Shown here: piece by piece, positions 1-64,000 of the stretch | Numbering within the stretch: position 1 is the stretch's first letter | Layout: each line of letters begins with the position of its first letter | DNA from: an uncultured delta proteobacterium | GTDB lineage: Bacteria; Desulfobacterota; WTBG01; CAIYCZ01; CAIRTM01 | Reading direction: 5' to 3' | Length of the DNA stretch: 64,000 nucleotides | Assembly (NCBI GenBank): GCA_963804955.1 | Contig: CAWDSQ010000001.1 | Location: 103,178-167,177, forward strand | Translations under genes and position numbers: made by a program | Notes under the pieces: model-generated | Told to the model about the DNA's origin: nothing | What the model saw: only the letters and a program-made list of their open reading frames with translations | Database searches by the model: none

Positions 1-648
1 GATCGCTCGCCCGCCGTGCTCATGACCACAAAGGGGATTGCGGCCCATTCAGGCTTCGTTTTCAGGGCGGAACACAGCTCGTAGCCGTCCATTTCAGGCA
101 TGGTGATGTCGCTGATAATAAGGTCGGGCCTGTGCAGCCTGAGCTGCTCGAGAGCTTTGAAGCCGTTTTCTGCGGTGATGACATTAAACCCGGCCCGGGC
201 AAGTCCTTCGCGGGCAATAGTGCGGATGAGCCGTGAATCATCAACGACAAGAACCATGCGGTCGCGCAGGAAAAAAGAACGGTTGAGCTCGTCGTCAATA
301 TGCCGCAGCAGCTCCTGCCTCGAAACACTTTTCTATATCCTCTTCCGTGTCATGGGAGCTGACAATAATAACGGGTGTTGATTTGGTTGCAGGGCTCGAC
401 TTCAGCTGTCTGCACAGCTCAAAGCCGTCGAGGCCGGGCAGCGTGATATCGGTTATGATGAGATCGAAGCGCTGTTGCGCGGCAATGTCGAGCCCTGTCG
501 TGCCATCCTCTGCTTCCGTGACCGCTAGACCCAGTTTTTGCAGCTCGCGGGACAGGCCCTGCCGTATGGTGAGGCTGTCGTCAATAACAAGAACCCTGAC
601 GTCGGGATCAGGGCTTCCGACCTTGTCTACGATGTCCAGTGAGGTCAT
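1..648 (-). CDS. Multi-domain response regulator with tandem REC domains; frameshifted near 295-330 and running off the left edge
   Basis: First REC in ORF 295-750 (VLVIDDS...FDLIITDITLPGLDGFELC...PVIIVS). A second REC reads in another frame at 1-255 (VLVVDDSRLIR...PDLIISDITMPEMDGYELC). Start taken at ATG 648. Confidence 0.8.
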
Positions 649-899
649 AGAGAAAAGCCTGTGCCGGGTGGATACATGCCCGATAAGTATAGTGCTAATA
701 AAACGGGGAATCAAGGAGCATTTTGCCGTGAGGCTTGCCGGCGCATGCATGCACGCGCCGGCTGCAGGTTTGCGTTGCGCAAGAACCGTGCTCTGTGGAC
801 ATATGTCCGGATCGCGCTTTTTACAAACAATAAATCTTGACCCCTGTATTGTTTTCCGGCTATAGTTTTTTAAACTACATCAGCTACGGAGCCTTGCGC

Positions 900-1565
900 A
901 TGCCAGCACGGGCAGCCTCCTTAAAAGAACGTACGGACCGCGCCGCAAAAATCGTGGCGCGTCTGCGCTTGCACTATCCCCACAGCAGGTCATCCCTTGA
1001 CTCCACAACGCCCCTTGAACTGCTTGTGGCAACGATGCTTTCTGCGCAGTGCACCGACAAGAAGGTCAACGAAGTAACCAAACCCCTGTTTAAAAAATAC
1101 CGCAGCGCCCGTGATTTTGCCTGCGCCCGGCAGACAGTGCTTGAGCAGGAAGTGCATCAGACCGGTTTTTTCCGCATGAAAGCAAAAAACATCATCGCGG
1201 CGGCGCAGCGCCTGTGCAGCGTGTATGGCGGCACGGTGCCCGACACCATGGCGGATCTGGTCAGTCTGCCCGGCGTGGCGCGCAAAACAGCCAATATTGT
1301 TCTTTCAAGCGCTTTCAATAAAGCCGAAGGCATAGCAGTCGACGTGCATGTCAAGCGTCTGGCAGGCAGGCTCGGCCTGAGCGCCCAGAGCAATACCGAT
1401 AAAATCGAGCAGGACCTCATGGCGCTGCTGCCCCGTCACGACTGGATAGATTTTAATTATCTGATTGTTGATCATGGCCGCGCCGTGTGCATGGCGCGCA
1501 AGCCGAACTGCGCTGCATGCGTGCTGCGCGACATATGCCCGTCGGCAGGCATGTTTCAGTCTTGA
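900..1565 (+). CDS. nth: Endonuclease III
   Basis: LLVATMLSAQCTDKKVN, HhH motif LPGVARKTAN, AVDVHV, and C-terminal [4Fe-4S] motif CMARKPNCAACVLRDIC. Confidence 0.95.
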   Translation: MPARAASLKERTDRAAKIVARLRLHYPHSRSSLDSTTPLELLVATMLSAQCTDKKVNEVTKPLFKKYRSARDFACARQTVLEQEVHQTGFFRMKAKNIIAAAQRLCSVYGGTVPDTMADLVSLPGVARKTANIVLSSAFNKAEGIAVDVHVKRLAGRLGLSAQSNTDKIEQDLMALLPRHDWIDFNYLIVDHGRAVCMARKPNCAACVLRDICPSAGMFQS

Positions 1566-1708
1566 GCGTCAGTTGAGCGCAGCGGGCACTATGTAAAAAA
1601 ATAATAGATTTCCGTATGGTTTTAGTAAATAATAGCACGCAATATAGAGGCATACCGGTCTATACACGTATGCTACGCAAGTAAAAACCCGAGACGGGGG
1701 AGCATCTC

Positions 1709-2884
1709 ATGTACTGTGAAAATTGCCAGCTTGAAATTAAAGAACAGGAAGAAAAGCAGTGTCCTCTCTGCGGCGGTCCGCTCAGCGAATCAGCTGAGGC
1801 AGGAACTGTGCCCGACATCACTGCCGGCATTGATTTTGAATCGCTCATGCAGGATGATGGACCCGCATTTGTTCTAGACGATGAAGACGAGAGCGAAGAG
1901 CCTGCGGCCAAGGCAGCGCCGGTGCCGTACAGCCTCGAAACAAACGTGAAGGAGCAGGATGCCAGTGCTGTTGATTTAGCGCAGACATCGGGCACCATAG
2001 CTTTTTCCGATGATTCATCAGCCGATATGCTTGACCAGGTTCTTCAGGAATATGATCCCCTGGTTGACGAGCATTTTAAGGTGAAAAAAGCCGGCTCAAA
2101 ATCCACGACTACCCTGCTGCTGCTCCTGCTGCTTGTCTGCGCGCTTGGCGGGGGGGCATATTACTTTGTAATGATGCAGGAGCAGGAGGACCCAGCGCCT
2201 GCCGTGCCGGTGCGGATTGCCCAGGCACAAAAGAAGGATGCCGTGCTTGACAAAGTGCTGAGAAAGGAACCGCTGTCAGCCCGGCAGCAAGCCGCCGATA
2301 ATGCTACGCAGGCGGCCAAAAAGCCTGACGAGGCGCAGCCTGCGCAAACAGCGGAAAAAAAGATAGAGGCGCCCGTTATTGCCGAGCAGCAACCCGTTGA
2401 GCCGGCTGCTCCTTCAAAAATGCCTGAAAAGGCCGCGCTTCAGGACAAGCGTCAACCAGAAGCGGCCATGGGAAAAACAGTGCCGGCCCCTTCTGCGCCA
2501 CAGGCTGCAGTAGCCCCGGCCCCTCCAGCAGTACCGGCGCAGCGGCCTGCACCGGCGGCTAAGCCTGCTGCCGAAGAGGCAAAAAAATCGACAGAGCCTG
2601 CAGCTGCTCCAGTTGCAAAGCCGCAAGTCGCTGCCGCAGGTAAGCCGGTATTTTCTGTGCTTACCGGCTCCTTTCGCAGTCAGAGCAATGCTGAGGCTGA
2701 AGCGGGCAGGATTCGCAAACTCGGTTTAGATGCCCGTACGGTACAGGTTGATCTTAAGGGAAAAGGCCAATGGCACCGCGTGCTCATCGGCTCATGGACG
2801 CGCCGCGCCGAGGCTCTGCAGGCGGTCAATGATGTGCGTCGCAAGACTGGCAAAAAGGATGCAAGCGTCATTGCAGCTGAATAA
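1709..2884 (+). CDS. Bitopic SPOR-domain protein with N-terminal zinc ribbon
   Basis: CENC...CPLC N-terminus, acidic linker, one TM helix, Pro/Ala-rich spacer, C-terminal SPOR (FSVLTGSFRSQSNAE...WHRVLIG). Confidence 0.8.
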   Translation: MYCENCQLEIKEQEEKQCPLCGGPLSESAEAGTVPDITAGIDFESLMQDDGPAFVLDDEDESEEPAAKAAPVPYSLETNVKEQDASAVDLAQTSGTIAFSDDSSADMLDQVLQEYDPLVDEHFKVKKAGSKSTTTLLLLLLLVCALGGGAYYFVMMQEQEDPAPAVPVRIAQAQKKDAVLDKVLRKEPLSARQQAADNATQAAKKPDEAQPAQTAEKKIEAPVIAEQQPVEPAAPSKMPEKAALQDKRQPEAAMGKTVPAPSAPQAAVAPAPPAVPAQRPAPAAKPAAEEAKKSTEPAAAPVAKPQVAAAGKPVFSVLTGSFRSQSNAEAEAGRIRKLGLDARTVQVDLKGKGQWHRVLIGSWTRRAEALQAVNDVRRKTGKKDASVIAAE

Positions 2885-2946
2885 ATCAGTTTGAGCAGGC
2901 AGGCGCAGGCCGATGGCAGGCAAGGAGCGGAAACAGCTGATCCTTT

Positions 2947-4026
2947 TCAGCTGCCGATGACCTGCAATGACTTGTCTGTTCTGGTGAGGATTTCACAGCC
3001 CTTTGCCGTCACCACGGCCGTATCCTCGATGCGCACCCCGCCCCAGCCCGGCAGATAGATGCCCGGCTCTATCGTTACAACCATGCCTTTCCGGGCAGTG
3101 CTTTTTGAGCGTGCAGACACGGCAGGCGGCTCATGCACGCACAGCCCGAGCCCGTGACCCGTGCCATGGCTGAAGCGCTTGCCCAGGCCATGCTCAGCAA
3201 TGCAGGAGCGGGCCGCAGCATCAACCTCTCTCAAAAGCTTGCCCGGAGCCAGCGCCGCAAGCGCCCGGTCATGAGCCGTTTTTACCGTATCGTAGATGCG
3301 CCGCTGCTTTTTGGTCGGCTCGTCCAGCACGAATGTGCAGGTTTCATCCGAGCAGTAGCCCTCATAGACAACGCCGTAATCGATAATTAATAATTCACCG
3401 CCTGCCAAAGATTTTGCCGAAGCCGTGCCATGGGGCATGGCTGAGCGAACTCCCGATGCCACGATTGTTGGAAAAGCGGCCGCGGCCCCGCCTTTTTTGC
3501 GCATGCGGTATTCAAGCTCTGCGGCAATATCAAGCTCGCTCATGCCGATTGTAATGCAGGGCAGCGTTTCCGCAAGGCTTGCAGCGGCAATCGCTGCTGC
3601 ACGGGCTAAAAGCTTTATCTCGCCTGCATCTTTGATCATGCGCACATCGTCAAAGGCGTTGGAACGGTCAACAAGCCTGACCCCGCCAAGAGCTTTCTCC
3701 ATCTCCCGCATCTGTGCTACGGTTATCTGCCGTGAGTCAAAGCCGAGTGTGCCCGCGCCGCACTTTTTTACCAGCCGGGCCAGCTCTTTGATTTTATCTT
3801 TAAAGGTAATAATACGGCCAGCATGAACCTGCTCGTCTGCCTGCACTGTATAGCGGCCGTCCGTGAGGAAAAAACTGCTGTCGCCGGCAAGCAGCAGCGT
3901 GCCTTCCGTGCCGGTAAACCCGCACAGATACCGGACATTTTCCGGATTTGTAATCAGCACGCCCTGCACAGCGCCGCCGGCAAGTTTTCGCAGCTTCTGC
4001 ATTCTTTTTTCAAACAATCGACTCAT
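2947..4026 (-). CDS. Xaa-Pro aminopeptidase (M24 family)
   Basis: NVRYLCGFTG creatinase N-domain; metal ligands in IDYG, SDETCT, HGTGHGLGLCVHE, TIEPGIY, GVRIED. Confidence 0.93.
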   Translation of the reverse strand: MSRLFEKRMQKLRKLAGGAVQGVLITNPENVRYLCGFTGTEGTLLLAGDSSFFLTDGRYTVQADEQVHAGRIITFKDKIKELARLVKKCGAGTLGFDSRQITVAQMREMEKALGGVRLVDRSNAFDDVRMIKDAGEIKLLARAAAIAAASLAETLPCITIGMSELDIAAELEYRMRKKGGAAAAFPTIVASGVRSAMPHGTASAKSLAGGELLIIDYGVVYEGYCSDETCTFVLDEPTKKQRRIYDTVKTAHDRALAALAPGKLLREVDAAARSCIAEHGLGKRFSHGTGHGLGLCVHEPPAVSARSKSTARKGMVVTIEPGIYLPGWGGVRIEDTAVVTAKGCEILTRTDKSLQVIGS

Positions 4027-4092
4027 GACACTCACCACCTGATATAAGCGTAACCAACCGGAAAAAGATGCTTTTTACCCCGGATTTTTCTA

Positions 4093-4121
4093 TTGACAAT
4101 TGACCATGGTAAACGTACAGT
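4093..4121 (+). promoter_or_regulatory. Putative sigma70 promoter for the SnoaL-like gene
   Basis: TTGACA-17 nt-TACAGT about 80 nt upstream of ATG 4201. Confidence 0.45.
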
Positions 4122-4200
4122 GATGCTTTGTATACTAACAAAAGGACTGTGCTTTAGTCTATATCATATAACATACACCTAAGCAAAAGGAGAGCAGAAC

Positions 4201-4674
4201 ATGGCAGATCTTGAAAGACGCGTACAAATCCTCGAAGACATCGAAGCAATCAAGTACCTCAAGGCTGAATATGCCGATGCTTGCGACGATATGTATAACC
4301 CCAAACGCATGCCGGGCCTTTTTACCAAAGATGCCGTCTGGGACGGTGAAAAAGAAGGTTTCGGATTGTACACAGGTATTGATGAAGTCTGCAAATTTTT
4401 TGATGGCGCAAAAGATACCCTGAAGTTCGGCGTTCACTGGTTTTTGCAGCCCCGCATCAAAATTCTGAGCGAGAACGAGGCCGAAGGCGTCTGGTATCTC
4501 TGGCAGACCAGCACCATGGGCAACGGCAAGGACATTTTTCTGGCCGGTCAGGAGTTCGATAAATATCGCAAGGAAGACGGTAAATGGAAAATGAGCCGTA
4601 TGGAACTGAAACTTTTTTATGCCGCTGACATCAAGCAGGGCTGGAAGGACGACAAACTTTGCGGTCTTAAGTAA
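4201..4674 (+). CDS. SnoaL-like/NTF2-fold protein (BaiE/LinA-like family)
   Basis: LERRVQILEDIEAIKYLKAEYADACD start, LFTKDAVWD, DKYRKEDGKWKM; good RBS (AAGGAG). Confidence 0.8.
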   Translation: MADLERRVQILEDIEAIKYLKAEYADACDDMYNPKRMPGLFTKDAVWDGEKEGFGLYTGIDEVCKFFDGAKDTLKFGVHWFLQPRIKILSENEAEGVWYLWQTSTMGNGKDIFLAGQEFDKYRKEDGKWKMSRMELKLFYAADIKQGWKDDKLCGLK

Positions 4675-4949
4675 TAAGCAGAACCCTACACAATATATTG
4701 TGGTTATTTCAAAGTCCGAAGCATGGATAGATATGCTTCGGACTTTTTTTTGTTTTCGTAGCATCGCTGTAAATAACTGTATAAACTTTATTTTTCTAGC
4801 CAATGCGGTTTATTTGCAACTTTATGCAGGAAAAAAGCATAAAAACAACAAATACTGTATATAGAATTGGAATGACTCGATAATTGAGCGTGTTAATAGA
4901 CTTTGTTGAGGCTGGTTGTAAGAAAAATGCATTAACATGTCTTTTTTAC

Positions 4950-4977
4950 TTGAATTTTTCTTTTATGAAACTATAAT
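4950..4977 (+). promoter_or_regulatory. Putative sigma70 promoter upstream of fliA
   Basis: TTGAAT-16 nt-TATAAT in an AT-rich intergenic region. Confidence 0.4.
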
Positions 4978-5073
4978 TTAATACAAAGAAGGATCAGTAT
5001 CCCGTCCGGGATTAATAACCTAAGCATTTACCAGGTGTGTTTCAGTTTAATTAAACTTCGAGGGAATTCTGAT

Positions 5074-5958
5074 ATGCTAAAAGCTGGTTTAGCAACAAAA
5101 GTCGCTGAAAGCGACCTGTGCATGGCCGACGAGCAGATTCAGCAGAAAAAAAAGGGGAAAATTCTACCCAAGCATGCGTCGCTTATAAAGCATAACATGT
5201 CCCAGCTCAAATCGCATGCTCATGCGAAGAAAGCCGGCGCACATGCTCAGCAAAGCGATAAAGAGGAGATTTTTGGAAGATACGAAAAACTTATCAGGTA
5301 TATTGCAAGCCGCATCGCATCCCGCCTTCCCCGGCATATAGAGATTCACGATATGATCAATTCCGGCGTGCTGGGGCTTTTAGACGCTATTGAAAAATTT
5401 GATACTGCCAAGGGGGTCAAATTTGAAACCTATGCAGAATACCGCATCAAGGGAGCAATGCTTGACAGCCTGCGCGCCATGGACTGGGTGCCCCGGTCGA
5501 TTCGAAAGGTTGCAAGCATGCTTGAAACCACGAGCTCTGATTTAGAAAAAAAGTTGGGCAGGCCCGCTACCAACGAGGAGGTTGCAAAAGCCATGGATGT
5601 GGGAGCTGAGCGGTTCTATAAAATAATGAACCGGATTTCTCATATATCCACAATAAGCCTTGAACAGGACCCGCACAACTCCAACTCACCGCATTCGCTG
5701 CTTGACCGCATCGTGGATGAGGCCCATTTAAAGCCGTCAGACAGGCTTGACAATGAAGAGCTCAACGGCATGATTTCCGGCAATATCGAGCGCCTTCCCG
5801 AAAAGGAGCGCACGGTCATTTCTCTCTATTATTTTAATGAATTAACCATGAAAGAGATTGGCCGACGCCTTAAGCTCACGGAATCGAGGGTATCCCAGAT
5901 TCACACCAAAGCGGTGGGGCGGCTTCGCGGTAAGCTGCGCAAGCAGAACTACTGTTGA
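5074..5958 (+). CDS. fliA: FliA/WhiG-family sigma-28 factor
   Basis: GVLGLLDAIEKFD...KFETYAEYRIKGAMLDSLRAMDWVPRS; region 4 LTMKEIG...LTESRVSQIH. Start uncertain (5074 or 5122). Confidence 0.9.
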   Translation: MLKAGLATKVAESDLCMADEQIQQKKKGKILPKHASLIKHNMSQLKSHAHAKKAGAHAQQSDKEEIFGRYEKLIRYIASRIASRLPRHIEIHDMINSGVLGLLDAIEKFDTAKGVKFETYAEYRIKGAMLDSLRAMDWVPRSIRKVASMLETTSSDLEKKLGRPATNEEVAKAMDVGAERFYKIMNRISHISTISLEQDPHNSNSPHSLLDRIVDEAHLKPSDRLDNEELNGMISGNIERLPEKERTVISLYYFNELTMKEIGRRLKLTESRVSQIHTKAVGRLRGKLRKQNYC

Positions 5959-5976
5959 CCAAGACTGCGCTTGAAT

Positions 5977-6459
5977 ATGCCTATTTACGAATTTTACTGC
6001 TCACCCTGCCATACCATCTTCAGCTTTTTTTCGAAAACCATTAATACGACCGCAACTCCCGACTGCCCGAAATGCGGCAGAGCAATCCAGCGGCAGGTAT
6101 CGCTGTTTGCCTGCATTGACCGGTCCCGCGGGGACTCGGGAGGGGATGATTTTCCCATCGACGAAAGCAGGCTGGAGGGGGCCATGACGCGGCTATCGTC
6201 CGAGGCCGACAAGCTCAATGAGAATGATCCGCGACAGGCCGCGAGGCTCATGCGCATGTTCTCGGGCATGACCGGCGTCAAACTGGGCGACGGCATGCAG
6301 GAGGCTCTGAACAGACTCGAGTCGGGAGAGGACCCTGACGCCATAGAGTCGGAGATGGGAGATGTTTTGCAAAATGAGGATCCGTTTCAGCCCGGCCAGA
6401 CAAGGCCACGCGGCAAAAAAAGTGCGCCTTTGAGGGATGACACGCTGTATGACTTTTAA
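5977..6459 (+). CDS. FmdB-family zinc-ribbon protein
   Basis: MPIYEFYCSPC...CPKCG; C-terminal DPRQAARLMR...RLESGEDP. Confidence 0.8.
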   Translation: MPIYEFYCSPCHTIFSFFSKTINTTATPDCPKCGRAIQRQVSLFACIDRSRGDSGGDDFPIDESRLEGAMTRLSSEADKLNENDPRQAARLMRMFSGMTGVKLGDGMQEALNRLESGEDPDAIESEMGDVLQNEDPFQPGQTRPRGKKSAPLRDDTLYDF

Positions 6460-6711
6460 CCGGATTTTTTCTGTTTCTGCATAAGCCCGCAGCACGTGAG
6501 CCTTTTTTTGTCGTGGAACTATGAGAAGGCCGCGGCATCTCCACCTCTTTCCGAACAGGTATACCTCTTTGCAATGCACCGGATTTAAGCCTTTCTGCAT
6601 GCCGCCCGCGCATTGATTCCCCAATACGATACTCGTTCTTTTCTTGCAATCATGCTGTGAAGCTATAATAATATAGAAGAGCACGCACGCCACCACGCAG
6701 CAGAGGCAGCT

Positions 6712-7233
6712 ATGACAGACCTGAAATACCGCTTTTCATGGGACCTTCTGGGAAACATAGAGCTTGGGAGGCCGAATCTCGGGCCGACAACCCGGCTTGA
6801 GGTATACCGCCTCATGCAATTCACCCTGCGCGATGTCCTTGAAAAAGAGTTTGGAACGGAAAAAGCTGACGGGCTGTTTCGCGAGGCCGGCTATCTTGCG
6901 GGAATGGAATTTTACCGGCACATGCTGGGCGAGGCCACAGAATTCGGAGACTTTACAAAAAAGCTTCAGGAAGTATTAAAGGAGATGCAGATAGGTGTTT
7001 TGCGCATCGAAAAAGCTGACCTGACAGAAGGCAAAATCATACTGACCATTTCCGAAGATCTGGACTGCTCCGGGCTGCCTGAAATGGGTTATGAAATATG
7101 CGTGTATGATGAGGGCTTTATTGCCGCGCTTCTGGAAAGTTTCAGCGGTCAAAAATTTGAAGTGCAGGAAGTCGACTGCTGGTGCACCGGAGATAGAACA
7201 TGCCGCTTCACCGCAACCATGCTCAGGGAATGA
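6712..7233 (+). CDS. V4R (4-vinyl reductase) domain protein
   Basis: GRPNLG, EDLDCSGLP, ICVYDEGFIA, EVDCWCTGDRTCRF. Confidence 0.85.
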   Translation: MTDLKYRFSWDLLGNIELGRPNLGPTTRLEVYRLMQFTLRDVLEKEFGTEKADGLFREAGYLAGMEFYRHMLGEATEFGDFTKKLQEVLKEMQIGVLRIEKADLTEGKIILTISEDLDCSGLPEMGYEICVYDEGFIAALLESFSGQKFEVQEVDCWCTGDRTCRFTATMLRE

Positions 7234-8215
7234 CGGCTGTGCAGACCGAAGAGATTGACACAATACTTAAACTGCTGCAGGACAGCATCTATGCACGCAC
7301 GCTGCCCGCAACCCTGCCCGAGCCGTTTAACAGCAATCCCGCGCTCAAGCAGTTTTACAGCGATATTGTTGAGCTCAGGGATTTTATACTGGCGATTGCC
7401 CAGGGGGATTTTTCAAGCTCGCCCGGCATTAAGGGGTATCTGGCCGGCGCGTTGAAAACGCTCCAGGCAGGGCTTAAGCATCTCACCTGGCAGACCAAGA
7501 TGATTGCACAGGGGGATTTTTCCCATCGGGTGGATTTTATGGGAGAGTTTTCCGAAGCCTTCAATGCAATGGTTGACCGGCTCGATGCTTCGGTGCGGGA
7601 GCTCAACCGGACCAATCAGGATCTGCTGCGCGAAATAGAGGAACGGAAAAAAACCGAGGCCGCCCTGCGGGAAAGCGAAGAAAAATATAAACAGCTTTCA
7701 ATAACCGATCCGCTGACGGGGCTGTTCAACCGCCGGCATTTCTATGAGCTGGCCGCTACGGAGTTTGACCGGTCAAGCCGGCACCTGCGGCGGATTGCCC
7801 TCATCATATATGACCTTGACAGCTTCAAAGACATAAATGACACCTTCGGGCATGTGGCGGGTGATGCTGCGCTGAAGCATATAGCGGTGCTGTCAGGCAA
7901 CGAGGTTCGGAAAATCGATATTCTGGCCCGTTACGGCGGCGAAGAATTTATCTGTCTGCTGCCGGAAACCGGCCTGCAGAAAGCAGCGCTTGTGGCGGAA
8001 CGCATGCGGCATGCAATTGAATCACATCCGCTGCAGCAGCAGGGGCAGGCAATCGCCGTGACGGCAAGCTTCGGCGTGGCTGCTGTTGAAAAAATCATAG
8101 ATGCCAGGAATCATATATGAGCCATATTCAGGGCATCATCAAACAGGCTGATGAGGCCCTGTACCAGGCAAAAGGCTTAGGTAAAAACCGGGTTGTTGCA
8201 GCCCCTGCGGAGTGA
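7230..8215 (+). CDS. Diguanylate cyclase (HAMP-like plus GGEEF); frameshift near 8115
   Basis: TDPLTGLFNRR, FKDINDTFGH, ARYGGEEF. The tail IIKQADEALYQAKGLGKNRV continues in another frame to TGA 8215. ATGA overlap with the V4R stop. Confidence 0.9.
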
Positions 8216-8443
8216 TCGGGGAGCCGGACAAAGTGTTCAGAAAAAAGCGCGAGATCCGGGAAGACAGCTGGTACATGGACAAAGCTCCAGCAAAAGAGTG
8301 GCTATACAAATCCCCGTTTAGCAAATGCGGATGAAACAGGCCTCTGTTGCGCATGGCGCATGCTATATATCAACGATGTACGTGCAGGGAAGATTATTTA
8401 AACAGAGACTAGCAGACATATAACGAAGCGAAGAAGGCACTGC

Positions 8444-8959
8444 ATGGAAAATAAAATCAAAGCACTAACCGTGGCTCTGGAAAATGAATTGAACGAGCGA
8501 GACTTCTATCTGGCCCAGAGCGAGAAAACCGACAACCCGGTCGGAAAGAAGATGTTTCTGCAGATCGCTGCCGAAGAGGATGAGCATTACCGCCGCCTGC
8601 AGAGCATTCATCAGGAGCTTTCCCGGCAGGGCAAATGGCCCGACACGGTTGCAAACAGTGTCGGCACATCAAACATTCGTGCAACGTTCAAAAAAATTGC
8701 CGGCCTGGCGAAAAAAACGCCGGCGGCCAGCCGCGATGATATTGATGCGCTGAATATAGCCATACAGTTCGAGACAAAGGCTCACAGCTTCTACACAACC
8801 CTCTGCAATGCTGCTGAATCCGGGGCTGAAAAGGAGTTTTTTAAACTTCTTGCCTCAGTTGAATGGGAGCATCTTCTGACATTAAAGGAGTCCCTGCTTT
8901 TTTTTGAAAGCCCGGAAGACTGGTTTGCAGAACATGAAAAATCACAGCTGGAAGGGTGA
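8444..8959 (+). CDS. Rubrerythrin/ferritin-like diiron protein
   Basis: Two E..ExxH repeats (ALENE...EEDEH; AIQFE...VEWEH). Confidence 0.85.
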   Translation: MENKIKALTVALENELNERDFYLAQSEKTDNPVGKKMFLQIAAEEDEHYRRLQSIHQELSRQGKWPDTVANSVGTSNIRATFKKIAGLAKKTPAASRDDIDALNIAIQFETKAHSFYTTLCNAAESGAEKEFFKLLASVEWEHLLTLKESLLFFESPEDWFAEHEKSQLEG

Positions 8960-9450
8960 CAGGCAAACTGAGTGATGCATAGAAACTCGCTTGGAGATGG
9001 GCAAACTTGTGTGTCAACACTAAGTTTGTCGCAAGATATGGGCACGGCTGGCTGGGCAAAAACGCGCTTTTGCAGCACCCACAGCCCTCCATGGCTGCTT
9101 TTGTGCGCAGCACAAGCGTTTCGCAGGGCTTAAAATTTTAAGCACCTGCAATCAAATATAGGTTTCAAAGGGGTAATCGGGATAGCCGGAGTCATATTGC
9201 AGCCGGCGCAGCGCCGGGCAGGCAAGTGCCGCAGCTCGGCGGTCGTTGTTATCGATCGGAACGTTCCCTGACCCGGGTGAATGTGCCCTCCCCTCTGAGC
9301 TATCGCGGTATTCCAGAAAAACTCCGGTCCTCTGCGGGGCAAGCTTGGGCGCAACCCCCAGGCAAAAAGGCCTTTTTTTTGCCCGCCAGCTGTGATACGC
9401 TGCAACCGCTGTCATTATTAACGTCCAACATAACACTCGGAGGGTAGAAT

Positions 9451-10577
9451 ATGAGAAATTTTTTACTGATATGCGCGGCTGTTATTTTGTCCTTCGGGGC
9501 ATCTGCCTGTAAAAAAGCCCCTTTTTACGTTTCCTCAAATGATTTTAAAAAATCACTGCCCGACGCTGCCTATAATTCAAACGACAATAACTACTTTGTC
9601 TTTTGGGCCGCGGTCCCGAACGCCGACAGCACGGATACAAACACTTACATAATGGGCCAGAAGATTTCCCCCTTCGGAAAGCCGGCAGGCAAGCCGGTCG
9701 CGGTGCTAGAAACGGAGAATATTGTGGCCTTGCCGCATTCCCTGTATCTCCCGAACACGAACCAGTATATGGTCTTATATTGCATGTATGCGGGTGGCAT
9801 GAATGTTTACGGAGTTATTCTGGACGAAGACGGCAAGGCCATGGGGGATCATTTCCGCGTAACTGATACGGGGAACCAGTTCCATTTTACTATGGCCCTT
9901 GATACGGCAAAAAATCAGATTTTGGTAACCTACAATGACAGGCGGACCGGCTTCGGAAACATTTATGGCGTGATCCTTGACGAAACCGGCCAGGTAGTGA
10001 AAAACGAATTCGTCATCAGCGATGCCGCCGGCCACCAGGTGAACCCCGTAGCCTGCTACAATCCGGATAATGCCACGTACCTGACAACTGGGAAGACTTC
10101 CGGCAGCACGACAATATAACCGTCTATGAAACCCTGGAGGTCATGACCAATATCCAGGGCTCTCTGCTGGACGACAACGGCTCAATCCTGGTCGAAGACA
10201 TACCCATGTGCGTTGACGACAATGATACCGATGCCGACCAGCGCTTCAACGGCATAGCTTACAATCCGGACAAGAACGAGTTCCTGGTCACCTGGACCGA
10301 TACCCGCGAGAGCCAGCAGAATATCGGCATAAAAGGCCGGATTGTGAAAGCAGACGGCTCTATGCCCGGGGCTGACTTCACGGTTGTGGACGGCGCAGGC
10401 GCCCAGATGATTAGCCATGCCGCGTACGTGCCGAAAAATCAGCAGTACCTGATTGCTTTCGAATATGATGTCGATGACCTTGACGAGTTCTATTTCAAGG
10501 ACATCACGGCACAGTTGAATATCGGGGCCCAAATAGGGTTGAAATCAAAAGGCCTTTGGGATACACACTTACGATAG
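9451..10577 (+). CDS. Lipoprotein with about six beta-propeller-like repeats; frameshift near 10085, C-terminus apparently truncated
   Basis: Lipobox GASAC; repeats of the form AYNPxxNxYLVxW...NIYGxILDxxG. The frame [19 protein letters not shown] links into ORF 10143. Confidence 0.6.
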
Positions 10578-10663
10578 CGCCGGATCCTCTACGGTCTGCT
10601 ATGGCGGATCCGGGCTGCACATTGCAAATTCCTATTACCGGTCCTTCAAGGATGCATTCGACC

Positions 10664-11083
10664 ATGCTGGAAATCTCCACCCATGTCGCAATTCCCGATA
10701 ATGAAATTGACCTGAGCGCCATTCGCGCGCAGGGGGCGGGGGGGCAGAATGTCAATAAGGTTTCAACGGCAATACATCTGCGCTTTGACATTAAGGCATC
10801 ATCTCTGCCGGATTTTTATAAAGAGCGGCTTCTGCAATTGCGCGATCAGCGCATCACAAAAGACGGCGTGATCGTTATCAAGGCGCAGGAGTCCCGCACG
10901 CAGGAAGGAAACCGTGAAGAAGCGCTCACCCGGCTGCAGGAGCTTATAAAAAGCGTGGCCATAGTGCGCAAAAAACGCCGCCCGACCAGGCCGACCCTCG
11001 GCTCCAAGAAAAAGCGCCTTGAAGGCAAGACAAGACGGGGAACTGTGAAGTCGCTGCGAGGCAGGGTGGTGGGGGATGCATGA
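10664..11083 (+). CDS. arfB: Alternative ribosome rescue peptidyl-tRNA hydrolase ArfB
   Basis: [24 protein letters not shown] and basic tail [20 protein letters not shown]. Confidence 0.95.
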
Positions 11084-11187
11084 TTGTGCCGCCTGCATGA
11101 AAGCCTTCCATAAAATTTTTGTAGAACCTCTCTTATTCTTCCATAAAAATCAATAACTGTTGATGTCATACCGAAGACCGATATCCC

Positions 11188-11243
11188 GTAGGGGCGCACC
11201 TTGTGTGCGCCTTTTAGGGGCAGACACGCAGGTCTGCCTCGAC
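11188..11243. repeat. GTAG-type REP doublet
   Basis: GTAGGGGCGCACCTTGTGTGCGCC followed by the inverted partner GGGGCAGACACGCAGGTCTGCCTCGAC. Confidence 0.55.
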
Positions 11244-11289
11244 GGGGACTCTGCTTTTCACCGAGGCGATGAATTTTTTAAATTCCATG

Positions 11290-11330
11290 TTGACAGGGCT
11301 GGAAAAATAACTTAATATATAGTTAAGCTA
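11290..11330 (+). promoter_or_regulatory. Sigma70 promoter with overlapping palindrome (possible autoregulatory operator)
   Basis: TTGACA-17 nt-TAATAT; CTTAA-N7-TTAAG overlaps the -10. Confidence 0.5.
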
Positions 11331-11355
11331 CTTAATTATTTATTAATAACGTGCT

Positions 11356-11928
11356 ATGCAGTACCGATTCGGCGACAAAATCCGCGAGGTGCGGGAAAAG
11401 CGTAAAATGACCCTGAAGGACGTGGCGCGCCAGGTCGAGGTGAGCGAGAGCCTTATCTCCCAGATCGAGCGCAACCGCGTTTCCCCTGCCATCGATACGC
11501 TGCTGCGCATCGTCGATGTGCTGGAGATGGATATTGAATACCTGTTTCAGGAATTCAAGAAAACCAAGTCCGTGCATCTTGTGCGGCGCGCCGAGCGCAG
11601 CAAGATCGTGCAGCCCGGCATTGTCTATGAGCAGCTTTCAAAGACGGTCGGGGTAGATGAGGAGCATGCCATGGAGGCCTACTGCCTTGAAATTGCGCCG
11701 GGCGGGGAAAAGGGAAGCCGCGAGTTCGGCCACCGCGGCGGGGAACTGGGCCTGATTCTTGAGGGAAAAGGCGAGCTGCGGTTCGGCACCGAGATATATG
11801 AGCTGAACGCGGGCGACAGCATTTCATTTGCCGCGGATATTCCCCATGAGCTGAACAATACGGGCAAAAAAACACTAAAGGCTGTCTGGGTTACAACGCC
11901 GCCGAAGATATTTTTCAAACAGACATAG
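11356..11928 (+). CDS. XRE-family HTH regulator with C-terminal cupin
   Basis: MTLKDVARQVEVSESLISQIERNRVSP; HRGGE...GDSISFAADIPH. Confidence 0.92.
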   Translation: MQYRFGDKIREVREKRKMTLKDVARQVEVSESLISQIERNRVSPAIDTLLRIVDVLEMDIEYLFQEFKKTKSVHLVRRAERSKIVQPGIVYEQLSKTVGVDEEHAMEAYCLEIAPGGEKGSREFGHRGGELGLILEGKGELRFGTEIYELNAGDSISFAADIPHELNNTGKKTLKAVWVTTPPKIFFKQT

Positions 11929-12200
11929 CAGGCTGTTGAAAAACGCTCATCTGCCGCCGGTTGCACTCATCATGCTTCACTGCGGCGTACGAAACAGTAC
12001 GCCTCATTGTCTGCCTGAAGGCAGAAGACAACAGGGCACTTCGTGCTTTGTCTTCCCCTTGTAGGGTAATCCAAGCTATCCGCTATGCGGATGGCTGTGG
12101 CTCGCAAGATTGCCTGCAAGCAGGTGTCAGAGACACGCGCGTCTTGCATCTGAGCATTTTTGAACAGCCTGTATACAATAACTTTTTCAACCACCTGCTA
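11926..12200. mobile_element. MITE-like non-autonomous element with nested terminal inverted repeats
   Basis: Left end TAGCAGGCTGTTGAAAAACGCTCATCTGC; inner right GCATCTGAGCATTTTTGAACAGCCTG (to 12171); outer right TTTTTCAACCACCTGCTA (12183-12200); no transposase. Confidence 0.65.
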
Positions 12201-12225
12201 GAGCCACACAAGAGAGGATAGACAT

Positions 12226-13519
12226 ATGGGAAAAACAATTGCAGAGAAAATTTTTGACAGCCACCAGGTGGATGAGCCGTATCCGGGCACTCAGGTCATA
12301 CGGCTTGACGCCGTGTTCTGCCATGAAATCACCACGCCCACGGCCATCACCGATCTCATGGCCCGCGGCAAAGACCGGGTGTTTGACCCGGCAAAAATAA
12401 AGGCCGTTATCGACCACGTATCGCCTGCCAAGGACTCAAAGACCGCCGAGCAGGGCAAGGTGCTGCGGGACTGGGCGCGCCGTCACGGCATTCAGGATTT
12501 TTTCGACATCGGCCGCAACGGTGTCTGCCATGCTATTTTCCCGGAAAAGGGTTTTGTGCGGCCGGGCTACACCATCATCATGGGCGATTCGCATACCTGC
12601 ACGCATGGCGCTTTTGGCGCTTTTGCCGCGGGCGTGGGCACGACCGATCTTGAGGTGGGCATACTCAAGGGCGTGTGCGCGTTCAAGCCCCCGAAAACCA
12701 TGAAGTTCGAGCTGAGCGGCAAGCTGCCTGAAGGTGTCTATGCCAAGGACGTGATTCTTTTTATCATCGGCAAAATCGGGGTCAACGGCGCCACCAATAT
12801 GATTATGGAATTCACCGGCCCGGTCATTGACGCCATGGGCATGGACAGCCGCATGACCCTGTGCAATATGGCCATTGAGGCCGGAGCCACCTGCGGCATC
12901 TGCAATCCTGACGTGACAACGGTTGAGTATCTCTGGCCGTTCATTAAAAAAGATTTCGCATCGAAGAAGGAAGCGCTTGCTGCCTATGCAGCCATAGCCT
13001 CGGATGCTGACGCGCAGTATGAAAAAATTTACGAGTTTGATTTAAGCAGTCTTGAGCCCATGGCGACTTTCGACTACCGGCCCGACAATGTTAAGCCCGT
13101 GCGCGAGCTTGCAGGCGCGCCGGTCGACCAGGTCTATATCGGCTCCTGCACCAATGGCAGGATCGAGGATCTGCGCATTGCTGCCGCCGTGCTCAAGGGC
13201 GGCAAAATCCATGACCGCGTGCGGGGCATTCTGTCGCCTGCCACACCGCAGATATACCGGCAGGCCCTTGATGAAGGCCTCATCAACATATTTCATGGAT
13301 GCCGGGTTCTGCGTGACCAATCCCACCTGCGGGGCATGTCTCGGCATGAGCAACGGGGTGCTGGCCCCGGGCGAGGTATGCGCTTCAACCACCAACCGTA
13401 ATTTTTACGGGCGCATGGGCAAGGGCGGCATGGTGCATCTCATGAGCCCGGCAACAGCCGCTGCTACGGCTCTTGCCGGCTGCATTACCAATTCAGCGCT
13501 CTATAAAGGAGGCAAGTGA
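12226..13519 (+). CDS. leuC: 3-isopropylmalate dehydratase large subunit; frameshift near 13290
   Basis: [47 protein letters not shown]; continues in another frame with [21 protein letters not shown]. Confidence 0.92.
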
Positions 13520-13520
13520 T

Positions 13521-14045
13521 ATGAAGACATTCGGCGGAAAAGTACTGTTTCTTGACCGGGCTGATATAAATACCGATGAAATAATTCCGGCAAAATATTT
13601 GACCGAAATCACCAAGGAAGCGATGAAGCCCAATCTGCTTGAAGATTTGAAGCTTGCGGGTTTTGACCGCCGGCGCGACATTGCGGGCAAGCGGGTCGTT
13701 GTAACGCGGGAGAATTTCGGCTGCGGCTCCTCCCGTGAGCATGCGCCCTGGGCTTTCGAGGTGAATGACATCACCGCCGTCATCGCCCCGAGCTTTGCCC
13801 GCATTTTCCGGCAAAACATGTACAATTGCGGCATGCTCGCCCTTGAACTGCCGGCAGCAACCATAGAGCATCTGTTTGAAGCCTATGCGGGCAAAGAAAC
13901 TGCCATGGCCATCGATGTTGCAGCCGGCGCCATTCGCGTGGAGGCCGCAGGCAGCAGCGAGACCATATCTTTTTCTCTGCAGGGGTTTGATGCCGCCCTG
14001 GTGCAGGCCGGCGGCTGGGTGGACTATGCAGACAGCAAGTACTGA
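13521..14045 (+). CDS. leuD: 3-isopropylmalate dehydratase small subunit
   Basis: DINTDEIIPA, NFGCGSSREHAPWA, SFARIFRQN. Confidence 0.92.
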   Translation: MKTFGGKVLFLDRADINTDEIIPAKYLTEITKEAMKPNLLEDLKLAGFDRRRDIAGKRVVVTRENFGCGSSREHAPWAFEVNDITAVIAPSFARIFRQNMYNCGMLALELPAATIEHLFEAYAGKETAMAIDVAAGAIRVEAAGSSETISFSLQGFDAALVQAGGWVDYADSKY

Positions 14046-14118
14046 TGCGGAAGGCTAACTGCTTTTGTTTCGCGACAGTGGAGCCGACATGCCGGCGCCG
14101 TGAAACAAAATACCGTGT

Positions 14119-14164
14119 AAAGAAGAACAGGGGCTGCCCGCTGGCAGCCCCTGTTCTTCTTTTT
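14119..14164. terminator. Bidirectional intrinsic terminator between convergent leuD and Hsp20
   Basis: AAAGAAGAACAGGGGCTGCC-CGCT-GGCAGCCCCTGTTCTTCTTT perfect stem. Confidence 0.85.
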
Positions 14165-14178
14165 AGGCCGGTTAAAGG

Positions 14179-14598
14179 TTATTCAACCTTTATTTCTATG
14201 GCCTTAGGCTCTTTTGCCGCCGGAGCCGGAATGCTCAGTTCCAGGACTCCGTCCGTGTATTTTGCATGTATGTCTTTTTCGGTAACTCCCTCGGGAACCC
14301 TTAAGCTCCGCTCAAAACTGCCGAAAGTCCGCTCGACTCTGTGATAGCCGTCTTTTTTCTCCTCATGTTCATCACGGCGCTCGCCTCGCAGGGTCAGCAC
14401 GCTGTTGCGCAGCTCAATGTGAATGTCGTCTTTCTTGAGTCCGGGCAGATCGGCTTTAACCAGATATGTTCCGTCTTTCTCCTTCACATCAATTGCCGGA
14501 GTCCAAACCCTATCTGCGTCAGCAGAAAAAAAATCATCGTCGAACAGGCGTAAAAGTCCCTCGAAAGGGGTCCTTGTTTTCCATAGTGTGATTGCCAT
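14179..14598 (-). CDS. Hsp20/alpha-crystallin small heat-shock protein
   Basis: PAIDVKE...ADLPG...LTLRGER...ERTFGSFERS...AKYTDGVLEL; RBS AAGGAGGT. Confidence 0.93.
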   Translation of the reverse strand: MAITLWKTRTPFEGLLRLFDDDFFSADADRVWTPAIDVKEKDGTYLVKADLPGLKKDDIHIELRNSVLTLRGERRDEHEEKKDGYHRVERTFGSFERSLRVPEGVTEKDIHAKYTDGVLELSIPAPAAKEPKAIEIKVE

Positions 14599-14987
14599 AA
14601 TAAACACCTCCTTTGATCCTTGAGGTTTATCTTACTGCATCCGCTAAAAATATAAGCATTTGCGCACCGCGGTCAAGTGAATACCGGTCAAAAATTTTTA
14701 TGATAGCACGTGCTCAAAAAAAGGCGATCTGAGAGGACTCTCATTCAATACCCTGGTGGGGCAGGAGGATGGCGACACAGCTCTTTGCGGGAATGCACCG
14801 TCAGGGAGGCATCACAATAAAAAGGCCCCCCTTTTATGCTCTTACTCAGGGATATCCTTGAGTATACAGGTAAAAATATAAGAATAAATGAATTGCACAT
14901 TATATATATTGCAGGATATTATTTCGCCGTCGGACAGCCAGGATAGACTGGTACAGTTAGAACCCATGACGCAGAGGAGAAGAGAAT

Positions 14988-15575
14988 ATGAAAAAAACAT
15001 CAGGAGCTTTTTTATCTGTGCTAAGCTTGATCATGTTTATACTGCTGGCTGCCTCCCCGCAATCCGGCTATGCTGCCGGGCAGGATACCCCCACTATTGC
15101 CCAGGCGGGCACACAGGAGACCACCCCGCCGGCTACCGCCGAAAAACAGGAGCAGGTTGGCAAAAGCGATAAAGAAAGAACCAAACACCCGATTCTCATG
15201 TATCTCCCGAACAGGATTTTCGACCTGATGGATATATTCCGCGTCCGTGTCAGGGTCGGGCCCGGCATATCTGCCGGCGTACGGGCAACCAGGCCGGTTT
15301 CGGCTTTTGTGGGCTTTCACAGTTCTGTGTTTGCAGGGCTTCCCGGGCCGCGCGGCACGGCTGAAATCCCCTGGCCGGCGGGGATTGAAAACCGCGGCGG
15401 CGCGCAGGTCAGCGTAGTTGATCTGTCAACGAAAGAAACGTATTATGATCCGCTTGAAATCGGCCTTGAAGCCCACCCGCTTATAGTGGGCTTTAATATC
15501 GGCATCGGCGTTTTTGAAGTGCTTGATTTTGCGACAGGCTTTTTGTTTATAGACCTGCAGAGAGATGATTTTTAG
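14988..15575 (+). CDS. Exported hypothetical protein
   Basis: Signal peptide, RBS GAGGAG, LMYLPNRIFDLMDIFRVRVRVGPG...DFATGFLFIDLQRDDF. Confidence 0.7.
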   Translation: MKKTSGAFLSVLSLIMFILLAASPQSGYAAGQDTPTIAQAGTQETTPPATAEKQEQVGKSDKERTKHPILMYLPNRIFDLMDIFRVRVRVGPGISAGVRATRPVSAFVGFHSSVFAGLPGPRGTAEIPWPAGIENRGGAQVSVVDLSTKETYYDPLEIGLEAHPLIVGFNIGIGVFEVLDFATGFLFIDLQRDDF

Positions 15576-15717
15576 CCAGTGGATTTGTTGGGTTCTTCGC
15601 CGCGGCGGATTAACACAACCTGTAAAAAATGACTTTTCGTTCAGGTGCCGCTTAAAACGCCAGAGGGAAATTATAAGAATAAAGCCTGTAAGAATCTAAT
15701 ACCCGAGACATAGGTCA

Positions 15718-17601
15718 ATGATGCCTAAAATAAAGACGCTGACAGCTGTTGGCCTGGTGCTGGTATGGGCCCTGGCTGTGTCCGGCTGCGCGACCCCCGT
15801 AGGGGTGAGAAATATCACACCCCGCACGGCCTATCAGGATACGTTTGAAAACTCTTTGAGCGATGGGGCTTTCAGCGATAATACGAAGATTGTCCTGGAT
15901 CGCTTCGACCTGCAGCAAACATTCAAAAAAAATCCCGCTGCTGTTATCGAAACACTTCATAAAAAAGCGCTCAGCGACGGCCGCAGGGATATGCTCTATG
16001 CCCTGGCAGAGCTTTGCTATGAGCATGGCGAACAGCTGCACAAAAGTTTTTTTTCGAGCACCAGCAAGAGCGCTTCCGACTATTTCCTGCTTTCGGCTGT
16101 CTATGCCTATCTCTATATACTGGCCGACATGCGGGAGCCTCCTCCCTCTGCCTTTGATCAGAGGTTTCGCGCAGCATGCGATCTGTATAATTTTTCCTTA
16201 TGGCGGGCACTGTCAACCGGCAATGGCGGCAGGCTGGTTTTGCAGGAAGGGCCACGCAAACTTCCTGTCGGCGGCATTTCCATTGCCCTTAAACGGGCAC
16301 AGTTCCCCTGGGCCCTGGAGGATTTTGAAGAGTTTCTGCCTGCGTATAAATATGCCGTGCGCGGCATTACCGTGCGCAACCGGACCCGGGGGATGGGGCT
16401 TCCGCTGATAGGTCTTAAAAAACAGGCGGAAGATGGCCTGTCTGCCTACCAGCCGGTACCTGTTACCGCATTTCTTGATATACAGGGAGGCCTTGCGGAG
16501 CTGACCGACGGCAGCGCCGCTGCTTCACTTAAGCTTTACTCGGCCTATGATGATGCCGAGGTGTTTGTAGACAATCGGGTGGTTCCCCTTGAAACCGATA
16601 CCACAACCCCGACCGCCTACCAGCTCGAACATGAATCCATTCTCTGGGACTACGGGCTCAAGTCTTTTCTTGGCAAGCTCGCGGCAGTTCCCAATAAACT
16701 GCATCTCATGCAGCCATACCAGCCCGGCAGAATACCCGTCGTCTTTGTCCATGGCACCATGAGCAGCCCGGTGTGGTGGACGGAGATGTGGAATACCCTG
16801 CGGGCCGATCCGGAGCTGCGCCGGACGTATCAGTTCTGGTTCTTTATGTATAACAGCAATGCGCTGGTCACGCTGTCGGCTGCTGATCTGCGGGACAAGT
16901 TGCGCAGCCAGGTCGCCCAGCTTGATCCGGAGGGAAAAGATCCGGCGCTCAGCAGATGGTCGTGGTCGGTCACAGCCAGGGAGGTCTTCTGGCAAATCTC
17001 ACGGCTGTTACTACCGGAGACCGCCTTGTGCGGTCCCTGACCGATAAGGATATCGATTCCCTGGACATTTCGGATGAGCATGAAAGCCCTGATGCGCCGC
17101 GCCCTGATTGTCGAGCCGCTGCCGTTTGTGAAGCGCGTGGTGTTTATCTCGACGCCCCACCGGGGAAGTTTCCGGAGCAGCAGATGGATACGAAAAATAG
17201 CCCAAAAAATAATCAGCCTGCCGTCAACTATTGTCACCTTCCCCCTGAGCGCATACACATTTCTCAGGGATGATGTTAAAAACCTGTTCGGTGACAGGCT
17301 TCCCGTCACGAGCCTTGACAGCATGTCGCCCGCCAATCCGGTCATGAAGACTCTGGCCGATATTCCCTTGGCGCCGGGGGTAAAAGGCAATTCGATCATA
17401 GCGGTGCAAAATCCCGATGACCCTAAGGAGCAGTGGAATGACGGCGTTGTCCAGTACTCAAGCGCGCATATCGAAGGCATGGAATCGGAATTCATCGTCC
17501 ATGCCGGCCATTCCTGCCAGGGGCACCCGCTTACCATCGAGGAGGTGCGCAGGATACTGATTGAACATGCTGTCTCTATAGGGGCAATTCCAAATCCCTG
17601 A
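15718..17601 (+). CDS. Alpha/beta-hydrolase (lipase/esterase-like) lipoprotein; frameshifts near 16960 and 17075
   Basis: Lipobox VSGC; PVVFVHGT; nucleophile VVVGHSQGG; STPHRGS; DGVVQYSSAH; GHSCQ. Confidence 0.85.
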
Positions 17602-17734
17602 AGTGAAATTAAAAAATGTGCTATATATTTTATATTCGTATTGATGTGCAGCTGGGATAAAAATGTACAGAGAAGTCGGCAGGGATGCCTTTAAGATCAT
17701 CTTTATAACCCATTAATCCAAGGAGGTCAGAGCT

Positions 17735-18424
17735 ATGAGGATACAAAGCAAACGGATGTTACAGGTACTGACAGGTTTGTGTGTGCTCATGCTTTTTGGG
17801 GCCTGCGCGACGATGCAGGCCCGCAGCACGAAAACAACGGGGTTTCTGGGCGACTATTCGCAGCTTAAAGCGGGCGGCGAGGGCAAGGCGCTGCTTGTGT
17901 ATATCGACCCGGCCGCCGATATCAAATCCTATACCCGCATTCTCATGGATCCTGTCAAGCTGTATGCCTCACAGGAGAACAGCATGGAGAATGTTCCCCT
18001 GGACGAACGCAAAAAGCTCCTGAATTATGCTGATGCGGCTATTCGCGCAAAGCTTGCCAAAGAGTATGTTTTCGTGCGCGAGCCGGGCCCCGGGGTCATG
18101 CGCCTGCGCGTTGCCCTTACCGAGGCAGAAGATGCCAATGTTACCATGGATACCATATCGACGGTTTTGCCCATAGGCCTTGCTCTTGCCGGCCTGCAGA
18201 CCGTTGCAACGGGATCAAGTTCCTTTGTCGGCTCCGCTGGGGTGGAAGCCGAGCTGCTGGACAGTCAGACCGGCAAGCGCCTTATGGCGGCGGTTGACCG
18301 CCGGGTGGGCGGCAAAATGACCGGACAGGGCGACAAGTTTGACGAATGGCGCACGGTGAAGAATGCTATCGACTACTGGGCCGAGCGGCTGCAGACCCGC
18401 CTTGCCGAACAGCGGGCGCAATAA
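17735..18424 (+). CDS. DUF3313-family lipoprotein, copy 1
   Basis: Lipobox FGAC; TGFLGDYSQLK; PGPGVMRLRVALT; EAELLDSQTGKRLMAAVDRR. Confidence 0.85.
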   Translation: MRIQSKRMLQVLTGLCVLMLFGACATMQARSTKTTGFLGDYSQLKAGGEGKALLVYIDPAADIKSYTRILMDPVKLYASQENSMENVPLDERKKLLNYADAAIRAKLAKEYVFVREPGPGVMRLRVALTEAEDANVTMDTISTVLPIGLALAGLQTVATGSSSFVGSAGVEAELLDSQTGKRLMAAVDRRVGGKMTGQGDKFDEWRTVKNAIDYWAERLQTRLAEQRAQ

Positions 18425-18559
18425 AAGTTCACCGGAGTGAGTGAGGCATAACAGGGCTTAGACCGGAACCGTAACCCCGGCAGGTGTTTGTGCATGCTCT
18501 CAGGTGAAGGCTTCTCAACAGAAGCGAACCATTTCAATTTTTCGACAAAAGGAGGAAGT

Positions 18560-18814
18560 ATGGCGGACAAAGGCGTTTTATCGGTTTATTACACCAACGG
18601 CAAAGTTCAGTGGTTTGAGTTCACGCGTGCCGAGGATACGACAAATATCGGAAGCCGCATTCAGGAAATCATGAAAAGCAAGCAGCTTCTTCTCGACCTG
18701 GAAGACAAAACACTTATCATTCCCTTTGCCAGCATTCAGCACATTGAAATATCGCCCCCGATGCAGAAGCTGCCCCTGACAGCCATCAAAAATATTCGCC
18801 AGATTCAGGAGTAG
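18560..18814 (+). CDS. Small hypothetical protein
   Basis: Strong RBS AAGGAGG; globular 84-aa sequence. Confidence 0.7.
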   Translation: MADKGVLSVYYTNGKVQWFEFTRAEDTTNIGSRIQEIMKSKQLLLDLEDKTLIIPFASIQHIEISPPMQKLPLTAIKNIRQIQE

Positions 18815-18940
18815 CCTTTTCGGTTCATTGGCGGGCTGCATTGCATGGGCTGAAAAATTTTACCGGAATCCTGCCTTGAAAGTCCTGTTTTGTAAGAGGG
18901 GAGCAGCACTCATAATTTTTAGCGATAAAGGAGAATACTT

Positions 18941-19960
18941 GTGCAGTTGGCGATGATTGGTCTCGGAAGGATGGGCGGAGCCATGGCCCGCCGGCTGATG
19001 CGCGCAGGCCACGAAGTCCTGGTGTATTCCGCCACAGCCAAAACACGGGAAACCTTTGCCCGCGAGACCGGGGCGCGAGCGGCATCTTCCATCCGGGAAC
19101 TGATGGCACTGCTGAAGCCGCCACGAATTGTCTGGCTCATGGTGCCGGCGGCCGTGGTCGATTCGACACTGAGCGAGCTGGCAGGCTTTGTTGAAAAGGA
19201 CGATATCATCGTCGACGGAGGCAATTCAGCCTATGTTGACGATATCAGGCGGGCAAGCGAGCTTGCAGCCCGTGGTGTGCACTATGTCGATTGCGGCACC
19301 AGCGGCGGCGTCTGGGGCTTGGAGCGGGGATACTGCCTGATGATCGGCGGTGAAGACGCGGCAGTCAGGCGGCTTGACCCCATCTTTTCGGCGCTCGCGC
19401 CCGGCGCGGGCTCCATATCGCGCACAGCGGGCCGTGGATGCGCAGGCTCTACGGCCGAGCAGGGCTATCTGCACTGCGGGCCCAGCGGCGCAGGCCACTT
19501 CGTGAAGATGGTTCACAACGGCATCGAGTACGGCATCATGGCAGCCTATGCCGAGGGTCTCAATATACTGCATCATGCCGATGCGGGAATGAAACCGCAG
19601 CCGACTGACGCCGAGACAGCCCCGCTGCGCAATCCTGAACAGTACCGGTATGCATTCAATACAGCCGACATCGCCGAGCTCTGGCGGCGCGGCAGCGTTA
19701 TCTCCTCGTGGCTTCTGGACCTGACAGCCGCTGCCCTGCTGGAAGATCCCGGCCTTGCTGATTTTGCGGGCCGTGTATCTGATTCCGGCGAAGGCCGCTG
19801 GACTATCAAGGCCGCCATTGATGAGGCAGTGCCCGCCCCGGTGCTCACGGCGGCTCTGTATGCGCGCTTCAGCTCCCGCGGCGAGGCGGATTTTGCCGAC
19901 AGGCTTCTGTCTGCCATGCGCTATAAATTCGGCGGCCATCTTGAAAAGCCGAAAAAATGA
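18941..19960 (+). CDS. gnd: 6-phosphogluconate dehydrogenase, decarboxylating (short type)
   Basis: MIGLGRMG, VDGGNS, DCGTSGGVWG, GHFVKMVHNGIEYG, DSGEGRW, AMRYKFGGH. Confidence 0.95.
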   Translation: MQLAMIGLGRMGGAMARRLMRAGHEVLVYSATAKTRETFARETGARAASSIRELMALLKPPRIVWLMVPAAVVDSTLSELAGFVEKDDIIVDGGNSAYVDDIRRASELAARGVHYVDCGTSGGVWGLERGYCLMIGGEDAAVRRLDPIFSALAPGAGSISRTAGRGCAGSTAEQGYLHCGPSGAGHFVKMVHNGIEYGIMAAYAEGLNILHHADAGMKPQPTDAETAPLRNPEQYRYAFNTADIAELWRRGSVISSWLLDLTAAALLEDPGLADFAGRVSDSGEGRWTIKAAIDEAVPAPVLTAALYARFSSRGEADFADRLLSAMRYKFGGHLEKPKK

Positions 19961-20101
19961 GGAGGCAGGGGCTTACTGCCCGGCGCATTACCCTGACAGT
20001 GCGCCTACTGTAAGCAAGGCAGGAAAGGGCGGCTTTGGACAGGAAGTTGTCCGCTCACCGGAGGGAGATACTTCAGGCAGTGAAAGGAACAGCAGGCTTG
20101 T

Positions 20102-20788
20102 ATGGAGATTAAACTGCTGGCCGATGCCGGTGCGGCAGCGCTGGCAGCCGCCGGGCTTATCGCCGCAGATGCGCGGGCAGCCGTGGCCGCACGAGGGAGC
20201 TTCATTGCGGCCTTCAGCGGCGGGCATACGCCGCGGGCCATGCTGCGGGCCCTGGCAGATGAACATATCCCCTGGGATTGCGTGCATATCGTGCAGGTGG
20301 ATGAACGCGTGGCGCCTGCGGAAGATCCGGATCGAAACCTCACGGGCTTGCGCGAATGCCTTCTTGAGCATGCCCCGCTGAGGCCGGAGCAGCTCTATGC
20401 CATGCCGGTTGAAGACCCTGACCTTGATGCAGCCGCTGCAGCCTATGCCGCTACCCTCAGCAGCATCGCCGGATCGCCGCCGGTGCTCGACCTTGTTCAT
20501 CTGGGCCTGGGGACCGACGGGCACACCGCATCGCTGGTTCCCGGAGACCCGGTCCTTCTTGTCGCCGACGCCGACGTCGCTCTGACCGGAGTATATCAGC
20601 AGCACCGCCGCATGACCCTGACCTACCCCATGCTCAATCGCTCCAGACGCATTTTGTGGCTCGTGACCGGGGCTGAAAAGTCAGGCATGCTGGGGCGCCT
20701 GCGCGACGGAGACGCATCGATTCCGGCGGGGTTGGTGAGCCGCGACCGTGCAATTGTGTTTGCCGATCAGGCGGCGGATTTTCTGTGA
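20102..20788 (+). CDS. pgl: 6-phosphogluconolactonase
   Basis: SGGHTP, VDERVAP, LGLGTDGHTASL, RMTLTYP. Confidence 0.92.
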   Translation: MEIKLLADAGAAALAAAGLIAADARAAVAARGSFIAAFSGGHTPRAMLRALADEHIPWDCVHIVQVDERVAPAEDPDRNLTGLRECLLEHAPLRPEQLYAMPVEDPDLDAAAAAYAATLSSIAGSPPVLDLVHLGLGTDGHTASLVPGDPVLLVADADVALTGVYQQHRRMTLTYPMLNRSRRILWLVTGAEKSGMLGRLRDGDASIPAGLVSRDRAIVFADQAADFL

Positions 20789-20847
20789 CGCATCAATGCC
20801 GGGCTGTTTGATTGCTGACGGAAATGACATACAAGAACAGAGGAACT

Positions 20848-21567
20848 ATGAAGCACATCGAATCACCTGATCGGCAGAACACCACCCCTGAATGCGAAGC
20901 GAGAACTTCTGCTAAAGAAAGAGTCAGGCGCTACTCCGCCATCGAGTTTCTTATTGCGCTCGTACTGCTGATTGTATCCATGCCGCTGCTGGATACTATG
21001 CGGCATGGCGTTATGCTCCAAACGGTACTGCTGACGGTCGTGATGCTTTCAGCGCTGGTGGTTGTAGGGGCAAACCGCAGAGTGCTGATACCGGCATGTA
21101 TTCTGGCAGTTCCTGCAGTAGCCAGCAGATGGGTCAATTTTTATAGGCCCGATCTGCTGCATGCGGATATCCATCTGGCTGCAGCCATACTGTTTATTGG
21201 CTTTATTATTGTGCGGCTCCTCGGGTTTGTGCTCAGGGCGCCGAAAGTGAATGAAGAGGTTCTCAGCGCAGCGGTTTCCACCTATCTTTTGCTGGGTCTT
21301 CTCTGGATGTTTGCCTTCCTGCTTACGGCCAGCATTGATCCCGGCTCGTTTGCTTTCAGCTCAGGGCCTGCCGCCGAACGCGGTATAAGCGGCTTCAATG
21401 CTCTGTACTTCAGCTTCGTCACCCTCTGCACCGTCGGGTACGGTGACATCACGCCGGTGTCCCCCGTTGCGCGTATGCTGGCCTTTACCGAGGCCGTAGC
21501 GGGTCTGTTTTATATGGCCATGATTGTCGCCCGTCTGGTGGCGCTGTATTCCTCGGAAAAACACTAG
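20848..21567 (+). CDS. Potassium channel family protein
   Basis: Multiple TM helices; YFSFVTLCTVGYGDI selectivity filter. Confidence 0.9.
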   Translation: MKHIESPDRQNTTPECEARTSAKERVRRYSAIEFLIALVLLIVSMPLLDTMRHGVMLQTVLLTVVMLSALVVVGANRRVLIPACILAVPAVASRWVNFYRPDLLHADIHLAAAILFIGFIIVRLLGFVLRAPKVNEEVLSAAVSTYLLLGLLWMFAFLLTASIDPGSFAFSSGPAAERGISGFNALYFSFVTLCTVGYGDITPVSPVARMLAFTEAVAGLFYMAMIVARLVALYSSEKH

Positions 21568-21677
21568 AGGGCGGGTTGTATTTTGAACTGAGGCTGTTTA
21601 CAGAATACTTCCCGCGAGCTTGTGATCCCGCACTTTCAGTCAGCTATCAAGCCAACCCCCCTGCCTTGGCTGCGGGC

Positions 21678-22901
21678 TTAAATTTTTTGATGCTCCGGTG
21701 ATGCAGGAGGAAGCGCTGCGATTTTGGCGGCATAGAGGTTAATGCCGGGCATGGCGCTCAGGCCGTGGGCAAAAATGCTCAGCAGCACCGTTGCCATAAC
21801 GGCGATCCGTATGGTCTCCTCGCCGGGGTTGTGCAGCTCCTGCTCCAAATAGACCAGCCCCAGCACGATTGAGGCAAGGCCCCGGGGGCCGAACCAGCCC
21901 ATGAACAACACTGTTGTCCGCGAAAGGCCCGTGCCCGCAAGCGCCAGCCAGACCGGCAGCATGCGCACTGCGGTGAGGCTCAGGGCGGCATACAGAAGTG
22001 CTGCAGGCGTAAACTGCGTCCATGCACGTGCCACCAGGAGGCCGAAAAGAAAAAACACGGCAAGGTTGAACAGCTGGCCCCAATCTTCGGCAAACTCAAC
22101 GCTGTGCCTGCCCGCCTCCTTAAATCCAACCTGCACGGCAAGGCCTGCGATGAACGCGGCGATGAACATGCTGGCCCCGACGGCTTCCGAAGCCAGTATG
22201 CACAGCAGCGGCAGCGCTATGACACCGAGTTTCTGGAGCGGCCCCGCCATCCACTGCTTGCGATGCGCCAGCCCCAATAGCAGCCCTCCGGCAAGGCCGA
22301 CGCCGATGCCGATGAGCGCCCCGTACCCGAGCTGCTCCATGATAAACCGGCCGAGCACCCCCTTCTGGCCTGCAGCCCCGGATTCAGCAAGGGCAATAAA
22401 GAACAGCATGAACGGAACGGACAGCCCGTCGTTCAAGCCGGCCTCCACATTAAGCGCCTGGCGGATGCGCATGGGCACGCGCGGGCTGTTGACGATGATC
22501 TGCCCAAGGCCCGCGTCCGTGGGGGCAAGAATGGCCCCGAGTATGCCCGCCTCCCAGATGGTAAGGTTCGGGAACACGCCCACGGCAGCAAGGGCTCCGA
22601 GCACGATGGTAAGAAGCATGCCCGTGCTTAAAAGCCGCAGGGGAAGGTTGCGGATGCTTTTTAAAATGGCGAGATCGGTTTTGCTGGCATCGGTGAAGAG
22701 CAGCAGCACCAGGCCGATTTCAGCCACCTGCAGCAGCAGCTTGAAATTATAGTCGCGGCCGCGCAGCTCCGGTATAAGCAGTAGCGCCACCCCGCCCGCA
22801 GCGGTGAAAAGAATGGGGGCTGTGATGACGGTGCGCTCAAGGCGCTTTGAAACAAGGCTGTATAAAAAGATAAGCGTACAGTAGATGGCAATGAGTGTCA
22901 T
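21678..22901 (-). CDS. Cation:proton antiporter (CPA1/NhaP-like)
   Basis: LAPTDAGLG, VEAGLNDG, GWFGPRGLASIV; about 12 TMs. Confidence 0.9.
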   Translation of the reverse strand: MTLIAIYCTLIFLYSLVSKRLERTVITAPILFTAAGGVALLLIPELRGRDYNFKLLLQVAEIGLVLLLFTDASKTDLAILKSIRNLPLRLLSTGMLLTIVLGALAAVGVFPNLTIWEAGILGAILAPTDAGLGQIIVNSPRVPMRIRQALNVEAGLNDGLSVPFMLFFIALAESGAAGQKGVLGRFIMEQLGYGALIGIGVGLAGGLLLGLAHRKQWMAGPLQKLGVIALPLLCILASEAVGASMFIAAFIAGLAVQVGFKEAGRHSVEFAEDWGQLFNLAVFFLFGLLVARAWTQFTPAALLYAALSLTAVRMLPVWLALAGTGLSRTTVLFMGWFGPRGLASIVLGLVYLEQELHNPGEETIRIAVMATVLLSIFAHGLSAMPGINLYAAKIAALPPASPEHQKI

Positions 22902-23020
22902 GGATGATTGCGCCTCTCACGCACAGGGTTCGGGATGGGCACACTATAAAGGGGTACTGCGGCTGTGTCAAATAGTAATGCAGCACAAGAAAAGCTCATT
23001 ACAGCCGGGACCGATCAGCG

Positions 23021-24506
23021 TTATTGATGTATCTGCGTATGCCCCACCGGCTGTCCCCCACAGCCGTTCTTCATAAGGCAGAGCAGTATTTCTTCATATA
23101 CTGCCCAAATCTTTTTTCTGTCATCTGCGTGATTGGCAAGAAAAGAAAAAACGGCCTCACCTTTTTCAGTCCCGGCAAAGCCGGATAATGTCAAAGCATC
23201 ATCCAGTGTTCCTGATTTCGCGTGAATCCTGCCTGTTAATTCCGGCGCGCTGAATTTATCTTTTATCGTACCTGTCAGCCCTGAAACAGCCAGGGAATTT
23301 TTAAAGGCCTCACGGTTTTTATTTGTATTCATAAACCTGAGAAGCCGTGTAAGATTTGTGGCGCTGATTCTATTCTCCCGGCTGAGTCCGGTGCCGTCCG
23401 CGATACTGCCGCCATCGGGCAGAATGCTGTTTTTCTTCAACAGGGCTTTACATGCGGCACGTGCGTTGTCATAGTTTGCCTTCCCGTACAGGCTATAGCC
23501 CAGATTCAAAAAAAGCAGTTCCGCCCGCAGATTATCACTGTCGGTAAACATCCGGTACACATACTCGGAAAGGGGTATCCCTTCCAGCTCGAAAAGCAGT
23601 TCTTCACGGGCTTCATTGCTTAAATCATTACCGGTAATTGTAATGCCGCGCTGCAGCAAGTGCATGAACAATGTTTTTCCGGTAATAGTCTTCCGCCGAT
23701 ATCGTATCGATCCTCCAGTGATCCGTGCTGTCGGCAGCGGTATTGATGAGTATTTTATCGGTCGGCTTTCCATTCTCCGGAAATTTTTCCTGATGCCCTG
23801 TTTTTTTCCGGGCAAGCAGCTCAAAGTGAAACAGGGTTTCGGGAATGGTAGTTATTTTTGAATGTACAACCTGTATCTCGACGGCATTTTCATTGAATGT
23901 CACCGAACCGGCAGCCGGATACTGTATATTGTATTTCAGGTCACTCCAGGCGCTGCCGTCAACGACTACATTTCCCTCAATGCGGGTAATACCGGCGCTT
24001 TTTATTCTATTGGCGAATTCATCAAGCTGGTTACCCAGAATTTCTTTTTTTCTGTCAAAATCATCGGTATAGCGTGCCGTAAATTCAATTGCCCCGGTGC
24101 CGCGGACCACCAGGTTACCCCGCAACATGCCGTTTTCAACGCGCCCTTTTTTGTAAAAGCGCGTTTTAAACCGGTAGTCAGGGCCGAAATGCAAAAGACC
24201 GCAGGCGCCGGTCAGCAGTTTCTGATTTGATGCCGGAATAAGGCTTGCATTTTCATTGAATGAGAAAAGTTTTCCCCCTCCTGCATCCGTGATGGAAATG
24301 CCGAACTGCACATTGGAGAATTCTTTTTGCGCGAGAAGCGCTTCAATCTTTTGCTGCATGCCCGCCGTTTCGCCAAAGCAGGCAGACGAGAAGGCAAGCA
24401 GCAGGAAACAGGGAAGAAAATGCGTCAGTATGTGCCGTATCCCGCAATCCCCGCAATTGGTTTCAGGAAGAATGTTTTTATAAATATCAGGGCCGGTTAA
24501 TGCCAT
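23021..24506 (-). CDS. dacB: D-Ala-D-Ala carboxypeptidase/endopeptidase (PBP4, S13); frameshift near 23675
   Basis: PASNQK (SxxK), SDN (SxN), DGTGLSRENR, HAKSGTL. Confidence 0.85.
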
Positions 24507-24560
24507 AGTTCTCTTTTTTGCTTAAAGCGCACATGTCCGTTTGGAGATTCAGGTGCTGTC

Positions 24561-24761
24561 TTACTCCTCGATGGTAATAGCCTCCGTATCACATTTCGCA
24601 GCAGTCTGCCTGACACGCTCTTCCAGTTCAGGCGGAACAACATCAACACGCACGCGCGCTTCAGTCTTTCCTTCATCATATTCAAATACTTCAGGACACA
24701 TATCACTGCACTGCCTGTCTCCCATGCAACGATCATAATCTATAGTAACTTTCATAGACAC
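24561..24761 (-). CDS. Small monocluster ferredoxin ([3Fe-4S]/[4Fe-4S])
   Basis: KVTIDYDRCMGDRQCSDMCPEVF...AAKCDTEAITIEE. Confidence 0.85.
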   Translation of the reverse strand: MSMKVTIDYDRCMGDRQCSDMCPEVFEYDEGKTEARVRVDVVPPELEERVRQTAAKCDTEAITIEE

Positions 24762-25137
24762 TCCCTTCTGTTGAAAAATTATATAACCGCGTTTTTATCT
24801 TTCCTGCCAAAAGATTAAGGGCGACGCTGTTGACAATTTGCACAAAGTCCTTCGGTCCCTCTCGATTTCGTTTTCACCTGACTGCTTTTTTGAATAAAGC
24901 ATCACGCATATACATGCACGCAACGCAGCCTGTGTTTTAGATGCCGGGGTTCGGGGTTCAGGTATCAATGATAAGTTGCCTGCAGCAGTGGAGGAGATGG
25001 TAAACCCACTTTTCACGAGGCCCCAGGGTAAGTTTAAAAGGTTTGAATATCAAAGCATTGTTTTGTGTTTTATTCAATGGATTTTTTAATTAAAATGGGT
25101 AACATGTGGAGGGATCAGGGGGGCAAAAGTCAGAAAC

Positions 25138-25415
25138 AAGAAAGGCTGTTAGCCTGTAGGCGGTAGGAAAAGTGAAAGACGATGCACCGCAGAGGCACAG
25201 AGGCCGCAGAGAAGAAATTTCTTTTTATGTTTCGCTGAGAGGGCGAAATATAAAAGGCTTCTGTCTTTTAAACGAGCTGCTGTTTCCGCTTTCTGCCCGC
25301 TCAGCAGAAAAGGGAAACCGTACTCTCCGGCATCTCTGCGTTTTCAGCGTCTCGAGCGAAGCGGGCGGTTAGAAGAAAGGCTGGTAGACTGCAGGCTGTA
25401 GGAAAAGCGAAAGAC
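25138..25415. repeat. Multi-hairpin palindromic element bracketed by a 43-bp imperfect direct repeat
   Basis: AAGAAAGGCTGTTAGCCTGTAGGCGGTAGGAAAAGTGAAAGAC (25138-25180) versus the copy at 25373-25415 (5 mismatches); internal hairpins at 25223-25255 and 25283-25317. Confidence 0.65.
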
Positions 25416-25508
25416 ATTGCGCACCCTGCCAGCTTTGGTCCTTAAGTACAGGAGGGATAAACCCCTACGGCTAATCCCTCCTGTACAAAAAAATCCGCTA
25501 AGCCATGC

Positions 25509-25991
25509 CTATTTAACCAGCGGTATTTCCGCGGCAAGATCATAGCGCACGATGGCGGTGATCTTGTTTTCAAGCTGCATGTACCGCGCGGCCTTCCTGG
25601 CGCCCACTGCCTCGACCACTCTCGGTATGCAGGCCCGAAGCTGCTTGACCCGCTCAGCCTCAAGCTCAAGGTACTTGTTGGTCAGCTCGAGGGCTTTTTT
25701 ATCGGTCATCGTGTCATAATTTTTCCCGTAATCGTCGATCAGCTTCAAAAGCCGCTCATTGACCTTGCCGAGCTCTTTCTGGTAGTTGTCATACAGCGGC
25801 CAGAACACTTTTGCGTCTTTTTTCGTGAGCTGCATGTTGTCGGCGATCAGCAGCTTTTTATCAGCCTTCAGCTTGTCTTTCACCATCTGCATCGTGTCTG
25901 CCGGCTTTTCCTGTGCCGCTGCGGGCATGGCCGCAGCCAGCAGAAAAACCGCTGCCGCCAGAATAACAACTGTTTTTGCTACTACGCGCAT
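25509..25991 (-). CDS. Exported helical hypothetical protein
   Basis: Signal peptide ending AAAQ; ADKKLLIADNMQLT...FWPLYDNYQKEL; RBS AAGGAG. Confidence 0.75.
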   Translation of the reverse strand: MRVVAKTVVILAAAVFLLAAAMPAAAQEKPADTMQMVKDKLKADKKLLIADNMQLTKKDAKVFWPLYDNYQKELGKVNERLLKLIDDYGKNYDTMTDKKALELTNKYLELEAERVKQLRACIPRVVEAVGARKAARYMQLENKITAIVRYDLAAEIPLVK

Positions 25992-26488
25992 GACAATCTC
26001 CTTTTCAAGTACGGCTAGTAGTTTTTTGCCCCACCATAATGCATAGCTCTCGTACCGGTCAAGCTGTTTGTTGCTCCGGCTCACAGGTTAAACATTTTGA
26101 CATTTCTATCCGTTATTCATATAGTCCAGCCATATGGACAACATATCCCGGCCTTCGCTTAGTGCTTGATGAACAGATGCGGTTTGAAACTCTGCTGCTT
26201 GAAATTTCGACATACTTTGGATAAGACAAAGCTTGAAGAATACAAGTATCAACCGCGAAACTAATTTTGCTGGCCACGACATCGCGAAATGCATCGCATG
26301 AAAGCTTTGAATAAACGATGTCGTGACCATTTTTTAAGCAAACGATGACCTGAACGTTAGCAGCTATGGACTTTCAGATGCGCTACGGGAGATGACGGGC
26401 TGCCCCTTGCCAGTGAACATCAATGCCCGGCGGCACGGCTGATCCAGCAAGAAAACAGCAACCGCCTGCTTGAAGCAATCCAAACAGG

Positions 26489-27733
26489 ATGCGGGTGAAC
26501 ATGACCAAGCCCGAGCGTGCGCAGGAGGCACTTGAAGAGCGGCTGGAATTTGAGACGCTGCTGGCCAACCTGTCTGCGCATTTTATCAATCTGCCAACCG
26601 ACCGGATAGACAGCGAGATCGTCGACGCTCAGCGCCAGATCTGCCAATGCCTTGATATTGACCGCTCCACCCTGTGGCAAATCCCTGAGGATGAGCCAGG
26701 GGAAATGCTGCTGACGCACGTGCATCAGCCCCCGGGAAGCACGCCGCCCCCGGATCGGATGAGCTTGGGGGAGCTGTTTCCCTGGGCAATGCGGCAGGTC
26801 ATGAGCGGAAGCGTTTTTACCTTCTCGAAAATTTCAGATTTTCCGCCGCAGGCAGCAATCGACAGGGAGAACCTCCGCCGCTACGGCACCAAGGCCGATG
26901 TGCTGGTCCCGCTTTCAAGCGGGGAAGGGCCGGTCTTCGGCCTGTTGACCTTTGCGGTTTTGCGGGAGGAGCGCGTCTGGACCGAGGCGGTTGTGACGGG
27001 GTTCAAGCTTATCGCGCATGTTTTTGCCGGCGCGCTTGTCCGCAAGCGGGCCGATGAGGAACTGCGGCGCCACGAGCAGGAGCTCGGCAGGCTCACCGGA
27101 CGCATTATCAATGCCCAGGAAGAGGAGCTTCGGCGGCTTTCCCGGGAGCTGCATGATGATCTGACGCAGCGGCTTGCGGCCCTGGCGCTTGATGCGGCGC
27201 TGATTGAAAAAGAGCTGCATCCCGCGCAGCCGCGGGCTGTTAACGCCCTCAGGGACATGCGGGCCAGGCTGACCGAGCTTGCCGGGGAAGTCCACAACCT
27301 CTCCCGCCAGCTGCACCCCTCCATTCTCGACGATCTGGGCCTGGCGCAGGCGGTACAGGCTGAATGCGCCGCCTTTGTCAGGAAAACCGGCATTGACCTG
27401 TCCTTTACGCCCCAGGACCTGCCGGATACACTGCCCCAGAACATCGCCCTGTGCCTGTACCGCATAATCCGGGAAGGGCTCCAGAACATTGCAAAACACT
27501 CGGGGGCCGCCGCGGCCGCTATCGCGCTGCACGGGCTCCCGGACGGCATTCGTTTGGTTGTCAAGGACAACGGGAGCGGATTTGACCCGGAAACGGCAAA
27601 GCAGAAGGCCGGCATCGGCCTGTCCAGCATGCGGGAGCGGGTGCGGCTCGTAAACGGCGCCATAGCCATTGCCGCAAAGCCGGGACAGGGTGCTGAAATT
27701 CAGGTCTTTATTCCATTAGGGGACGCCCCATGA
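26489..27733 (+). CDS. Cytoplasmic sensor histidine kinase (GAF plus HisKA_3 plus HATPase)
   Basis: EEELRRLSRELHDDLTQ H-box; EGLQNIAKHS; DNGSGFD; GIGLSSMRER. Confidence 0.92.
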   Translation: MRVNMTKPERAQEALEERLEFETLLANLSAHFINLPTDRIDSEIVDAQRQICQCLDIDRSTLWQIPEDEPGEMLLTHVHQPPGSTPPPDRMSLGELFPWAMRQVMSGSVFTFSKISDFPPQAAIDRENLRRYGTKADVLVPLSSGEGPVFGLLTFAVLREERVWTEAVVTGFKLIAHVFAGALVRKRADEELRRHEQELGRLTGRIINAQEEELRRLSRELHDDLTQRLAALALDAALIEKELHPAQPRAVNALRDMRARLTELAGEVHNLSRQLHPSILDDLGLAQAVQAECAAFVRKTGIDLSFTPQDLPDTLPQNIALCLYRIIREGLQNIAKHSGAAAAAIALHGLPDGIRLVVKDNGSGFDPETAKQKAGIGLSSMRERVRLVNGAIAIAAKPGQGAEIQVFIPLGDAP

Positions 27734-28371
27734 CCAAGCCGCGGCTGCTCATAGCAGACGACCACAAAATTTTTGTTGAGGGTATGAAAAGGCTGCTCAG
27801 CTCTGACTTTGACATCGCCGGTGTGGCCGAAAACGGCCGTGAGCTGGTAGCGGCCGCGGAAAAGCTTCGGCCAGATGTCATCGTTGCCGACATTTCCATG
27901 CCCATGCTCAATGGCATAGACGCCGTGCGGCAGATCAAAAAAGCGCATCCTGAAATCACGGTGGTATTTCTCACCATGCACCCCGATGCAGCCTATGCGT
28001 CAAGCGCCCTGCAGGCGGGCGGGTCGGGCTATGTGCTGAAAAGCTCCGCCCCCGATGAACTCATTACCGCCATCCGCAGGGGCCTTAAGGGAAAAACCTA
28101 TGTAACGCCCCAGATTGCCGGAAAGCTCCGGCATGCCGCCGAGCCCGGTTCCCGGGCCGCCAACGGGACTGGCAGCAGCCTTTCTTCCCGGCAGCACGAA
28201 GTGCTGCAGCTGCTGGCGGAAGGACATGCCGCAAAAGCCATCGCCAGTATTTTGAATATATCCATAAAAACCGTTGAGTATCACAAGTACCGGATGATGG
28301 AGGACCTGGGCATCAAGACAACGGCGGAGCTGATCCGGTATGCCGTGAAGCACGGCATTGCAGGGCCCTGA
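27730..28371 (+). CDS. NarL/FixJ-family response regulator
   Basis: LIADDH, DISMP, LTMH; LuxR HTH LSSRQHEVLQLLAEG...ISIKTVEYHK. Confidence 0.93.
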   Translation: MTKPRLLIADDHKIFVEGMKRLLSSDFDIAGVAENGRELVAAAEKLRPDVIVADISMPMLNGIDAVRQIKKAHPEITVVFLTMHPDAAYASSALQAGGSGYVLKSSAPDELITAIRRGLKGKTYVTPQIAGKLRHAAEPGSRAANGTGSSLSSRQHEVLQLLAEGHAAKAIASILNISIKTVEYHKYRMMEDLGIKTTAELIRYAVKHGIAGP

Positions 28372-28405
28372 TTACCCCCCCCCCAGGAAAAGCATTCCGC
28401 AAAAC

Positions 28406-28450
28406 TAGGATTTCTCCTAATTGACGTTTCACCGCATTGTTCTATATATA
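28406..28450 (+). promoter_or_regulatory. Inverted-repeat operator abutting a -35 element
   Basis: TAGGA-TTTC-TCCTA directly before TTGACG, with a TATATA tract 16-18 nt later. Confidence 0.45.
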
Positions 28451-28524
28451 TCAATAACTCAGTAGACAGTCCCGATCCATCCATCAACGGCGGTCCGCCG
28501 GTACCGGCACAGACGAGGTGATTC

Positions 28525-28929
28525 ATGGCAGCCGAAAGAATAATTCTTGCGGAGTCCCATCAAACCTTTGTGGGCGTGGTTCGCCTGATTCTCGAGGAAA
28601 CGATGAGCGCCCTGTTCATAGTCGCCGACGAGCGCTCTCTTATCGAAGCCGTTGCAGGCACACAATTCGACCTGGTCATTGCGGACCTGTCATTTCCGGC
28701 ATGTTCGGGGGGGAATGTCGTCAGACTGCTGCAAAAACTGAAGCCGGAACTCAAGTCCATCATTCTGAGCGTCCATGACGAGCAGACGGTGGTGAATGAA
28801 TGCCTTGCCGCGGGGGCGAAGGGCTTCGTGCTCAAGAGAGCGGCAGCCACCGACCTGCTTCCGGCCGTGGAGGCGGTTTTAAAGGGCGGAATGTATGTTT
28901 CACCCTATTGCCGCGAACAGGGCGCATGA
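28525..28929 (+). CDS. Single-domain response regulator (REC)
   Basis: IILAESH, LVIADLS, ILSVH, GAKGFVLK. Confidence 0.85.
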   Translation: MAAERIILAESHQTFVGVVRLILEETMSALFIVADERSLIEAVAGTQFDLVIADLSFPACSGGNVVRLLQKLKPELKSIILSVHDEQTVVNECLAAGAKGFVLKRAAATDLLPAVEAVLKGGMYVSPYCREQGA

Positions 28930-29067
28930 CTATACAGAAGCCCGACGGAAGAGCCGGCAGGGAGCCTTGAAAAATTCAGGCAATGAAGGCGCCGCTGTGC
29001 GGGCATAGCAAATAGATTTGACGTGAACCATAACGTTTTTTTACAACAACCACGGAAAGGGCGGCGT

Positions 29068-29772
29068 ATGAAAATGCAGGGAACAAAATGGGCAGGCATG
29101 TTTGCGGTACTGGCGGGCGTATGTCTTTTGGCGGGGGCCTGCGCGACGATGCAGGCGCGCAGCACGACAACAGCGGGATTTCTGGGCGACTATTCCCAGC
29201 TCAAGGAGGGCGGGGAGGGCAAGGCCCTGCTCGTCTATGTCGACCCGGCGGCGGATTTCAAGGCATATCCCCGTATTATGATGGACCCGGTCAAGCTCTA
29301 TGCTTCATCGGAGCACAGCATGCAGAATGTTTCTTCGGAAGACCGGCAGAAACTTTTAAACTATGCCGATGCCACCATTCGTGAACATCTTGCCAAATAT
29401 TATACCTTCGTGAAGAGCCCGGGCCCCGGCGTCATGCGCCTGCGCGTAGCGATAACCGAGGCCGAGAGCTCCTCTGTCGTGCTTGATACCGTCTCCACCA
29501 TCCTGCCGGTGGGCCTTGCCCTGGCCGGCCTTCAGACGGCTGCGACGGGCTCGTGCTCTTTTGTGGGCTCTGCCGGGCTTGAAGTCGAGATGCTGGACAG
29601 CCAGACCGGCAAGCGCCTGGCTGCGGCTGTCGATCGCCGGGTAGGCGGCAAGGTGAGCGGAGAGGGCGATAAATTTGACGAATGGCGCACGGTGAAGAGC
29701 GCTGTCGATTACTGGGCCGGCCGGCTAGAGCTTCGCCTGGGCGAAAAACTCGGCAGAATAGCCACACAGTAA
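29068..29772 (+). CDS. DUF3313-family lipoprotein, copy 2
   Basis: LAGACATMQARS...GFLGDYSQLK; highly similar to 17735 and 45203. Confidence 0.85.
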   Translation: MKMQGTKWAGMFAVLAGVCLLAGACATMQARSTTTAGFLGDYSQLKEGGEGKALLVYVDPAADFKAYPRIMMDPVKLYASSEHSMQNVSSEDRQKLLNYADATIREHLAKYYTFVKSPGPGVMRLRVAITEAESSSVVLDTVSTILPVGLALAGLQTAATGSCSFVGSAGLEVEMLDSQTGKRLAAAVDRRVGGKVSGEGDKFDEWRTVKSAVDYWAGRLELRLGEKLGRIATQ

Positions 29773-29862
29773 GCGTACAAGAACCACCGGCGCGAAGGCC
29801 CAGGCCGCACTACAGAGGCGCGGGGCGGGTTCGCGGGGTCATTAGCAGGAAAGGCGCACGGC

Positions 29863-31350
29863 ATGAAACAGCGATCCTTCAGGATGTTTTCCAGTATGCT
29901 CTCGCTTACCGGCCTGTTCATTGCGGTTTTCAATATCGCACTGATAGTCGTTCTGTCGATTGCCGATGCCCTGTCCGCGGGCACACACCCGTATGCCGAC
30001 CTGGTGATCTGGATCATGCTGCCGTGCGGCGTTTTGTTCGGCGCGGCCCTGATCATTGCCGGCATCCGGCGGCAGCGACGCACGAAAGGCGGGAGCCGCT
30101 TCCCGGTCATCGACCTTAACGATACCGGGCTGCGCAAAAAAGCGCTCGGCCTGCTGACGGTCCTGGTGCTGCTGTCGGTGCTCTATGCCTTTTCCGGGTA
30201 TAAGGCCTATGAGTTTTCCGAATCAAATACATTCTGCGGAGCCTGCCACACCGTGATGGGGCCTGAAACCAGGTCCAACGCCTACTCGCCACACGCACAG
30301 CTCCTGTGCACCAACTGCCACGTGGGGCCCGGGGCAAAGTACTATTTCATCTCCCATCTGAAAGGAGCCCGGGAGGGCTTCAATTACCTGCTCGACAGAT
30401 ACAGCCGGCCCCTTCATACGCCGATTGCGGCCCTGCGTCCATCCGAGCATATATGCGAAAACTGTCACGGCCCCAAGTACCAGTTAAACGAGCGGCTTGA
30501 AAGCCGCACCTATTTCATGTCCGACAAGGAGAATTCACGCAAGAAGATCAACCTGCTGTTTAAGCCGGGTAAAACGGACACCACGCTTGAGCAGCCGCCG
30601 AAAATGCACTGGCACTCAAGCACCACGGCTGAAATCGAGTACGCCGATACTGACCCGAAGCGGATCGAGATTCCGTGGATTCGCGTCAAGCGGCTCGACG
30701 GAACCGTGCGCACCTACCGCCGCGACGACTCGAAGCTCTCGGACGACGACGCGGCAAAGGCCGGGACGAGGCGCATGGACTGCATGGACTGCCACAACCG
30801 GACGGGCCATCCCTTTAACCCCCCGGCGGCTATTCTGAACGCCATGCTCGGGGCGGGGTTCATTGATACGGGCCTGCCGGAGATTAAGCATGTCGGAGTC
30901 CAGACACTTGAAGCCTCCTATGCTTCCCAGGAGGAGGCAGCCAAAGGCATAGAAACGGCAATTCGTGACTTCTATCGCAAGGCCTATCCTGCTGTTGCAA
31001 AGGACAAGGAGGCGGCAATCACCTCAGCGATCACGGCGCTGCAGGGCGCCTACAGCCGCAACTACGACCCGCATATGAAGGTGAGCTGGCGCAGCTTTGG
31101 CAGCAATCAGGGGCATATGTATTCGCCGGGCTGCTTCCGCTGCCATGACGGCAAACACCGAAGCGATGACGGCGCTGTTCTGTCGCAGGACTGCAGCCTG
31201 TGCCACCTGCTGATCGAGCGTGTCCCCGGCCAGGATACTGCCGGAAGCAATCAGGCCGAGATCCGCGTGATGGATTATCCGCACCCCGTTGATATCGGCG
31301 ACAGGTTGCAGACAATGATGTGTACGAAATGCCACGGCCCATCATCGTGA
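29863..31350 (+). CDS. Membrane-anchored NapC/NirT-like heptaheme cytochrome c
   Basis: Three N-terminal TMs; CGACH, CTNCH, CENCH, CMDCH, CFRCH, CSLCH, CTKCH. Confidence 0.88.
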   Translation: MKQRSFRMFSSMLSLTGLFIAVFNIALIVVLSIADALSAGTHPYADLVIWIMLPCGVLFGAALIIAGIRRQRRTKGGSRFPVIDLNDTGLRKKALGLLTVLVLLSVLYAFSGYKAYEFSESNTFCGACHTVMGPETRSNAYSPHAQLLCTNCHVGPGAKYYFISHLKGAREGFNYLLDRYSRPLHTPIAALRPSEHICENCHGPKYQLNERLESRTYFMSDKENSRKKINLLFKPGKTDTTLEQPPKMHWHSSTTAEIEYADTDPKRIEIPWIRVKRLDGTVRTYRRDDSKLSDDDAAKAGTRRMDCMDCHNRTGHPFNPPAAILNAMLGAGFIDTGLPEIKHVGVQTLEASYASQEEAAKGIETAIRDFYRKAYPAVAKDKEAAITSAITALQGAYSRNYDPHMKVSWRSFGSNQGHMYSPGCFRCHDGKHRSDDGAVLSQDCSLCHLLIERVPGQDTAGSNQAEIRVMDYPHPVDIGDRLQTMMCTKCHGPSS

Positions 31351-31414
31351 CCGGCTGCGACAGGGTAATAGACACAGGCCTGACCCTTCTTGATACATAC
31401 AGGAAACAAGGGAT

Positions 31415-33603
31415 ATGAAAAAAAGCATACAACTTTGCATCATTGCCGCCGCAACACTGGCGAGCCTCCTTGCATGCTTCTTCGCCCCGGCGCCAGCCCC
31501 GGCTGAGGAGTCAAGCTGCTTAACCTGCCACCTGTGCGGTCCCATGCTCGTCAAAAACCGCGGCGTGGCCACGCCCATAGTCTCGGCCATGCAGTCAGGG
31601 GCCGGCTGAGGCGGTGCCGTGGCTCAGTTGGAGCCGCACATAAAAGTGCTTGTTTCCCGGGAGTTTCTTGCCACCGCCCATGGTCAAATCGCGTGCGGAA
31701 CCTGCCACGGCGGCGACGCTGCCAGCATGAGCAAAGCAGCCGCTCACAAGGGGATGGATGCATTTCCCTCCATAACCAATCCGCAGAATACCTGCGGCGC
31801 CTGCAAGGACCCGAAAGCGGCACAGCACCGTGACATCGCCGCCTCGGCCAAAGATTCCCTGCACGCCAGCCTTGCCACCTTTACCGGGGTGCTCAAGAGC
31901 CGCGCGAATATGGAAAAATGGGAAACAATCGACGAGGCTCGCAAGAACCACTGCGCCGCCTGTCACACGAGCTGCGGCGGCTGTCATGTGAGCCGTCCCA
32001 AATCAGCGCAGAAGGGCTTTATTGCGGGGCATATCTTTAAAAAGACCCCCGATCAGGTCAATCAGTGCACCGCCTGCCACGGCAGCCGCGTGGGCTATGA
32101 ATTTTCAGGCCAGCGCGGCAGGGGTGATATCCATGCGTCACAAGAGAGTATGACCTGCTCCTCCTGCCACAAGGCAAAAGAGATGCATGCTGCGGCAGCC
32201 AAAGACCTGCCGGGCCGCTATCACCTGCCGGAGGCGGCGCGCTGCGATGATTGTCACAAAGATATGGAGAAAAAGGCCGTGCGGCAGCACGCCGATCATA
32301 TCGGCAAGGTGCAATGCCAGGTGTGCCATTCGCAGACGTATGTCAACTGCTACAGTTGCCATGTGGGCAAAGACAGCCAGAACACGGCCTATTTCCAGAA
32401 CCGTCTTGAAGTTGAAACCATGAAAATCGGGCTCAACTATGACGCTGCAGCTCCGGGCGCCGGCTACCGCTTCATGCTGGTGCGCCACGAGCCGTCGTAT
32501 CCGGAGATGTTCGATTTCTACGGCAAGGATCTCTTCACGAACTTCGGCAAGGTGCCCACCTGGAAGCGGACCTCGCCTCACAACATCCAGAAACTCACCT
32601 GGCAGGCCGCCAGCTGCAACCACTGCCACGCTAATCGCGAGCTGTTCCTTGCAAACGCCGATCTTGCAGACTATGAAATAGGCAGCAAACAAGGCGGTTG
32701 TTGTTCCCGACGCCGACATGCCGAAAGCGGTGCAAGACAGCAGCAAGCTTGACATCGACATATCCCGGGTCAGAACCGGCATGGTGGTTGACGCCCGGTG
32801 GCTGCATGACAACAGCAGGCAGAAGGATCTGGTCGTCATCGATGCCCGCAGCCGCGCTGCCTACGACAAGGGCCATATCGAAGGCGCCATTTCGCTGGAC
32901 CCCCTGGTGAGCGGCCTGCGCACCGGCCCCAAAGCGAAGAACCCCTTCTCGCTTGAAGACCATGCCAAGATTGCCGGCATTTTCGGCAGCAGGGGAATAG
33001 CAGCCGAAGATCATATCGTGGTGTATGACCAGAACGGCACCATGGCGGCAGGTCTGCTGTCTGTTCTGCAATGGGCCGGCGCTGCCAATGTCTCCTATTT
33101 GAACGGCGGCATTGAGGGGTGGCATCTGGCCGGCTTCCACACGAGCACTGAGCCGTATACCCGTGAAGCGCGCACCTTCGGAGGAACCGTCAGGCCGGAG
33201 CTGGTCGTCAGCAGCGCAGAGCTTACCGGGCTTCTGAAAAAGAACACGGTGGTGCTTATCGATACTCGCGCCATTGATCGGGCCAGGGGACTGACACAAC
33301 ATGAGCTGGCCGGCCGTGCAGGCGCTATTGCCGGATCGGTCAATATCCCGCTCGGGGCTTTCTACATGGAAAACGGCTTTTTGAAGCAGCCGGTCCGAGC
33401 TGCTGTGGATGCTAGCCACCTATGGCGTCACGCCGGACAAGACCGTCATCACCACCTGCGACACCGGCATTGCTGCCGCAGATGCCTTTTTCGTCCTTCG
33501 GTATCTTGGATTTTCCAACGCCCGGGTGCATGAAGAAGCCTGGGTGGTGTGGTCTAACACAGTGGATATGACGCCGCTTCAGTGCGGCAGTGGTATTTTT
33601 TAG
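31415..33603 (+). CDS. Predicted selenocysteine-containing multiheme cytochrome c fused to tandem rhodanese domains (UGA at 31607; apparent indels near 32681 and 33393)
   Basis: ORFs 31415 and 31619 share a frame and are separated only by TGA (SGAG-U-GGAV). Signal peptide; 10 CxxCH plus 1 CxxCK; rhodanese signatures YDKGHIEGA, LNGGIEGW and TTCDTGIAA. Confidence 0.75.
31610..31639 (+). promoter_or_regulatory. Candidate bacterial SECIS element
   Basis: Stem GUGGCUC/GAGCCGC with apical loop AGUUG, which follows a 16-nt spacer after the UGA; G then U at loop positions 2-3. Confidence 0.7.
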
Positions 33604-33631
33604 TATAGTAATTGATGTGTGCGTAATAAGT

Positions 33632-33727
33632 CGTCACCCCCGGTGAAAACCGGGGCACAGGGTAGGGGCACGAAGCATCGTGCCCCCCACATAAGAATCC
33701 TGGATACCGGCTTTCGCCGGTATGACG
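33632..33727. repeat. Palindromic REP-like element with a nested GTAG-type REP
   Basis: CGTCACCCCCGGTGAAAACCGGGG...GGATACCGGCTTTCGCCGGTATGACG; inner GTAGGGGCACGAAGCATCGTGCCCC (33662-33686). Confidence 0.6.
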
Positions 33728-33866
33728 AATTCGTTGAACTTTCGATTTTTTACGAGAGGGTCTTAAGTAATTGCAGTTGTAAGAATATGGATTCAATTAT
33801 ATAAACATATACATAATGTTACACCAATGCTCACTTGGGGAAAAGAATACTTTTCAGGAGATACCG

Positions 33867-35055
33867 ATGAAAACGAGCGTCGCAAAGACCGTGAGGACCA
33901 CCCCTTTAAAATTATTACCCTTTTTCCTGATCGCAAGCCTGTTTACTAGTGCTTCCTTCGGGGTGCTCGAAAGAGCAGAAGGCGCCGGCCCTGCCGCCGC
34001 CGGACGTTGAGGTTATCGATGTGGTGCAGAAAGATGTGCCCATCCAGTCCGAGTGGATCGGCACGATCGACGGCATGGTGAACGCCACTATCAGGGCGCA
34101 GGTATCGGGCTATCTCATCAAGCAGAATTACAAGGAAGGCTCGCTGGTAAAAAAAGATGATGTGCTGTTTGAAATAGACCCCCGGCCGTTTCAGGCTGCC
34201 TTTGACCAGGCGCAGGCCGAGCTTGCGCAGCGGCAGGCCCTCTGGGGCACGTCAAAGGCCAATCTTGCGCGCATCCGGCCTCTGGCAAAGAAAAATGCCG
34301 TGAGCCAGAAAGACCTCGACGATGCCGTGGGCGCTGAGCAGTCGCTGCAGGCCGGCGTTCTTGCGGCCAAAGCAGCTTTCGAAAAAGCGGCGCTTGATCT
34401 TGAATTTACAAAAATAAAATCACCCATCGACGGCATTGCAGGCCTTGCCGCCGCACAGATCGGCAACCTCGTGGGGCCGCAAACCGCCGACCTCACCACG
34501 GTTTCCACGGTTGACCCGGTGAAGGTCTATGTGGCGATCAGCGAGCAGGAATACATGCGGTTCATGCAGGATAGCGCCCCGCACAGAACCCCTGGCGCTG
34601 GACCTTGTGCTGTGCCGACGGCAGCCTGTTTCCGCATAAGGGGAAAGTCGCTTTTGCCGACCGGCAGGTTGATGTGAAGACCGGGTCGATTCGCGTTGCC
34701 ACCGAGTTTCCCAATCCCGGCAATGTGCTGCGGCCGGGCCAGTATGCGAAGGTCAGGGCGTCCGTCAAAACGCGCACCGGCGCGCTGCTGGTGCCGCAGC
34801 GGGCGGTTGCCGACATGCAGGGCAGCTATCAGCTGGCCGTCGTCGGCAAGGACAATAAGGTGAGCGTGCGTCGCCGTGAAGGTGGCCGAGCGCATCGGCT
34901 CGCTCTGGATCATCAGCGAAGGCCTGCAGCCCGGCGACCGCGTGATCGTGGAAGGCATTCAGAAGGTCAAGGACGGCATGACGGTTGTGCCGAAACTTTC
35001 AGGCGACAGCCCTGCACCAGCGCCGGCGCCTGCGCCGGCACCCGACAAGAGGTAG
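33867..35055 (+). CDS. RND efflux periplasmic adaptor (MFP); several frameshifts
   Basis: IRAQVSGYL, LFEIDPRPFQA, IKSPIDG, DRQVDVKTGSI, LRPGQYAKV, LLVPQRAV. Confidence 0.88.
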
Positions 35056-35061
35056 CCAGCC

Positions 35062-38000
35062 ATGTCAAAATTCTTCATCAATCGCCCTATTGTGGCCATG
35101 GTTATCTCGATCTTCATGGTCATCCTCGGCGCTGTGGCCATGTCGGGACTTCCCATCGCCCAGTTTCCCAACATTGTTCCGCCGGCTATCCAGGTGAATG
35201 CCGTCTACACCGGCGCCGACGCCGTCACCGTGGAGCAGTCGGTGGCTACCCCGATCGAGCAGCAGATGTCCGGCGTTGACAATCTGGACTACATGTACTC
35301 CGTCAATGCCAACGACGGTTCCATGACCCTCTATAACTACTTCGAACTGGGGACCAACGCCAACACCGACCAGATCCTCTCCCAGATGCGCCAGAACCAG
35401 GCGTCATCGCAACTGCCGGCCGATGTCAACAACTACGGTGTTACGGTGGCGAAATCGACCTCGGCGCCGTACCTCATGTTCGCTCTCTCTTCTCCCAACA
35501 ACACCTACGACAACGTCTTTCTGGCCAACTACTCCTACATCAACATCAACGACCAGATGACCCGCATCAAGGGGGTCGCCAGCGTCTCGGTCTTCGGCGC
35601 CGGCCAGTACGCCATGCGGTATCTGGGTCCGGCCGGACCAGCTTGCCAAGCTCAACATCACCATCCCGGAGATCATGAACGCGGTCAAGGCCCAGAATAC
35701 CGTCAACCCGGCCGGACAGGTCGGGAGCCAGCCGGTGCCGAAGGGGCAGGAGTTCACCTACACGGTTCGCGCCCAGGGGCGTCTGCAGAGCGAGGCCGAG
35801 TTCGGCAATATCGTGCTGCGGGCCAATCCGGACGGTTCCATCGTGCGGGTGAAGGACGTGGCCCGCATCGAGCTTGGGGCACAGAACTACAAACAGGAAG
35901 GGCGCCTCAACGGCAAGCCCTGCGCCCTGGTCGCCCTGTACCAGATGCCGGGAACCAACGCCATGGAATCGGCCAACGGCGCCAAGAAACTGATGGATGG
36001 AGTTGAAGAAGAGCTTCCCGCCTGACCTGGACTACACGGTGGCGCTGGACACCACCCTGGCGGTCTCCGAAGGGATAAAGGAAATCAAGAGCACCTTCTT
36101 CGAGGCGCTGATTCTGGTCATCCTGGTGGTCTTTATCTTCCTCCAGGGGTGGCGGGCCACGCTGATCCCGCTCCTGGCGGTGCCGGTGTCGCTGGTGGGA
36201 ACCTTCGCGCTCTTCCCGCTGCTCGGCTTTTCCATCAACACCCTCTCGCTTTTCGGGATGGTCCTTGCCATCGGCCTGGTCGTGGATGACGCCATTGTCG
36301 TGGTCGAGGCGGTGGAGCATCATATCGAAAAAGGCCTGAGCCCGAAGGATGCCACGTTCAAGGCCATGGAGGAGGTGTCCGGCCCGGTCATCGCCATCGC
36401 CATCATCCTGGCGGCGGTCTTCGTGCCGACGGCCTTCATCCCCGGCATTACCGGCCAGCTTTACCAGCAGTTCGCCGTGACCATCGCCGTCTCGGTCATC
36501 ATTTCGGCCTTCAACGCCCTCACCCTTTCTCCGGCGCTCTGTGCACTGCTGCTGAAGCCGAAGGTCAAGGGAACCGGCCCGCTGCAGAAGTTCTACGACT
36601 GGTTCAACCGGGTCTTCGGCCGGGCCACCGACGGCTACGTGTCAATCTGCGGCGCCGCCATCAGGAAAAGCAAGACCAGTCTGCTCCTGCTGCTCGGGGT
36701 GACCGTCCTGGCCGGGGTAGCGGGTAAGAGCCATTCCGACCGGCTTCCTCCCCGACGAGGACCAGGGCTTTATCTTCGCCAATATCCAGCTCCCCAATTC
36801 CGCTTCGCTGCAGCGGACCAGTGAAGTGGCCCGTCAGGCCGAAGAGATCATCATGAAAACCCCGGGCGTCCAGTACTGTTCGACGATTCTCGGCTACAGC
36901 CTGCTGAGCCAGGTCAGCTAACACCTACAGCGCCTTTTTCTTCATCTCCCTGAAAGAGTGGAAGGAGCGGAAAGCTCCGGAAGAGCAGTACGAGGCGATC
37001 AAGGCCTCCCTGACGAAAAAGATGGGCGGGCTGCCGGGCGCCATCGGCTTCCCGTTCCCGCCACCGGCCATCATGGGGATCGGCACCTCGGGCGGGGCCA
37101 CCTTCATGCTGCAGGACAAGGCCGGCAAGGATGTCGCCTTCCTGGCCGAGAACACGCAGAAATTCATCGAAGCGGCCAGGAAAAGGCCTGAACTGGCCCG
37201 GGTCACCACCACCTTCATCCCCACCGTGCCGCAGCTGTTCGTGGATGTGGACCGGGACAAGGTGCTGAAGCAGGGGGTTGAGATCAGCGACGTCTACAAG
37301 GTCCTGCAGAGCTTCATGGGGAGCGGTTTCATCAACTACTTCAACAAATTCGGCCGCCAGTGGCAGACCTATATCCAGGCCGAGGGGGACTACCGGACCA
37401 ATATCGAGAATATCGGCCAGTTCTATGTGCGCAACAAGGACGGGCAATCAGTGCCCCTCTCGGCGCTGACTTCGGTTCGCAGCATCACCGGCCCGGAATT
37501 CACCATGCGCTTCAACCTCTACCGCTCGGCCCAGATCAACGCCACCGCGGCCCCCGGCTTCAGTTCGGCCCAGGCCATGAAGGCGCTGGAAGAGACCTTT
37601 GCCCAGACCATGCCGCGGGAGATGGGGTACGACTACAGCGGCATGTCGTTCCAGGAGAAGAAGGCCCAGAAGGGGGTCTCGCCGATGGCGATCTTCGCCT
37701 TCTCGTTCCTGTGCGTCTTCCTGATCCTGGCGGCCCAGTACGAAAGCTGGTCGCTGCCGTTCTCGGTCCTGCTGGGAACGCCGGTGGCCGTGGCCGGAGC
37801 CTTCGCCGGCCTGCTCTTCGGAAAATTCGAGAACAACATCTACGCCCAGATCGGTCTGGTCATGCTGATCGGCCTGGCGGCCAAGAACGCCATCCTCATC
37901 GTCGAATTCGCCAAGATGGAGTATGAGAAGGGCAAACCGCTGGTGGAAGCGACCCTGGAGGGCGCCAGGCTGCGCTTGCGGCCGATCCTGATGACCTCCT

Positions 38001-38203
38001 TCGCCTTCATCCTCGGCTGCGTGCCGCTGGCCATCGCCAGCGGGGCCGGCGCCATCTCGCGGCAGGTCATGGGGTACACCGTCATCTTCGGGATGCTGGC
38101 CGCCTCCTTCATCGCCATCTTCCTGATACCGGTTACCTATTATGTCGTGGAGAAGCTGTCTCACGGTGGCGCAAAGGCAAAAACAGAAGCGGAGGTAGTG
38201 TAA
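35062..38203 (+). CDS. HAE1-family RND permease (AcrB-like); frameshifts near 35620, 36000, 36730, 36918
   Basis: MSKFFINRPIVAMV, LAIGLVVDDAIVVVE, GLAAKNAILIVEF, LRLRPILMTSFAFILG. Confidence 0.92.
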
Positions 38204-38204
38204 T

Positions 38205-39785
38205 ATGCTGAGACGAATGTTATATTTGCTTCGAGGTCACTATCTCGCGGCTTTCTGCGCATCCCGTCATTCCGGCGAAAGCCGGAATCCAGAAAACAAG
38301 CTGTCTGGATGCCGGATCAAGTCCGGCATGACGAAACAGCTTCAATTCCTCGGAGCTTTTGGCGGTGCGATCTGTTTGGTTATTGTTGTTTCCGGCTGCG
38401 CCATCGGCCCTGATTATTTGCGGCCGAAGGTTGATGTGCCGCAGGCATGGATTACCAAAGATGGCGTTTCACCGGATGTTATCAATACGGCCTGGTGGAA
38501 GCAGTTTCAGGACCCCGTGCTTGACGGACTCATCGAGACCGCGCTGCGCGAAAACAAAGACCTGCTCATCGCGGCGGCCCGGGTTGAAGAGTTCCTGGGG
38601 CTCTATGCCGAAACGCGCTCAGCCCTGTTTCCGCAGATCGGCGCAGGCGCAGCAGGCGGCAGGCAGCGGGTGACGAAAGAAACCCCCAATGACCTTTCCC
38701 CCGGTACGCGCACGGCCTTTAATAACTATACCGCCATACTCAATGCCAGCTGGGAGCTTGATATCTGGGGCCGCATCCGCCGCTCCACCGAAGCGGCGCG
38801 GGCCGATCTTGTGGCCACAGAGGAGGGCAGGAGAACGGTTGTTTTGAGCCTTGTCGCGGCAGTGGCAACCACCTATATCGATCTGCGCTCCCTTGACCGG
38901 CAGCTTGAAATAGCCATCGACACCGCAGCCTCCCGCAAGGCAAGCTATGAGCTTTTCCAAATGCGCTTTCAGGGCGGCATCATATCGGACCTGCAGCTCT
39001 CGCAGGTGCTGTCGCAGTATGAAGAATCCCTGGCGGTTATTCCCTCTATCGAAAAAAGCATAGCTTTCACCGAGCATAGCCTGAGCCTGCTTCTCGGTCG
39101 CAATCCCGGGGCCATTACCCGGGGCCGGACAATAGCCAAGCTTGCGCTGCCTGAGGTTCCCGAAGGCCTTCCTTCAACGCTTCTCGAACGGCGGCCTGAT
39201 ATCCTGCAGGCCGAGCAGAACCTCGTTGCAGCAAATGCCCGCATCGGCGTTGCCCGTTCACTGTATTTTCCGACCATATCGCTGACAGGGTACCGGGGGT
39301 CTGAAAGCTCCCATCTGTCTGACCTGTTTTCCGGGCCTGCGCGTATCTGGAGCTATGCAGGGCAGGCGACCATGCCCATTTTTACCGCCGGCAGGATCGC
39401 AGGGATTGTGCGGGCTTCGGAAGCCGTGCGGCAGCAGGCGCTTTTGCAGTATGAGCAGGCGATCCAAAACGCCTTTCGCGATGTTGAAGACAGCCTTATC
39501 GACCGCATGAAATCAGGCGAGCGCCTTGATGCGCAGGCTCGCCAGCTTGATGCGCTGCGCACCTATGCCCGCGTTGCCCGCGAGCGCTTTGATGAAGGCT
39601 ATACCAGCTATATTGAAGTGCTTGACGCCGAGCGGTCGTTGTTTAATGTGGAGCTTGACTATACGCAAACGCAGGCCGTGCTGCTCACATCACTGGTCAA
39701 TATGTACAAAGCCATGGGCGGCGGATGGGTCAGTGAGGCTGACAGCATGACGGCAGCAGGATCTGCGGAGGGCGATAAAAAATAA
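38205..39785 (+). CDS. NodT/OprM-family outer-membrane efflux lipoprotein
   Basis: Lipobox VSGC then AIGPDY; WWKQFQDPVLD; SWELDIWGR; LLERRPDI; MYKAMGGGW. Start either 38205 or 38328. Confidence 0.92.
   Translation: MLRRMLYLLRGHYLAAFCASRHSGESRNPENKLSGCRIKSGMTKQLQFLGAFGGAICLVIVVSGCAIGPDYLRPKVDVPQAWITKDGVSPDVINTAWWKQFQDPVLDGLIETALRENKDLLIAAARVEEFLGLYAETRSALFPQIGAGAAGGRQRVTKETPNDLSPGTRTAFNNYTAILNASWELDIWGRIRRSTEAARADLVATEEGRRTVVLSLVAAVATTYIDLRSLDRQLEIAIDTAASRKASYELFQMRFQGGIISDLQLSQVLSQYEESLAVIPSIEKSIAFTEHSLSLLLGRNPGAITRGRTIAKLALPEVPEGLPSTLLERRPDILQAEQNLVAANARIGVARSLYFPTISLTGYRGSESSHLSDLFSGPARIWSYAGQATMPIFTAGRIAGIVRASEAVRQQALLQYEQAIQNAFRDVEDSLIDRMKSGERLDAQARQLDALRTYARVARERFDEGYTSYIEVLDAERSLFNVELDYTQTQAVLLTSLVNMYKAMGGGWVSEADSMTAAGSAEGDKK
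38265..38333. repeat. Palindromic REP-like element lying in frame within the 5' end of the outer-membrane factor gene
   Basis: CGTCATTCCGGCGAAAGCCGGAATCCAG...CTGGATGCCGGATCAAGTCCGGCATGACG; same family as 33632-33727. Confidence 0.7.
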
Positions 39786-39956
39786 AGCGCCTGGAACAAT
39801 CAAAACAGATTTTTCAGCCAGCGGCCTCGCAGGCACTATAAGACCCCTTTTCTATGGGTAGTTCCAAGGTCTGCTGTGCCGCGGGAGACTGTTTAGCTTC
39901 TGGCGGGGTAGCTAAACGATGCCCGGCTATAAACACCTGTGGAAAGGAAAACAGCA

Positions 39957-40313
39957 ATGGCTTGTGAAATTACACGAATCGATGGCGAAGTCATTTGTAT
40001 CAGACTCACGGGCATCATGAAATCAACCGACCAGCAGTCAATGCAGGATGCCGGCAAAAAGCTGATCGACCAGGGCATCAAGCCGAGGCTTCTGGTCACC
40101 TTTCATGCTTTTGAGGGCTGGGAGAAGGGCGCTGACTGGGGCGATGTCGGATTTATGCTGACTGCAGGCAAAAACATCACCAAAATAGCCCTTGTTGGCG
40201 ATGAGCAATGGAAGGATGATGCCTTTGCCTTTGTCGGCAAGGGGCTCAGGCCGACGGAGATCGAGTTTTTTGCCCCCGCGGCAAAGGACGCCGAGACATG
40301 GGTGCGGTCATAA
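39957..40313 (+). CDS. STAS/SEC14 (SpoIIAA-like) protein
   Basis: RLLVTFHAFEGWE...KIALVGDEQWK...IEFFAP...AETWV. Confidence 0.8.
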   Translation: MACEITRIDGEVICIRLTGIMKSTDQQSMQDAGKKLIDQGIKPRLLVTFHAFEGWEKGADWGDVGFMLTAGKNITKIALVGDEQWKDDAFAFVGKGLRPTEIEFFAPAAKDAETWVRS

Positions 40314-40361
40314 ACACAATTTAAAGCCTAAAAAAATGCTAAAATTCTTGAGGAGAGAAAA

Positions 40362-41599
40362 ATGAGCAAAGAGGCAATTGCGTATAATTGTTTTGCTGTA
40401 CATGGCGCTGCATGTTTCGGCCTTGAGCGCCAGGGCTCAGCTTCCTGAGTATCAGCAGCCGCCGATCATGCTGAAGAGCGCGGATTTCTGCCGCGACGCT
40501 CCTGAAGGGGTTTGGCAGGATTGCCGGCCGAGCGGAAAACGACGGACTGGTGAACAGGTATCTCGTCACCTGTTCCGACGGCGCGCCAGCATAGAAAGCA
40601 CGGAGGCTGTGCTGATCTATCCAGGAGCGGGAGGCGCTGAACAATATAGAGAAGATCTCTAAAACCGACGAGTTTAAAGAGGCGTTTAAAAAAGCCGGCC
40701 TGGGGCCCTATCACACAGCCAAGGGCCTGGTGACCGAGCCTGTGGATACGGTGAAAAAAATCGGCACCGGCATAGGCCGCTGGTTCAGTGATGTGGGCAG
40801 CTCGATTGCCAGCAAGGACCCGAATCAACCCGGTGTCGCCAAGACGGCGCTGGGGCAGGCTGCGGCAAAGCGCATGTTCGCGTACCGGCTCAACGTGAAC
40901 CCCTATACGGACAACAGGCAGCTGCAGGACAAGCTCGACAGCCTGGCTTGGGTGGCTTTTTCCGGTGGTTTGACGGTGAAAGTCGCTTTTGCCGCCATTC
41001 CCAATGTGCCGGGCACGGTGATAAGCTTTTCAAGCACCTCTGATTCTATGAAACAAAAGGTGCGCGATAAGTCGCCTGCCGAGCTGCATGACAGTAACAA
41101 AAAAGCCCTGCAGAATATGGGGATAACGCCGCAACTGGCTGATGAATTCCTCAATAATTATGTGTTTGACCCCTATGAAAAGACTTTGATCACCGGGGCG
41201 CTTGAGAGCATGCCGGGGGTGGAGAACCGCGCTTTTTTTATATGGAATACAATAGGCATCACCGATCCGTCGGTGTCCCTTTTTGTGCGTTTGCAGGTTG
41301 AATATATGGCCGCCTATGCTGCACGCCATACTGATATGGTCTCCCTGGTCGATGTCTGCGGCAAAACATTTTTTAAAAGTAAAGACAATATCGTAGTGGG
41401 CATTTTCCCGCTTGATTATGTCGCCTGGACGCAGAATCTTGATGAAAAGGAGCGCATGATTTCCCGTGCCATCGGCACGATACAAGGCGTTACGGGTAAA
41501 AAGCTCATAGTCTACGGTACCATCGACCCGCAGGCGCGTCAGGTGCTGGAGCAGCGCGGCTGGAGCATTATGGAAGAGAAGCCGACCGGTGCACTGTAG
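40362..41599 (+). CDS. Exported hypothetical protein; N-terminal part frameshifted
   Basis: RBS GAGGAG before ATG 40362; signal-like segment; intact C-terminal ORF 40730-41599 (AKRMFAYRLNVNPYTDN...FPLDYVAWT). Confidence 0.65.
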
Positions 41600-41628
41600 C
41601 ACGTGAACGCTCATCCGGCAAAAGCAGT

Positions 41629-41700
41629 GCGCCGGAAGGGGATAATAACCCCCGCTCCTTCCTTTGAAGAAACCCTCTAAAAAGGTTTCTAAAAAAGCTT
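41629..41700 (+). pseudogene. Relic of the 3' end of a second DUF2092 gene
   Basis: Reads APEG...PLLPLKKPSKK versus APEKVEKIPLLPVKKRSKK at the end of 43085-43852, in the same position relative to the next gene. Confidence 0.45.
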
Positions 41701-41731
41701 CGCCTCTTTTTTTACATGCCAGGGGACAGCC

Positions 41732-42673
41732 ATGAAATACTTTCTTCCTCAAGCTGTGTTAGTGCTGGCCGGCATGGTTGTTTTCTGCCTTGCCTGTGAT
41801 GCTGATGCCCGCGGTGTGGGCCGTGGCGGAGGCGGTCGGGGGGGCTTTGGCGGTGGAGGGTCGTATGGCTCGGTCAGGCAGTCGGGCGGCTATGGCAGCA
41901 GACCCGTAAACAGGCCTGAGCGTCCCTCGTCCGACTCATGGGAAAACCGCCGCGATATGCAGCGCGGTCAGTACGGATCAGTGCGGCAGAATGCAGAGAC
42001 AGAGGAGCTGCAAAACTGGGGAGAAGAACGCATTGATGACAGGAACTCGCGCCAGGAGAGGCGCCAGGAGCGCCGCCAGAGGATAGAGGACTCCAGGCTG
42101 GGGGAGTATGCCGCACTGCGGGAGGTACGGGAAAACCGGGATGATTTTATCTATTATGCCTATGATGACTACTGGTATGGCTGGGACGACTGGTATCTTG
42201 ACAACTATGATTATTATGATCACTGGTATTACCCGGCAACCGAATTTGCTGTTGCTTCAAACCCTGTTGTGATCGGCGTAAACACCTACTATTACACAAG
42301 CGAGGGTTATTGGTATATTCAGGTTTCAGACGAGGGTGAGACCGGGTATGTAAGGATTTCGACTCCTGCCGGGCATGAAGCAGCTGAGCTGCCGTCAGGA
42401 TACAAGACCATCACAGCCGACGGCAGAACCTACTATGTCAGCAACGGAACATTTTACATAAGCATCCAGAGTGATAGTGAAAACGCATATCTTGTGGTTA
42501 CCCCACCTTTCGGGGTCGAGGTGCCCGAACTGCCCCGGGATGCGGTGGCCGTGAACGAGGAAGGCTGCACCTATTACCAGCATGATCTGACCTGGTACCG
42601 AAAAATAACGGATGACGGCAAAACAAGCAGCAAAAGAGCCTATATGATTGTCGCCTCTCCTTTTAAAAAATAG
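41732..42673 (+). CDS. Exported Gly-rich/low-complexity protein with Tyr-rich C-terminal repeats (DUF6515-like), paralog 1
   Basis: Signal ending DADA-RG; RGG tract; D/Y/W-rich segment; LPSGYKTITADGRTYYVSNGTFY...YLVVTPP. Confidence 0.7.
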   Translation: MKYFLPQAVLVLAGMVVFCLACDADARGVGRGGGGRGGFGGGGSYGSVRQSGGYGSRPVNRPERPSSDSWENRRDMQRGQYGSVRQNAETEELQNWGEERIDDRNSRQERRQERRQRIEDSRLGEYAALREVRENRDDFIYYAYDDYWYGWDDWYLDNYDYYDHWYYPATEFAVASNPVVIGVNTYYYTSEGYWYIQVSDEGETGYVRISTPAGHEAAELPSGYKTITADGRTYYVSNGTFYISIQSDSENAYLVVTPPFGVEVPELPRDAVAVNEEGCTYYQHDLTWYRKITDDGKTSSKRAYMIVASPFKK

Positions 42674-42856
42674 AGCATTTTTCTAAATAGTGTAGCCCTA
42701 TTGTCATTTCGAATCCCGCAGCAGGCGGGATGAGAAATCTTAACAACTTGATTATACTGCAGCCTAAGATCTCTCCCGGAGCCTGCCATGAGCGAAGTCG
42801 AAGGGGTCGAGATGACAGATAGATAGACCGTCTATAGTAAAAAGAAAAATGCTCTA
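42671..42856. mobile_element. MITE-like element with 14-bp perfect terminal inverted repeats and a nested palindromic repeat
   Basis: TAGAGCATTTTTCT ... AGAAAAATGCTCTA; inner TGTCATTTCGA...TCGAGATGACA (42702-42817). Confidence 0.6.
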
Positions 42857-43084
42857 GTGCTGCAGAAACGGTAGGTCTCTGCAAGCATGAGCAATCGATC
42901 GCATGTCCGGATACCCCGGGCTGCGTGCCGGGTGGGGCAGCATGAAGAGGTTGCGGCCTATTCTGTAATCAATTTTTAATTTATTTTGTATTGGATTTTC
43001 TGAGCTGTGCTAAAATAACTTGAAAGAGCAGTGCTTCCGCATTTTGTGAAACAGGGAATTTAATAACTTTATGAGGAGACAGCC

Positions 43085-43852
43085 ATGAAGTACATGCTGC
43101 AGCTGGTGTTTTTTTCTGCATTTTTTGTATCGCTGACGGCAGGTTTCGGTTGGGGTGCTTCTGCCGCCTCGATTGATCCGCAGGCCGAGAAAATTATGCA
43201 GGCCATGAACGCTCAGAAAAAAAAGAATATCATGGCCAGCCTGGAAATTGTTGACACCATGGATGAAGTGTCCGAAGCCGGGCAGATGATCCAGTACTCC
43301 CATATGCGCAGGCTGGTGGTCAGCGAGCCGAAGCGGTTCTGGATCGAATCGACAGGCGACATTACCAACACCACCATGTGGAAAGACAATACGACGATTA
43401 CCCTGCTTGACCGCAGGGCCAATGCCTATGCGCAGGCAGCGGCTCCCGGCACCATTGACGAGACCATGGACATGCTGCTTGACACCTACGGAGTTACAAC
43501 GCCCCTTGCCGACCTGCTGAGCGATGACCTGTTCGCGGTTTTGATGAAAAACGTCATAGCCTGCCGCTACGTGGGGCTCCACTCTGCCGACGGCATTACG
43601 TGCCACCATATCGCGGCGACGCAGAAAAATATCGACTGGCAGATATGGATTGACGCCGGAGGTACACCTCAGTTGCGCAAAATCATCATAACCTATAAAC
43701 AGAAGCCCGGTGCGCCGCAGTACACCGCGGTTTTGAAAAGTTTTAATGAGATTAAGCAGCTGCCCGGGGACACTTTTACCTTCAAGGCGCCGGAAAAAGT
43801 CGAAAAGATACCACTTCTCCCAGTAAAAAAACGCTCTAAAAAACAGCCGTAA
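43085..43852 (+). CDS. DUF2092-family periplasmic protein
   Basis: Signal peptide; IDPQAEKIMQAM; PLADLL; CHHIAATQKNIDWQIWI; FTFKAP. Confidence 0.8.
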   Translation: MKYMLQLVFFSAFFVSLTAGFGWGASAASIDPQAEKIMQAMNAQKKKNIMASLEIVDTMDEVSEAGQMIQYSHMRRLVVSEPKRFWIESTGDITNTTMWKDNTTITLLDRRANAYAQAAAPGTIDETMDMLLDTYGVTTPLADLLSDDLFAVLMKNVIACRYVGLHSADGITCHHIAATQKNIDWQIWIDAGGTPQLRKIIITYKQKPGAPQYTAVLKSFNEIKQLPGDTFTFKAPEKVEKIPLLPVKKRSKKQP

Positions 43853-43875
43853 CTTTTGCCGGGAAGGAGGCGGGT

Positions 43876-45117
43876 ATGAAACGAGTAAGCAGTATTGCAG
43901 CAGTAATTTTTGCAGGTATTTTTGTTTTCTGCCTTACCTATGACGCTGATGCCCGCGGCGGCGGCAGAGGGGGTGGCGGCGGTGGCCGTGGCGGTGGTGG
44001 TGGCGGCGGAGGATTCAGTCGGGGGGGCGGGGGATTCGGCGGCGGAGGTTCCTACGGCTCGGTGCGTCAATCAAGCGGCTCCGGCCGTTCAGCAAGCCGG
44101 TCCAGCGATTATGGCCGATCATCCAGTCGGTCCGGCGACTCCAGCCGTTCATCAGGGCGATCATACGATAGATCGAGCGATTATGGCTCGGGGCGCACCA
44201 GCGGCAAGGATTACAGCTCGCTGATGAGCGGCAGCCAGAGCAGCAGCCGCGATGTGCAGCGAGGGCAGTACGGATCAGTGCGCCAGAGCCCGGACACGGC
44301 ACGGGCGGAAAGCCAGCGCACAAGCAGCAGCACTGACAGGACTGCGCGGCAGGATTCGCGCACCGACGGAGCGCGACCGACACGTCAGGACACGCGAACA
44401 ACGGAGCGCACCACCAGGCAGGATGAGCGAACAACCGAGCGCACCGGCCGGCAGGATGAGCGGAGTACGAACCGAACCGAGCGGCAGGATGGCCGGGCGG
44501 AAGGCAGCACGGATCGTCAGGCAAATCGCAGCGAGCGCCGGCAGAACATACAGGACTCGAAGCTTGGAGAGTATGCCGGCATGCGGGGGCTGCAGGAAAA
44601 CAGGCAGGATTTTCTGGAAGATTCCTATGATGATTACTGGGATGACTGGGATGACTATTATCATGACAACCATTATTATTACGACCACCACTATTACCCG
44701 GCAGCAGCCTTTATCATCATACCCACAGCCGTTATAGTCGGCACCACCACCTATTACACAAGCGAGGGTCAATATTACAGCCAGGTTTCAAATCAGGGTG
44801 AGACCGGCTATGTAAAGGTTTCGACTCCCGCCGGCTATGAAACAGCCACGCTGCCCGCAGGATATAAGACCATTATTGCCGACGGCAAAACCTATTATGT
44901 CAGCAATGGGACATTTTACATAAAGCCCCAGGGCAAAAGCACCTATATCGTGGTTACCCCGCCCTTTGGGATCGAAGTGCCAGAGCTGCCCAAAGATGCC
45001 GTGCCGGTTAAAGTAGAGGGCAAAACCTATTACCAGTATGATCTGGTGTATTACCGCAAAGTCGTAGATGAAGGCAAAACGAGCTATGTGATTGTCGCCT
45101 CTCCGTTTAAAAAATAG
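43876..45117 (+). CDS. DUF6515-like exported low-complexity protein, paralog 2
   Basis: Same architecture as 41732 with expanded Ser/Arg tract and 11-aa RQDxRT repeats; identical IVASPFKK end. Confidence 0.7.
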   Translation: MKRVSSIAAVIFAGIFVFCLTYDADARGGGRGGGGGGRGGGGGGGGFSRGGGGFGGGGSYGSVRQSSGSGRSASRSSDYGRSSSRSGDSSRSSGRSYDRSSDYGSGRTSGKDYSSLMSGSQSSSRDVQRGQYGSVRQSPDTARAESQRTSSSTDRTARQDSRTDGARPTRQDTRTTERTTRQDERTTERTGRQDERSTNRTERQDGRAEGSTDRQANRSERRQNIQDSKLGEYAGMRGLQENRQDFLEDSYDDYWDDWDDYYHDNHYYYDHHYYPAAAFIIIPTAVIVGTTTYYTSEGQYYSQVSNQGETGYVKVSTPAGYETATLPAGYKTIIADGKTYYVSNGTFYIKPQGKSTYIVVTPPFGIEVPELPKDAVPVKVEGKTYYQYDLVYYRKVVDEGKTSYVIVASPFKK

Positions 45118-45202
45118 CAGTGCCCGCTCACCATAAACAGCGGCATACATAACAGCGTGTGCTTTTACAATGTTCTTCAAACATTAATAAAAGGGAGAAA
45201 AC

Positions 45203-45892
45203 ATGAAAATTCAAAAAAGAAACGGTACGGGAATCTGTCTGCTGGCAGCCATTGTTTGTCTGCTCGGGGCCTGCGCGACGATGCAGGCCCGCAGCACGAA
45301 TACAACGGGATTTCTGGGTGACTATTCGCAGCTTAAAGAGGGCGGCGACGGCAAGGCCCTGCTGGTGTATATCGACCCGCAGGCTGATATCAAATCCTAC
45401 AAGCGTATTCTCATGGACCCGGTCAAGCTGTATGCCTCGAAGGAGAACAGCATGGAGAATGTTTCCCTGGAAGACCGGCAGAAGCTCCTGAATTATGCTG
45501 ATGCCTCCATTCGCGAACATCTTGCAAAAGATTATGTATTCGTGCAGCAGCCCGGCCCCGGTGTCATGCGCCTGCGCTTTGCACTTACCGAGACCGATAG
45601 CTCCTATGTGGTTCTTGATACGGTCTCCACCATTCTGCCCATAGGCCTTGCTTTGGCCGGCCTTCAGACGGCTGCAACGGGCTCATGCTCCTTTGTCGGC
45701 TCCGCGGGCGCCGAAATCGAGCTGCAGGACAGCCAGACCGGCAAGCGCCTTGTGGCGGCGGTTGACCGCCAGGTAGGGGGCAAAGTGACCGGCAAGGGCG
45801 ACAAGTTTGACGAATGGCACACGGTGAAGAATGCCATCGACTTCTGGGCTGAGCGCCTGCAGACCCGCCTTGCCGAGCAGCGGGCGAAGTAA
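45203..45892 (+). CDS. DUF3313-family lipoprotein, copy 3
   Basis: LLGACATMQARS...GFLGDYSQLK...WAERLQTRLAEQRAK. Confidence 0.85.
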   Translation: MKIQKRNGTGICLLAAIVCLLGACATMQARSTNTTGFLGDYSQLKEGGDGKALLVYIDPQADIKSYKRILMDPVKLYASKENSMENVSLEDRQKLLNYADASIREHLAKDYVFVQQPGPGVMRLRFALTETDSSYVVLDTVSTILPIGLALAGLQTAATGSCSFVGSAGAEIELQDSQTGKRLVAAVDRQVGGKVTGKGDKFDEWHTVKNAIDFWAERLQTRLAEQRAK

Positions 45893-46000
45893 GGAAAGGA
45901 GAAAGGCTTTTGAACGAAAAAGCTGCCCGTAGTATTTCGCAGCTTGAAGGGGGCTCGCTGCGCACCTGTAACCATAAACAGTAAAAAGGAGAAAAAAGGC

Positions 46001-46618
46001 ATGAAAAAGACGTATGCGACTCTGATGGCAATAACTCTGATGGCGGTACTGTCTGCCTGCGCAACCGCGAAGCAGGAGGCTCCTGCAGCGCCTGAAGTAT
46101 CAGTAGCGGCGGCAAAATCAGCTGACCAGCCCGGCGGCATTATCGGCCAAAAGGTGGTGACCAGGGTCGTAGTCGATTCAATAGATTACAAAGAGCGCAC
46201 CGCGGTGCTGCGCGACAGCGAGAACAAGCTGCACTATTTCAAGGCGGGGCCTGAAATTCGCAATTTCCCCCAGCTGAAAGTCGGCGACGAGGTTATCACG
46301 GAGCAAACGGAATCAGTTGCCATTCTTGTGGACAAGCCTCAGGGCAAGCCTGCCGGAGGCGGCGCCCAGGTTGTGAAGCGCGCTCCCCTTGGCGCAAAAC
46401 CCGGCATGGAAGCCGTAAATGTATACGAGGTTACAGCCACCGTGGAGAAAATCGACTATAAAAACCGTATGATAACGCTCAAGGGCCCGGAGGGGAAGTT
46501 CATCACAACGCAAGTTGATCCGAGCCTCACCAGATTCAATGAGGTTAAAAAAGGCGATATGATTTATATGCAGTTCACCGAGGGGCTGGCGATCCGCGTT
46601 GAAACGCCGCAAAAATAA
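46001..46618 (+). CDS. Lipoprotein with two internal beta-rich (OB-like) repeats
   Basis: Lipobox LSAC; VDSIDYKERTAVL..LKVGD and VEKIDYKNRMITL..VKKGD. Confidence 0.75.
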   Translation: MKKTYATLMAITLMAVLSACATAKQEAPAAPEVSVAAAKSADQPGGIIGQKVVTRVVVDSIDYKERTAVLRDSENKLHYFKAGPEIRNFPQLKVGDEVITEQTESVAILVDKPQGKPAGGGAQVVKRAPLGAKPGMEAVNVYEVTATVEKIDYKNRMITLKGPEGKFITTQVDPSLTRFNEVKKGDMIYMQFTEGLAIRVETPQK

Positions 46619-46892
46619 TGGTAGTTCAGCCCGGGGCTGAGCAGCGCAATGAAAAGAATGCTTTTTGCAGGCCGGGTTAATCCGCCGCGGCGGATGCCCG
46701 GCCCTGCTTGTATCGGGCAGAACCACAGTATGACGCAGCGTAAAATCTGTGTAGGCCGGCCGGCTCGATTGTATTGACAGAAACGGAAAAATAGGGAAAA
46801 TATCCATGCAGGCTGGCGATGGAGGCTTCTGACGAGCCGCCTGGCTATTGAAAAAGTTTCGAGGATAATTTTATACATGGAGAAATGCGGGC

Positions 46893-47114
46893 ATGAAATA
46901 CGACTGGGTTAAGAAAAGGAGAAAAGTGCTGCGCAATATCTGGCACTCACTCAAAATAGAAGAAAAAGAGCTGGCATCTAAAGGCATTTTTGTAAGCTAT
47001 GCAAATGCCCAGCAGGAGCTTGAGAAGCTTACAGCTGAAATTGATAAAATTCCAGTGGATGATCCGCCGGAAATATCGCCCCATAAGGCGGCCCGGAAGG
47101 CTATAACCGGTTAG
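46893..47114 (+). CDS. Small hypothetical protein
   Basis: RBS GGAG upstream; charged helical 73-aa sequence. Confidence 0.45.
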   Translation: MKYDWVKKRRKVLRNIWHSLKIEEKELASKGIFVSYANAQQELEKLTAEIDKIPVDDPPEISPHKAARKAITG

Positions 47115-47318
47115 CCCGCTACGCAAGACGGCAGGGTGCGGCAGTGCGGACTTTCTTTTTATTGACGCACAAACGAAATCCATATACAATGGATTTTAAA
47201 TGAAGGCATCTACGCTCGGAGACTTCCCCCCCTCTTGTCTCCGGGCAGCCTTCATTTTTTTTTGTCTTCAGGGAACCAGAGCCCTAAATCTGAAAACAGG
47301 TAAAAATACGAGGGTTCC

Positions 47319-48651
47319 ATGCGCACATTTTTCAGAGAGACGCAACAGCCGGGTTTGCGGACCCCACTTGTTTTTTGCTTCATTGCCCTCATGCTCTCCG
47401 GCTGCACGCATATGGGCGGTTATCTCGGCTTTTGGCAGCATCAGCATGAGCTGAAGAAAGCCTTTCATGAAGACCCCCGCGCCGACCTGCTTCGGCAGCT
47501 TGACCCGCAAGACTGCTTTCTGCTTGCGGGTGCCTTTGCTTTCACGAGTGATTATAATAAGCCGGTGCTGGTTGTTGCTGTCACCGACAGGTTCAAGAAG
47601 CGCGAGATCGTTGCCCAAAGAATTCTGCAGCCGGGCGTCTTTCTCTATCAGGCCTACCTTCCCGAAGGCCACTATGACCTGTATTTTTTCGCGGACCTTG
47701 ATGAAAACGATTTCTTCGACGCCCATGAGATGATCGGCCAAACAGCCGGTGAGCCGATACGGGTAAACAGGGCGGAAGTTAAAGACGGCCTGACGGTTCT
47801 CGGCCCTTCCTTCATTTTCGATCTCAGCCGCCCGGCAACAACCGCTTTGCCGGTGAGAGTCAGGGTTCGTGACCAGGCGTATGCCTTTGATTCTCTTGAT
47901 GACGGGTTTTTTGATCCGCACTACGGCGACCTTGGACTGTATAAACCCATGGCCTTCATGGCCCATACGCAGCGCTATGTATTTTCCCTTGAGAAACTGG
48001 ATCCAGGGAAAACGATGGTGCTTTTTGTCCATGGGGTTGGGGGCACACCCCGGGATTTTAAATATCTGGTTGCCGGCCTTGATACAAAACGCTATCAGCC
48101 GTGGTTTTACTTTTATCCGTCGGGCATGCCGCTGCAAAAACTCGGCTCCTTGCTTGCGCGGATCATCAGGTATCTTACCGCGGCTCAATATTTTCATGTG
48201 CAGCGCGTTATTGTCGTGGCGCACAGCATGGGCGGGCTGGTGGCGCTGTCCGCCTTGAATGAGCTTTACCGCGACGGCGCGCCGCCATATTTGCAAGGAT
48301 ATGTCTCCTTTGATTCTCCCTATGGCGGGGTTGAAGCAGCCAAAAAGGGCGTGGAAAAAGCCCCTGCGGTAGTGCCGTCATGGCGTGATGTGGCAACCGG
48401 AAGTCCCTTTCTTGAACAGCTCTACCAGGGGCCTGCACTGGCCGCACTTCCTTTTTATCTTTTTCGGCTACACAACCGGCGACAGCAGCGACGGAACCAT
48501 AACCCTGCAGAGCCAGCTGGAGGCAAAGGTGCATTTTTCGGCTTCTAAAAGCTACGGCTTCAATGCCACCCATGTGGGCATCCTGAATGACGATGCGGCC
48601 CGGCAGCAATTCTACCGGGTGCTTGCAGGTCTTGACGGTAACGGGAATTGA
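47319..48651 (+). CDS. Alpha/beta-hydrolase lipoprotein; frameshift near 48455
   Basis: Lipobox LSGC; VLFVHGVGG; VAHSMGG; SPYGG; tail SDGTITL...THVGIL in another frame. Confidence 0.85.
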
Positions 48652-48737
48652 CCGGAAATCCAGCATGCTGAGAAATTAAAAAGCGGCCAGGCGTAATGCC
48701 TTGGCCGCTTTTAGTTGCATAGTATGGATGGAGTTTC

Positions 48738-50860
48738 TTACCTTCTGCCTCTGCCTCCGCCACCGAAACCGCCGACCTCCATAGCGGCTGCCGCCGCCAC
48801 CATACCCCCCGCCAGAGCTGAAAGTTGAGTACCGTTGCGCGCCTTCCGAGCGCGAGCGGGCTGCTTCATTAAGTTCGCGCGTGCGGTCCTGTGTGCTGCC
48901 GGCGTCGCGGTTGCCGAACCGGCCCTGGCTGCTGTCGGTGTTTGCCGCCTGGTCAGTGCCGGTGGTGCTGGAATTTTTAGCGCGACTGGTTGCCGCCGGC
49001 TGTGTGGTGTCTCCCGCACGATGGTCCTGGATTTTTTTGATGTCCTTTGCCTTTGAATAGTTGGTCAGCTCCCACTCGCCGGAGTCGGCATCATACTGCT
49101 TCCAGCCGCCTGCTTCCCGCTTGTATACTTCGCCGTCTGCGGGTGGCATAATGGCCGTCTTCGGTGCGGGCAAACGTGGTATCGCCCACCTTGGTATAAT
49201 TGCCGTACTCATTATAGCCGCGCTCTACGAATCTGCCGTCGTAGGTCTCGTGAATTTTAAAATAATCATCATTGTAATAATAATAATTCGGGGGCGGGTA
49301 CCAGTAAGCGCCTGCCCAGCCCGGGTACACATAGCCGGTCGAGTACACCACGGTGTTAGACGATGTTACAACCGCGCCGTTATAGCCGGAGGTATAGCCC
49401 GTATAGACGGCAGTGGGCGTTGTGCCGTAGACATAGACATAGGTCACATAATGCATGGGCGAGCTTGGCGGTATGGTGTAGATGACCTGCGGAACGCTGG
49501 TTGCCACGGCCCAGGGCCCGATGGGTGATGTGCCGCAAAACCAGACGCCGTTCTGCACCAGGTAATAGGTTCTTGTCGTCGACGCGGATGACCGGCAGCG
49601 AAGCGTTTACCGCATAGCGCAGCGGGGTGCCCTCGATGGGATTGAACTGCGGCTGGCCGTCATAGGCAACCTTTGCGGTTGTCGATTTGCTGGTGGTCTG
49701 TGTGTGGGGCGTGGTTGCCTCGACAACCGCCTGCCTGTGCCTGCGGCGTGCCGGGAACGGCGTATAAAGCGCGGCCTGCAGGGCTTTGCGGTGGGATGCG
49801 GGCAAAATCAGGCGGCAGGTCCTTGCCGTCGACAAAAGTCCAGGGTCCCTGTCGGGACTCTGAGCGATACCAGCGGCCATCGATCAAAATATAATACCTG
49901 AGGCTGTTCATATCAAAAAGAATTATATCATTTGAGTTTGCCGCATAGCGCAGTGCTGTGCCGGGAATGTCTTCAAGATCAGGGTTGCCTTTTGTCTGAA
50001 TAAGCCGTGCAGGAACGGTAGACACATAAATATCCGGCAACTGCCCGGCCTTCATGCTTTTTTTGATCTCGGGAGAAATGTTTTCAAGCAGATCAACCTT
50101 TTTGCCTGCTGTCAGCTCTTTCTTTACAGCCTCCAGGCCTGCCGTAGTGCCCGGTGCAGCCGACCATGGCCCGTCAAGAGAAGGCGCCTGCACCCAGCGG
50201 TCTGACAGCCACAGGTAAAAGGGGCTGCCGGATTTGCCTGCCAGCAGCAGCACGCCTGTATTGATGACTTGTTTGTACTCTGAATTTTTTATCTCGTGCA
50301 GCACGGGCTTGCCGTCAACCAGCGCCAGCACGGAGAGCTTTGTTGTAAAAATAATCAGGGGCGGCGTGTTCTTGACCTGAGCCGTTTTCTTTGGCATGGC
50401 TGAACCCGATACTTCATGGCTTGCCTGCAGCCGGTCAAGAGCGATCTGCACCGGGTGTCTGGGCAGCGCGGTCTTGAGTGCAGCGAGGTAGCTCTGACCT
50501 TTGTCAGGTATCCCCTGAAAATTTATTTTCGTAATGGCAAAATCCTGCAGCAGCACCATGCGGGTTTCTTTATTTACCTCGGTGCGCGCCGTGAACCAGA
50601 CCGCGCCATAGCGCTGCTTCTGCTCCCCTGTAGCCTGTGCGCCGACGGCAGCCCTGGCGGTCAGTTTATTGCCCTCCCAGGTTTCAACCTGCGGCTGGCT
50701 GACCTGAGAAGGTCACAGCGCCTTCAACAATCTGCCGGGGCCAGTCGTCGCGAACCATTTGCGTATCCTGCGGAAATGGCGCGGGAGGATTGTTTGCGCT
50801 CGCGCAGGACAGCAGCAGCATAAGCGAGAATATGACGTGCATTTTCTTGAGGGTTTTCAT
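48738..50860 (-). CDS. Large exported protein with Tyr/Trp-rich repeats and a Gly/Arg-rich disordered tail; multiply frameshifted
   Basis: Consecutive minus-strand ORFs: YYILIDGRWYRSESRQGPW..LPPDFARIPP, QNGVWF..GPW..VPQVIYTIPP, YTGYTSGY, then a GGRGRR tail; signal-like start at 50860. Confidence 0.7.
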
Positions 50861-50911
50861 GGGTAGTATCCTTTCTTAACAGGCTTGCGGGAGACGGCTC
50901 CCGGGGACATA

Positions 50912-51701
50912 TTAAAAAGCATTGGGCATCCAGCGCTTAAGCAGTTCCCTCAGGCGTCCGTTCTGTTTCCAGGCCTCGATGAAGCGATTGGCTGAAGCCA
51001 GAAGCATGGTATTGTCTTTGCGGACGCCCCAGGCGATCTCTTCACGGGTGAGAAAAAACGGCAATGTGGTTATGCCCTTGGTTTCGTAGGTCGCGGCAAG
51101 CCACCAGATGATCGGAGCGTCATCCACAAAAAGGTCTATCTTGCCATCGATAAGAGCCTCAGCGCCTTTTGTAGGGTTGGCGAACGGCTCTTTTTTAGCC
51201 AGTGTCAAATTCTGCTGCACGAGAAAGTCGCCGGTGGTGCCCTTCCTCGTGCCTACCCGCATGGTCGTGAATCGAACGGCTGCAGTTGTGGGGTATCTGT
51301 TGCGCAGCTCATTGCGCACAAGGCACATCTGACCTGCCGTGAGATAGGGGCTGGTGAAAGCAATGCGTACCGAGCGCTGCTCGGTTTTGGTCATGCCCGA
51401 CATGATGATATCGAATTTGCCGTCGAGCAGCGCCGGTATCAGCTCGTTCCATGGGCAGTCGACAAACTGTATATTCATGCCCAGAGGCATCGCCAAGGCC
51501 CCTGGCAAGCTCGGCCTCAATCCCGGCATAATCACCGGCCTGCTTGAAGATCATGGGCGGGGAATTGGCGCACACGCCCACGCGCAAAAGAGGCTGTGCA
51601 GGCGATGATTCTTTCGGCTGTTGAGCAGCACAGCCAAGGCAGAGGCAGATAAGAGCGCAGCCAAAAGCTGTCGCCAGTGATTTGAAAGCAGTACGATTCA
51701 T
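50912..51701 (-). CDS. Family-3 (amino-acid-type) solute-binding lipoprotein; frameshift near 51497
   Basis: Lipobox LGC; LRVGVCANSPPM; LIPALLDGKFDIIMSGMT. Confidence 0.85.
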
Positions 51702-51843
51702 AGTGGCATCCTTTCATGCAGTGTTTGCTGCGCCATTGCAGCTTCTTTAAAGAGCTTCAGGAAAGCATTTTAAGGTTGGGCTTTACGAAAAAGTAATGTA
51801 TATAAAAACAATATAAAGTCAATCATTTCAGGGGCATGAGGCA

Positions 51844-52983
51844 ATGATTTCTCCTCCCGGCAGCACATTCCAGATGACAAGCTCGCCAGACGGCGCATGT
51901 ACGCTGGTGCTTGCAGGGGCGTGGAGCATATATCAGAGCCGGCCGTCAGTTGACGAGGCCCTCGGCAGGCTCAAGGCAGAGGAGGGCATAAAAAAAGTTT
52001 CCTTTGACTGTACGGCCCTCACCGGCTGGGACAGCGGCCTGCTGATCCTGCTTGCCAAAATAGCCGACATCTGCGCCTCCCGCGATATAGCCCTTGATAA
52101 AAGCGGCCTGCCCGACGGGCTGCAGCGGCTGCTGACGCTGGCCACGGCAATTCCCGAGCGCGCAGGCGCCCGCAAAACCGACATCCGCGATCCGTTTCTC
52201 GTCCGCGTTGCCGACGCAACATTCAATCTGCAGGCCGGCGCCCGTGATGCCCTCGCTTTTATTGGCGATGTAACTCTTGCCCTCGGGCGGCTGTTGTCGG
52301 GCAAGGCACGCTTCCGCAAGGCCGAGCTGTTCTTCCTCATGCAGAGCTGCGGCGCCGAGGCTTTGCCCATCGTGTGCCTGATCAGCCTTCTTGTGGGCCT
52401 CATTCTTGCCTTTGTGGGCGCTGTGCAGCTCCAGATGTTCGGCGCCCAGATCTATGTGGCAAGCCTTGTGGGCATCGGCATGGTGCGCGTCATGGGCGCC
52501 ATCATGACCGGCATCATCATGGCGGGCCGAACGGGCGCGGCCTTTGCCGCCGAGCTGGGCACCATGCAGGTAAACGAGGAGATCGATGCGCTGCAGACCA
52601 TGGGCATCTCTCCCATGGAGTTTCTGGTGCTGCCGCGCATGATAGCCCTTACCGTCATGATGCCGCTGCTGTGCGTGTATGCCGATCTCATGGGCATACT
52701 GGGCGGCCTGATCGTCGGCGTCGGCATGCTTGATCTCGGGGTCATGGAATACTATAACCAGACCGTCATATCGCTCAGCCTGACGCATTTCTGGATCGGC
52801 CTTTTTTACAGCACGGTTTTCGGCGTGCTGGTGGCGCTGTGCGGGTGCCTGCGGGGCATGCAGTGCGGCAGAAGCGCCTCTGCCGTGGGCACGGCAACCA
52901 CCTCTGCCGTGGTGACATCGATAGTGTGCATCATTGTGGCAACAGCCATTATAACCGTGATCTGCAATGTGCTGGGGATATAA
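51844..52983 (+). CDS. mlaE: MlaE-family ABC permease with N-terminal STAS-like domain
   Basis: WDSGLL; AGRTGAAFAAELGTMQVNEEIDAL; VGTATTSAVV. Confidence 0.9.
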   Translation: MISPPGSTFQMTSSPDGACTLVLAGAWSIYQSRPSVDEALGRLKAEEGIKKVSFDCTALTGWDSGLLILLAKIADICASRDIALDKSGLPDGLQRLLTLATAIPERAGARKTDIRDPFLVRVADATFNLQAGARDALAFIGDVTLALGRLLSGKARFRKAELFFLMQSCGAEALPIVCLISLLVGLILAFVGAVQLQMFGAQIYVASLVGIGMVRVMGAIMTGIIMAGRTGAAFAAELGTMQVNEEIDALQTMGISPMEFLVLPRMIALTVMMPLLCVYADLMGILGGLIVGVGMLDLGVMEYYNQTVISLSLTHFWIGLFYSTVFGVLVALCGCLRGMQCGRSASAVGTATTSAVVTSIVCIIVATAIITVICNVLGI

Positions 52984-52991
52984 AGAATAGA

Positions 52992-53068
52992 AGTCAGGAG
53001 CCAGGAGTCAGAAGCCGGAAGTCAGAAGCCAGGAGTCAGAAGTCAGGATTCAGAATTCAGAAGCCAGA
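52992..53068 (+). repeat. Tandem array of 11 degenerate heptamers, consensus A(G/T)(T/C)CAG(A/G)
   Basis: agtcagg agccagg agtcaga agccgga agtcaga agccagg agtcaga agtcagg attcaga attcaga agccaga. Confidence 0.9.
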
Positions 53069-53096
53069 ATAAAGAAGGTAGAATACAAAACTCCGC

Positions 53097-53465
53097 ATGG
53101 AAAAGAAAACGGCGAAAACATTTCAGGATCTGATTGTCTGGCAAAAAGCGCATTCCTTTGTTTTAAAGGCATATTCTTTCAGCCGCACATTCCCCAGGGA
53201 AGAAATGTTCGGACTGACAGCTCAATTCAGAAGAGCAGCGATATCCATAGCGGCAAATATCGCCGAAGGGTTTAAGAAGAGATCGAATAAAGACAAAGCT
53301 CGTTTCTACAACATAGCACAAGGCTCCATTGAGGAATGTCGATACTATTTGATTCTGTCAGATGACATAGGCTACGGGAGCAACCCTGCGTTGTATGCAC
53401 TGTTGGAAGAAACGAGTAAACTTCTGGAGTCCTATGTGGCTTCCATACAAAAAACTGAATTCTGA
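53097..53465 (+). CDS. Four-helix-bundle protein (23S rRNA intervening-sequence protein family)
   Basis: FQDLIVWQKAH...FPREEMFGLTAQFRRAAISIAANIAEG...FYNIAQGSIEE. Confidence 0.92.
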   Translation: MEKKTAKTFQDLIVWQKAHSFVLKAYSFSRTFPREEMFGLTAQFRRAAISIAANIAEGFKKRSNKDKARFYNIAQGSIEECRYYLILSDDIGYGSNPALYALLEETSKLLESYVASIQKTEF

Positions 53466-53515
53466 ATCCTTGTTGTTTGTTCTGCATACGGGCTGAATTC
53501 TGGATTCTGACTTCT
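53454..53515 (-). repeat. Inverted copies of the heptamer repeat downstream of the four-helix-bundle gene
   Basis: actgaat tctgaat ... gctgaat tctggat tctgact on the + strand, the reverse complement of the upstream units. Confidence 0.8.
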
Positions 53516-53536
53516 TTTTCAAAGGTTATTTATTAC

Positions 53537-54303
53537 ATGTCCCAACCTGAACCCCATATCACCGTTACCGATCTGACCATGGCCTATGGCAGCTATGTGC
53601 TGCAGCATGACCTCACCTTCACGGTCAACCGCGGCGATATTTTTATTATAATGGGCGGCAGCGGCTGCGGCAAAAGCACGCTGCTGCGGCATCTTGTGGG
53701 CCTGAAAGAACCGGCCAAAGGAAAAGTTGAGTACGGGTCCACAAACTTCTGGGATGCCGAGCCGGAGGAGCGCGACCGGCTCATGCGGGGCGTGGGCATA
53801 CTCTATCAGAGCGGCGCTCTCTGGAGCTCCATGACTCTGGCGGAAAACATCGCCATGCCTCTTAAGGAATATACCGGCCTGAGCACTGTCTGAAATAGGC
53901 GAGATCGTGTCGCTCAAGCTCGCGCTCGTGGGCCTTGCAGGGTTTGACGACTACTACCCATCGGAAATCAGCGGCGGCATGAAAAAGCGCGCAGGCCTGG
54001 CCCGGGCCATGGCCCTTGACCCCGATATTTTATTTTTCGACGAGCCTTCGGCAGGGCTTGGACCCGGTAAGCGCCAAGCAGCTCGATGATCTCATTCTCC
54101 AGCTGCGCGACAGCCTCGGGTCGACCATCGTTGTGGTGACCCATGAGCTTGCGAGCATTTTCGCCATCGGCAATAACTCGGTATTTCTTGACCCTGATTC
54201 CAAGACCATGATCGCCGGGGGCGATCCCAAAAAGATGCTCAAGGAATGCCCCGACCCCAAGGTGCAGACTTTTTTGACCCGCGGGGCTACGTTTCATACA
54301 TAA
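53537..54303 (+). CDS. mlaF: MlaF-family ABC ATPase; frameshifts near 53885 and 54060
   Basis: GGSGCGKS; YQSGALW; [19 protein letters not shown]; FFDEPSAGL; VVTHEL. Confidence 0.9.
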
Positions 54304-54330
54304 CAGCTCTCTGGCAGGAGGAATTATACG

Positions 54331-55283
54331 GTGAGCAAACAGGTGAATAAAACGCTCATAGGCGGATTCGTCGTCGGCGCGATCGCACTGCTGGTTGTGG
54401 CGCTGGTGATTTTCGGCTCCGGCGAATTTTTTCAAAGCGCGCGCCGACGTTTGTCATGTACTTTGAACGCTCGGTCAAGGGGCTCGAATGTGGGCTCGCC
54501 GGTGAACTTCAAAGGCGTTCCCATCGGGGCGGTGACCGACGTGCAGCTGCAGTTCAACGTCAAGGATCTGACGTCAAGATACCCGTGTTTGTTGAGCTGT
54601 ATCCCGAGCGCATGTCGAGTGATAGGAGGGGAGCGCAATATCAGGAATAGTCATACAGCGGCTGATCGACAAGGGATTGCGGGCGCAGCTCAAGATGCAG
54701 AGCCTGATTACCGGCCAGCTCATGATCGAGCTTGATTTTTATGAACAACAAGCCCGCCGTGTTCGCGGGCGACGGCAAAATTCCTGAAATCCCCACGATT
54801 CCCGTCAAGCCTGAAGAGCTTATCCCGGACGCTGGCAAATATTCCGTTCGACAAGATCGCCGAGAAGCTGACGAAATCCATTGAAGGCATCGAGCGCATC
54901 ATCAACTCGCCCGAGACTCGGCACGACGCTTACATCGCTTGCTGCGGCCATCAAGGATATACAGACCCTGGTGCGCAATGTGGACGAAAAGATCGGGCCC
55001 TTGACCAGGGAGTATGGCGCTGCTGGCCACTAATGCCAACGAAGAGCTCGACAAGGTCAGCGCCGCCGTGGCAAAGATGCTGGAAGCAGCTGAAAAGGCC
55101 TCCGATCAGGCAAACAGGCTTATGGTAAAAACCGCCGATGTCACGTCGGCAAACTCGCCCGTCGTGTACGAACTCACCCGCAGCCTGCAGGATCTCTCGT
55201 CTGCGGCCCGGTCGCTGCGCACCATGTCGGATACTATTGCGCAGCACCCGGAATCGCTTTTATACGGCAAAGGAGGAAAATAA
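54331..55283 (+). CDS. mlaD: MlaD/MCE-family protein; several frameshifts
   Basis: TLIGGFVVGA TM; VGSPVNFKGVPIGAV; coiled-coil tail ending PESLLYGKG. Confidence 0.85.
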
Positions 55284-55284
55284 T

Positions 55285-55886
55285 ATGAAAAGAAGAACAT
55301 CAGCGCTTTTTGTTTTCGGTACTTTGTCTTGCTTGTCTGCGCGGGATGCGCGCGCTCGGCGCCGACACATTTTTATCTGCTGCAGCCGCTGAGCGGCCAG
55401 GAAGCGCAGGTGCGGACGCCGGACAGGTATTTGTTCGGGATCGGGCCTGTCGAAATTGCGGACTATCTCAAGCGCCAGCAGATCGCCAATCGCATCGATG
55501 CAGAATGAAATTTTATTTTCCGATTTCAACAGCTGGGCAGAGCCCCTGGACAGATGCGTGACTACGCGTGCTTTCGGAAAACCTCTCCGTGCTGCTGAAC
55601 ACCGACACATGTCGAGACCTATCCCGTGGCTCCCGTCGCTTCCCGTTGACTACCAGGTGCGGATGCGTATTGTCCGTTTTGACGGTACAACGGATGAAGA
55701 GGCGGTTCTGGTCGCGTACTGGAGCATTTATGGCAGGGATGAGCGCCATGCTTGCAGATCGCAAATCCGTTGATCAGCGAAAAGATCGATGCGGGAGGCT
55801 TCGACGGGCTGGTGCAGGCTCAGAACAGGGCCCTTGAAAAGCTGAGCCGCGAAATAGCCGCGGCGCTGCAGAAAATCGCCCGATAA
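55285..55886 (+). CDS. pqiC: PqiC-like ABC auxiliary lipoprotein; several frameshifts
   Basis: Fragments FYLLQP, GIGPVEIADYLKRQQI, WAEPLD, IVRFDG..AVLVAYW; position after the MCE gene. Confidence 0.75.
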
Positions 55887-56086
55887 ATTTACTGACGATA
55901 TATGCACACTTAGTTCAAATCCCCACAAAAGAGGGAGCGAAAAAATTCCCCTTTTTCAAAGGGGGATTAAACAGCCAACTTATTTTTTTCGTATAAAATT
56001 AATAGTGCCCCCTTGTTTGCGGGGCGCTGTACTGAGAGGCTTGCGTCTATCAAGAGCGCCTGACGTGGAGCAGGGGGTATCGTGCC

Positions 56087-57103
56087 ATGAGGAGTATGAA
56101 ATCATTTTCCGAAATCTGCGCCCGCGCTGCTGCCGCCCTTCTTGTGGCGGTCATGACGCTGTGGTGTATGAGCGCCATCTACTATGCCGACTTTCAAAGC
56201 AGCACGGTGCGGGCGGCAGCGGCAGGCCTGTTCGGACTTGCAACCGTCTGCGGCTTTGCCTTTGTGCCGAACCGGCGCCGCACGCTGGCCTGTTTCCTCG
56301 TCGCCTTTGCCGTTACTGTGGCCTGGTGGACAACGATACAGCCCTCCAACCGCCGCGACTGGCAGCAGGATGTTGCCGTACTGCCCTGGGCTACGATACA
56401 GGGGCCTCTGGTCACGCTGCACAATATCCGCAACTTTACCTACCGCACCGAGATTGATTGTACTCCCCGTTATTATGACAAAACTTTTGACACTGCAAAG
56501 CTCAGCGCGGTAGATCTCATCGCCGTGTACTGGATGGGGGATGCCATCGCCCATATCATGCTCAGCTTCGGCTTTGGCGGCTCGGACTATGTGGTCTTTT
56601 CCATAGAAACCCGTAAGGAAAAGCACGAGGCATATTCCTCTATCAAGGGGTTTTTCAAGCAGTATGAGCTTATCTATGTAGTGGGCGACGAGCGCGACCT
56701 GATACGGGTGCGCACCGACTACCGCAGTCCGCAGGAAGATGTGTACCTGTACCGCCTGCGCATTGCGCCGGAGGGAGCGAGGCAGCTTTTTCTGGAATAT
56801 GTGAAAAAGATCAACCAGCTCCGCGGCGAGCCTGAATTTTACAATACCCTGACCACCAACTGCACGACCGATGTGGTTGCCCTGGCACGGGCCCTTGGCG
56901 GCGCTGTCAGGTACAACTGGAAAGTGCTGCTGAGCGGCTATGCTCCCGAGTATGTCTATGAGCTCGGCAAGCTCGACACCCGGCTGCCGTTCCCCGAACT
57001 CAGGCGGCAAAGCCTCATCAACCGGCGGGCTCACGAAGCAGGCGACGACCCGGCTTTTTCAGAAAAGATCAGGCAGGGGCTTCCCGGGGCTGACGGGCGG
57101 TAA
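56087..57103 (+). CDS. DUF4105 protein (Lnb N-terminal-like domain)
   Basis: Three TMs; IRNFTYR; AHIMLSFGF; SIETRKE; GDERDLI; YNTLTTNCTT. Confidence 0.85.
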   Translation: MRSMKSFSEICARAAAALLVAVMTLWCMSAIYYADFQSSTVRAAAAGLFGLATVCGFAFVPNRRRTLACFLVAFAVTVAWWTTIQPSNRRDWQQDVAVLPWATIQGPLVTLHNIRNFTYRTEIDCTPRYYDKTFDTAKLSAVDLIAVYWMGDAIAHIMLSFGFGGSDYVVFSIETRKEKHEAYSSIKGFFKQYELIYVVGDERDLIRVRTDYRSPQEDVYLYRLRIAPEGARQLFLEYVKKINQLRGEPEFYNTLTTNCTTDVVALARALGGAVRYNWKVLLSGYAPEYVYELGKLDTRLPFPELRRQSLINRRAHEAGDDPAFSEKIRQGLPGADGR

Positions 57104-57138
57104 AAGCGCAGCTTCGCAGCTGTTTTTAAGGCGATTAT

Positions 57139-60100
57139 ATGATCATGAAGAAAAAAAGCCTGATCGTCATCCTTGCCTGCGTCCTGGCTTTCACAGGCCT
57201 TGCAGTGTGCGTGCCGCTGCTTTTTGATCATGCCGTTCTAAAAAATAAAATCTCCCGCGAGCTTTCACGCGCTCTCCATGCCGATGTGCGAATAGAACGC
57301 CTTGGCCTTTCGCTGCTTATGCGCCCCCATCTTTCTCTGCATGGGGTGACGTGCAGTGTTCAGAAAAGCTACTCCCTTGCCATACAGGAGGCTTATATAT
57401 ATCCATCGCTGCAGGCCCTGCTTGCCGGAAAACTGGAGCCCGGGCTTATCAGCCTTGAGGCGCCGGAACTTCATTTTCAACTGCCCCGGCAGCAGGCTGC
57501 GGACAAGCCCGGCGCCTCCCCTGAAGAAAAACAAAAAAAAGCAGCCGCTTTCATTGAGGCAGCGATGCAGAGCATGCCTGCCTGCGAGCTTGAAATAAGC
57601 GACGGCACTGCAGGCATTGCAGCTGCCTGACGGCACGGAGTTTGTTTTGAATGCTTTTGACGGTGAGATGGCTCTCTTGGCAGGCGGGTGTGCATCTTTC
57701 TGTCAGCTGCGTATCGCAACTCTGGGAAAAACTGGCTTTTACGGCTCAGTATCGCCCTGCCACTGCATCCGGTGCTGAGGCTGAGGGCAGCGCGCCTGCA
57801 GTTCGTCTGGCTCTTGAGGCCCGGGCCATAGATATCCCCGCGAGCAGGGACATGCTCCGTGCCTTTGCAGGAACATATCCTCTGGTCAGCAGCATCTGCG
57901 AAAAAATACACGGCGGAGAAATTCGCTCTGTTTCCCTGACGGCACAGCTTCTTCGTATTTCCGATCCCCTGGCAAGCGCCGTTATCAGCGGTCGCGGCAG
58001 ATTTGAGAATATGCATGTGGCTTTTCCGGATATGGGCCTTGATGTGAAAGAGCTGGCCGGTGACTTCGAACTGGACAATGGCAGCATTGCGGCAACCAGT
58101 ATCAGTGCGCGGCACGGCAAGTCCCGCATACAGGAGTCTGTTGTGCGACTGGACAGGGCGCGCGGGTTTACACCATCTCTTTTTACCGCAGAATTCGACC
58201 TTGATCTTTCGGAAACCCCCGGCCTGCTGCATTTGATTCCGGCGCCTGCTGTGCGCAGCGAGATTGAGCGCATCAAAAACCCGCGGGGCACAGCGCGAGG
58301 AACATTCACGCTGCGCGCGGAAGGAGATGCCTATAGCACGGAGATAGCCGTTAAGGAACTGCTGCTGCAATCAGCCTACCGCAGTTTTCCCCCGGACCTT
58401 GAGCTGCGGCGGGGCATGTGCACCTACCGCGCCGGCCTGCTGTCATTTTCTGATTTTTCCGGTAAACTCGGCTCCTCAACGCTGCCGGATTTTTCGCTCT
58501 CCTTCAGCCTGCGCGATGATAATGATCAGTTCACTGCCACGGGAAAGGGAGCAACGGTAGCGCTTGGTGATCTGCACAAGATTCTCGCATCGTTTGAGCC
58601 CTCACGGGCTCTCATCGAGAACATAACGGGCGCAGACGGCAGGGTGCAGATTCAGGATTTCGCCCTGAGCGGGCCGCTGACAAAGACTGCAAAATGGAGC
58701 GTGGCGCTTGACGCAACCGTAGACAACCTCTCGCTTGCCGCAGCAGGGTTTGACGGCCCGGTAGCGGTGAAAAGCGGAGTTCTCAAGGCCGACCAGCACG
58801 CATGCATACTGTCGCAGGCTGATATGACCTTTCTTGACGCCACACTTGCAGGCTCCCTTACTCTTGAAGGGTATCTCGCAGGCCTGACCGCGGCAAAGGC
58901 CAATGTCCGCGGCACGCTGGGTGAAAAGGCCCTTGCCTCAGCCCCGGTCTATCTCGGCCTGCATCCTGCTGTGTCGCTGCGCGCCCCGGTAAAAATTGAG
59001 CAGTGCCGGCTTATCTGGCATCGCGGCGGGGTGACGACATGTGCCGCAGACTTTTCACTGGCCCGCAACATCAAGGCAGGCCTGAACCTGCGGGCAGACA
59101 ACACGACCCTTGAAATAAAAGAGCTCAAGATCAGCGATTCAGATTCGCAGTGCAGGCTGGGGATGAAAATCCAGGAAGATCTTGTTTCTATTGTCTATGC
59201 TGGCATGCTGAAGAAAGCAACTCTTGACGGCGCGCTGCTGCAAAATTCGTTTTTGCAGGGGTGGATACAGGGCGACTTCAAAGCAGCATTCAATCAAAAA
59301 AACCCACGAGCCTCCTCAGCCCGGGGAACGCTGAGCTGGGAGAAGGCCGGGTATCCGGCCTTTGATGCGTCACCCGTCAACATCACCAGCGCCTCGATTA
59401 TTGCCCGCGGCAGCAAGCTGGTCGTTGAGTCCGCAGGCCTCACGGCGGGGCAGGATTCTGCCGGCCTGGGCGGCAGCGTCGGCTTTGCTGACGAAGGTTT
59501 TGTGATGGACCTTCACCTGTCTGCCGACAGCATAGACCTGGATGCGTTTAAGAATCTGTTGCCCGGCGACAATGCATCATCGGGAGGCCCTGCCGATGAA
59601 TTCTGGGAAACACCCCTTCGGGGAACGGTCAGGCTGAAGGCCCGTGAACTCAAAAAGAATCCATTTGTGTGCATGCCATTCAATGCCCTTTTTTCCTTTG
59701 CCGATAAAGCGGTAACAATAACAACCGGGGATACGAAAATATGCAGCATTGCGCTTCCCGCCACAGTGCGGATAATACCGGAAGCCATTACGCTTGAGGC
59801 CCATCCCCGGGTTGTGAAAAGCCCCATGAAAGAGGTGTTCCAGTGCTTAACCGGCGAAAAGGCGATCATAACCGGTACGGTTGATATAGAAGGCTCTGTG
59901 CGGTCAGAGGGAAAACCCGATGCTTTGCTTGACGCCCTTGCGGGAAATTTTTCAATAACAGCTCAGGACGGGCGCATTTACAAGTCGGGCCTGTTTGCCA
60001 AAATACTGTCATTTCTGAGCATCTCGAACCTGCTCAGCGGCGGCATACGCGATATGGCAAAAGAAGGCTATGCCTACCAGTCATTGCGCATAGAGGGGGC

Positions 60101-60458
60101 ACTACAGGGGCAAACCATGCAGGTGCGCAAGGCAGTTCTTATCAGCAGCTCGTTTACCCTGGTCTGCCAGGGAACACTAAACCTTAAAAGCAGGGAGGTG
60201 GATCTTGATGCGCTGGCAACGCCGTTTCAGATTCAGAATCAGGTGCTTTCAAGAATCCCCCTGGTGGGCTCTGCTCTGAGTCAACCGATGCTTGGTGTGC
60301 CATTGAAAATAAGGGGCATGCTCGACGATCCGCAGATAAGCACCCGGGCAACCGCTGCCGTGACAAAAGGCCTTATGGATATCACCAAAGATGTCATAAA
60401 GCTTCCCATTAGAATTATAGACCCCTTTTTGCTGAAAAAATCGTCTGAAAAGGAATAG
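57139..60458 (+). CDS. AsmA-like large beta-rich envelope protein; frameshift near 57610
   Basis: N-terminal TM; long amphipathic beta pattern; AsmA_2-like tail (LSRIPLVG...KIRGMLDDPQI). Confidence 0.8.
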
Positions 60459-60647
60459 CCTTGCATGTGTCCGCTTATCACCAAAAGACAGTGGCGAAGT
60501 GCGCAGGGGACTTGCGCATCCTGGCAGCAGGCCCCGGGACAAAGGGCTTAAAATAAAGTAGTGTAATTTCTTTTGTTTTGTACTAGACATGTAGCCTATA
60601 CCCCATTATGGGGCATGAAGAGCATTCTGTTATACACGGGAGGAAGT

Positions 60648-62732
60648 ATGCGGCCGCATTTTTTTATCCGCCATAAAAAGATAGCCCAAGCATGCCTTCG
60701 ACTTTTGGTTTGTTGTCTTTTTCTCCAGCCAGCCACAAACGTATTGGCCCAAGCTGAAGCCATAAGCAAAGCCGACTTCACCACCTACAGCCTTCAAGAG
60801 CTCATGGACATGGAGCTTGTCTCGGCTGCAAAAAAGCCGCAGACGCCTTATGAAAGCGCTTCGGCTGTTTTCGTGATAACGCAGGAAGACATACGCCGCA
60901 GCGGCGCAGTGAACCTGCCCGAGGTGCTGCGCATGGCGCCGGGCATACAGGTGCTGCGGGCCGGGCCCGGCGTCTTTGCAGTTACCAGCAGAGGCTTTCT
61001 GGGTAAATACGCCAATAAGCTGCTGGTGATGATCGACGGCAGAAGCATTTATTCTTCCACCTATTCCGGCGTGTTCTGGTCATATAATGATATCATGCTG
61101 GAGAACATCGAGCGCATTGAAGTGATACGGGGCCCGGGCGCAACGCTGTGGGGCGCAAATGCCGTGAACGGCGTCATCAATATCATTACAAAAAGCGCTA
61201 AGGATATGCAGGGCGGCCTTGGCGTGGCCACCGTGAGCAACGGGGAAGGCTATGACGCCCTTCGCTACGGCGTCAGGCTGCAAGAAAAAATGTATCTTAC
61301 CGCCTACGGCAAGTACATGCATTTCGGCAATGTCATAAATGAAAAAATCGATGACCGGCGCCAGAAAAATGTCGGCGCCCGGCTCGACTGGGACATGACA
61401 GAGAGCGACAAGCTGTTTGTGTCCGCCCAGTATTTTGACGGTGATGAAAGCGGGAGCCTCAGCCGCCCGATTTTTATTCCCCCGCTGGTAAAAGCAGAAG
61501 TTGAAAATGAGGCTGAAACCACAGGCGGGCATTTTCTGTCACGGTGGGACCACACCTTTTCCCCGACCTCGGCCATGTCGCTGCAGGTCTATTACAATCA
61601 TACCTTCAACAGGGGCGACAGGTCGACCGAGTATCCGCCCGCCCGCGGCAGCAGCGACTTGAAAGATGATGTGGCCCGGGAAAGCGCCTCTGACATTGAT
61701 TTCCAGCATACCTTTGCTTTGGGCAGCCGCAACAGTATCGTCTGGGGCCTCAATGCCCGCTACACCAAACTGCACAAGCAGGATAGAAATATATTTTATA
61801 CGCTTCAGGACGAGACCGCGCGGCAGAAGCTCTACAGCTTTTTTGTCCAGGATGAGCTTGTGCTGGTTCCGGAGCGGCTTAACCTGATAGTGGGATCAAA
61901 ATTCGAGTATACTTCCTATACGCAGCTCGAAATTCAGCCGAGCATCCGTTTGCTCTATACGCCTTCGCAGACGCAGACCTTCTGGGCAGCGGTTTCACGG
62001 GCCGCGAGAACGCCGTCTTTTCTTGAAAATGAGGGCATTCTTCCCGCCGCTTTTGTTAAGCGCGGCAGCCTGTTTCCCCTGTCGCCGCCGGGCAAGGTCG
62101 AAATTCAGGGAACGGATGATTTCTCCTCGGAAGACCTCATCGCCTATGAGCTCGGCCACCGGGTGCAGCTGACGCCCCGCCTCTCCCTTGACACAGCTCT
62201 TTTCTATAATGTCTATGACAATCTGCGGACCTTCGAGCCGGCATCGATGCAGACCCGGCAGGGATATTTCATTGTTCCCCTGGCCGTTGACAACAAGATG
62301 GACGGCAGGAGCTACGGGGGGGAACTGGCCGCAAACTGGCAGGTGCTGCCGCAGTGGCGGCTGCAGACCACCTATTCATATATCAGGATGAATTTAACGC
62401 CCGACACGGACAGCCGGGACGGCACAGCCGAATATGATGAAGATTTGAGCCCTGAGAACACATTCACGCTCAGATCGCTGTACAGCATCACCCCGTCGCT
62501 TGAATGCGACATAAGCCTTTATTTTATGGATGGGGTTGAGCGCCTGAACAACCCGAGCCATACCGATCTGACCATCCGTCTGGGCTGGAAACCCTTAAAA
62601 AATCTCATAATAGAGGGCATCGGCTACAACCTGATCGACAATAAGTATAAGGCTTTCAGGGATGACATTTATGCCCGTGGCGACAATAAAGTGCGCAGGG
62701 TTTTTTACGGCAGGGTAACCGTTGAATTTTAG
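60648..62732 (+). CDS. TonB-dependent receptor
   Basis: SLQELMDMELVSAAK; VITQEDIRRSG; IERIEVIRGPGATLWGANAVNGVINIITK; C-terminal F. Confidence 0.93.
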   Translation: MRPHFFIRHKKIAQACLRLLVCCLFLQPATNVLAQAEAISKADFTTYSLQELMDMELVSAAKKPQTPYESASAVFVITQEDIRRSGAVNLPEVLRMAPGIQVLRAGPGVFAVTSRGFLGKYANKLLVMIDGRSIYSSTYSGVFWSYNDIMLENIERIEVIRGPGATLWGANAVNGVINIITKSAKDMQGGLGVATVSNGEGYDALRYGVRLQEKMYLTAYGKYMHFGNVINEKIDDRRQKNVGARLDWDMTESDKLFVSAQYFDGDESGSLSRPIFIPPLVKAEVENEAETTGGHFLSRWDHTFSPTSAMSLQVYYNHTFNRGDRSTEYPPARGSSDLKDDVARESASDIDFQHTFALGSRNSIVWGLNARYTKLHKQDRNIFYTLQDETARQKLYSFFVQDELVLVPERLNLIVGSKFEYTSYTQLEIQPSIRLLYTPSQTQTFWAAVSRAARTPSFLENEGILPAAFVKRGSLFPLSPPGKVEIQGTDDFSSEDLIAYELGHRVQLTPRLSLDTALFYNVYDNLRTFEPASMQTRQGYFIVPLAVDNKMDGRSYGGELAANWQVLPQWRLQTTYSYIRMNLTPDTDSRDGTAEYDEDLSPENTFTLRSLYSITPSLECDISLYFMDGVERLNNPSHTDLTIRLGWKPLKNLIIEGIGYNLIDNKYKAFRDDIYARGDNKVRRVFYGRVTVEF

Positions 62733-62768
62733 CGCATGTTTATTTAATTTTTTCTGTGACGAAGGCAC

Positions 62769-63344
62769 ATGGCTGAACTGAACACACAACTTAAAAAGCT
62801 GCGCCCTGCTCTCGGAGCAGTGCTCTGTGTGTGTGTATGGCTGTGTTCATGTGAACTCTGGGCTCAATCGGCTGCAGAGCAGGAACAGAACATAAAGGTC
62901 GGCTTTATCTATAATTTCGCCCTTTTTGCCCAATGGCCTGAAAAAGCTTTCAAAGACACTGCCTCTCCCCTTGCACTCTGTATTGCAGGAGACAAGGCTG
63001 CGGTACAGGCATTTGAACCGTTGACAACAAAAAAGATTCTGGGCCGGCCTGTCAGGGTACATGCCTTTGGCGATAATGCTACGCTCCACTCCTGCCATAT
63101 TATCTACATTAGCTCAACAAACAAAGCCGAAGCAGCCGATCTGCTGCGCCGCGCAAGCAGGCCCGGCGCTTTGACTGTGGGCGATCTGGACGGGTTCTGC
63201 CAGCTCGGGGGAATTATTAATTTTTACCGGGAAAACAACAAGCTGCGCTTTGAAATAAACACGGATGCCGCGGGGCGGGCAGGCTTAAAACTCAGCTCCC
63301 AGCTTTTGAAGCTTGCAAAAATCGTCAGGGAAGAGAAGCCGTAA
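62769..63344 (+). CDS. yfiR: YfiR-family (DUF4154) periplasmic protein
   Basis: IKVGFIYNFALFAQWP; CHIIYI; LRFEINTDAA..GLKLSSQLLKLA. Confidence 0.88.
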   Translation: MAELNTQLKKLRPALGAVLCVCVWLCSCELWAQSAAEQEQNIKVGFIYNFALFAQWPEKAFKDTASPLALCIAGDKAAVQAFEPLTTKKILGRPVRVHAFGDNATLHSCHIIYISSTNKAEAADLLRRASRPGALTVGDLDGFCQLGGIINFYRENNKLRFEINTDAAGRAGLKLSSQLLKLAKIVREEKP

Positions 63345-63345
63345 T

Positions 63346-64000
63346 ATGAAGCTGTGGCGCAATTTATCCATAATATGGAAGCTCAATGTTCTGATCGTGA
63401 CGATCAGCGCCGCGGTTCTTTTGCTTGCAACCATAATTTTTGTTGTTCAAAACAGAAATGAGTTTGAAGATGCGATGGTTTTGGAAATGGAGGCCCTTGC
63501 AGAGGTTATAGGGTTCAGCACTGCGCCGGCGCTGCTTTTTGATGATCGTGCGGCGGCAGCCCAGAGCCTGGCGGCCCTGGAGGCAAAGAAGCATGTTGTC
63601 GCGGCCTGTATCTATGACCGGAGCGGAGCCCTGTTTTGCGCCTTTACCCCGAAGAGCAAGCGGCAGGATATTCCGGTAAGCCCCTCCCCCGATGACGAGC
63701 ATTATTTTGATGCCGGGCATCTGCATCTTTTCCGGAAAATAAAAATCAACAACGATGCGGTCGGCACCATTTATATACGCCACGATCTTCAACTGCTCCG
63801 CCAGAAGCGAGTTCAATATCTGATCATTGCCGTCACTGTTTTCATCGTGTGCCTTTTCATTATTGCTGCGCTGTCATTTCTGTTTGCAGAACATTATTTC
63901 AAAGCCCATTGTTTCACTTATACAGGCAGTGAAAAAAATCAGCAGTGAAAAAGATTATTCAGTCAGGGTTGAAAAAAAACACGGCGATGAAGTCGGCATG
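63346..64000 (+). CDS. CHASE8-HAMP membrane sensor (YfiN-like N-terminus); frameshift near 63885, truncated at the window end
   Basis: TM; APALLFDDRAAAAQSLAAL; second TM; HAMP ISKPI...DYSVRVEK...DEVG in another frame. Confidence 0.8.

What the first reader, a model, noticed from the sequence alone, without database searches (positions are those of the whole stretch)
31415..31640. Hidden selenocysteine: in-frame UGA plus SECIS joins a 64-aa ORF to the multiheme cytochrome
Seen: ORF 31415-31609 (signal peptide, CLTCH) ends at TGA 31607-31609. The same frame continues without an indel as GGAVAQLEPHIKVLV into ORF 31619, which lacks its own signal peptide although c-type hemes need export. Just downstream is a hairpin (GUGGCUC/GAGCCGC, loop AGUUG) whose loop follows a 16-nt spacer and has G then U near its start. 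Established: this geometry matches the bacterial SECIS consensus read by SelB. Inference: the protein has Sec in a flexible SGAG-U-GG linker. The extra Cys in CLTCHLC could be a redox partner. Standard pipelines would split this gene.
Basis: partly seen in the sequence, partly recalled or inferred. Interest (0 to 1): 0.92.

Follow-up and report, generated by a model that had tools for sequence, protein, structure and literature searches.

The report
Hidden selenocysteine in multihaem cytochrome-rhodanese gene
A stop codon that seems to split a small gene from a large multihaem cytochrome gene almost certainly encodes selenocysteine, revealing a widespread selenium-containing cytochrome family that standard annotation truncates.

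Summary
The core interpretation, a hidden selenocysteine (Sec) that joins two ORFs, is strongly supported.

- **TGA conservation:** TGA 31607-31609 lies in frame between a signal-peptide/haem-1 ORF and a 10-haem ORF. The same TGA is kept in 77 of 80 related loci and in 45 of 46 matches from a 401-genome phylum sample (down to 33% identity).
- **SECIS:** a hairpin starts 9 nt after the UGA and covaries (5 of 8 pairs compensatory).
- **Coding signal:** codon-position variability continues unbroken across the TGA.
- **Sec machinery:** the genome has selA, selB, selD and tRNA-Sec.
- **Cys forms:** distant homologues carry Cys at the column.

The real gene is larger than the finding. It encodes a signal peptide, 11 haem motifs, Sec in a G-x-G-U-G-G motif, and a tandem rhodanese, about 715 aa in intact relatives. 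In the window it is broken by two 1-base insertions (~32680, ~33393). Near-identical contigs from three other runs lack them, so they are probably assembly errors.

It is not MccSep/ExtKL, the known Sec-containing multihaem cytochrome. No NCBIfam model, PDB sequence or searched paper covers it.

The likely function, inferred only, is a periplasmic sulfane-sulfur (polysulfide/thiosulfate) or selenite reductase fed by the adjacent NapC/NrfH-like cytochrome. No structure model could be made.

The parts
29863..31350 (+). Upstream gene: 495-aa membrane-anchored NapC/NirT/NrfH-like multihaem cytochrome, the probable quinol-oxidising electron donor
   Evidence: Pfam PF03264 Cytochrom_NNT scores 28.7 bits (cut-off 24.1) and Cytochrome_C7 41.1 bits. 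NrfH TIGR03153 scores 39.7 bits, below its cut-off of 134. A homologue lies next to the selenoprotein gene in 21 of 80 related loci, in two different arrangements.
31415..31606 (+). N-terminal segment of the selenoprotein: signal peptide plus haem-binding motif 1 (CLTCH, 31517-31531)
   Evidence: Translation. C35, C38 and H39 are invariant in 70 of 70 family members. The signal peptide is judged by eye (KK, a hydrophobic run, then APA-PAEE).
31607..31609 (+). UGA read as selenocysteine (residue 65), in motif S-G-A-G-U-G-G
   Evidence: TGA is conserved in 77 of 80 loci and in 45 of 46 phylum matches. Eleven distant homologues have Cys at the column. Codon-position entropy continues across it. 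An independent contig keeps it.
31619..31637 (+). SECIS hairpin: arms 31619-31625 and 31631-31637, loop AGUUG 31626-31630, starting 9 nt after the UGA
   Evidence: Sequence. Covariation: 94.7% paired, 5 of 8 pairs compensatory, 0 of 500 shuffles as good. Third-codon-position entropy inside the hairpin falls to 0.10-0.76 bits, against about 1.5 elsewhere. Distant subfamilies have hairpins of different sequence at the same place. selD of the same genome has a comparable hairpin 11 nt after its UGA.
31610..32680 (+). Cytochrome domain after Sec: ten more haem motifs (nine CxxCH and one CGACK...H at 31793-31828)
   Evidence: Translation. All motif Cys/His are invariant over 70 sequences. Pfam Cytochrome_C7 scores 28.8 bits. 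The CxxCK variant is described.
32679..32681 (+). Frameshift 1: the window has one extra base, so frame 1 passes to frame 2
   Evidence: The tblastn frame change is. Contigs of runs X1, X2 and X3 have one letter left out at 32679 or 32681.
32685..33392 (+). Rhodanese domain 1 and the start of domain 2 (frame 2)
   Evidence: Pfam Rhodanese E 5e-22. 70% identity to residues 423-658 of the intact L023 protein. The family profile matches bovine rhodanese at E 1e-35.
33392..33394 (+). Frameshift 2: the window has one extra base, so frame 2 passes to frame 3
   Evidence: Contigs of X1 and X2 (at 33392) and X3 (at 33394) have one letter left out.
33385..33603 (+). C-terminal end of rhodanese domain 2 with the catalytic Cys (TTCDTGIAA, Cys at 33457-33459). 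The stop codon is at 33601-33603 (frame 3).
   Evidence: ORF 33409-33603. 68% identity to L023 residues 652-714. The Cys aligns with the catalytic Cys of bovine rhodanese and is nearly invariant (at least 90% of 87 sequences) in alignment A3.

Best explanation
**Shown by comparison.** TGA 31607-31609 is a selenocysteine codon. SelB decodes it with the help of the hairpin at 31619-31637. ORFs 31415-31609 and 31619-32752, plus the two downstream rhodanese ORF pieces up to 33603, are one gene.

Its product is an exported protein, about 715 aa in intact relatives. It has a signal peptide, 11 c-type haem motifs, one Sec 26 residues after haem motif 1 in a conserved G-x-G-U-G-G motif, and a C-terminal tandem rhodanese with its catalytic Cys.

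The two frameshifts in the window copy are most likely 1-base assembly insertions.

**Family.** The family is old and broad. Cytochrome-only relatives at 33-47% identity keep Sec at the same place, each subfamily with its own SECIS hairpin. More distant relatives have Cys there.

**Inferred, about 45% likely.** The protein is a periplasmic terminal reductase for sulfane sulfur (polysulfide, elemental sulfur or thiosulfate), possibly also selenite. Electrons would come from menaquinol through the adjacent NapC/NrfH-like cytochrome and pass along the haem chain. The rhodanese would capture sulfane sulfur as a persulfide. Sec, next to or bound to one special haem, would be the nucleophile that cleaves the S-S bond. 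This resembles MccSep and TsdA-type His/Cys haem enzymes.
For: **Sec claim**
- TGA is kept in frame in 77 of 80 genome-contig loci. The other 3 lack the region: one is cut at a contig end, two lack the N-terminal part.
- In a 401-genome phylum sample, 44 genomes have a match. 45 of 46 matches contain exactly one TGA. The last is cut at a contig start and covers only residues 156-421.
- Twelve fetched distant relatives all keep U at the equivalent place, in the motifs GxGU-GG, GEGU-AGAPP and VAGU-GVSAP.
- The different hairpins of distant subfamilies are.
- Codon-position entropy in the 3 codons between the TGA and the called GTG start is 0.57/0.27/1.55 bits. In the 4 codons upstream it is 0.61/0.37/1.56.
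- Own genome: selB 345 bits, selA 492 bits, selD 334 bits (itself with a TGA), tRNA-Sec 76.7 bits.
- Cys stands at the column in 11 of 25 spanning homologues from the 1.8-billion-protein library.
- The 14 database homologues aligned all begin just after the TGA (MAPLEP... or LEP...), with no signal peptide.

**Architecture**
- Intact relatives have 698-738 aa with Rhodanese in 2 stretches. The PDB rhodanese match has E 1e-35 with the catalytic Cys aligned.

**Frameshifts**
- Contigs from 3 runs of 3 studies lack one base at each site. The RND pump genes downstream are also split into several ORFs.

**Function**
- The rhodanese fusion points to sulfur chemistry. The NapC-like neighbour occurs in 21 of 80 loci in two gene orders, and a small c3-like cytochrome neighbour in 12 loci.
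- Sub-threshold hits all point to the Geobacter selenite/tellurite-reduction (ext) operon cytochromes ExtN, ExtM and ExtO.
- MccSep sets a precedent for a Sec multihaem polysulfide reductase (PMC13510729; introduction and results read).
- Over 70 sequences only 10 conserved non-motif His serve 11 haems, and the cytochrome domain has no conserved free Cys.
Against: - There is no direct evidence of selenium incorporation or expression. The one RNA-library contig across the TGA (X20, 31532-31681) may be DNA carry-over. Only 2 of its 6 differences were printed, so its TGA is not verified.
- On the window alone the hairpin does not fold better than shuffles.
- The window copy carries two frameshifts and could be a real pseudogene.
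- The function is inference only. No structure could be predicted because the tool failed and was then switched off. The position of Sec relative to any haem or to the rhodanese Cys is therefore unknown.
- Most loci (59 of 80) have no NapC-like neighbour within the 3-kb flanks.
- Three homologues have Tyr at the Sec column, one of them a 715-aa rhodanese fusion. Others show Gly, Trp, His, Leu or Arg. A pure nucleophile role does not predict this.
- The His count is a weak argument. One of the 10 His (H358) is present in only 63 of 70 sequences. Met246 (69 of 70) could supply the missing ligand.
Confidence: 0.85

Rival explanations
1. Sec (or Cys in Cys-type relatives) is itself the distal axial ligand of one haem, giving a natural His/Sec-ligated haem c. 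It acts as both ligand and reactive centre, as the ligating Cys does in TsdA, SoxAX or DsrJ. It would then not be a free nucleophile beside the haem. This differs from the best explanation in mechanism, not in the identity of the gene.
For: - Eleven haem motifs are served by only 9 fully invariant non-motif His plus H358 (63 of 70). The cytochrome domain has no conserved free Cys, unlike MccSep, which has a ligating Cys and a separate Sec (PMC13510729 results).
- Clearly aligned residues at this column in non-Sec homologues include Cys (11), Tyr (3) and His (1). All are known haem-iron ligands.
- The Gly-rich G-x-G-U-G-G context would let the side chain reach a haem face (inference).
Against: - No structural model exists.
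- Met246 (69 of 70) could be the eleventh ligand.
- Other homologues show Gly, Trp, Leu or Arg near the column, although alignment there is uncertain. Some may be TGA translated under other codes by the source gene callers, and I could not inspect their DNA.
- That haem-ligand types include Cys, Tyr and His is recalled knowledge, not tested here.
Confidence: 0.2
2. The family is a genuine selenoprotein, but the copy in this genome is a real pseudogene. The two frameshifts at ~32680 and ~33393 are biological, so the organism makes at best a truncated cytochrome without rhodanese.
For: The window sequence as given has both frameshifts. The contigs that lack the extra bases differ from the window at other positions too, with 8-25 differences per piece. 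They are therefore related strains, not the same DNA.
Against: - Both shifts are single extra bases.
- All three independent runs lack them.
- The sequence on both sides stays 68-76% identical to intact relatives, with no further stops in the correct frames.
- Neighbouring RND efflux genes are fragmented in the same way, which suggests a general indel error rate in this 36-contig, 87%-complete assembly.
Confidence: 0.12
3. The enzyme's physiological role is reduction or detoxification of selenite/tellurite, or it acts oxidatively in thiosulfate/sulfide oxidation or sulfur disproportionation. It would then not be a respiratory sulfur/polysulfide reductase.
For: - The only NCBIfam hits of the cytochrome part, all far below cut-off, are to cytochromes of the Geobacter 'selenite/tellurite reduction operon': ExtN 32 bits, ExtM 20-52 bits, ExtO 31-38 bits.
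- MccSep also reduces selenite (PMC13510729 results).
- Many hosts named in the record titles are Desulfobulbaceae, Desulfocapsa or Desulfofustis-type MAGs. I recall these groups as sulfur disproportionators or oxidisers.
Against: Operon names in NCBIfam are annotations, not tests, and the scores are far below the cut-offs. No ExtI/ExtH-type porin or lipoprotein neighbours recur in the loci. Nothing here discriminates the direction of the reaction.
Confidence: 0.2
4. TGA is an ordinary stop or a sequencing error. In that case a 64-aa monohaem peptide and a separate 10-haem protein starting at GTG 31619 are two genes.
For: Gene callers make exactly this call. A GAGG lies 7 nt before the GTG, which could mimic a ribosome-binding site (by eye).
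Against: - TGA is conserved in 77 of 80 and 45 of 46 comparisons. It is never seen as TAA or TAG, which a mere stop would allow.
- Coding-type third-position variation continues across the 9-nt 'intergenic' gap.
- Cys homologues exist.
- The downstream ORF lacks a signal peptide, although c-type haem attachment is periplasmic (established knowledge).
- An independent contig keeps the TGA.
Confidence: 0.02

Closest known systems
MccSep / ExtKL (GSU2937-2936) of Geobacter sulfurreducens, NCBIfam NF040886: the Sec-containing multihaem cytochrome c polysulfide reductase (PMC13510729, Sci Adv Aug 2026; outline, introduction and results read)
   Same: Both are periplasmic multihaem c-type cytochromes. 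In both, an in-frame UGA with a downstream SECIS was annotated as a gene split. Both are found mainly in Desulfobacterota and Nitrospirota, and Cys-type relatives exist for both. A role in sulfur chemistry is plausible here. In Geobacter the gene sits in an operon with a rhodanese (ExtH); here the rhodanese is fused.
   Different: - No detectable sequence relationship: NF040886 does not hit this gene, and no PDB chain matches the cytochrome part.
- 11 haem motifs here against 5 in MccSep.
- Sec is 26 residues after haem 1 in G-x-G-U-G-G, not near the C-terminus in a D-G-U-P loop of an Ig-like domain.
- There is no conserved haem-ligating free Cys.
- A tandem rhodanese is fused to the C-terminus.
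ExtN (NCBIfam NF040967), a c-type cytochrome of the Geobacter extHIJKLMNOPQS 'selenite/tellurite reduction' cluster
   Same: It is the only named family with an alignment over most of the cytochrome domain: L023 residues 78-413 against model positions 24-348 of 415. This suggests remote common ancestry and a shared sulfur/selenium-reduction context.
   Different: The score is 32 bits against a cut-off of 200, so this is not a member. The match starts after the Sec, so nothing shows that ExtN has the haem-1/Sec segment. ExtN has no rhodanese fusion.
His/Cys-ligated haem enzymes of sulfur metabolism (TsdA, SoxAX, DsrJ), recalled and also cited in PMC13510729 for TsdA
   Same: These are multihaem or dihaem c-type cytochromes in which a chalcogen side chain at a haem is the reactive centre for S-S chemistry. 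This is the working analogy for what Sec does here.
   Different: No sequence similarity was found. Ligation by Sec is a hypothesis only.
Tandem-domain rhodaneses (bovine rhodanese 1RHD/1DP2, E. coli SseA 1URH, YnjE) and the periplasmic polysulfide-sulfur transferase Sud of Wolinella (recalled)
   Same: The C-terminal ~290 aa match at E 1e-35 over both domains, with the catalytic Cys aligned. Sud is a precedent for a periplasmic rhodanese that feeds sulfane sulfur to a reductase.
   Different: Here the rhodanese is covalently fused to an 11-haem selenoprotein. The active-site loop is C-[DN]-T-G-x-x rather than CRKGVT.

Membership tests
Bacterial selenoprotein gene (SelB/bSECIS-dependent UGA recoding) | In-frame UGA conserved among orthologues, with the coding signal continuing across it | tested here: met
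   77 of 80 loci and 45 of 46 phylum matches keep the TGA. Codon-position entropy is unchanged across it.
Bacterial selenoprotein gene (SelB/bSECIS-dependent UGA recoding) | Stem-loop shortly downstream of the UGA with G (and U) at the start of the apical loop, at the bSECIS spacing (16-37 nt from UGA to loop, recalled from the bSECISearch model) | tested here: met
   In most relatives the hairpin is 8 bp with loop GUU. In the window it is 7 bp with loop AGUUG, 16-17 nt from UGA to loop. Covariation. bSECISearch itself was not available. Rfam has no match.
Bacterial selenoprotein gene (SelB/bSECIS-dependent UGA recoding) | Sec machinery (selA, selB, selD, tRNA-Sec) in the same genome | tested here: met
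   All four score above the curated cut-offs.
Bacterial selenoprotein gene (SelB/bSECIS-dependent UGA recoding) | Homologues with Cys at the Sec column | tested here: met
   11 of the 25 aligned spanning hits have Cys in G-C-G-G-type motifs. Only 25 of the 74 hits were aligned, namely those whose match spans residue 65.
Bacterial selenoprotein gene (SelB/bSECIS-dependent UGA recoding) | Selenium shown in the protein | not testable with these tools
   Needs 75Se labelling or mass spectrometry.
MccSep / ExtKL (NF040886) | Profile score above the curated cut-off (250 bits) | tested here: not met
   There is no hit for the read-through protein. An own-genome search gives a best score of 33 bits elsewhere and none at this gene.
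MccSep / ExtKL (NF040886) | Five CxxCH motifs, a haem-ligating conserved Cys, and Sec in a C-terminal Ig-like domain (PMC13510729) | tested here: not met
   This family has 11 motifs, an N-terminal Sec and no conserved free Cys.
ExtN (NF040967) | Profile score above the cut-off (200 bits) | tested here: not met
   32.1 bits for L023 and 37.4 bits for L103. This is remote similarity only.
Tetrathionate reductase family octahaem cytochrome (TIGR04315), listed as a GenBank-annotated selenoprotein family in PMC13188914 | Profile score above the cut-off (375 bits) | tested here: not met
   19.2 bits.
Rhodanese / tandem-domain sulfurtransferase (PF00581), C-terminal part | Two rhodanese domains with the catalytic Cys in the second | tested here: met
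   Pfam scores 78.7 bits in the window piece and 108 bits in 2 stretches in L023. The PDB profile match has E 1e-35 with the Cys aligned. The window keeps TTCDTG.
NapC/NirT/NrfH quinol dehydrogenases (upstream gene 29863-31350) | N-terminal membrane anchor plus the NapC/NirT tetrahaem region | tested here: inconclusive
   PF03264 scores 28.7 bits, above its cut-off of 24.1. The equivalog models NrfH (39.7 of 134) and NapC/NirT (19.8 of 310) are far below cut-off. The protein is much longer, at 495 aa.

The most novel reading that the evidence does not exclude
This family contains a naturally selenolate-ligated haem. Sec65, on its Gly-rich loop, would be the distal axial ligand of one of the 11 c-type haems, with Cys, Tyr or His taking that place in non-Sec relatives. 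It would act as ligand and catalytic centre together, giving a TsdA-like chalcogen-on-haem mechanism built with selenium and coupled to a fused rhodanese. To my knowledge (recalled), no natural His/Sec haem has been described.
Probability: 0.2. Interest if true: 0.9.

Novelty: new variant of a known kind. Interest (0 to 1): 0.72.

Why it matters
1. **Annotation.** This abundant gene was found in 44 of 401 sampled genomes of the phylum. Public databases systematically truncate it to a signal-less 'rhodanese-like domain-containing protein' or 'thiosulfate sulfurtransferase'. Its export, its first haem and its selenium are therefore invisible to metabolic reconstructions of sulfur- and metal-cycling Desulfobacterota, Nitrospirota and others.

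2. **Enzymology.** It is a second line of Sec-dependent multihaem cytochromes, with no detectable sequence relationship to MccSep, which was characterised only in August 2026. This suggests that selenium-on-haem chemistry for S-S cleavage is a recurrent solution. This version has a different layout: no partner Cys, 11 haems and a fused sulfur-carrier domain.

3. **RNA and protein overlap.** The peptide V-A-P-L-E-P after Sec is visibly shaped by the SECIS hairpin. Compensatory RNA changes even alter amino acids (E to G or A). This is a clean example of RNA structure constraining protein sequence.

4. **Testable question.** It makes concrete whether nature uses a selenolate haem ligand.

Tried and rejected
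- **Structure prediction.** A full-length AlphaFold job on alignment A3 was accepted and polled, then failed as interrupted. No model, no fold search and no Sec-to-haem distances were possible. Complex prediction was not used. It returns scores only and allows at most 4 ligands, against the 11 haems needed here.
- **Single-sequence folding** of 31600-31660 gave z = -0.75 and a different MFE pairing. It is uninformative alone, and comparative analysis replaced it.
- **Rfam**, with permissive thresholds on 31300-31900, gave only two chance-level hits (snoR1, COG3860 RNA). No bacterial SECIS model applies.
- **ARAGORN** on the window found no tRNA. tRNA-Sec lies on another contig.
- **PDB** by sequence and by profile found nothing for the cytochrome part. 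The best hit was NrfA at E 0.05.
- **ESM Atlas.** The window ORF is not held. The stored homologue P0077 gave only generically named multihaem clusters and no structure search.
- **Literature.** Seven searches were run (plus in-paper term searches). No description turned up of an 11-haem or rhodanese-fused Sec cytochrome.
  - The 2026 review table (PMC13188914; passages seen by term search only) lists ExtKL, a GSU2204-family protein and TIGR04315 as its three 'cytochrome' mentions.
  - Haft & Gwadz 2023 (PMC9879109) is not held.
  - The family lists of BSepDB, deep-Sep and the MccSep paper are in supplements, which are closed. I cannot exclude that the family is listed there.
The idea that the window's extra Cys (CLTCHLC) partners Sec is rejected, because the Cys is not conserved.
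- **Sec pairing with the rhodanese Cys** as the primary role is rejected. Cytochrome-only subfamilies without rhodanese keep Sec.
- **RNA-library contig.** X20 (31532-31681) spans the TGA. It is not counted as evidence of expression or of the TGA, because DNA may be present in such libraries and only 2 of its 6 differences were printed.
- **Habitat labels** of runs with small word shares are not used.


Full report
**1. Observation**

- An ATG ORF at 31415 encodes MKKSIQLCIIAAATLASLLACFFAPAPAPAEESSCLTCH..., a plausible signal peptide followed by a CxxCH haem motif. It stops at TGA 31607-31609.
- The same frame continues without interruption (GGAVAQLEPHIKVLV...) into the called ORF 31619-32752. 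That ORF carries ten more haem motifs and has no signal peptide of its own.
- The hairpin lies at 31619-31637: GUGGCUC / loop AGUUG / GAGCCGC. Sixteen nt separate the UGA from the loop.
- Folded alone, the region is no more stable than shuffled sequence (z = -0.75), and the MFE uses a different pairing. The window by itself therefore does not prove the hairpin.

**2. Is the TGA a Sec codon?**

*Machinery.* The window's genome has 36 contigs and is 87% complete. It has selB (345 bits), selA (492 bits), selD (334 bits, itself with one in-frame TGA) and tRNA-Sec (76.7 bits, beside selA). All score above the curated cut-offs.

*Database homologues.*
- The 120 listed database homologues of the read-through protein are mostly about 640 aa and carry Rhodanese plus cytochrome Pfam domains. 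All cover at most 85% of the query.
- The 14 that I aligned begin at MAPLEP... or LEP..., directly after the TGA position. Strong conservation right up to a called start is typical of a missed N-terminal extension.

*DNA of relatives.* I fetched 80 related loci from species-representative genomes.
- 77 of 80 have an in-frame TGA in the motif G-x-G-U-G-G-x-[VL]. It is preceded by a signal-peptide-like segment and a CxxCH.
- The other three lack the region. L097 is cut by a contig end. L098 and L101 have no N-terminal part.
- No locus had TAA, TAG or a sense codon at the column.

*Phylum sample.* In an even sample of 401 genomes of the phylum, 44 have a match at E <= 1e-30. Of 46 matches, 45 contain exactly one TGA. 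The remaining one starts at a contig edge and covers only residues 156-421.

*Distant relatives.* Twelve relatives at 33-47% identity were fetched.
- They are cytochrome-only proteins of 412-475 aa with 10-11 CxxCH motifs.
- All keep U at the equivalent place, in three motif flavours: GxGU-GGxVAP, GEGU-AGAPP and VAGU-GVSAP.

*Cys forms.* I searched 1.84 billion representative proteins with window residues 1-130 (C for U). This gave 74 hits at E <= 1e-3.
- I aligned the 25 hits whose match spans residue 65 (motif view).
- Eleven have Cys at the column, for example GGCGG or GGCGAPPP.
- Three have Tyr. One of these, P0133, is a 715-aa rhodanese fusion.
- The rest show Gly, Trp, His, Leu or Arg, with uncertain alignment.
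- Some Trp or Gly forms may be TGA translated under other codes by the source gene callers.
- A Sec/Cys pair at one column is the classical signature of a real selenoprotein.

**3. The SECIS element**

I aligned 78 sequences from -12 to +62 around the TGA. The alignment has no gaps (A2).
- The consensus is UGA, then 9 nt, then GUGGCUCC-GUU-GGAGCCRC.
- For this 8-bp helix, 94.7% of cells pair, against 37-49% when the 3' arm is slid by 1-3 columns.
- Five of 8 pairs show double (compensatory) changes, and 0 of 500 column shuffles reach the observed values.
- Some compensatory changes alter the protein. GGCCCC/GGGGCC gives PLGP and GGCGCC/GGCGCC gives PLAP. The RNA pairing is therefore being preserved at the expense of the peptide.
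- Third-codon-position entropy inside the hairpin is 0.10-0.76 bits, against about 1.5 bits in flanking codons.
- The window has a C-to-A change (Pro to Gln). It opens the top pair, giving 7 bp and the loop AGUUG.
- Distant subfamilies, with unrelated peptides after Sec, have their own hairpins at the same distance, with GU-containing loops.
- As an internal control, selD of the same genome has a 9-bp hairpin 11 nt after its UGA, with a loop beginning with G.
- The three codons between the TGA and the called GTG start show the same codon-position entropy pattern (0.57/0.27/1.55) as the four codons before the TGA (0.61/0.37/1.56). This is coding constraint across the supposed intergenic gap.

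**4. Independent reads**

I laid contigs of four public runs on 31300-33700.
- X1 record 1 covers 31442-31803. All 8 of its differences are listed and none lies at the TGA.
- At both places where the window's frame breaks, contigs from three studies have one base fewer than the window. X1 and X2 lack one at 32681 and 33392. X3 lacks one at 32679 or 32681, and at 33394.
- Removing one base at each site restores a single frame.

**5. The whole gene**

A tblastn of the intact L023 protein (715 aa) against the window gives three collinear pieces:
- frame 1, 31415-32677, 76% identity;
- frame 2, 32685-33392, 70% identity;
- frame 3, 33373-33561, 68% identity.

Intact relatives have 698-738 aa.

The C-terminal ~290 aa are a tandem rhodanese. 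Pfam finds two stretches. The family profile matches bovine rhodanese and bacterial 3-mercaptopyruvate/thiosulfate sulfurtransferases at about E 1e-35, with the catalytic Cys aligned. The window retains it (TTCDTGIAA, Cys at 33457-33459).

The window's frameshifts are probably assembly indels, for three reasons. Relatives in three runs lack them. The downstream RND efflux genes are fragmented in the same way. No other damage is visible. A real pseudogene cannot be excluded (about 12%).

**6. What family is it?**

- No NCBIfam model reaches its cut-off for the window protein, for L023 or for distant members.
- The best extended hit is ExtN at 32-37 bits against a cut-off of 200, aligning only after the Sec.
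- ExtKL/MccSep (NF040886) does not hit the gene.
- TIGR04315 scores 19 bits against a cut-off of 375.
- The cytochrome part has no relative among PDB sequences, by single sequence or by profile.
- MccSep, as described in PMC13510729, has 5 haems, a His/Cys-ligated haem 2 and Sec325 in a D-G-U-P loop of a C-terminal Ig-like domain. None of these features applies here.
- The family therefore works like a known kind, the Sec-dependent multihaem cytochrome. It is not a member of the known family.

**7. Mechanism (inferred)**

Over 70 family members:
- All 11 haem motifs are invariant.
- The non-motif invariant His are H89, H111, H150, H206, H240, H258, H292, H295 and H389, plus H358 in 63 of 70.
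- Met246 is present in 69 of 70.
- The cytochrome domain has no conserved free Cys.
- This gives ten candidate distal His for 11 haems. One haem is probably special: ligated by Sec, ligated by Met, or five-coordinate with Sec nearby.

Cytochrome-only subfamilies keep Sec, so its role belongs to the cytochrome domain and not to a partnership with the rhodanese Cys.

The rhodanese fusion suggests that the substrate is sulfane sulfur delivered as a persulfide. The sub-threshold similarity to ext-operon cytochromes and the MccSep precedent point the same way.

The likely electron input is the upstream NapC/NrfH-like 495-aa membrane cytochrome. Its homologue is adjacent in 21 of 80 loci. In one search the window and L023-L025 have it upstream on the same strand, and 17 loci have it downstream and convergent. 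Twelve loci instead have a small c3-like cytochrome downstream. The other loci show no recurrent partner within the 3-kb flanks.

I rate the sulfur/polysulfide/thiosulfate-reductase reading at about 45%. I rate selenite/tellurite reduction or an oxidative/disproportionation role at about 20%. Independently, I rate direct Sec-haem ligation at about 20%.

**8. Novelty**

- Seven literature searches and eight in-paper term searches found no description of this family.
- The family tables of BSepDB, deep-Sep and the MccSep paper are in supplements that I could not open.
- Current NCBI names for members are 'rhodanese-like domain-containing protein' or 'hypothetical protein', on N-terminally truncated models.
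- I classify it as a new variant of a known kind. Sec insertion is standard and a Sec multihaem cytochrome is known. This one has no detectable sequence relationship to it, a different architecture, and a wide distribution.

**9. Limits**

- There is no experimental evidence for selenium or for expression.
- There is no structural model, because the tool failed and was then closed.
- The function is inferred from domain content, neighbours and analogy.
- The counts come from species-representative genomes that are not independent of one another phylogenetically.

Noticed in passing
window 31793-31828: The third haem motif reads CGACK-DPKAAQ-H, that is CxxCK plus 6 residues and then His. This occurs in the window and its three closest relatives (L023-L025), 4 of 70 sequences. 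The other 66 have plain CxxCH. CxxCK is the motif of the Lys-ligated catalytic haem of NrfA (recalled), so this clade may have re-ligated haem 3.
   Followed up: partly
window 33949-37000: The downstream RND efflux genes (membrane-fusion protein and AcrB-like pump) are each split over several overlapping ORFs in different frames. This looks like the same kind of 1-base indel as in the selenoprotein gene and suggests a general indel error rate in this assembly.
   Followed up: no
G000:C28:1709-2632 (L010) and G000:C25:34560-36365 (L009, L015): The genome's selD is itself a selenoprotein (..SAGU-AAK..) with a 9-bp hairpin 11 nt after the UGA. tRNA-Sec lies about 380 nt from selA on the same strand.
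   Followed up: partly
P0124, P0133, P0153: A sub-branch has Tyr at the Sec column (G-x-G-Y-[AG]-V-x-x-A-P-F-D). P0133 is a 715-aa form with the rhodanese fusion. Other hits show Trp or Gly directly before G-G/A-G, for example GEGW-AGE. These could be real, or TGA translated under codes 4 or 25 by the source pipelines.
   Followed up: no
L065:3160-3192; L098; L101: Some genomes carry damaged extra copies. L065 is a second copy in the same MAG as L027. It has a TAA eight codons after the Sec codon, just after the hairpin (PLEP*EKVLV). L098 and L101 lack the N-terminal haem-1/Sec part. Genomes G028 and G202 each have two intact-looking copies.
   Followed up: no
window 29023-29772 and 27730-28929: Upstream of the cytochrome pair lie a DUF3313 lipoprotein-like gene (Pfam 190.9 bits) and two response-regulator-like ORFs. 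Only 1-2 of the 80 related loci have homologues of these, so they are probably not part of the module.
   Followed up: partly
window 31466-31477: In the window only, the signal peptide contains L-L-A-C, which could be read as a lipobox. The closest relatives have no Cys there, so lipidation is not a family feature.
   Followed up: no
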